Assembly: GCA_965261025.1 (NCBI GenBank)
Contig: OZ253438.1
Span: 840,001 to 872,000, forward strand
Length of the DNA stretch: 32,000 bases
Direction of reading: 5' to 3'
Source of the DNA: Chlamydiales bacterium
GTDB taxonomy: Bacteria > Chlamydiota > Chlamydiia > Chlamydiales > SM23-39
Of this stretch, positions 1 through 32,000 are shown one piece after another. Numbering within the stretch: the stretch's first letter is position 1; every line of letters begins with the position of its first letter. The notes beneath the pieces are model-generated. The model did not search any database and was not told the DNA's origin. It saw nothing but the letters and a program-made list of their open reading frames with translations. Both the position numbers and the translations under genes were made by a program.

Positions 1-1
1 C

Positions 2-178
2 CAAGAAGCTATTACCTTAAAAGAACTGGAAGAAAGATCTATTTTAGAAAGGCTAAAAAAATTGGATAACCACAGGGAAAATACCGCAAAATCCCTGGGA
101 ATTAGCCCTAGAACTCTTCGAAACAAGCTACAAGAGTATGAAAGAAAATCTCTTTCCCAAAAAAGTCTATTAAACTGA
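2..178 (+). CDS. 3' end of a sigma-54-dependent (NtrC/AtoC-family) transcriptional activator: C-terminal Fis-type HTH domain. The CDS begins upstream of the window.
   Basis: Frame 2 is open from the window edge and reads QEAITLKELEERSILERLKKLDNHRENTAKSLGISPRTLRNKLQEYERKSLSQKSLLN*, with TGA at 176-178. The N-x4-AKxLGISxRTLxxKLxxY pattern is the HTH_8/Fis-type helix-turn-helix that ends bacterial enhancer-binding proteins. Confidence 0.7.
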   Translation, partial: QEAITLKELEERSILERLKKLDNHRENTAKSLGISPRTLRNKLQEYERKSLSQKSLLN

Positions 179-387
179 ATTTATGAGTAAAATCTTGTTG
201 TGCTAAAGCTCCCACTGAGAACTGTATAGCTGGATGATTTGTAATATATTGTTAATAAAAGAGTTATAAAAATAATATCTATCTTAAGTAAGCTAAAGTA
301 AGAGGAAATAAGTACTAGACTAAACTATAGAAGTTTCCTACAAAATCTCAGAAAGATCCTTTAAAGCAAGTATGATAGAATGCATGC

Positions 388-2028
388 ATGAGACTATACA
401 CAGCACTATTTTCCTCTTTTTCCTTAAAGCCCACTACCCCGTTAGAAGTTGTGGAAAGCTCTCTTTCGAAAAAAGTTGTTTCTTCTGCGATAGTAGCTTT
501 TGCTTTGTTGGCTTTAGTGGTATACAGACTTACCCAGACAACTAGATCTAAGAGTAGGCCCCTTCTAAAAGCTTCCAGTTCCTTTGAAAAAATTTTAAAA
601 AACCTAAAACTAAGTCTAGTTCCCTCTATCTTCAAAGATCAAACTGATCCTAGAGAATATGTAAAGCAAGCCTTGAACAGGTTTCAAGAGCGGCAAAAAA
701 AGAGAATTTTAGCAGCCTGGAAGCAACTTCAAAATTCCTCAAGAAAACCTTCCCTTAAGGCTTTATCTGCTGCCTTTTACTTCTTGCAAGAAAACCCTGT
801 ACCAGAGGCACTAATATGCCGGACTTTTGTATTTCTCGTAGTTCACTACACCTTTTACGAAGATGCACCTTCTAAGGATTTTTACCAGTTTTTATTTAGA
901 ATACCAGTAGAACCTTTGATGGTTGTGTACGAAAAACTCGTTGAAGCTGAAAAGACCCAGAACTCCTATTTATTATTCTTCCCAGATGAGCACTACGAAA
1001 ACTTTTTTCCAGATAGCACCAGACAAATCCCAAATTATCCCTACTTAGCTCTTTCCCTTTTTAGGCAAGGCAAAATAGAAGTTGCCCTGCTAGCTACGAT
1101 ATGGCACTTGAAAAATATGGAAAATCTCTTTCAAGAGCATACTCAAGAAATTATCCGATGTAGTACCGATCAAGCTAAGGACTCCATAATAAATTCTTCT
1201 GGGTTGGTAAGTTGGGAAAACCCTGCAGTAAAAAACACAATGGATATGGCTTTATTAAACTCTCTACCTAAATATCCTGTATGGATACTACAACCTAAAC
1301 AACCGATTTATTTCTGTAAGGAAAAGGATGCTATGTTTTGTGAAATGCTCCGAAATGGATTCGTAAAGGCCCTTTTTTTGGCAACGGATATCCAGAAAAC
1401 TCAAGACATTTGCCTCTTTTCCTCTGCTATCATAGCTAAAACTCAAAAGAGTCCTTCACGGCAAATCTCGAACGCCTCTTCTATTTTACTTCTAGATTTT
1501 TCCCGGGCTTTTTCGCTTCGAAGCCAAGTTCTTAATTCTCCTTCCCTTCTACCTTACTTCTCTGCTGGCATTCTTTATCCAGAAGACATGGTGAGGGACT
1601 ATATAGAAAAGAAAAGAGGATTTACGGTTTCTCCTCCGGATATTCCTGCTAATTTACTAAAAACGGATCAGGCAGACAAAATGGCTACCACCTCTTTTAG
1701 CTTTACTGTACATGATTTATATCACCTTGCATGCATTTGGACTATACAACCTAATGTTCACCAAAAAGTTCGAAACCTAATAGGGGCCGTCCAAAAAGCA
1801 AATCTATCAGAAGAGACAAAGTCCACTATTATTGCTGGACTTATAGACTTTGATATTCCAGAGCTTGTTTGTCTCTCAAAAATTAGCGAATCCTATCAAG
1901 AAAACTGTCTCATTAAAAATATAAAAGGCATGTTGTCGGCTGAGTTCAATGATGGCTGTGTAAATTCGTCGACTGAGCTACCTCAGATTAAGAAAATCCT
2001 TCATCACTACTTAGGCTCTTTTCTATAA
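388..2028 (+). CDS. Hypothetical membrane-anchored protein (546 aa) with no recognisable domain
   Basis: Long uninterrupted ORF. It has one N-terminal hydrophobic helix (VVSSAIVAFALLALVVYRL) followed by a basic stretch. I recognise no catalytic motif. Its 3' end overlaps the convergent DUF115 gene by 41 nt. Confidence 0.6.
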   Translation: MRLYTALFSSFSLKPTTPLEVVESSLSKKVVSSAIVAFALLALVVYRLTQTTRSKSRPLLKASSSFEKILKNLKLSLVPSIFKDQTDPREYVKQALNRFQERQKKRILAAWKQLQNSSRKPSLKALSAAFYFLQENPVPEALICRTFVFLVVHYTFYEDAPSKDFYQFLFRIPVEPLMVVYEKLVEAEKTQNSYLLFFPDEHYENFFPDSTRQIPNYPYLALSLFRQGKIEVALLATIWHLKNMENLFQEHTQEIIRCSTDQAKDSIINSSGLVSWENPAVKNTMDMALLNSLPKYPVWILQPKQPIYFCKEKDAMFCEMLRNGFVKALFLATDIQKTQDICLFSSAIIAKTQKSPSRQISNASSILLLDFSRAFSLRSQVLNSPSLLPYFSAGILYPEDMVRDYIEKKRGFTVSPPDIPANLLKTDQADKMATTSFSFTVHDLYHLACIWTIQPNVHQKVRNLIGAVQKANLSEETKSTIIAGLIDFDIPELVCLSKISESYQENCLIKNIKGMLSAEFNDGCVNSSTELPQIKKILHHYLGSFL

Positions 2029-3553
2029 GAGCTATCTGCTTTTCTGCCTTTTCCTGAATAAAAATGAGCTTTTGTAACCAGTTATGCAAAAAAAGAGGTA
2101 CTTCCTTGTCTTTTTCTCGTAAAAAAGCCTCCTTCCAATTGAGCCATAAAGGATCGAGATACTCTACATACGCAATCTCTTTTTTCCAGGCTTTTTCTAA
2201 AAGATAGTCTGGAAAATGCCTTCTTTTCAAAAGCCTTACAAAATGCTTTTCTAGAAAAGAGAAGAGCCTCTTTCCGTGCTCCAAGCAATGGTTGAAACTT
2301 TTCTTTAAAAAAACTAGCTCCTCTTTTTTTTCCGATACAGAAACCCTATAGGAAGGAAAAGAAGCTATTTTCCTCTTTATATCCCCTTCTTTTATAAAAG
2401 TGTCTTGCAAGAACTTCTCAGAAAGTTTTTCCAGGGAAACCTCTTCTACTCCTGTAAAAGAAATCCCCCCCGAAGAGGCATTATAAATCCTTCCAGGGTT
2501 TTCTTCTGCTACTTTTTCTACCCATTTAGCAGCTAATAGAAAATCTTTCTTGGTAAAAAGAGTTTTCCCCTCTTTACTTTTGAAAGGGATAAGTTCTTCT
2601 TTTCTATGCTCTTTTTTATGCGCGTAGTAGCCACTAGAGGAAAAAGCAAAATCTAATCCTACCAAGATAATAGGATCACATCCCATATGAAGCATCTGAG
2701 AAAGAAAAAAAGTAGCTACATTCCAGCCACTGTCTGTAAATTCAGGGATTTCCAAAGCTTTATAAAGTCTATTTTGTAAAGGGTAAAAAGGGTGATCAGA
2801 AACCATTACTTTTCTAAAGAAAGATTTTTGCACAATCTGGGGATTTGATCTTAGCTGAAAAAAAAGAGGCACTTCCATTAAGGGGGTTTTTTCAAAGCAA
2901 GAAGAGGGGGCCTGTTTATCTACAGAAGAGACGAAGTGCGGTCTTATAGAAAAGTCTTGCAAAGCCTCAAAAGCAGTTCCTGCTGCAAAAAAAAGCGCTT
3001 TTTCTTGTAGATTTTGTAAAAGTTTTTTGTTTCTTTTTAGACTAGTTCCTGCGCCTAGCAAAAAAGCAGGCATCCCAGAAAAAGCTCCCTTATAATCAGA
3101 GACTTTTTGATACTCTTGTAGATGCAAAAAATTAGAGTACACATTTTCATAAAAAAGATCCATCTCATTTAACTCAGAAGCTACCATATCAAGCCCTAGA
3201 GAAAGCTCTTCAAAACTTTCCTTTACTAGAAGATAGGAAGCCTGTTTCTGATACGAAGCGCTAGTAAAAAGCTGCTTTTTTAAAAGAACAAACTCCCAAA
3301 AAAAAGCCTTCAATCTCTCTTTTTTTTCTAAAGGAGAAGAAAAAATATGAAATCTTACTTGATCTTGTTCTAAAAGCTTTTCTAAAGAAGGATCCTTACA
3401 AAATCCTTCTTCTTCTAAGATTACTAAGTAGCGCCCCTTTTGTACGAGCCATCTTCTTAAAAAAGAAAAAAAAGAAGGATCCCATTTATATACGAAAAAA
3501 ACCTCTGTTTCAGGGTAAGTCTGGATTGGCTCTGTAGAAGCTTTCATAAGCAC
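1988..3553 (-). CDS. DUF115 / MptE-like (Maf-type putative glycosyltransferase) family protein
   Basis: The 521-aa ORF carries the two DUF115 signatures. One is MPAFLLGAGTSLKRN...FFAAGTAFEALQDFSIRPHFVSSVD, a GxGxS nucleotide-binding loop followed by a ...PDF/HF..S.D motif. The other is MGCDPIILVGLDFAFS, matching the I.L.GxDxA motif. Its start overlaps the upstream gene's stop by 10 nt. Confidence 0.55.
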   Translation of the reverse strand: MLMKASTEPIQTYPETEVFFVYKWDPSFFSFLRRWLVQKGRYLVILEEEGFCKDPSLEKLLEQDQVRFHIFSSPLEKKERLKAFFWEFVLLKKQLFTSASYQKQASYLLVKESFEELSLGLDMVASELNEMDLFYENVYSNFLHLQEYQKVSDYKGAFSGMPAFLLGAGTSLKRNKKLLQNLQEKALFFAAGTAFEALQDFSIRPHFVSSVDKQAPSSCFEKTPLMEVPLFFQLRSNPQIVQKSFFRKVMVSDHPFYPLQNRLYKALEIPEFTDSGWNVATFFLSQMLHMGCDPIILVGLDFAFSSSGYYAHKKEHRKEELIPFKSKEGKTLFTKKDFLLAAKWVEKVAEENPGRIYNASSGGISFTGVEEVSLEKLSEKFLQDTFIKEGDIKRKIASFPSYRVSVSEKKEELVFLKKSFNHCLEHGKRLFSFLEKHFVRLLKRRHFPDYLLEKAWKKEIAYVEYLDPLWLNWKEAFLREKDKEVPLFLHNWLQKLIFIQEKAEKQIALIEKSLSSDEGFS

Positions 3554-3969
3554 TCATCTAAAAGCTCTTGGTAGGTAGGAAGAAAAGGAAGCTTTTCTAG
3601 TTTTTCCTCTTTAAAAAAAAAGGTAAAAATCCCTTTTTCATCTGCTAGGGCAAAAAAAGGAGCGTTCATTTTTTTATTATATCCTAAAAGCTGGGTAAAG
3701 TCTTTACGTAAGGAGATTTTTTTTTTGCATTCTATAAGCAAAAGAACTGAAGAGATTTTTGGAGAATAACAGACAATATCAAATCTCCTATAATTCTTCT
3801 CTTGCTGAAGAAAAGAATCGCAAAGCGTTGTAACCTTGCGCTCAACCCCTATATGACTTTTGGGAAAACCCTTCTTTTTCACCATGAAATGAAGAAGATT
3901 TTGCCTCACCTTTTCCTCAGCAGTAGCTTCAAGCCATTTCTTGCGAAAATCATCAAAAAGAAGGTTCAT
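3544..3969 (-). CDS. HsdR_N-like (type I restriction enzyme R-protein N-terminal, PD-(D/E)xK-fold) small protein
   Basis: The 141-aa ORF reads EEKVRQNLLHFMVKKKGFPKSHIGVE...RFDIVCY...LLLIECKK. This matches the EE.vR......L...gy......E......R.Dlv.......v.vEcK layout of stand-alone HsdR_N proteins. It has an ATGA overlap with the hpf stop. Confidence 0.55.
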   Translation of the reverse strand: MNLLFDDFRKKWLEATAEEKVRQNLLHFMVKKKGFPKSHIGVERKVTTLCDSFLQQEKNYRRFDIVCYSPKISSVLLLIECKKKISLRKDFTQLLGYNKKMNAPFFALADEKGIFTFFFKEEKLEKLPFLPTYQELLDECL

Positions 3970-4592
3970 TTTTCCACTTCAATCACACCAAAATTACCGT
4001 CTTCTCTTCTATAAATCACTTTCAGTTTTTGATCTTCCTCTCCCTTATAAACCAAAAAAGATTCTCCTGAAAGCTCCATTTTCATGATAGCTTCTTCCTG
4101 TGTAAACATACGAACTGCCATTTTTTCTGCACTAACTACCTTGTGAAATTCGTATGTCTGCATTTCTTTACGCCAATTTTCTGCTTCAATCTCTGTATTG
4201 ATCTCAGAGAGTTCATCTCTTTGCGGTTGGAGTACATTTACCTTTAAGTCAATAGAACCCAGATTGGCAACATGCTTTTGCTGTAGCTTTTCTTTATACT
4301 TAGAAATTAAACGAAGAAGCTTATCCGTTGCTTTGTCAATAGCAGAATAAAGATCATTGGTAGAGGCATGCGCCTTTATGGAAAAATGGAAAAACTTCAT
4401 AAAAAAGGAAGCGGTATGCTCTAGCTTTTGCACATCTAACGTAACTTGAATTTCCAAAATATTTTTAGAAAACCGCTCAATCTTTGAAAGCTTCTCTAAC
4501 ACATATTCTTGAATGGGCCCGGTAACTTGAAGATTTTTTCCTACAAGGGAAATAGTATATCCTTCCGTTTCAAAAACATGACCTTTCTGCAT
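3966..4592 (-). CDS. hpf: Ribosome hibernation promoting factor, long form (S30AE / sigma-54 modulation protein family)
   Basis: The N-terminal S30AE domain reads ISLVGKNLQVTGPIQEYVLEKLSKIERF...LYSAIDKATDKL. The C-terminal dimerisation domain reads MFTQEEAIMKMELSGESFLVYKGEEDQKLKVIYRREDGNFGVIE. A GGAGG Shine-Dalgarno lies 5 nt upstream of the ATG. Confidence 0.9.
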   Translation of the reverse strand: MQKGHVFETEGYTISLVGKNLQVTGPIQEYVLEKLSKIERFSKNILEIQVTLDVQKLEHTASFFMKFFHFSIKAHASTNDLYSAIDKATDKLLRLISKYKEKLQQKHVANLGSIDLKVNVLQPQRDELSEINTEIEAENWRKEMQTYEFHKVVSAEKMAVRMFTQEEAIMKMELSGESFLVYKGEEDQKLKVIYRREDGNFGVIEVEK

Positions 4593-4660
4593 AAACTCCT
4601 CTAAATTTTTCCGCTAAATGCTATCTCAGCTCTGCCCTTTTCGTTCAAGAAAACAGAATT

Positions 4661-4734
4661 CGCACCGAAGAGGACTCGAACCTCTAACCACTTGGTCCGA
4701 AGCCAAGTACTCTATCCAATTGAGCTATCGGTGC
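4661..4734 (-). tRNA. tRNA-Arg (anticodon UCG)
   Basis: The reverse complement is GCACCGA TA GCTC AATTGGATA GAGT A CTTGG CTTCGGA CCAAG TGGTT AGAGG TTCGAGT CCTCT TCGGTGC G. This folds into a full cloverleaf with a 7-bp acceptor stem, a TTCGAGT T-loop and the anticodon loop C-T-TCG-G-A. CCA is not encoded. Confidence 0.9.
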
Positions 4735-4841
4735 ACCTTAAAGCTGAAGGGGAGTATAGGGAAAAGAAAAAAATCTGTCTATTATCCTTTCTAAAAAAAG
4801 AGTTTTTCCAGAAAATGCGATTAACTCTGCTATATTTTGTT

Positions 4842-5489
4842 ATGCTTTATAAAAAAACAGAAGGGGTTATTCTCAAAATAGTTCCCTATTTGGATTCTGC
4901 TAAAATTATAAAAATCTTTACCAAAGACTTGGGAATTATTTCCGTCTGGGATAAGAAGAAAAAACCCTGTTTTTCCCTTTCTCCTCTAGTCCATGCTGAA
5001 TTTTCTTTGAAAAAAAAAGAAACTTCAGATTTTTTTTTCTTACAAGATCATACCTTTCTGTCTGCTTTTGAAGGAATTCGCAGAGAGCTCTCTCTTATTA
5101 AGGCCTTTTCTCACATGGCTAAAGGAATTTTCTTTTTACAAAGGGAAGATTCCCAATTATTTTCTCTGTTTTTATTTCTTCTAAAAAAGCTAGAGAAAGG
5201 AAAAAATCCTTCCGCTATTATAGCTAGTTTCTATATAAAAATGCTCCATCATGAAGGTCTTCTCCATTTAAATAAAACTTGCCTACGGTGTGAAAACAAA
5301 GCCAGTTCTTTACACAAAGGCGAGAGCCTATGCAAAAGCCATTCCCCTAACGCTGGCTTCTCTCATTCTGACTGGCAGGCCTTATTCACGCTTCTTTCTG
5401 CTAAACAGTTTTCCGAGATAGAATCCCTTTTCCTTTCTGAAGGAGCCCTTTCCCAAATACTTCTTCTACTCCAAGAAAGCACACAATAG
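4842..5489 (+). CDS. recO: DNA repair protein RecO
   Basis: From the internal ATG at 4842 the protein starts MLYKKTEGVILKIVPYLDSAKIIKIFTKDLGIISV, a typical RecO OB-fold N-terminus. It has a C-terminal Cys cluster (CLRCENK...CKSH). The longer ORF-track start at 4692 would run through the tRNA-Arg gene, so I rejected it. Confidence 0.8.
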   Translation: MLYKKTEGVILKIVPYLDSAKIIKIFTKDLGIISVWDKKKKPCFSLSPLVHAEFSLKKKETSDFFFLQDHTFLSAFEGIRRELSLIKAFSHMAKGIFFLQREDSQLFSLFLFLLKKLEKGKNPSAIIASFYIKMLHHEGLLHLNKTCLRCENKASSLHKGESLCKSHSPNAGFSHSDWQALFTLLSAKQFSEIESLFLSEGALSQILLLLQESTQ

Positions 5490-5526
5490 CACAAGATGCG
5501 CTAAAAAACGGGGGCTTCAAGTGATA

Positions 5527-5610
5527 TGCGAAAGAGGGGACTCGAACCCCTATGAGATTTCTCTCACTACCCCCTCAAAGTAGCGTGTCTACCAGTTCCA
5601 CCACTTCCGC
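5527..5610 (-). tRNA. tRNA-Leu (anticodon GAG), class II with long variable arm
   Basis: The reverse complement is GCGGAAG TG GTGG AACTGGTAGA CAC G CTACT TTGAGGG GGTAG TGAGAGAAATCTCAT AGGGG TTCGAGT CCCCT CTTTCGC A. It is 84 nt with anticodon loop T-T-GAG-G-G. G37 is typical of CUN Leu tRNAs. Confidence 0.9.
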
Positions 5611-5657
5611 AAAAAATAAGAAAAACGAAAGGGCAGAGCTTATCTTGGCAGAACAAA

Positions 5658-7268
5658 TTAAAGCAAGTCTTCTTGAGAATTTTCCTCTAGGGAAAAGGCT
5701 TCTGTTTGAGCAAACTCCTCCAACCAGTCTTCGCAAGATAAGGGCTTTTTTAAGCAAGAAGTTATTAGATCAGACCAAGAAAGAGCAGCTCCTTTAGAAA
5801 ACAACTCTTGCTCTAAAAAAGTTTTGGTATAAGGAGTAAATAAACTTCCTGCTTTTTCTTTAATTTTTTTTTGTAAAGAAGAAGCAAAAAACTCTCCTAA
5901 GAGATAGCTAAAATAATAGACAGGAGCAAGACCTATATGATACTTAGCAGCCCAATCACAAGCCTTTTCCCTATTTGCAGGCCTTTTCACTTTCTGAAAA
6001 GCCTCCACATATTTCCACCAAAGCGCATTTAAATCCTGATCAGGATTTTGGTATAGATCTCTTTCAAAGTATGTCATTACTAAAACCCATCTACTGAAGA
6101 TAAGTTCCCTTCTTTTCAAGCTTTCCTCAGCAAAAATGGCTTGTTCTGAAGAAGCTCTATGTTTCGTCAAAAACTCGGATAGATAAGCTTGCCTTCCACA
6201 CAAAAGAGCCATGGCCTCTGTTGGAATCATGTGAGGAGGTTGCCTTAAAAGCCAGGGAAGCTCTTTAGAAAAAAGCTGTTCATAAACCCCGTGACCTAGT
6301 TCGTGGAGAAGGGTCTCCATCCAGCGCATTGAAGGAAGTAAGTTATTCAAGGTGCGAATATCTTCTTTTCTATCTATGTTTACACAGAAAGCATGCTGGT
6401 TTTTTCCTTCTCTTTCATAAAGATCACTATTTTCCAAAAGGATTCCTACTTCCGAAAATCCCATGTCAGAAAAAAAGCTTTTTGCTGCCATTTCCATATC
6501 AATTTTCTTAACAAATTTATCTAATTCGGCCATTTCAAGAGGATCTTCCTGGCAAAAGGGATCGCTAAAAGCCCAGGGGCCTATTTCAGAAGGGGTTACT
6601 TGAAATTTTTGACAAAGCTCTTTTTCTATCTTTTCTACGAGTTTGTCATAGGCACCTTTAGAACTTGTAGAAAGCTCTTTTAGAAGGGAAAAAAGCGCTT
6701 TTTCTTCCACTTCTTGTAAGTCAAGCTGCAGGGAAAAATAATTTTTATATCCCAATTTTTCTGCTGCTTCATTTCTGTATTTGACAAGCTCTACAATCTT
6801 AGGGGCCAGTCTAGCCCCAATTTCTTTGGAAACTTCCCAAGTCTTTTTTCGAAAGGAAACTTCTCTTTCATTTTTTAAAATTTCTCGTATTTCATTTTCG
6901 CTTACCTTTTTTCCCTGTATCTTCGGACGAAAAGAGGCATACTCCAAGGCAATTTCACTTTCTTTTTCCGCTATTTTTTGCAACAGAGCCAAAGGAAGCT
7001 GATTTTCTTTAAAAGAGCGAAGTAAAATATCTACCATCCTTCTCTCTAAAGGATCTTTTACCTGCTCCTGAAAAAAAAGAAGCTTTTCATAGGTCTTTGC
7101 GTCACTTAAAAGAGTTTTAAGCTGCATATCTAAAAAAGTCTTTATTTCAGCTGCATCTTTACTCCCCGTTGTTTCTAAAAGCCAGAAAGCCTGGTTTACT
7201 ACTTTAGAAATTCCGGCAAATTTTGGCTGCCAAGATGCCAAAAAATCGTTCCATGGCGTATCCTGCAT
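5658..7268 (-). CDS. M3-family zinc metallopeptidase (oligoendopeptidase F-like)
   Basis: The 536-aa ORF has the HExxH zinc site [12 protein letters not shown]. It is preceded by [17 protein letters not shown]...IRTLNNL, which fits the M3B pattern dl..R.gK..gAfc....ril.N. An AGGAGG SD lies upstream. Confidence 0.7.
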
Positions 7269-7292
7269 AGAAACCTCCTTGAAAAATCTTCT

Positions 7293-7499
7293 ATGAAACT
7301 GTTTTTACTCTTTATTCATCTCTATCAAAAATATCTTTCTCCTCTTCTAGGCTCTAACTGTAGGTTCTCTCCGACCTGTTCCCAGTATACCAAAGAAGCC
7401 TTGGAAAAATACGGCCTTTTCAAAGGACTTTACCTATCGATAAAAAGACTTCTAAAATGCAACCCCTTCCATAAAGGAGGAAACGACCCCATTCCTTAA
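7293..7499 (+). CDS. yidD: Membrane protein insertion efficiency factor YidD
   Basis: The 68-aa ORF reads [62 protein letters not shown]. This is the full YidD signature, CRF.PTCS.Y...A....G...G......R...C.P...GG.DP.P. Confidence 0.9.
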
Positions 7500-7574
7500 G
7501 AAAAAGCACTAAAAGATTCCCTTCCTTCTATCACGAAAATAGGTTAAATTAGGCAAAGAAAAAAGAGATTTTTT

Positions 7575-9947
7575 ATGAAACTCCCTCTTTCTCAGTTAAA
7601 ACTTTTTTTAGACCTGTCTCTTCCTTTGGAAAAAATAGAAAAATCCCTGACTCTTTTGGGTCTGGAAGTGGAAGAGGTTTATACCACTCCCTTTTTTGAA
7701 AAAGTTGTCGCAGCGGAAATTATTTCCCTCTCTTTTCACCCTAAGACCTCCCGCTTGCTCCTACTACAAGTATCTGATGGAAAACAACATTATTCCATTG
7801 TCTGTTCTGATCTTTCTTGTAAAAAGGGAGATCGAGTGGCTCTTGCAAAAGAAGATGCCATTTTACCCACCAGTAATGGATCCTGTGTCGTAAAGAAACA
7901 GCTCATTCAGGAAGTGCTTTCAGAAGGGATGCTTGTTTCTTCTAAAGAACTTCATCTCTCTCATTCTCATGAATGCGTCTATCGATTAGATGAAACACTT
8001 GCTTTAGGAACTTCCCTTTTTCAAGAGCTTTCTGACACAGTTTTTACCCTTTCTTTAACTCCTAATCTGGGACATTGTCTAAGTGTTTTTGGCGTAGCAA
8101 GGGAGCTCGCTGCTTTTTTAAATCTTCCCTTAAAAAAGCCCTCTTTCTCTTCCGAAACACTTCCTCGAGAGACAAGCCTTTCTTTAAAAATAGACCCTAC
8201 CACCTGCTTTCATTTTTCCTTGAGAAAACTCGAAAACATAACGGTAAAACCCTCTCCTTTCTGGTTAAAAAGGACTTTAGAGCTCTTTGAAATTCCTTCT
8301 GTAAACAACGTAGTGGATATTACCAACTATCTTTTAATGCTCTATGGTCAACCTCTTCACGCATACGATGCCTCTACTCTTTCTTCTTGCCTAGAGGTAA
8401 AATCAATAGATGTGCCTTCTTTTGTTGCTTTAGACGGGAAAACCTATTCTTTAAAAAAAGCACTCTGTGTGGTTTGTGAAAAAGAACCCCTTTGTCTAGC
8501 AGGAGTTATAGGGGGAGAAAAAACCAGCATACAGCCAAAAACTGCTTCCCTTTTTTTAGAAGCAGCCTTTTTTTCTCCCAGCCTGGTAAGAAAAACAGCC
8601 AAACAGCTTCCCCTAAAAACAGAAAGCTCTCAAAGAGCTGAGAAAGGACTAGACCCTTCCCTTATTTCTTTTGTACTACAAAGTGCTACCTCATTGCTTG
8701 AAGAATTAGCTGGAGCTATTCCCCTTTCTGAAATTAGCTTTTCCTCTCCTATTGATCCGATTATTATCGATGTCTCTCTCTCTTATTTTCAGGAAAAATT
8801 GGGTTTGGCTCTTTCTCTATCAGAGATAAAAGAAATCTTGGAAAAGCTCGGGTTTTTGATAAAAAGGGAAAAAGAAGAGCTGCTTTGGGTAGAAGTTCCC
8901 CCTTTTCGACATGATATAAAAATAAAAGCAGATCTCTTGGAAGAAGTAGCCAGAATCTACGGACTGAATCATTTTCCTTCTTATTCTCCCTCGTTTCGTA
9001 TAGGAGCCCATAGGGATCATCCCTTTTATCTCTTCGAGCAACTTCTAAGAAAGACTTTCCTTAGGCAGGGACTGCAAGAAATCATAACTACCGACCTAGT
9101 AAGTCCTTTCATTGCAAAAATTTCCCTAGAAGAGACATTAAAAGAAAAAGACCTACTTCAAGTATTACATGCCAAAAGTGAAGAATATTCTTTTTTAAGA
9201 CCTTCTCTTTTAGGATCTCATCTTACTGTTTTACAACACAACTTCTCTCATAAAAACCGCTCTTTTCAAGGCTTTGAGATTGCTTCTATTTATTTTCAAA
9301 AAGAGACTGTTTTACAAGAGCGTCCTGTTATCTCTTCTATTATGACAGGAGAAGAGGCTCCTTTTCACTTTTCTCAAAAAGAATCTTCTTTTGCCTTTTC
9401 CAAAGCAAAAGGTTTTATAGAAAGCCTTTTAGAAACCTTAAAAATTGGCTCTTACTCTTTTAAGCCCTCCTCCCATCCTAGTTTTCATCCAGGAAGGCAA
9501 GCTAATGTATACATAGGGGATATCTATGCAGGGGTAATAGGGGAAGTTCACCCCTCGCTTCTTTCCCAGTTCGACCTGGATCAGAGAGTCTATTTTTTTG
9601 AACTACATATCTCTTCTTTGTATTCCCAAAAGAAAGAAGCTATTTCCATGAGAGCTCTTCCCTCATTTCCTGGATCACAAAGAGACTGGACTTTTACCGT
9701 AAGGCAAAACTTTAGTGTAGAAAAAATCTTTTCTTTCTGTAAAAAATTGGGTTCTTCTCTTTTAGAAAAAGTAGAGCTAAGAGCTATTTACGAATCAGAA
9801 AAGCTAGGGGATAAGAAAAAAAATCTTACCCTCCGTTTTTATTACAGGGATCTTTTTCGAACTCTTTCCTTGGAGGAAATTGAAAAAGAGCATCAATTCC
9901 TTACCGAAAAAATCGCAAATCATTTAAAAGAATACCTGTATCTATGA
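7575..9947 (+). CDS. pheT: Phenylalanine--tRNA ligase beta subunit
   Basis: The 790-aa ORF has the N-terminal MKLPLSQLKLFLD...LTLLGLEVEEV. Its B3/4 domain motif is NNVVDITNYLLMLYGQPLHAYD. It also has a B5 region (PPFRHDIKIKADLLEEVARIYG) and a C-terminal FDX-ACB-like domain. Confidence 0.93.
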   Translation: MKLPLSQLKLFLDLSLPLEKIEKSLTLLGLEVEEVYTTPFFEKVVAAEIISLSFHPKTSRLLLLQVSDGKQHYSIVCSDLSCKKGDRVALAKEDAILPTSNGSCVVKKQLIQEVLSEGMLVSSKELHLSHSHECVYRLDETLALGTSLFQELSDTVFTLSLTPNLGHCLSVFGVARELAAFLNLPLKKPSFSSETLPRETSLSLKIDPTTCFHFSLRKLENITVKPSPFWLKRTLELFEIPSVNNVVDITNYLLMLYGQPLHAYDASTLSSCLEVKSIDVPSFVALDGKTYSLKKALCVVCEKEPLCLAGVIGGEKTSIQPKTASLFLEAAFFSPSLVRKTAKQLPLKTESSQRAEKGLDPSLISFVLQSATSLLEELAGAIPLSEISFSSPIDPIIIDVSLSYFQEKLGLALSLSEIKEILEKLGFLIKREKEELLWVEVPPFRHDIKIKADLLEEVARIYGLNHFPSYSPSFRIGAHRDHPFYLFEQLLRKTFLRQGLQEIITTDLVSPFIAKISLEETLKEKDLLQVLHAKSEEYSFLRPSLLGSHLTVLQHNFSHKNRSFQGFEIASIYFQKETVLQERPVISSIMTGEEAPFHFSQKESSFAFSKAKGFIESLLETLKIGSYSFKPSSHPSFHPGRQANVYIGDIYAGVIGEVHPSLLSQFDLDQRVYFFELHISSLYSQKKEAISMRALPSFPGSQRDWTFTVRQNFSVEKIFSFCKKLGSSLLEKVELRAIYESEKLGDKKKNLTLRFYYRDLFRTLSLEEIEKEHQFLTEKIANHLKEYLYL

Positions 9948-9965
9948 AAACTTTGGGAGAAGAAA

Positions 9966-10928
9966 ATGGATCGTGTCTTAGCAGCTCTAACAAGCTTCTG
10001 CCTTATTTTGCTTACCTCTGGATGCCAAAGCTCTTCTTGCGGCATGGTCTCAGAGAAATTTATCCATAAGTATGGTTTTGTCGTTTCCAAGAAAGAATGG
10101 GAAGAAAGAGGTCGGGAGGGACAGAGAGTTTCTCTTTGGGATAATGGAATAGAGGTAAACAGTTCTTACCAAGAAGGACTTCTGCACGGGCCTTCTACCT
10201 ATACCTTTCCTTATTCGCCTCAGGTAAAAAAAGAGGAAATTTACGATCAGGGAGAACTTCTTTCCGTACGATTTTTTGATAGGCAAGGAGTTCCTGTATA
10301 CGAAGAAACTTTTGTTATTGATGGAATTAGGGAACTGTCTTACTGGGACAATAACGGAGCTCCTATTGCTTTCGAAAAGTATCAGGGAGGACTTTTGCTA
10401 GAAGGAGTCTACTACACTCCTCTTCACGAGATAGAAGGAAAGATTACCAAAGGAACAGGACTTCGCACTTTTCGGGATAGAGAAGGTATTCTCCTTTACC
10501 AAGATAGAATGGAAAGAGGTTTTTTAAAACAAAGAACTACGTACCATCCCAATGGCAAAGTACACCAAATTGTCCATTATGATAACTACCTACCTCAAGG
10601 AAGAAAAGAAGAATACACCTTTTTAGGAAACCTCCGCATGATATCTCACTGGGATAAGGGAATTTTACATGGAGAGAAAATGGATTTTCGAGAAGGAAAA
10701 AAATTCCGAAGATCTCTCTATCACCGAGGAACTTTAGAAGGAGTAGAAGATCGGTTTGATCCAGAAGAAAACCTGATACAAAAAACCCCATTCCACGAAG
10801 GGAAAAAGCATGGGGAAGCCCTTGCTCTAGAGAAAAACCAATGGAAATCTCATTGGTTTTTTCAAGGGAGATCGGTCTCTAAAGAACGTTTTCTACAACT
10901 AGAGCAGAAAGAGCAGAATACACAATAA
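9966..10928 (+). CDS. Lipoprotein with MORN-variant (YwqK-type) repeats
   Basis: The signal peptide has a lipobox, LILLTSG|C. After it come repeated units of about 23 aa of the form G.(L/K)HG....Y..(N/D)G......Y..G...G, for example YQEGLLHGPSTYTF, YQGGLLLEGVYYT, HWDKGILHGEKMDF and FHEGKKHGEALAL. Confidence 0.7.
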   Translation: MDRVLAALTSFCLILLTSGCQSSSCGMVSEKFIHKYGFVVSKKEWEERGREGQRVSLWDNGIEVNSSYQEGLLHGPSTYTFPYSPQVKKEEIYDQGELLSVRFFDRQGVPVYEETFVIDGIRELSYWDNNGAPIAFEKYQGGLLLEGVYYTPLHEIEGKITKGTGLRTFRDREGILLYQDRMERGFLKQRTTYHPNGKVHQIVHYDNYLPQGRKEEYTFLGNLRMISHWDKGILHGEKMDFREGKKFRRSLYHRGTLEGVEDRFDPEENLIQKTPFHEGKKHGEALALEKNQWKSHWFFQGRSVSKERFLQLEQKEQNTQ

Positions 10929-10955
10929 GACTCCTTCTTACTAGAAAGAGTCTTA
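10926..10955. terminator. Hairpin between convergent genes (possible bidirectional terminator or RNA-stability element)
   Basis: TAAGACTC (10926-10933) pairs with GAGTCTTA (10948-10955), giving an 8-bp stem. A further 3 inner bp follow after one mismatch. It sits in the 33-nt gap between two convergent CDSs. There is no clear U-tract on either strand. Confidence 0.3.
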
Positions 10956-10961
10956 TAGAAA

Positions 10962-11294
10962 TTAATTAGTTTTTTCCTGAGAAGGAGCCACTTCGCTCTC
11001 TTTCACCAAGGAAAGAACTTTTTCCTCTAATTTTTTTGCCTTTTCTTCTAAAAGAGCGGCAGGTTCTTTTTCCAAAGAGGCACTTTTTTCCTCGGAGGCA
11101 GGCTCCATCAGATGAATTTCCTCTTTTGCTTCCTCCACGGGACACGTTCCCCCATGATCCTCTTGAGAGCCCTGACCTTCATCATAGTGAGAGTCTCTCT
11201 CATCTTCCCTCATCATAGAGTTTTTTTTCCCACAAGAGGCAAAAGAACCTAAAGCCAAAGAAAGGCCCAGTCCCATATATACGATCTTTCTCAT
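10962..11294 (-). CDS. Small acidic lipoprotein, hypothetical
   Basis: The 110-aa ORF has a signal peptide plus lipobox (LALGSFAS|CGKK). The mature part is a highly acidic, low-complexity E/K/S-rich region. Confidence 0.6.
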   Translation of the reverse strand: MRKIVYMGLGLSLALGSFASCGKKNSMMREDERDSHYDEGQGSQEDHGGTCPVEEAKEEIHLMEPASEEKSASLEKEPAALLEEKAKKLEEKVLSLVKESEVAPSQEKTN

Positions 11295-11467
11295 TGTATT
11301 CTAAATCTCCTTAAAGTAACGCTTACAAGAAAAATCTAATCGCAAAGGGAAAATTATGCAACTCCTTCTAGAGAAATCGGAAAAAATTGCCCCTTCCTTA
11401 GCTTTCTCTTTTTGGTTAAAAAATTTTTATCTACTTGATTGCAAGTAAATTATAAAAAAAAAATCCT

Positions 11468-11483
11468 TGGCACGCTTTTTGCT
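11468..11483 (+). promoter_or_regulatory. Sigma-54 (RpoN) -24/-12 promoter
   Basis: TGGCAC-GCTTT-TTGCT is an exact match to TGGCAC-N5-TTGC(A/T). An A10 tract (11454-11463) lies immediately upstream. The -12 GC is 42 nt upstream of ATG 11524, and a strong SD AGGGGGA sits at 11513-11519. Confidence 0.7.
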
Positions 11484-11523
11484 TCCTTTATCTAGAGTGT
11501 CACTTCAACTTTAGGGGGATTTT

Positions 11524-11745
11524 ATGTCAGAAAAAAAACTAAAAGATAAGATAGCCAAACTAGAATCCATCAATGATCTACTCTCTGCAGAGATACGTCA
11601 CCTACATCAAATCGCTATGAAGCTAGGATTTCCCGAAGGACTAAAAACCCTAAAAGAAGCCGCCATGGAACTTATCGAACTGGAAGAGAACTGGGAGAAC
11701 TTCCCCACCTCCAAAGAAGATGAGAAAAATCCCCCTAAAGAGTGA
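11524..11745 (+). CDS. Small hypothetical protein (73 aa), predicted helical and acidic; putative sigma-54 target
   Basis: The ORF has a strong SD and sits directly downstream of the -24/-12 promoter. Its sequence is MSEKKLKDKIAKLESINDLLSAEIRHLHQIAMKLGFPEGLKTLKEAAMELIELEENWENF... I recognise no family. Confidence 0.6.
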   Translation: MSEKKLKDKIAKLESINDLLSAEIRHLHQIAMKLGFPEGLKTLKEAAMELIELEENWENFPTSKEDEKNPPKE

Positions 11746-11751
11746 CTTTTT

Positions 11752-12705
11752 TCAGGAAGAAGAGCGAAGGAATTTTTGCTTTTCTTCCTTTTTTTCTTTC
11801 CTAAAAGGTTTGGGTTTCAAACTTGGATCGAAAGGGCGAACCCTTCCTTTTTCTAGACAAGAAATAGAGCAGCATCCTCTACTTTTCTGAATGCAACAAG
11901 GACAAGCCAAAAAAAGCTCATTACAGTCCATATTAGCGCAGTTATAATAGTTCTCCGTTTTTTCCTTGCAAAAATGGCACAGGGCAATATCTTCTTGATT
12001 CTCCTTACAAATAGAGATAACTAATCTATCATCGAAAACAAAAAGCTTTCCCTTCCAGTGATCTGTTCCTACTTCTTCCCCGTACTGGAGAACACCCCCT
12101 TTTAGCTGATAAACTTTTTTAAAGCCCTTACTCTTTACATAAGCAGAATAATATTCGCAACGGATTCCTCCTGTGCAGTACATCATGATGGGCGTATCTA
12201 GATCCTTTCCTTTCAAAAGTTTTTCTGTAAAAGTGGGAAAATCTCGAAAAGAGTCTACATCAGGCAAAACAGCCCCTTCAAAATGGCCTATACAAGATTC
12301 ATAACTATTCCTTGCGTCGATAAGAATGCGGCTTTCCTCAAAAGTATCCAACATTTTTTTCCACTGGACAGGAGTTAAAAACTCCCCGGTTGAAGAAAGA
12401 TCCACTTCCTGATCAAAAGCAACCAGGTCTCGTACTTTCACTTGCATCTTGTGAAAAGCCTGCTCTGAATAAGACTGCATTTTTAGAGAAATATCTTGAT
12501 AAAAAGGGTTTTCCTGGAGTTTTTGCAAAAGTTTTTCTATTTCTTCTCTTTTTCCGCTAAACTGCGCGTTAACGCCTTCCTTAGAAACATAAATTCTTCC
12601 TTTGAAATCCCCCTTTTCAAAATTTCTCCGGAGAAAAACTGCCTCTTCTTCCGGGTTTTCTATAGAAGAGAACAAATAAAAAGAAACCACTAAATAATTT
12701 TGCAT
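11752..12705 (-). CDS. trhO: Rhodanese-domain tRNA uridine(34) hydroxylase (UPF0176/YceA family)
   Basis: The N-terminus YLVVSFYLFSSIENPEE is typical of UPF0176. The rhodanese active-site loop is MMYCTGGIRCEYYSAY. A C-terminal Cys-rich tail is present (CHFCKEK...CANMDC...CPCC). Confidence 0.88.
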   Translation of the reverse strand: MQNYLVVSFYLFSSIENPEEEAVFLRRNFEKGDFKGRIYVSKEGVNAQFSGKREEIEKLLQKLQENPFYQDISLKMQSYSEQAFHKMQVKVRDLVAFDQEVDLSSTGEFLTPVQWKKMLDTFEESRILIDARNSYESCIGHFEGAVLPDVDSFRDFPTFTEKLLKGKDLDTPIMMYCTGGIRCEYYSAYVKSKGFKKVYQLKGGVLQYGEEVGTDHWKGKLFVFDDRLVISICKENQEDIALCHFCKEKTENYYNCANMDCNELFLACPCCIQKSRGCCSISCLEKGRVRPFDPSLKPKPFRKEKKEEKQKFLRSSS

Positions 12706-13142
12706 AAAACAGAGGCTGAAGCCTTCAAACTACCTTAAATATGGGAGACTTATACCTTAAGCTATTAGATTGAATCAAGACTGCTTTTGCCGCTCAGAAA
12801 ATTCACAAGAAAAATCTATTTTCTCGCCCCTTTATCGATGAGCACAGAACGGAGAGAAAAATATTTTCCTTTACCTACAAGCTTCATCAAATTACCCTAT
12901 CTGGCGAGTTCCATATCCTCCTTGTTGTGTTGGTTAGCGTTAACCTAAGAAGAGTAGGGAGCTCACTTCTTAAAATTAAAATTTAAAATCACATTTAGTC
13001 GAACAAACGTATCTTTAAGGGAAAGATATATCCGATCGCTCATGCACGAAATCTGGATCGGTACCAGGGGGTCAGGCTTTATCTGTAACTTCCCTCCCAT
13101 CGGTTTTATTCCTGTAGATATTATTTAGACCTTTCCGATAGA

Positions 13143-13886
13143 ATGCACTCTCCTCCATCCGTGGCTGCGCCTTATGCTTTGCTTCAGTCAAACCAGCTTT
13201 CCCGTAACGGTTTTTATACTTACCATCCTTTTGCTTTTTTAACATTACTAGGAATTACTTTGGGAAATTATAGGGATAACTCCTCTAACTATCAGAAATA
13301 CCAAATAGAAACCCTCCAAGGTAAGGCTACCCACGCGTTAGCTTCCGAAATAGCTTCTCTGAGATCTTCTGTTTTTGCTGAGTATCCTTACCTTTATGAA
13401 GCCACTATCCAACAAGAATCTCAATATTTCCAGACATATATGGATAAGCCATCAGCCCTATGTGTGACAATTAAAGATCACGGATCTGTAGTAGGAATGG
13501 CATTGGGTATGTCTTTGGAAGATCATGACAATGAATACAAACAGCCTTTCCTGGAAAAACCGTTCAACTTACCACAGATCTTCTACCTAGGAGATCTTAT
13601 CTTATTATCTCAATATCGAGGAAAAGGGCTAGGGAAGACCTTATACCAAAAGTTTGAAGACCAAGTTCAAGAAAAAAACTACCAATATATTGCTTTTTGT
13701 GAAATCCAAAGAGGCCCTGATGACCCAAAAAAGCCCCCCCATTATCGTAGTTTGGACACATTTTGGAAAGATCTGGGGTATAACTCCTTAAGTCCAATGA
13801 AAGTGAGTTCTTCCTGGAAGGAGATTGGAGGAGAAGATGCTGTAGAACACGATCTTGTTTTTTCTATCAAGGAGCTTAGTAAATGA
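13143..13886 (+). CDS. GNAT-family N-acetyltransferase with an unusual N-terminal extension of about 55 aa
   Basis: The acetyl-CoA-binding motif A reads LILLSQYRGKGLGKTLYQKFE, matching Q/R-x-x-G-x-G/A. The GNAT core starts near YQIETLQGK. The ATG at 13143 is the only ATG upstream of the core, so the real start is uncertain. Confidence 0.7.
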   Translation: MHSPPSVAAPYALLQSNQLSRNGFYTYHPFAFLTLLGITLGNYRDNSSNYQKYQIETLQGKATHALASEIASLRSSVFAEYPYLYEATIQQESQYFQTYMDKPSALCVTIKDHGSVVGMALGMSLEDHDNEYKQPFLEKPFNLPQIFYLGDLILLSQYRGKGLGKTLYQKFEDQVQEKNYQYIAFCEIQRGPDDPKKPPHYRSLDTFWKDLGYNSLSPMKVSSSWKEIGGEDAVEHDLVFSIKELSK

Positions 13887-14014
13887 AAAAAAGAATAGTC
13901 TTCATTGCTGGTGCCCCAAAAGGATTAGGAAAAGAGCTTGCTTTATTATTCTCTAGTCTCGGAGACAAGGTCTACAAAGAATACCGGAATACGCTAGTAA
14001 TGCTTGGTTTTTAG
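13883..14014 (+). pseudogene. Truncated remnant of a short-chain dehydrogenase/reductase (N-terminal Rossmann segment only, 43 codons)
   Basis: The ATG overlaps the GNAT stop (ATGA). It translates to MKKRIVFIAGAPKGLGKELALLFSSLGDKVYKEYRNTLVMLGF*. The segment IVFI(A/T)GAxxGLGxxLA is the TGxxxGxG cofactor loop of SDRs. A normal SDR is about 250 aa, and no SDR-like continuation is visible in any frame. Confidence 0.55.
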
Positions 14015-14097
14015 CTTCTTCCCATATTTCCTTTTTATCTTGTTACAATAAGGACACCTTCGATTGCCCAATTAGTTTTGAGTTATCAAAAGATTAT

Positions 14098-14436
14098 GTG
14101 AATATTGACCATTTTGGCTTAAATATTGCTGTAATATCTTCTCTTTCTATGTATCACCTCCGTAATTTTCTTTATTTTGTGCCAAAGCATACGCAAAAAA
14201 TTCCTCTAAAGAATCTAACAGAGGGCTTAGTTCATGGGTTTAGTAAATATCAGTTTGAACTCTTGTCTATTTTGCCCTACGTAATGACCCATTCAGGAAG
14301 CTTCATAAAAGATTATAATGCCTATGCATCTTATAATCCCCCATGCCTTATGGTTCTTTTGGGACTCTCTTTTGGAAATTATAAGCACATGGTAGATAAG
14401 GAAATAACAGATCCATTTCAACCCCCTCCCTTTTGA
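14098..14436 (+). CDS. Hypothetical protein (112 aa, GTG start as listed), possibly a gene remnant
   Basis: The ORF has no convincing RBS. Its C-terminal 40 aa share a motif with the N-terminal extension of the GNAT ORF (see findings). I recognise no family. Confidence 0.35.
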   Translation: MNIDHFGLNIAVISSLSMYHLRNFLYFVPKHTQKIPLKNLTEGLVHGFSKYQFELLSILPYVMTHSGSFIKDYNAYASYNPPCLMVLLGLSFGNYKHMVDKEITDPFQPPPF

Positions 14437-14587
14437 GCTTTGCAATAGGAAAGGTTTTTTTGTACTCTGGGATTCTAGATCTCTAAAAAACCTTCAAAGC
14501 TAAAAATTATTCTTTATGAAAAATTTAGGAGAGTAAAAAATCCAAATTTTTACTTTATCTAAGGCGTATTCTGTTCATCAAAAATCC

Positions 14588-14616
14588 TTGTGAAAAAAAT
14601 AAAGTCCCAGTAAGAT
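14588..14616 (+). promoter_or_regulatory. Sigma-70-like promoter for rpsD
   Basis: TTGTGA (14588-14593), a 17-nt spacer, then TAAGAT (14611-14616). It lies about 40 nt upstream of the rpsD ATG. This is sequence match only. Confidence 0.4.
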
Positions 14617-14655
14617 TCAAGGTTTTACAAGCAAAAAGTTTCTCAAGGAGAGTTG

Positions 14656-15273
14656 ATGTCACGTTATACAGGCCCTAAAAACCGCATAGCCAGGCGTTTT
14701 GGTGTAAATATTTTTGGAAGACTGAGGAATCCCTTGCTGCATAAGCCTAATGCCCCGGGGATGCATGGCGCTAAAAGGAAGAAAAAGTCAGAGTATGGAA
14801 CTCAGTTGGAAGAAAAACAAAAGCTTCGCGCTGTATATGGGATGCTTACTCAAAAAAGTCTTGTGAACTCCTTTCGAAAGGCTCTCAATATGCCAGGTGC
14901 CACAGCACATAATTTTTTGCAAATTCTAGAATGCAGATTAGATAATTTAGTGTATCGCCTTCGTTTTGCTTCTACCATCTTTGCAGCACAGCAGCTAGTT
15001 TCTCATGGACACGTTCTTGTAAATGGTAAGAAAGTCGATAGAAGATCTTTTCAAGTAAAACCTGGAATGACTCTTTCTATTAGGGAAAAATCTCAAAAGA
15101 TGAAAGCCATCGCAGAAGCAAAGGGGAATATCCACAGAGAAATCCCTGGCTATCTGTCGACTCACGAGGAGTTTTCAGGAAAGTTAGAGATGCTCCCTGA
15201 GCTTGATCAGATTTCTCTACCTCTTCCTATCAATATTCCCCTAGTTTGTGAGTTTTTAGCTCACACAAACTAG
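14656..15273 (+). CDS. rpsD: 30S ribosomal protein S4
   Basis: The sequence [21 protein letters not shown]...[43 protein letters not shown] covers the S4 N-domain and S4 RNA-binding domain. I prefer the ATG at 14656, which sits 3-5 nt after AAGGAGAG, over the TTG at 14653. Confidence 0.95.
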
Positions 15274-15310
15274 TTGGCTCTTTACCCTAGTTTTTCTGAG
15301 AGGGAATATC

Positions 15311-16867
15311 TCAAAAATTGGGCCTTTCTTTGAGAGGCTCTTTTTTTTCGGAAGAAAAGATCTCTTTTAAATTGAAGAGCCACCCCAGTAGAAAAAAACA
15401 GAGAGTAAATAAAAGAGCTCCCCAGAATAAGCCCTTGCTTTGCTCTAAAAATCCTCTTGGAAAAGTAAGTTCTTGTTGAAAGAGAAAATGGAAAAGAGAA
15501 TTTTTTTGCCCTGAAAATTTTTCCACCCAGTAAGAAGAAAAGATAAAAGAGCCAAAACCTACTAGACTACACCTAGAAAAAAAGGAGAAAAAGCCCTTAG
15601 GTTTTTTAGGAAGATATGCAAAAAGCATAGCTGCTTGAAAAAGAGCGGACAGTGAGGTTGCTAGAGCAATACCAAAGATCCCTTTTCTTAAAACAAAGAG
15701 AAAAAAGATATTTAGTGAAAGGTTCAAAAAGACAGAAAAGCAAGAAAAAAGCATCGGTTTTTTATATTTTTTTTGAGAGTAATAAAGATTATTAAAAACT
15801 AAGGAAAGAGCCATAGCAAAAAGCCCTACGGTATACCCCCAAAGGCAAAACAAGGTATTTTTTACTTGAACAGAAGAAAAAGCTCCTCTGCCAAACAAAA
15901 AATTTAAACAAAGCCCTCCTTGTCCTAATAGAAAAAAAGAGAAGAAAAGGGAAAAAAGAAGGGTTAGCTTTATAGAAAAAGAGAAAAGCTCCTCTGCTGC
16001 CTCTCCTTCTTTTTTACTCAGTTCAGGCAAAAGAGCCGAGGTAATAGCTACAGCAAAAAGCCCTAGAGGTAGTTGTTCTAACCTTATTGCATACCAAAGA
16101 TAAGCAGGACCTGATGGATCCGCTATTTTGGCAAAAACGGCATCTAAAGCACTGTTAATTTGTGTTGCTCCAATAGCAAAAACTCCCATAGCAATAGCAG
16201 GCAAAAGCTGTCGTACTTCAGCAGAAAAAAGCCTCGGCCGAAAGAAAGGAATATCCTCTCGGAAAAAATATCTTTTTGCTACAAACAACGTAAACATCCA
16301 TTGGAGAAAAAAACCCAATACTACCGCTAAAGGAAGAAGCGATATGGAAGAAAATTGAAAATAGTAAGAAATACAAGATACTACAATCCAAGTCAGATTA
16401 AAAATAGCAGGAGAAAAGGCCGCTTTAAAAAATCGATTATGACAGTGCAATAAAGCGCTATTTAAAGCATACATGCTCAGGAAAACAAGCCCAGGAAGCA
16501 TAATCTTCAAGGAAGTCCAAAAAAAAGGATCCTTCTTTATCCAAAAAAAACTTCCCTCCAATAAAAAAATAATAACTCCTAAAACAATGAGCATGGAAAA
16601 AAAAGCATCCCGGAAGAAAAAGATTGCCTTTCTTTCTTCTTCTCTATGAAGCCTTTGAAAATGGGGAATAAAACTAGAATGAACCAGCCCTTCTGCAAAG
16701 AGCCTACGAAGCAAGTTAGCAAATCTATAAGCCACTAAAAAAGAGGCTATTTCTACCCCCCCTCCAAAAAAAAAAGCGAGAGAAATATCACGAAACATCC
16801 CTGTTAATCGGCTAAAAAGGGTTCCGTAAAAGTTTTTTTTGGCAGAGAGCAGGAAAAGAGACCTCAT
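15311..16867 (-). CDS. murJ: Lipid II flippase MurJ (MviN family)
   Basis: The 518-aa polytopic membrane protein has the MurJ N-terminal motif LFSRLTGMFRDISLAFFFGGG. It has the YRFANLLRRLFAEG motif and about 14 hydrophobic segments. Confidence 0.88.
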   Translation of the reverse strand: MRSLFLLSAKKNFYGTLFSRLTGMFRDISLAFFFGGGVEIASFLVAYRFANLLRRLFAEGLVHSSFIPHFQRLHREEERKAIFFFRDAFFSMLIVLGVIIFLLEGSFFWIKKDPFFWTSLKIMLPGLVFLSMYALNSALLHCHNRFFKAAFSPAIFNLTWIVVSCISYYFQFSSISLLPLAVVLGFFLQWMFTLFVAKRYFFREDIPFFRPRLFSAEVRQLLPAIAMGVFAIGATQINSALDAVFAKIADPSGPAYLWYAIRLEQLPLGLFAVAITSALLPELSKKEGEAAEELFSFSIKLTLLFSLFFSFFLLGQGGLCLNFLFGRGAFSSVQVKNTLFCLWGYTVGLFAMALSLVFNNLYYSQKKYKKPMLFSCFSVFLNLSLNIFFLFVLRKGIFGIALATSLSALFQAAMLFAYLPKKPKGFFSFFSRCSLVGFGSFIFSSYWVEKFSGQKNSLFHFLFQQELTFPRGFLEQSKGLFWGALLFTLCFFLLGWLFNLKEIFSSEKKEPLKERPNF

Positions 16868-16969
16868 ACTTCGTGTATCATAACTTCTCTTTCAGAAAAA
16901 AGGAACCCTTTGAGGGAATTTTTAAATCTTATACAATGGAAGGCGATAAATCCTTGAGGAGCCAGGTCT

Positions 16970-17818
16970 ATGTTAAAGTTAGGAGCTCATACCTCTGCAG
17001 CAAAGGGCTCTTTTAATGCTTTAAGAGAGGGTAAAAAGATTGGGGCTTCAGCAGTTCAGCTTTTTACCAGCAATCAAAAGCAGTGGAAAGGTCGCATCAT
17101 TACTCCAGAAGAAGTGAAAATCTGGGAAGATACGAAAAAAGAGGTCGGTATTTTTCATACCATGAGTCATGGTAGCTATTTGATTAACCTAGGCTCTGCA
17201 AATCCAGAGATTTTAGAAAAAAGTAGGAAAGCTTTCAGCGAAGAGCTTCAAAGGTGTCATTTGTTGGATATTCCCTTTTTAAATTTTCATCCGGGAGCCT
17301 TTGTTTCTTCTTCTGAAAAAATCTGTCTTTCCACCATTGTAGAAAGCTTGGATGCCTTGGCTGAAATCTGTCAAAAGGGATCTTGCCGCCTTTTACTAGA
17401 AACTACTGCAGGACAGGGAACCTCTGTAGGGCATACCTTTGAGCAACTTGCCTATATACTAAACCACGTCTGCTCCAAAGTTCCTTTGGGAGTTTGTCTA
17501 GATACCTGCCATATTTTTGCAGCAGGCTATGATATTCGGACTCAAGAAGCTCTAGATAAAACGCTCAAGCAATTTGACCAAGTTATAGGACTTAAGCGCT
17601 TGTATGCTATTCATATAAACGATTCAAAGAGAGAACTAGGTAGCAAAAGAGACCGTCACGCCTGTATAGGAAAAGGCTTTATTGGTCTCTCTGGTTTTCA
17701 TGCTTTGGTAAGACACCCTAAAGTAAACCATTTACCTATGTATTTAGAAACCCCGGAGCCCTCAATATGGAAAGAAGAAATAATTCTTTTACAAAAACTT
17801 GCCCAAACCCCTCTATGA
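16970..17818 (+). CDS. nfo: Endonuclease IV (AP endonuclease, family 2)
   Basis: Recognised segments are MLKLGAHTSAAKG, LNFHPGA, LLETTAGQGTSVG, CLDTCHIFAAGYD and HINDSKRELGSKRDRHACIGKGFIG. Together they form the full set of Nfo metal-binding motifs. A GAGGAG SD is present. Confidence 0.93.
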   Translation: MLKLGAHTSAAKGSFNALREGKKIGASAVQLFTSNQKQWKGRIITPEEVKIWEDTKKEVGIFHTMSHGSYLINLGSANPEILEKSRKAFSEELQRCHLLDIPFLNFHPGAFVSSSEKICLSTIVESLDALAEICQKGSCRLLLETTAGQGTSVGHTFEQLAYILNHVCSKVPLGVCLDTCHIFAAGYDIRTQEALDKTLKQFDQVIGLKRLYAIHINDSKRELGSKRDRHACIGKGFIGLSGFHALVRHPKVNHLPMYLETPEPSIWKEEIILLQKLAQTPL

Positions 17819-19197
17819 ACCTAAAAACTTCTACTATTCGAGATATTTTACAAAAAGACCCTTCTCTTTTAGGGAAGAAGGTAAAAGTGCAAGGATGGGT
17901 GCGCACTTTTCGAGACCAAAAGAACTTTTTTTTTCTACAGCTCAACGACGGCTCATCTCTTTCCTCTTTACAAATTGTTTTCGATTCTTCTTTGGAAAAT
18001 ATAGAAGAATTGAAAAATCACTTAAGCGTTGGAGCCTCCCTTTATGCTGAAGGAGAAGTTGTATCTAGTCCAGGTAAGGGTCAATTCATAGAAATGCAAG
18101 CCGAAGTAGTTCATATCTTAGGACTTTGTCCCAAGGAAGAATACCCGTTGCAAAAGAAGCGGCACTCTTTTGAGTTCTTAAGAACCCTTGCCCATTTAAG
18201 GGCACGCACTAATACACAAGGTGCTGTAGCAAGAGTTCGTAGTCAATTAGCAGGGGCTACCCACCAGTTTTTTCAAGAAAGGGGCTTTTTATTTTTACCC
18301 ACACCTATTTTAACAGGATCTGATTGTGAAGGAGGAGGGAACCTTTTCCGCGTAACCACACTAGATCCCCAAAAAAAGAGCTCTATAGAGGAAGATTTTT
18401 TTAAAAAGGACGCTTATCTTACCGTTTCAGGCCAGTTGAATGCGGAAAGTTATGCCTGCGCTCTTTCTAAAATCTATACTTTTGGACCTACTTTTCGTGC
18501 AGAAAACTCCAACACCTACCGACATCTGGCAGAATTTTGGATGGTAGAACCAGAAGTGGCTTTTTGTGATTTGTCAGGAATTATAGAAATAGCACAAGCC
18601 TATATCCAATTTGTTATACAGAAGCTTTTTGAAAATTCTCTAGAAGATCTTTCTTTTTTTGATGAATTTATAGAAAAGGGGCTCTTAGAAAGATTGAAGC
18701 TTATCTTGTCTAAACCCTTTGCGATTCTCCCTTATACAGAAGCTATAGAAATTCTACAAAAATCGAAAAAATCCTTTGAATTTCCCGTAGAATGGGGGAA
18801 AGATTTGAGTTCAGAACAGGAGAAGTATCTAGCGGAGGAACATATCAAGGGCCCCGTAGCTTTAATCAACTATCCGAAAGAGATTAAGGCTTTTTACATG
18901 AGAGAAAATGAGGATCTAAAAACGGTAAGTGCTTTTGATATTTTAGTCCCTAAAATAGGAGAGCTCGTAGGGGGATCTCAAAGAGAGGAAAGGCTTTCTC
19001 ATTTAGAAAAGAAAATGGAAAGACTTCACTTAGATAAAAAAGCTTACGCCTGGTATTTAGAGCTGAGAAAATTTGGAACGGTTCCGCATGCGGGTTTTGG
19101 CCTTGGATTTGAGAGGCTACTTCAATTTTGTACTGGAATGGAAAACATAAGAGATGTAAATCCATTTCCTAGGTATCCCGGCTATTTAGCGTTTTGA
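17815..19197 (+). CDS. asnS: Asparagine--tRNA ligase
   Basis: The ORF has class IIb motifs. FRAENSNTYRHLAEFWMVEPE is AsnRS-type motif 2. GGSQREER and GFGLGFERLLQF form motif 3. I chose the start at 17815 (MNLKTSTIRDIL), whose ATG overlaps the nfo TGA (ATGA). The ORF-track start at 17767 lies inside nfo. Confidence 0.9.
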   Translation: MNLKTSTIRDILQKDPSLLGKKVKVQGWVRTFRDQKNFFFLQLNDGSSLSSLQIVFDSSLENIEELKNHLSVGASLYAEGEVVSSPGKGQFIEMQAEVVHILGLCPKEEYPLQKKRHSFEFLRTLAHLRARTNTQGAVARVRSQLAGATHQFFQERGFLFLPTPILTGSDCEGGGNLFRVTTLDPQKKSSIEEDFFKKDAYLTVSGQLNAESYACALSKIYTFGPTFRAENSNTYRHLAEFWMVEPEVAFCDLSGIIEIAQAYIQFVIQKLFENSLEDLSFFDEFIEKGLLERLKLILSKPFAILPYTEAIEILQKSKKSFEFPVEWGKDLSSEQEKYLAEEHIKGPVALINYPKEIKAFYMRENEDLKTVSAFDILVPKIGELVGGSQREERLSHLEKKMERLHLDKKAYAWYLELRKFGTVPHAGFGLGFERLLQFCTGMENIRDVNPFPRYPGYLAF

Positions 19198-19251
19198 GGG
19201 CTTTTCCTCCTTGTTCGAAAACAAATCCTTTTCCCGCGAAGGATAAGAGCC

Positions 19252-20175
19252 TTAAGCGGAAAAAGAGATAGAACAGGCTTGCTTCATCTCATAGTTTCGG
19301 TAATGAGCCCTGCTCTTTTCCAATAGGTGCCTTTCTGCTTTTTTCTTATCAGAGTCCCTATTTCTAGATCTTTTTTGCCAAAAACCCAACACAAAATCTA
19401 GCGTGTATATTTGAGCAGGAAAAGGAAGGGTTCCCCCTAGGTTTTGAGGCACTCCTAGATCAAATATTTTTTTTGCTTTTTCGAAGTCTGTTTTAAAAAT
19501 AAGGGGGTTTTTTAGTTTACTTGCGAAAATGAGGATATCTGCTTGAAATGCCTCTTGTAAACGATCCCAACTTTTTGGAAAAAAAGTATTTTCTCCCAAT
19601 AACACAGGTCCTTTATGTCTAGAAAAGAGCGTAAGAGAAAAAAATCCCTGTCTTAAAAAATGGAACATAATTTGCCGATTTAAGTGAGAATTTCCTATAA
19701 AAGAGATGGCTGTGTTTAAGGGAGGTTTTTGCAAAATTTGGAGCAGAATATTTCCAAGACTAGGCTGCTGCTTGGAAAAGAATTGGCAGCGCACTTCTTT
19801 GGCAAGGTGCAATGCTTTTTGAAAAAAATAATGAAGAGAAAAAGGGAGGTTTTTCGCTTGCATATAGGCTTCTTTGACTTGTCTCTTAATTTCTGTTTCT
19901 CCCAATAAAGGGCTATCTAATCCACTTGCTACTCTACAAAGATGGGAAAAGGCATTTTGATTTTCAAAGAAGTAACCCGAGGAAAGAAATCCACTTTCCC
20001 ATAAAAGCTCCTGCATTAAAAAAAATTCTTCTTTAGAAAAATAAAACTCTAAACGGCTACAAGTTCGTAAAAATACCCCCCTTCCTTTTAGCCTTTCCTG
20101 AAGAAGCTTTACTCTGTTTTCTATTTCTGAAAAACTACCTTTTTGAAAATAAAACCCAAAAACACCCAAATCCAT
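19252..20175 (-). CDS. hemA: Glutamyl-tRNA reductase-like protein (short, divergent HemA)
   Basis: LRTCSRLEFYF matches the TCNR.E.Y motif that holds the catalytic Cys. HLCRVASGLDSPLLGETEIKRQVKEAY matches HLFRVASGLDS.VLGE.QIL.QVK. It is only 307 aa, and the NADPH loop is degenerate (IGNSHLN). Confidence 0.7.
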   Translation of the reverse strand: MDLGVFGFYFQKGSFSEIENRVKLLQERLKGRGVFLRTCSRLEFYFSKEEFFLMQELLWESGFLSSGYFFENQNAFSHLCRVASGLDSPLLGETEIKRQVKEAYMQAKNLPFSLHYFFQKALHLAKEVRCQFFSKQQPSLGNILLQILQKPPLNTAISFIGNSHLNRQIMFHFLRQGFFSLTLFSRHKGPVLLGENTFFPKSWDRLQEAFQADILIFASKLKNPLIFKTDFEKAKKIFDLGVPQNLGGTLPFPAQIYTLDFVLGFWQKRSRNRDSDKKKAERHLLEKSRAHYRNYEMKQACSISFSA

Positions 20176-20249
20176 ACCTAATTTTTACCCTTCTTGCTAT
20201 TTTTTGGCAAAAACTGCTCTGTTAGAATACTTCGATTTTTACCAGGGAC

Positions 20250-20279
20250 TTGCATCTTTTTATCTATCTACTCTACAAT
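20250..20279 (+). promoter_or_regulatory. Sigma-70-like promoter for tRNA-Arg(UCU)
   Basis: TTGCAT (20250-20255), an 18-nt spacer, then TACAAT (20274-20279). The -10 element ends 17 nt before the mature tRNA 5' end. Confidence 0.45.
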
Positions 20280-20296
20280 CCTGCGTTAAGACTCAA

Positions 20297-20370
20297 GGAT
20301 TGATAGCTCAGTTGGATAGAGCACCCGCCTTCTAAGCGGGCGGTCGTAGGTTCGAGTCCTACTCAATCCG
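20297..20370 (+). tRNA. tRNA-Arg (anticodon UCU)
   Basis: The sequence is GGATTGA TA GCTC AGTTGGATA GAGC A CCCGC CTTCTAA GCGGG CGGTC GTAGG TTCGAGT CCTAC TCAATCC G. It forms a perfect cloverleaf with anticodon loop C-T-TCT-A-A and is followed by a T6 run. Confidence 0.93.
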
Positions 20371-20399
20371 TTTTTTGTGACAACTAAAGGATCTTTTTA

Positions 20400-22994
20400 G
20401 TGCTTTTAGGGGACCTCTCTTTTTCCAAGAAATCGTTCGCAGGTTTATCCGAGATCTTCTCTTCTTTTGAAACACAAGAATTTAAAAATTTGGGGGATAG
20501 AAGAAGAAGCCATATTGTCAACCAGGCCCTTTTAAAGCTGATCGAAAGAGAAAAAGAACCTGCCTTTTTACTGAGAGAAGTTTTGGATTTTGTGGAGAAG
20601 GTAGACGAGAAAAACTATCTTTCTCACTACACTTTTACCAGTTTTGAGCTCTGGCTCAACCATTCTTCAAATCTCTCCTTGGAACAGATGCTGCGAATAC
20701 GCGCCAAAATTGTAGGGAAGTGGATCCCCAGGGAGGAGTATCAGAGAATTTTCCCCATAGGTATGAATAAATTCTACGAAGGGTCTCATTTCGTAACGGC
20801 TCATAAGTCTCCTGACTTAGATACTACGATAGCCTCTTTTTGGGGTTTTGTAGATGCCTTTGGAGCAAAAGTTGGTTCAAACTTACATATCTGGAATATT
20901 CCCGGAGGTCCCCCTTCTTCTCAAATAGAAATTGATATGATTTTTCGAGGGTTTTTTGGTAATGCCGTTTTTTCCCACCTTGCTAAAACAGCTTCTTTTC
21001 TTTCTTTAACGGGAAATGATCTGATGAGTCAAAAACGTATGACTCGAAAAACTTTGGAAGAAAAAATGGTCTCTATTTCTCCTGAAAGAGAAACCAAGGC
21101 GGTTGTCCTAGTCGATGAAGAAGGCTACTTCCTAGGAGATTGGCGAAATATGGATGTGCAGGGAGTAAGACAGCTTATCATGCTCTTAAATGGTTCTCTA
21201 CGCTGGTTCGAAAATCATTTGCATGTAAAATTCATATCTCTTTTTGCCAAACCCAAGCTCCACCTCTCTGAAATTCCAGCCCTTTTAAAGAACCTATTTC
21301 AGATTCCTATAAAAGAAGCAGAGCCTGTGAAGGAATATTCTGAGAAGGATCGGGAAAGGCTGAATCAATTTCTACAAAAAGTTTTTCTAGTACAAGAAGG
21401 GATTTTAGCTACTTTCGAAGACTTTGCCAAGGCGCTGCATCAATTTTCTATTTTTGATCTGGAAAAGGTACAAAATCTTTTTCATCAGGCAGAAAAACTC
21501 CCCTTTTTTGATAAGCAAGGGTTTTTAATGGAGGATCGTCCCCTTATCTTTTCTTATTTAGAAAAAGCGATACAAAATATCCACATCTGGATACAAAATG
21601 TAAGAGGTTTTCTAGAAAGATTTGATATTGCCTTGAAGGTAAAAAATTTGGTTTATGGACATAGCCCCAATTTTGTAACTGTAAGAGACGATGTAGAGGA
21701 AATAAAAAATAAAATGGATGCCTACCAACACTTAACGGTTGTTTATCCAGAAAAAGACCATCTTTTTCCTGTAGGAATTATTTTTGCTGAGGAACTCCGT
21801 AAAAAGACACTTGGAACCGTTTCTTTGCGTGATTTCTGTAACCGAGAAGAAATGGGAATTCCCTCTTATTTAGAGGTAATTAGTGTAATCGACCATCATA
21901 AAAGCTCTTTACAAACTTTTTCCCCACCTAGCGCTATCATAGCAGATGCCCAATCTAGTAATGCCATTGTCTTTGAACTTACCTACGGGATAAACCAAAA
22001 ATATAGCACAAAAAACCAATCTTTAGAAAAGGTAGAAGCTCAGCTGCTAAAGCTTTCTCAAGAAGAAAATGCCGCCTCTTTTAGAAAGCAAAAGAACCTT
22101 TTACAAAAGAAGCAAATTCTACACAAAAAGCAGGATTACTACATCCATGTAGAAAGAGAAATGATGGAGTATCTCCATTTTCTCTACGGAATCTTAGATG
22201 ATACAGATCTTCTCTCCAAGGTCTCTTATAGGGATGTAGATGCAGTGAGCACCCTCTTAAATGCTTTAAAAAGCCTTGCCTTACAGGAAGAAGTAGAAAT
22301 AGTCTCTTTAGAAGAGCTTCCCAAAGATAAGGACTACTTATCCAAGGCAGCCAAGTTACTTTTACAAAACGAGGACCTGTACTCTTTGTATAAAAGAGTC
22401 TACCACTTCCGGGAAAAGGAAGTAGAAAAAAACATAGAGCTTTGCTCCAGAAAAGAATCTAGCTCTTTTTTTGCTGATACTAAAGAGCAAAATGGATGTT
22501 CTAGAGTAGGACAGACCAAGTTATTTTCTAAAAACATCTCCTCCTTGGAGAAAAATCTACCAGCTCTCCGTTCTGCTTGGCTTGAAAAAGCTCTAGGTAT
22601 CCAGGAAGATAAGCCAGAGTATGATTTACATCTTCATATGATTAGCACTATTGTGGGAGCGGAAGAAGTATACCAAGGAAAAGAAGGAGAATATTTGCAC
22701 AAGGACCAACTTTGGATATGGATTCCTGATACAGAAATGGGAAGAAGCCACCTAAAGCGCTTTCTAAGCTCTTTTCAAGAATGTGAGGCTTTACAAAAGG
22801 CCCCCTTAGAAGTTGAGTTTCTAGGGGAAGAAGTGGAAAACTTGGAGCAGATTTTTCAGGAAAGCTTCTTTCCTACTCCTTCTCGAAAAAAGAGGGGGCT
22901 AAAAGAATCTTCTATGGCAATTCTTTACTACAAGGCGGGGAGCTTGAACTCTAGAAAGACGATGATCTCTCCTTTTCTTCCCTCTTTAATTTAG
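20400..22994 (+). CDS. DHH/DHHA2-family phosphoesterase, family-II-pyrophosphatase-like with large insertions (864 aa)
   Basis: DHH motif I is AHKSPDLDTTIASF (H-x-x-P-D-x-D). Motif III is VISVIDHHKSS. Motif IV is LYGILDDTDLLSKVSYRDVDAV, matching l.sDT..l.S.tt..D. The DHHA2-type C-terminus is GSLNSRKTMISPFL, compared with the SRKKQ motif. A possible CBS-like strand (AVVLVDEEGYFLGDWRNMDV) lies in the insert of about 360 aa between motifs I and III. The start is GTG and uncertain. Confidence 0.6.
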   Translation: MLLGDLSFSKKSFAGLSEIFSSFETQEFKNLGDRRRSHIVNQALLKLIEREKEPAFLLREVLDFVEKVDEKNYLSHYTFTSFELWLNHSSNLSLEQMLRIRAKIVGKWIPREEYQRIFPIGMNKFYEGSHFVTAHKSPDLDTTIASFWGFVDAFGAKVGSNLHIWNIPGGPPSSQIEIDMIFRGFFGNAVFSHLAKTASFLSLTGNDLMSQKRMTRKTLEEKMVSISPERETKAVVLVDEEGYFLGDWRNMDVQGVRQLIMLLNGSLRWFENHLHVKFISLFAKPKLHLSEIPALLKNLFQIPIKEAEPVKEYSEKDRERLNQFLQKVFLVQEGILATFEDFAKALHQFSIFDLEKVQNLFHQAEKLPFFDKQGFLMEDRPLIFSYLEKAIQNIHIWIQNVRGFLERFDIALKVKNLVYGHSPNFVTVRDDVEEIKNKMDAYQHLTVVYPEKDHLFPVGIIFAEELRKKTLGTVSLRDFCNREEMGIPSYLEVISVIDHHKSSLQTFSPPSAIIADAQSSNAIVFELTYGINQKYSTKNQSLEKVEAQLLKLSQEENAASFRKQKNLLQKKQILHKKQDYYIHVEREMMEYLHFLYGILDDTDLLSKVSYRDVDAVSTLLNALKSLALQEEVEIVSLEELPKDKDYLSKAAKLLLQNEDLYSLYKRVYHFREKEVEKNIELCSRKESSSFFADTKEQNGCSRVGQTKLFSKNISSLEKNLPALRSAWLEKALGIQEDKPEYDLHLHMISTIVGAEEVYQGKEGEYLHKDQLWIWIPDTEMGRSHLKRFLSSFQECEALQKAPLEVEFLGEEVENLEQIFQESFFPTPSRKKRGLKESSMAILYYKAGSLNSRKTMISPFLPSLI

Positions 22995-24686
22995 TGGGAT
23001 AAAAGTAGGTTCATATTCCATATGAACCGCTCTATTTTTCACTTGGTATAAAGGGGCTATATCGAAGCAAAACCCTTTTTCTAGTTTTTGTAGCAGCTCT
23101 TCTGGAGTAAATAGATTCATATTTCGATTAGCAGAAGGGTTCACAATATTTAAAGGAATATTTACGGCTTTTGAAAAGGTATAACAAAGACCTATCCACT
23201 CTTTTTTTTCCCTTCTTATTTTTTGGGCCCTATGCCAATTCCACTCTAGCTGATTGGGATTTTTGAAAAAAATAGAAGAGAACACTTTTTCTAAATCTTT
23301 TTTTCGATAAAGGGTCATATCAAGACTATTTGGATAAGTCCAGTCCCCTCTTGCTGCATCGATATGCCAAGCTAGCATATTTTCTCCGAGCGAAAGATGT
23401 TGGGGAACCTTTGTAGAAAATCCTCCCATGTAACAATAGCGAATATTTTTTCCTAGACGAAAGGAAAAGCAATATGCCTTAGTTTTTTCTAGATGATAGA
23501 TAGCTTCTTTTACCTCGAAAGAATCTTTTACTAAAACATCATCTACAGAAAAAAAAAGATACGGGCTTTTACTTATTTCAAATAAGATTTTTTGCACCAT
23601 AGGTTGAAAATCTAAATGAGGCAGTACAGATTGCTTGATATAATGAACGTGAGGAAAACGCTTTTTTACTAAGTCATACCCTTTTTCAAACCTTTCTTTT
23701 GAAGTTCGATAAAGGACATAGATAGCCTCTATGTCCTTTACCTGTTTTCGGGCTGATTCTAGAAAAGCATAAAGTTGTAAAGGCCTATCATAAGAAAAAA
23801 CTAAGAGATCTGCTTTTTCTTCAAGAAAAACCGTTTTCTCTAGCGGCTCTTGCTTCAAAGGTTTGTAGGGAGATATTTTGGATATTTTTTGAAAGGATTT
23901 ATCCTTTCTATAGGAAACATTTATAAGAGGGTCTTGGAGTTTATAACAACAAGGAAAAGAGAGAAAAGCAGCATGATTTTGGGCCATTTCCAACATAGGA
24001 AAAAGATAGGCTTCTTGAGAATTTTTACCTAGAAAACCCCCTTTAAAAAAGAGATCTTTTACCGCTATTTTTTGAAATAGACCTGCATAAAAACAAAGCG
24101 TGAAAGGCTCTTTTAGTTGTACCCTTCTAAGACAAGAAGAGAAAAGAAGGGGAAGATGGCTAGTTGTTTTATCTATAGACTTTTGATAAGGCATACAAAG
24201 AGCCCATACCGCATAAGTTTTATACCACTTATTTAATGTGTGTAGCACCTCTTTGTTACAAAGCCAAGAGTCTCCTGATAAAAAAAGAACTACCTCCTCT
24301 CTTCCGAGAAGGTAAATGGTTTCATATAAATTTTGTAAAAGCGCTTTTCCTTCCCTATTTTGTAAGATAGAAAGCTGAGGTAGTTTGCCACTTTCTTGCC
24401 ACTGCTTTAAGATAGTAGAAGTAGTTTTTTCTGAACCATTATCTATATAAAAAACAGAAAAGTTCTGATATGTCTGCTCTAAAATAGAATGAAGCGTTTT
24501 TTCACAGGTATTAAAACTGGTATCAGAAGAAACAATAATAGTAAAATGGCGATCAGAAAGAGGCGTGGCTCTTTTTAGTTTCTCCATTTTTCTCTGTTCT
24601 AAAAAAGGCCTACTTTTCTGCAAATAGAAAAAAAAGCCAAATAGAGAAACCAGCGTTATTAGAAAAAATCTGGGAAAAAGTGACAC
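22986..24686 (-). CDS. Membrane-anchored two-domain glycosyltransferase (N-terminal GT2 domain plus a second GT-A-like domain)
   Basis: The ORF has a GTG start and an N-terminal TM helix (FFLITLVSLFGFFFYL). The GT2 signature is FTIIVSSDTSFNTCEKTLHSILEQTYQNFSVFYIDNGS...LSGDS. The second half reads LLVFSYDRPLQLYAFLES...LFFSVDDVLV, a beta-alpha-beta start plus a DxD-like VDD. Confidence 0.6.
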   Translation of the reverse strand: MSLFPRFFLITLVSLFGFFFYLQKSRPFLEQRKMEKLKRATPLSDRHFTIIVSSDTSFNTCEKTLHSILEQTYQNFSVFYIDNGSEKTTSTILKQWQESGKLPQLSILQNREGKALLQNLYETIYLLGREEVVLFLSGDSWLCNKEVLHTLNKWYKTYAVWALCMPYQKSIDKTTSHLPLLFSSCLRRVQLKEPFTLCFYAGLFQKIAVKDLFFKGGFLGKNSQEAYLFPMLEMAQNHAAFLSFPCCYKLQDPLINVSYRKDKSFQKISKISPYKPLKQEPLEKTVFLEEKADLLVFSYDRPLQLYAFLESARKQVKDIEAIYVLYRTSKERFEKGYDLVKKRFPHVHYIKQSVLPHLDFQPMVQKILFEISKSPYLFFSVDDVLVKDSFEVKEAIYHLEKTKAYCFSFRLGKNIRYCYMGGFSTKVPQHLSLGENMLAWHIDAARGDWTYPNSLDMTLYRKKDLEKVFSSIFFKNPNQLEWNWHRAQKIRREKKEWIGLCYTFSKAVNIPLNIVNPSANRNMNLFTPEELLQKLEKGFCFDIAPLYQVKNRAVHMEYEPTFIPLN

Positions 24687-24764
24687 TCTTGCCTCTTTGC
24701 CGTTTTTAGAGGATAAAGAGCAGGGTAATCACTTCTCAGATTTTAATTCACGAACTTTTTTTTG

Positions 24765-24788
24765 AAAAAAGGGCGTAAAAAACGCCCC
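24765..24788 (-). terminator. Rho-independent terminator downstream of the KH-domain gene
   Basis: GGGCGT (24771-24776) pairs with ACGCCC (24782-24787) around an A5 loop. On the minus strand the hairpin is followed immediately by T6 (24770-24765). It sits 18 nt after the KH gene stop. Confidence 0.7.
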
Positions 24789-24805
24789 TTGGAGCTTTTG
24801 AAAAT

Positions 24806-25045
24806 TTACTTAGCTTCTTCAATAATTTCTAGATTCACCCGAATTCCATTTCGACTAGCTACCGACATAAGAAGCGTTCTGATCGCATTGATGGTCTTTC
24901 CTTTTTTGCCAATAATCTTACCGATATCCGACTTCTCTACGCCTAGCTCTATGATCAAAGTATGCGTTCCCCCTATTTCATTGATACGAACTTTTTCTGG
25001 ATGATCCACGAGATTTTTCACTATGTACTCAACAAATTCTTTCAT
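24806..25045 (-). CDS. KH-domain RNA-binding protein (YlqC/UPF0109 family)
   Basis: The 79-aa ORF reads MKEFVEYIVKNLVDHPEKVRINEIGGTHTLIIELGVEKSDIGKIIGKKGKTINAIRTLL. This is the canonical UPF0109 layout, including the GKIIGKKG (GxxG) loop. Confidence 0.88.
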   Translation of the reverse strand: MKEFVEYIVKNLVDHPEKVRINEIGGTHTLIIELGVEKSDIGKIIGKKGKTINAIRTLLMSVASRNGIRVNLEIIEEAK

Positions 25046-25148
25046 GATCCGATCCTCTTTGTTAACAACGACGCCCTATTGAAGCGAAAGTTTATGGGGA
25101 GATGTTACAAAACCAAGAAATATTTACGCCAGGGAAAAAGAACCCCTT

Positions 25149-26108
25149 TTAGGAAGGTAAAGTTAGTATCCATTTTTTGATATCCTCTGGGATCTTTGCT
25201 GTTAGATGTATAGTTTCTCTGGTTATAGGATGCTTTAGCTTCATCTGATATGCATGAAGACACTGCCTTTGTACCTTGAAGGCATGATTTAAAGAAATAT
25301 TTCCATATTCACGATCGCCCAAAATAGGAGTCTTAAGAAACTGCATATGAACTCGAATCTGGTGGGTTCTTCCACTGAAAGGAACAAGCCTTACTAAACT
25401 GATCTGATCATTAAAAGCTAAAACCTGGCAAAGAGTTTCAGAGGGTTTTCCTTCCTGAGAAACTCGCATTTTTTTCCTATGGACGGGATCTCTTTTTATG
25501 GGCTGCTTAATCAAGCCGTTTACAGGTTTCCCAATACAAATAGCAAGATAGGTTTTCTCTATCTCCCTGCTGCGAAATGCTTCAACGAGATTTTGATGGG
25601 CTTTTTCTGTTTTAGCTGCTAACAAAATACCGCTTGTATCCTTATCTAGCCTATGCACAATCCCGGGTCTTATCTCATCTTGTCCGAAGGGAAGGTCCTG
25701 ACAATGCCCTAAAAGGGCATGAACAAAGGTATGACTCCAATTACCCGGTGCAGGATGAACTACCATCGAAGCAGGCTTATTTACGGCTAAGAAATGCTCA
25801 TCTTCAAAGAGAATATCTAAGGGAATTTTCTCTGGCTTTATAGAAAAAGTGGGAGTAGCTTCAAAAAAAATTTCTACTTCATCTCCTTCCCGCAAAAGCT
25901 CCCTTTTCTTGGCAGGAGATCCATTTAAAAACACAGAACCGAGTCCCATAAGATACTGGAAATAGGAACGCGATTTTTCTGGAAACCTCTTAGCTAAAAG
26001 GCGGTCTATTCTTTCTTCTCCTTCTTCTTTTTCCACAATGAAAAAAAAGCTCTCCTTATAAGAGCTTCCCGAGGAAGGTTCCTGATAAAAAACCTCTTTT
26101 GAGCCCAT
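25149..26108 (-). CDS. rluD: RluA-family 23S rRNA pseudouridine synthase (RluD-like)
   Basis: An S4-like N-domain is present (RIDRLLAKRFPEKSRSYFQYLMGLGSVFLNG). The catalytic motif is GIVHRLDKDTSGILLAAK. The HQIRVHM motif is also present. Confidence 0.88.
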   Translation of the reverse strand: MGSKEVFYQEPSSGSSYKESFFFIVEKEEGEERIDRLLAKRFPEKSRSYFQYLMGLGSVFLNGSPAKKRELLREGDEVEIFFEATPTFSIKPEKIPLDILFEDEHFLAVNKPASMVVHPAPGNWSHTFVHALLGHCQDLPFGQDEIRPGIVHRLDKDTSGILLAAKTEKAHQNLVEAFRSREIEKTYLAICIGKPVNGLIKQPIKRDPVHRKKMRVSQEGKPSETLCQVLAFNDQISLVRLVPFSGRTHQIRVHMQFLKTPILGDREYGNISLNHAFKVQRQCLHAYQMKLKHPITRETIHLTAKIPEDIKKWILTLPS

Positions 26109-26136
26109 ATGACTAGACCTTCTTTGAAAGACCTAG

Positions 26137-26166
26137 ATTGTACCTTTTTTGGAAGATAGGTTGCAA
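26137..26166 (-). promoter_or_regulatory. Sigma-70-like promoter for rluD
   Basis: The minus strand reads TTGCAA (26166-26161), an 18-nt spacer, then TACAAT (26142-26137). The -10 element ends about 28 nt before the ATG. This is sequence match only. Confidence 0.4.
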
Positions 26167-26217
26167 AAAAAATCTCCCCTCCTCAAGCAAGGGCAAGAAG
26201 GAGAAAAAAACCCTTAG

Positions 26218-26406
26218 TTAGACCTGGTTGTTTTCTATTTTTTTATTTTCTCTGTTAGCTTTTTCTGCTTCTTTTTTATCCTTCTGGATCTGACTTTCTA
26301 ACTGCTTTAGAAGGAAAGCTTTAATGATTTTATTGTTATTGACCTGCTCAAGAACTGGTAATAAGGGCTTCCCTATTTTCGAGGGGTGCACCGAGAGAAC
26401 ATCCAT
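26218..26406 (-). CDS. Small charged hypothetical protein (62 aa)
   Basis: An AAGGAGG SD lies 4 nt before the ATG, and a perfect consensus promoter lies upstream. The sequence is MDVLSVHPSKIGKPLLPVLEQVNNNKIIKAFLLKQLESQIQKDKKEAEKANRENKKIENNQV. I recognise no family. Confidence 0.65.
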   Translation of the reverse strand: MDVLSVHPSKIGKPLLPVLEQVNNNKIIKAFLLKQLESQIQKDKKEAEKANRENKKIENNQV

Positions 26407-26431
26407 AAAACCTCCTTATCCTACGTCATCT

Positions 26432-26460
26432 ATTATACCTTTTTTTTCTTTATTTGTCAA
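26432..26460 (-). promoter_or_regulatory. Perfect consensus sigma-70 promoter (TTGACA-17-TATAAT)
   Basis: The minus strand reads TTGACA (26460-26455), then AATAAAGAAAAAAAAGG (17 nt), then TATAAT (26437-26432). Next come 25 nt containing the AAGGAGG SD, then the ATG at 26406. Confidence 0.65.
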
Positions 26461-26598
26461 GAAAGCAAGGAATGGTCAAGATTCACAATTTATTCATTAT
26501 TAATAAGTTAGATGGATTTTTTCTTTGATCTATAGGAGAGTGAACTAAGTAGTAGATTCTCTAAAAATACTTCCCCAGACTTTCAAAGTTACCTCCGT

Positions 26599-26874
26599 TC
26601 AATTCGTCCCTTCTATGGATTTCTTCAAGGCTTCCGCGGCCCTTTTTTGTCTGGCTGCATTTCTTTTCATCTCCGATAAAATCATATTACAAAGATTGGC
26701 ATAAATCTTTTGTTTTTGTGCTTGAGTAACTTGCATTCCCATGAAAGTAGTAGTAGGGGTCTTACTAGGACCTAAGGTAAAGGCCTTTTTATCAGAAGGG
26801 CGCAGCTTTTCAGGCTTAGATCCTTGCGGATGATTAGAAGGGTCGGGAGAGGTGGGACCTATTTTGGGGCTCAT
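26599..26874 (-). CDS. Small hypothetical protein (91 aa): P/S/T/K-rich N-terminus and basic helical C-terminus
   Basis: The ORF is not overlapped by any better gene, because the listed dapB 5' extension is spurious. The sequence is MSPKIGPTSPDPSNHPQGSKPEKLRPSDKK...KRNAARQKRAAEALKKSIEGTN. I recognise no family and see no clear RBS. Confidence 0.45.
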   Translation of the reverse strand: MSPKIGPTSPDPSNHPQGSKPEKLRPSDKKAFTLGPSKTPTTTFMGMQVTQAQKQKIYANLCNMILSEMKRNAARQKRAAEALKKSIEGTN

Positions 26875-27018
26875 AGTTTAAGTTTAGCAAAGTCTTTTTT
26901 TCTCCAAAATAGATTCCTTTATGACAAGGGTTTTTTTGTGGACCAATGTAGAGATTTCTCTTGTTTTGATACGCTAAAGCAGGCTAAATTCACCCTTGGA
27001 GTCTTCAAAGGATTACTT

Positions 27019-27684
27019 ATGAAAAAGGTGGGTATTATAGGCTCTACAGGCAAAATGGGATCTACACTCTCTTCTTTACTAGAAACAGATCCTTTTTTTT
27101 CTCTAAAGCTGCGACTAAGCAAAAAGTCCTGCTTTAAAAGTTCTTCTTTTGAAGGATTGGATCTTCTCTTCGATTTTTCTTTGCCACAGAGTTTATCTCT
27201 TTACTTAAGTATTTGTGAGACAAAAAAGATCCCCTTAGTGATCGGAACTACAGGATTTTCTCCTTTTCAAAAAACTGCTATAGAAAAAGCCTCTAAAAAG
27301 ATCCCCATCTTTTACGCTGCTAACTTTAGTATTGGAGTAGCTCTTTTGACTTATTTTGCTCAAAAAGCTTCTCTGTTTTTTTCTGAAATCTCCATTACAG
27401 AAAAACACCACTTACATAAAAAAGATATCCCGAGCGGCACTGCTTTACATTTACAAAAAGAGATTTCTTCTGTCTCTTCTTCTACTCCTGCTATCCTTTC
27501 ATTTAGGCAAGAGAGCCTCTTTGGAGAGCATACTCTCTTATTTCAGTCCTCACAAGAATCGATCTCATTTCATCATACCGCTTTAAATCGGACCGTTTTT
27601 GCCGAAGGCGCCATAAAGGCCGCCCAGTTTCTTCTTCAACAAAAACCAGGTCTTTACTCTATGAAAAATCTTGTCAAGATCTAA
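27019..27684 (+). CDS. dapB: 4-hydroxy-tetrahydrodipicolinate reductase (short form)
   Basis: From the internal ATG at 27019 the protein starts MKKVGIIGSTGKMGSTL, a GxxGxxG NAD(P) loop. It also has VIGTTGF and the catalytic ITEKHHLHKKDIPSGTAL, matching E.HH..K.DAPSGTA. I rejected the upstream 65 codons of the listed ORF. Confidence 0.85.
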   Translation: MKKVGIIGSTGKMGSTLSSLLETDPFFSLKLRLSKKSCFKSSSFEGLDLLFDFSLPQSLSLYLSICETKKIPLVIGTTGFSPFQKTAIEKASKKIPIFYAANFSIGVALLTYFAQKASLFFSEISITEKHHLHKKDIPSGTALHLQKEISSVSSSTPAILSFRQESLFGEHTLLFQSSQESISFHHTALNRTVFAEGAIKAAQFLLQQKPGLYSMKNLVKI

Positions 27685-27711
27685 AAAAGATCGTATCTTT
27701 TCTCTCAACCT

Positions 27712-28518
27712 ATGAAAACTTTTTCCTGCGGTAACTTTATTTTAGGAAGATCCCTGGTTTTTATCCTGGGCCCCTGCGTAATTGAAGGAGAAAAAGAGGC
27801 TTTTTCCGCGGCAGAATTTTTGAAAAAAATGACCCTGGAGCTAAAGGTGCCTTTCATTTTCAAAGCAAGCTATGATAAGGCCAATAGGTCCTCTCTTTAT
27901 TCCTATAGAGGAGTTGGCCTGAAAAGGGGCCTTCAAATTCTGCAGAAAATACAACAAGAACTTGATCTTCCTATCCTCACAGACGTTCATACCCCGAGTG
28001 AGGCAAAAAAAGCAGCAGAAGTTTGTGATGTCTTACAAATCCCTGCTTTTCTATGTAGGCAAACTGACCTTTTAACGACTGCTGCACAAACCGGTCGAAT
28101 TATCAACGTAAAAAAAGGCCAATTTTTAGCCCCCTGGGATATGGAACCTGTCATAGAAAAGATTACTTCTCAAGGCAATGAAAAAATCCTGCTTACAGAA
28201 AGAGGCTCTTGCTTTGGCTATAATAATCTCGTAGCTGATATGAGAAGTATTCCCTTAATGCAAAAATGGGGCTATCCCGTTTGCTTTGATGCAACCCATA
28301 GCGTACAACTCCCTGGAAAGAATAAAAACTTTTCAGGGGGAGAGAGCTTCTTAGCGCCCTTTTTAGCAAAAGCGGCTTTAGCAGCAGGAGCAAACCTTCT
28401 TTATTTAGAAACCCATATAAATCCTGAAAAGGCAAAAAGTGATAAAGGTACGCAAATCCCTTTTTCAGAATTAAAAAGCTTGTTACAACAATGTATAAAG
28501 ATCCACAAGGCTCTTTAA
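27712..28518 (+). CDS. kdsA: 2-dehydro-3-deoxyphosphooctonate aldolase (KDO-8-P synthase)
   Basis: Recognised KdsA segments are LGPCVIEGE, PFIFKASYDKANRSS, YRGVGLKRGL, ILTDVH, VLQIPAFLCRQTDL, NVKKGQFLAPWD and CFDATHSVQLPG. Confidence 0.93.
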   Translation: MKTFSCGNFILGRSLVFILGPCVIEGEKEAFSAAEFLKKMTLELKVPFIFKASYDKANRSSLYSYRGVGLKRGLQILQKIQQELDLPILTDVHTPSEAKKAAEVCDVLQIPAFLCRQTDLLTTAAQTGRIINVKKGQFLAPWDMEPVIEKITSQGNEKILLTERGSCFGYNNLVADMRSIPLMQKWGYPVCFDATHSVQLPGKNKNFSGGESFLAPFLAKAALAAGANLLYLETHINPEKAKSDKGTQIPFSELKSLLQQCIKIHKAL

Positions 28519-29117
28519 TGCTACAAAGAACGTTTTTCTCCTTCTTCTTTCTTCTCCTTCTTTTGGGATCTTTTGCCCTTATTAATCTCTTTATTTTACG
28601 ACCAGAAGATGAGAAAGAGTACCAGTATTTAAAAAACCTAAAAGAAATGCACCAGGCTTCTTCCCCTAAAGAAATTACTCAACTAAGAACCGAAGTTACC
28701 AAAGAGCTTTTTCTCCCTAAAGAAACACAAAGAATGCAGGTAAAAATTCAAAGCAATACCTCTTTTCTCTATTTACAAAAAAAAGGGAGAAAATGGCATC
28801 TCAAGGAAAAGCTAGAAAGCCTTACTCTTTATTCCCAAGATAAACTGTATCAAAATGAAGCTGGAGAGTGGTTTCAAAAAATACAGAAGCTACAAGCTCC
28901 TCAAGGATGGTATAATTTTTCGCAGCAATCTTTTATAGCTCAAAAAGTGGCCCTCAGTTTTTTCCCTCTTCCTGGAAAAGAGCTTCCCGAAAATATAGCT
29001 GTAGAAAAGATCCCTTTTTCCGGTTCTGCTAATGAGGTATTTCTCTCTTGGAAAACTAAAATCCCCTACTTCTCAGCTACCCATTTGAAAGCAAATCTTA
29101 TGACAAAAGGATCCTAA
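28518..29117 (+). CDS. Membrane-anchored hypothetical protein, possibly LptC/LptA-like by position
   Basis: The ATG overlaps the kdsA stop (TAATG). It has an N-terminal TM helix (FFSFFFLLLLLGSFALINLFIL) followed by a soluble domain of about 170 aa. It lies between kdsA and lptB, where lptC/lptA sit in many Gram-negatives. I recognise no sequence motif. Confidence 0.35.
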   Translation: MLQRTFFSFFFLLLLLGSFALINLFILRPEDEKEYQYLKNLKEMHQASSPKEITQLRTEVTKELFLPKETQRMQVKIQSNTSFLYLQKKGRKWHLKEKLESLTLYSQDKLYQNEAGEWFQKIQKLQAPQGWYNFSQQSFIAQKVALSFFPLPGKELPENIAVEKIPFSGSANEVFLSWKTKIPYFSATHLKANLMTKGS

Positions 29118-29162
29118 TCTGAACTTTTTATTTTTTTATCTATTCAAAGAGCCTGTCCTAAT

Positions 29163-29888
29163 ATGATCCCCCTTTGTGAAGCAAAAAACCTGGTAAAAAC
29201 CTACCAAGGAAAATCTGTGGTAAGAGATCTTTCTTTCCATATTTACCCAGGGGAAGTACTTGCTTTAATAGGTCCTAATGGGGCGGGAAAAACTACGGCC
29301 TTCTATATGACCATTGGACTCATCTGTCCCGATAAAGGCTCCGTCTACTTTCAAGGAGAAGAGGTAACCCACTTGCCTGTCCACAAAAGAGCAAAAAAAG
29401 GAATGGGTTATCTAGCTCAAGAGCCCTCCATCTTTCGAGATCTGACCGTAGAAGAAAACTTATTCTGTATTTTGGAAATGCTACCTCTTAGTAAAAAAGA
29501 TCGCTTTATAAAATTAGAGAGTCACTTAGAAGAGCTAAACCTGAAACAACTACGTAAGAAAAAAGCTGTTACTCTTTCAGGAGGAGAAAGAAGAAGGCTA
29601 GAGATTACCCGCTCCTTAATAAATAGCCCCTCTCTTCTTCTTCTAGATGAACCTTTTGCAAATGTAGACCCTCTTGCCGTACAGGATCTAAAAAGAATTA
29701 TTCAGCATTTAAGGCAAAAAGGAATCAGTGTACTCATTACAGACCACAACGCAAAAGAACTTTTTTCTATCGTAGATCGAAGCTATCTTCTTTTTGAAGG
29801 AAAAGTGCTTTTAAGTGGAACTAAGGAGGCTCTTTTACAAAGTGAAGAAGCAAAGAGACTCTATTTTGGGCACGAGTTTAGCCTGTAA
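29163..29888 (+). CDS. lptB: LPS export ABC transporter ATP-binding protein
   Basis: Walker A is GPNGAGKTT. The Q-loop is YLAQEPSIFRDLTVEENL. The ABC signature is LSGGERRRLEITRSL. Walker B is LLLLDEPFANVDP and the H-loop is ITDHN. The 241-aa size and the YLAQE/SIFR pattern are typical of LptB. Confidence 0.88.
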   Translation: MIPLCEAKNLVKTYQGKSVVRDLSFHIYPGEVLALIGPNGAGKTTAFYMTIGLICPDKGSVYFQGEEVTHLPVHKRAKKGMGYLAQEPSIFRDLTVEENLFCILEMLPLSKKDRFIKLESHLEELNLKQLRKKKAVTLSGGERRRLEITRSLINSPSLLLLDEPFANVDPLAVQDLKRIIQHLRQKGISVLITDHNAKELFSIVDRSYLLFEGKVLLSGTKEALLQSEEAKRLYFGHEFSL

Positions 29889-30976
29889 AAACTCTCTTGC
29901 CCGATTAGACTCTCTATCTCTTTAAGAACCCTTTGTTCAGAAAGAGTCTGCAAACAATCGCTTTTTTTACTTCCTCCACACCCATCCATAAGGCAAGGTC
30001 TACAGGAAAAATCTTGTGATACCACCCTAGCAAAAGGATTTCTCCAAGGCCCCCACAGACTAGAAGAAGTGGGACCAAACAAAGCAACTACCTTGTGTTT
30101 TAAAGCAGATGCCATATGAAAGGGCGCTGAATCTACACAAAGAAGCATTTCACTTTTTTGTATAAAAAAGGCGAGCTCTTCCAAAGTAATTTTTCCTGAA
30201 AGATTAAAAACCTGTTCTCCTTTAAAGGGTGCCAGGATAGTCTGTATCATCTCTTTTTCCCAAGCAGAAGTTCCAGAAGAAAAAAGCAAAGGAAATCCTT
30301 TTTCCAAAAGAATGTTACTCAGTCTTTGCCATTTTTCTTCAGGCCAGCATTTAAAACGCCACCTGGCACTGGGGTGGATCAAAAAAAACGAGGTGATTTC
30401 CTTCTCTTCCAGGTAGCTTTCTACTTTTGCTTTTGCTCTATGACAAAGAGACAAAAAGAGTTCCCTTTCCTCATAAGGAGGATGGATTCCTATTTTTCGT
30501 AAAATATCCAAATCTTTTTCTACTGTATGTCTAGGAGTCGGACAATTTTTTACAATATGCGTATAACTTTTCTCCCGATCCCAAAAACCCTTTTTCATCC
30601 CTTCCCTGCCTACCCTGATAGGTGCTTTAGAGGCTTTTACAGCCAAGGTTCCTCGATCTCCTTCTGTGAGATTCAAGACAAGGTCATATTTTTTTTTCCG
30701 GATTTTTCTAAGTAGAGAAAGTTCATACAAATATTTTTTCCAAAAAAAAGATTTTTTTTTCTCTCTGTCATAGAAAAGAATCTCTTTAATGTGAGGATTG
30801 TTTTTTAGCAAAGCAAAAGATTCTTGGTTCAGATAAAAATCAATTTCTGCCTTAGGAAATTTCTTTTTTAAAACTCTTAATAAAGGAGTAGTAAGTAAAA
30901 CATCCCCAATATTTCTTAGTTTGATAACCAAAATCTTTTTTATATCTTCTAGATTGGGATAATTTCCATAAGACAT
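29861..30976 (-). CDS. Glycosyltransferase family 9 (LPS heptosyltransferase-like)
   Basis: The N-terminus KILVIKLRNIGDVLLTTPLLRVLKKKFPKAEIDF matches the GT9 pattern iLii.l..iGDvll..P.l..Lk...P.a.i. The C-terminal half reads LLCVDSAPFHMASALKHKVVALFGPT. A terminal Cys cluster is present (CRPCLMDGCGGSKKSDC). Its 3' end overlaps lptB by 28 nt in convergent orientation. Confidence 0.8.
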   Translation of the reverse strand: MSYGNYPNLEDIKKILVIKLRNIGDVLLTTPLLRVLKKKFPKAEIDFYLNQESFALLKNNPHIKEILFYDREKKKSFFWKKYLYELSLLRKIRKKKYDLVLNLTEGDRGTLAVKASKAPIRVGREGMKKGFWDREKSYTHIVKNCPTPRHTVEKDLDILRKIGIHPPYEERELFLSLCHRAKAKVESYLEEKEITSFFLIHPSARWRFKCWPEEKWQRLSNILLEKGFPLLFSSGTSAWEKEMIQTILAPFKGEQVFNLSGKITLEELAFFIQKSEMLLCVDSAPFHMASALKHKVVALFGPTSSSLWGPWRNPFARVVSQDFSCRPCLMDGCGGSKKSDCLQTLSEQRVLKEIESLIGQESFYRLNSCPK

Positions 30977-31047
30977 GGGAAGATTCTTTTTATTAATAGC
31001 TGAATTTCCCTATAATAGCCTTACACGAGATTTATTGGGAGCAAACA

Positions 31048-31467
31048 ATGGAGCAAACACTTTCTATCATCAAACCAGATGCGGTATCTAAAAACAAAAT
31101 TGGAGAGATTATCTCTCGCCTTGAAAAAGAACACCTGAAAGTGATAGGAGCAAAAATGGTTCATTTAAACGACCAAGAAGCAAGAGCCTTTTATTCAATT
31201 CACAGCGAAAAACCTTTCTTTCAAGATCTTGTCCAGTTTATGAGTTCTGGCCCTATTATGGTTATGGTTTTAGAAGGAGAAAAGGCAATCCAAAAAAACC
31301 GAGATATTATGGGAGCTACCGATCCAAAAAAAGCAGAGCCTCACACTTTAAGAGCTCTTTATGGAACTAGTATCGATTATAATGCGGTTCATGGATCTGA
31401 TAGTCCTGAAACAGCCAAAGGAGAAATCGCTTTCTTCTTTAAAAAGGAAGCAATTTTATCTCGGTAA
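31048..31467 (+). CDS. ndk: Nucleoside diphosphate kinase
   Basis: [37 protein letters not shown]...[30 protein letters not shown]...[19 protein letters not shown] is the full NDK signature, including the NAVHGSD active-site His. Confidence 0.95.
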
Positions 31468-31658
31468 GAGAAGATTCGTTGCTTTTGGTAAGACAGCTAT
31501 CTCAAAAAAACAAGCAAAAAAAATCTTTATTCCCCTTCAAGAGAAAGTGATCTTGCTAAACAAAGGAGTAACATCCTGGGGAAGAAAGAAATAGCCACCC
31601 CCATACTCTAGCTCTTTTCCTATCCGGATGGTCTCTTCCTCTGATCCCGATAGATCCA

Positions 31659-32000
31659 CTATCTTATCATTTTGCTTATATTTTCGAAGTAACTCTGGAT
31701 CCTCTTTCCCTCTTTCAGATCTAGAAGATACATTCCTGTTTTATACTCTATCAAAACAAGAAAAGGTTTCTCAGGCTCATAAAAATTTTCTCTTTGAAAA
31801 AGCTTCTCGTCTCGAAAAAACCTAGAGGCTAATTGACAGGCTATTTGTTCTGCCTCCCTTTTTTCTTTTTTAAAATCAAAAATAATTTCAAATACCTTGC
31901 TACGCCAAAGAACTACCACCAAAAATAGCTTACAAAGACAAATAAGCCTAACAGAGGCACCTTTAGAATCAAAAGCTTTCAACCATTGTAATCTTCTATA
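31659..32000 (-). CDS. 3' part of an unidentified ORF that is open to the right window edge; possibly frameshifted (see findings)
   Basis: The minus-strand frame is open from base 32000 to TAG at 31661-31659. The listed start at 31982 is a TTG with open frame upstream. A second frame stays open from 31740 to TGA at 31539-31537. The identity is uncertain. Confidence 0.4.
   Translation of the reverse strand, partial: YRRLQWLKAFDSKGASVRLICLCKLFLVVVLWRSKVFEIIFDFKKEKREAEQIACQLASRFFRDEKLFQRENFYEPEKPFLVLIEYKTGMYLLDLKEGKRIQSYFENISKMIR

Follow-up and report, generated by a model that had tools for sequence, protein, structure and literature searches.

The classical example of an enhancer-dependent sigma-54 promoter is glnAp2 of E. 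coli with NtrC, and the consensus for promoters of this type is YTGGCACGrNNNTTGCW. The described systems that are closest to the locus analyzed here are found in the Chlamydiae. ChIP-seq of sigma-54 in Chlamydia trachomatis L2 gave only two peaks, at ctl0021 (which is the same gene as ct652.1) and at ctl0052 (ct683); both peaks were seen at late times only and preceded the coding regions by about 50 bp (Rizvi et al. 2025, PMC12282069). ChIP of sigma-66 in C. trachomatis detected no binding at ctl0021 (PMC12282069). The start sites of the C. trachomatis sigma-54 genes had been mapped earlier (Mathews & Timms 2000, as cited in PMC12282069). Rizvi and colleagues also reported a sigma-54 promoter upstream of the ctl0021 homologues of Protochlamydia, Parachlamydia, and Simkania; Protochlamydia naegleriophila has four tandem copies of the gene, each with a sigma-54 promoter of its own (Table S1 of PMC12282069). 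The function of CTL0021 has so far gone unstudied, according to the same authors (PMC12282069), and CT652.1 is among the candidate substrates of type III secretion that emerged from an assay with Shigella as the surrogate (Subtil et al. 2005, as listed in PMC7862739).

Sigma-54 occurs across the phylum (PMC4652624), and one genome, that of Candidatus Rubidus massiliensis, is marked as having "no rpoN ortholog" (Table S1 of PMC12282069). The sigma-54 activator AtoC/CtcC is one of eight regulators that are conserved in all Chlamydiae (PMC4652624), and it is transcribed late in Waddlia (PMC4989314). Because the CtcC protein has no DNA-binding domain, Rizvi and colleagues argued that it activates in a general manner (PMC12282069).

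We analyzed a stretch of 32 kb from a member of the Chlamydiales (hereafter the window, with positions counted from its first base), for which the initial annotation proposed a sigma-54 promoter in front of a small gene of a chlamydia-like organism. The proposal is well supported: the gene is a homologue of CT652.1, and the promoter precedes it in 48 of 66 loci. The system as such has already been described (PMC12282069), so the window provides a further clean instance of it and not a discovery, and it leaves the existing understanding of the system unchanged. What it adds is an activator that bears a helix-turn-helix (HTH) domain, the loss of the promoter in some lineages that have kept the gene order, and runs of A or T upstream of the -24 element.

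A sigma-54 promoter in front of a small gene

The main features of the locus are:

11454-11463, + strand: A10 tract, by direct reading, which ends 4 nt upstream of the -24 element
11468-11483, + strand: sigma-54 promoter, TGGCAC-GCTTT-TTGCT (TGGCACGCTTTTTGCT), by direct reading; matches at 11 of 11 specified positions
11469-11470, + strand: GG of the -24 element (TGGCAC)
11481-11482, + strand: GC of the -12 element (TTGCT), which follows TGGCAC after a 5-nt spacer
11494, + strand: predicted transcription start (+1), from standard sigma-54 geometry with the C at 11482 taken as -12
11513-11519, + strand: Shine-Dalgarno sequence AGGGGGA, by direct reading; 4 nt before the ATG
11524-11745, + strand: 73-aa ORF of the CT652.1/CTL0021 family (stop codon at 11743-11745), from homology searches and AlphaFold2
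11754-11799, + strand: intrinsic terminator, from a terminator scan (RNA fold of -20.7 kcal/mol, z = -3.4)
11752-12705, - strand: convergent rhodanese/UPF0176 gene, whose last codons are overlapped by the terminator
10962-11294, - strand: 110-aa ORF in divergent orientation to the promoter; its lipoprotein-like signal reads …LALGSFASC, and the rest of its sequence is very acidic
2-178, + strand: 3' end of a gene for a sigma-54 activator, or bacterial enhancer-binding protein (bEBP), with a Fis-type HTH_8 domain (Pfam, E = 2.9e-9; stop codon at 176-178)

Reading the DNA directly confirmed that the promoter, the Shine-Dalgarno sequence, and the start codon lie where the initial annotation had placed them. 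It had also called the promoter the only exact match in the window, and indeed TGGCAC-N5-TTGCW occurs just once across both strands, as compared to 0.01 matches expected by chance (1 of 100 dinucleotide-preserving shuffles gave a match). The GG and GC dinucleotides are exactly 10 bp apart. We also scored the window with the chlamydial sigma-54 position weight matrix (PWM) of Rizvi and colleagues, for which the authors' cutoff is 10 (Table S1 of PMC12282069). The promoter scored 16.43 and was the sole site above 10; the runner-up scored 7.96. The predicted 5' untranslated region is about 30 nt long, and the C of the -12 element lies 42 nt before the ATG. Judged by its sequence and by the conservation that we describe below, the motif is a genuine and strongly conserved sigma-54 promoter.

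The initial annotation described the 73-aa ORF as an orphan, which is wrong, as the family is conserved across the phylum (69 loci). Nine metagenomic or genomic homologues were found at E ≤ 2e-12, and their alignment has 24 invariant columns. The annotation had also suggested comparing the protein to the orthologues of CT652.1, and the two proved to be homologous: by BLASTP, the window protein matches the orthologues from C. avium (E = 1e-14, 43% identity) and C. muridarum (E = 8e-13), and by hhalign, the profile of the window family matches the profile of ten orthologues from Table S1 (probability of 99.3%, E = 1.2e-20, 56 columns). These BLASTP and profile-profile matches identify the ORF as a homologue of CT652.1/CTL0021. 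Eight residues (L13, E14, D18, E23, G35, F36, G39, and E49) are invariant in 20 sequences that include those from Chlamydia, Protochlamydia, and Parachlamydia. The window protein also conforms to the size of the family (about 58-73 aa) and to its motifs, which are LARLE..NDQL in helix 1 and GFPEGL.T.K.

The window thus shares with ct652.1/ctl0021 a single small homologous gene with GG/GC elements at -24/-12, a 5-nt spacer, and a location about 50 bp upstream. The two differ in that the core of the window's promoter is TGGCAC-GCTTT-TTGCT, whereas the published consensus for the family is TGGCACAATTTTCGCT; in that the window protein has a longer acidic tail; in the neighboring genes, which in the window are pheT, a MORN-repeat gene, and the rhodanese gene; and in that sigma-54 control is predicted for the window from its sequence. 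The promoter itself can also be compared to those of ct683/ctl0052: TGGCACGCTTTTTGCT is identical, letter for letter, to the ctl0052 promoters of C. psittaci and C. poikilothermis, and the 15 bases that are listed for the ctl0052 promoters of C. abortus, C. caviae, C. felis, and C. muridarum match as well (these also have a PWM score of 16.43). However, the gene downstream of the ctl0052 promoter encodes a tetratricopeptide-repeat protein of about 330 aa, and the window contains neither a ctl0052-like tetratricopeptide-repeat gene nor a second sigma-54 promoter. As compared to promoters of the glnAp2/NtrC type, the window's core fits the consensus, the activator has a C-terminal Fis-type HTH, and the A/T tract could supply bending. 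On the other hand, we identified no conserved activator site or IHF-like site in 49 loci, the regulon seems to comprise very few genes, and the promoter serves a developmental gene instead of a metabolic or motility gene.

Conservation of the promoter across the Chlamydiota

By scanning one genome per bacterial species, we obtained 69 loci that encode a relative of the 73-aa protein. The titles of many of these sequences name Chlamydiota, Chlamydiae, Chlamydiia, Chlamydiales, Parachlamydiales, or Anoxychlamydiales; many others are titled just "uncultured bacterium" or "bacterium"; and four are titled as Verrucomicrobia/Verrucomicrobiota or Aerophobetes. In our reading, GTDB places the Chlamydiia within the Verrucomicrobiota, and the "Aerophobetes" locus (L052) is nearly identical to a locus from the Chlamydiia (L053). 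None of the 69 titles is clearly outside the Chlamydiota. In most of the 69 loci, the gene order is pheT, the MORN-repeat gene, the CT652.1-like gene, and the convergent rhodanese/UPF0176 (TrhO-like) gene, and the same order is found at 7575-12705 of the window.

Of these loci, 66 had the 80 nt or more of upstream DNA that we required for a promoter scan. We considered a site to be a match if it agreed with the consensus at 10 or more of 11 positions and lay at most 200 nt upstream of the gene, and we used the window as the positive control. Such a match was present in 48 of these loci. The exact consensus was found upstream of the gene 37 times and nowhere else in 377,772 bp (counting both strands); similarly, the published PWM gave 39 sites upstream of the gene in the same loci and none elsewhere. 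Across the anchored set (the window and the 48 loci), TGGCA (columns 0-4) and GC (columns 13-14) are invariant in 49 of 49 sites, and the extended consensus is TGGCACG(G/C)TTTTTGCA-TCT. In nearly all of the orthologous loci, the C of the -12 element and the ATG are separated by 28-43 nt, with a mode of 33. GGAGG-like ribosome-binding sites occupy the same place, between the -12 element and the ATG.

The pairing of this promoter with this gene was previously tabulated for about twenty genomes, and 48 of 66 loci is a far wider sample. The sigma-54 regulon of the Chlamydiae appears to be very small, with CT652.1/CTL0021 as its most conserved member, and the wide conservation supports the view that the small protein has a central role in the developmental switch of chlamydiae.

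Loci with a degenerate or missing promoter

In about 15 loci that have the conserved gene order, the motif is degenerate or absent. L002 and L003 (2890-3000) have TGGCAC-N5-TTAC, so that the -12 element is degenerate; the -12 element is TTTC in L016 and TTCC in L064; and the motif has decayed further in L046 and L047. We saw no trace of a sigma-54 motif in a freshwater clade (L030, L036, L037, L038, and L041) or in Simkania-like loci from marine environments (L052, L053, L055, and L060). In L002, L003, L016, and the freshwater clade, the ORF stays intact even though the motif is degenerate or lost. Because the promoter is missing or degenerate in about 15 loci, it appears that members of the family can be expressed without sigma-54. 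At the level of the motif, these exceptions qualify the published statement that the homologues of ctl0021 have the promoter "in every case." The lineages in which the promoter has decayed could serve as natural "loss" lineages for comparison.

The loci from the freshwater clade have an AT-rich block in common, tgatgaattaattatg..taatg.tatttatta, with no obvious Shine-Dalgarno sequence. Also, two metagenome-assembled genomes contain two copies of the family each (L007 and L059 in one, L025 and L029 in the other). L059 looks like a paralogue, as it has neither the synteny nor the promoter.

The activator gene

The initial annotation reported that the window begins with the end of an NtrC-type activator, and this holds up at the level of domains. 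Only 58 amino acids of the protein are encoded within the window, comprising just the HTH_8 domain, and the gene ends 11 kb from the promoter. The fragment's best alignments in NCBIfam are to the last 45 or so residues of FlbD and AtoC, and its best match in PDB is the DNA-binding domain of an NtrC-family protein from Aquifex (4l5e). A word-indexed homology search with the 58-aa fragment gave no match, and when 1.8 billion representatives were searched exhaustively, 352 matches were obtained, all of them related at the level of the domain only. We examined the ten nearest relatives that are full-length or longer than the fragment: all ten are sigma-54 activators with Sigma54_activat, AAA_lid_14, and a C-terminal HTH_8, and several have a receiver domain as well. 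The closest full-length relative (P0036) lies on a contig of 2.5 kb that shares no synteny with the window. By comparison with these proteins, the ATPase domain of the activator, which in bEBPs of the NtrC/AtoC type (receiver, AAA+, and HTH_8) is the part that interacts with sigma-54, is probably encoded upstream of base 1.

The CtcC protein of C. trachomatis lacks an HTH (PMC7482065; PMC3162934), whereas the window's activator carries one of the Fis type. CtcC-type proteins, which are type Ic bEBPs, are recognized by having no C-terminal HTH, and the protein that ends at base 178 does have one. Either it represents AtoC/CtcC in a more complete, ancestral form, or it is another bEBP altogether. 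The window itself does not contain rpoN.

The sequence upstream of the promoter

The initial annotation drew attention to the A10 tract as a potential bend. The tract is at the reported position (11454-11463), but it is not conserved as such: only the closest relative (L001) shares it, as A8, and what recurs in the other loci is a run of A or T. Specifically, a run of 5 nt or more within the 20 nt upstream of the -24 element is present in 26 of 49 loci, as compared to 73 of 340 background windows. This is an enrichment of about 2.5-fold over the background of 21%, which was taken from local intergenic windows of equal AT content (Fisher's exact test, p = 1.2e-5). As the loci are related by descent and the runs occur in either orientation, the A/T run should be viewed as a tendency and not as a defined element. 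It is possible that the A10 tract, or the A or T run more generally, acts as an UP-like or bending element.

Across the 49 loci, we found no convincing upstream activator site or IHF-like site that was conserved. One candidate for an activator site was a group of TTGCAAT-like k-mers, which were present in 9 loci as compared to 1 expected from shuffled sequences. We rejected it because the difference from the real background was modest (3.1 vs. 1.8 per kb) and the k-mers had no fixed position or orientation. We also considered the palindrome TACTTG-ATTG-CAAGTA (11432-11447), which is perfect, has its center about 55 nt before the predicted start, and includes the GATTGCAA k-mer, whose enrichment is weak. 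The palindrome is not shared even by L001.

The transcription unit

The terminator downstream of the ORF comprises a 16-bp hairpin (11754-11789) followed by a run of U. Another terminator-like hairpin, of 14 bp, lies at 10925-10956, directly 3' of the stop codon of the MORN-repeat gene. In the 229-bp intergenic region (11295-11523), we found no sigma-70-like promoter, using the E. coli consensus (which may fit chlamydial promoters poorly). With no sigma-70-like site and with hairpins after both the MORN-repeat gene and the ORF, the gene looks monocistronic and appears to have its own promoter. The region has no match to an Rfam family, and it has no match to plasmids by megablast. The divergent 110-aa ORF is conserved only in L001 (61% identity), so it is lineage-specific.

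We are fairly sure that this is a monocistronic, sigma-54-dependent unit that drives the orthologue of CT652.1/CTL0021. RNA polymerase with sigma-54 would bind the -24/-12 elements at 11468-11483 as a closed complex, and an AAA+ enhancer-binding protein of the NtrC/AtoC (CtcC) type would use ATP to open the complex. This activator is probably the product of the gene that ends at base 178. Transcription would begin near 11494, translation of the 73-aa protein would begin at the ATG at 11524, and the hairpin at 11754-11799 would end transcription. By analogy to C. trachomatis, the unit is most likely turned on late in the developmental cycle, at the stage at which dividing cells turn into infectious ones.

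Alternative explanations

It is unlikely, in our view, that the -24/-12 promoter works but sigma-66, or read-through from the MORN-repeat gene, accounts for part or even most of the gene's transcription. This idea would account for the intact ORF and gene order in loci whose motif is degenerate (L002, L003, and L016) or missing (L030, L036, L037, L038, and L041), and sigma-66 promoters are AT-rich and are badly captured by a scan with the E. coli consensus. Nevertheless, we found no sigma-70-like site in 11295-11523, read-through would have to pass the terminator-like hairpin at 10925-10956 after the MORN-repeat gene, and the exact consensus has been maintained in 37 loci. The lack of detectable binding by sigma-66 at ctl0021 in C. 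trachomatis (PMC12282069) also argues against it.

Another idea is that the 16-mer is bound by some other DNA-binding protein, or that it is a relic in a genome that lacks rpoN. The invariance of TGGCA and GC in 49 sites, with exact spacing, is the signature of sigma-54, and a relic would decay, as is visible in L046, L047, and L064; also, a gene for an activator with an intact C-terminal domain is present in the same window. So, even though rpoN was not seen in the 32 kb and an rpoN orthologue is reportedly missing from one Chlamydia-related genome (PMC12282069), we consider this explanation to be very improbable. A functionless chance match is the least probable of all. AT-rich DNA of 32 kb can hold many short matches, and 1 of the 100 shuffled sequences did give one, but just 0.01 were expected, and the motif precedes homologous genes in 48 loci, at a conserved distance, while 378 kb contain no further copy of the exact consensus. 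Conservation effectively refutes this explanation.

Returning to the sigma-54-dependent unit, a broader and tentative scenario, which we would not rate as probable, is that this organism and many environmental chlamydiae use an activator that has kept its DNA-binding domain to control a minimal regulon that is enhancer-dependent and promoter-specific, that some lineages have been rewired, and that the A/T run, as a functional UP-like or bending element, takes the place of IHF. If this is true, then activation in these organisms differs from that by the enhancer-independent CtcC of Chlamydia, and the same developmental gene has been rewired away from sigma-54.

Predicted structure of the 73-aa protein

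AlphaFold2, with an alignment of nine sequences, predicts a helix (residues 3-33), a loop, a second helix (residues 40-58), and a disordered acidic tail, with a mean pLDDT of 81. The loop between the two predicted helices (residues 34-39, GFPEGL) is invariant. A Foldseek search of PDB with the AlphaFold2 model gave no match, and profile searches of Pfam, NCBIfam, and PDB assigned no family, with only sub-threshold matches to coiled coils of the bZIP, DivIC, ZapB, or FtsB type. The product is predicted to be a small helix-loop-helix hairpin with an acidic tail, whose first helix resembles a leucine zipper. If we had to guess, the 73-aa protein might be a dimerising adaptor that binds other proteins and is produced for the infectious form or packaged in it.

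Other genes in the window

Two long ORFs lie on the + strand: a 546-aa ORF (388-2028), directly 3' of the activator gene, has no match in Pfam or NCBIfam, and an 864-aa ORF (20400-22994) has no match in Pfam. On the - strand, 3966-4592 encodes a long-form ribosome hibernation factor, with Pfam's "Sigma 54 modulation protein / S30EA" domain and a C-terminal domain. (The name "Sigma 54 modulation protein" is historical, and no rpoN lies beside the gene in the window.) The hibernation factor may be relevant to the dormancy of the infectious form. Finally, a 521-aa protein with an MptE-like/DUF115 domain is encoded at 1988-3553 on the - strand. This domain usually goes with flagellin glycosylation (Maf) proteins and would be unexpected in a chlamydial genome.
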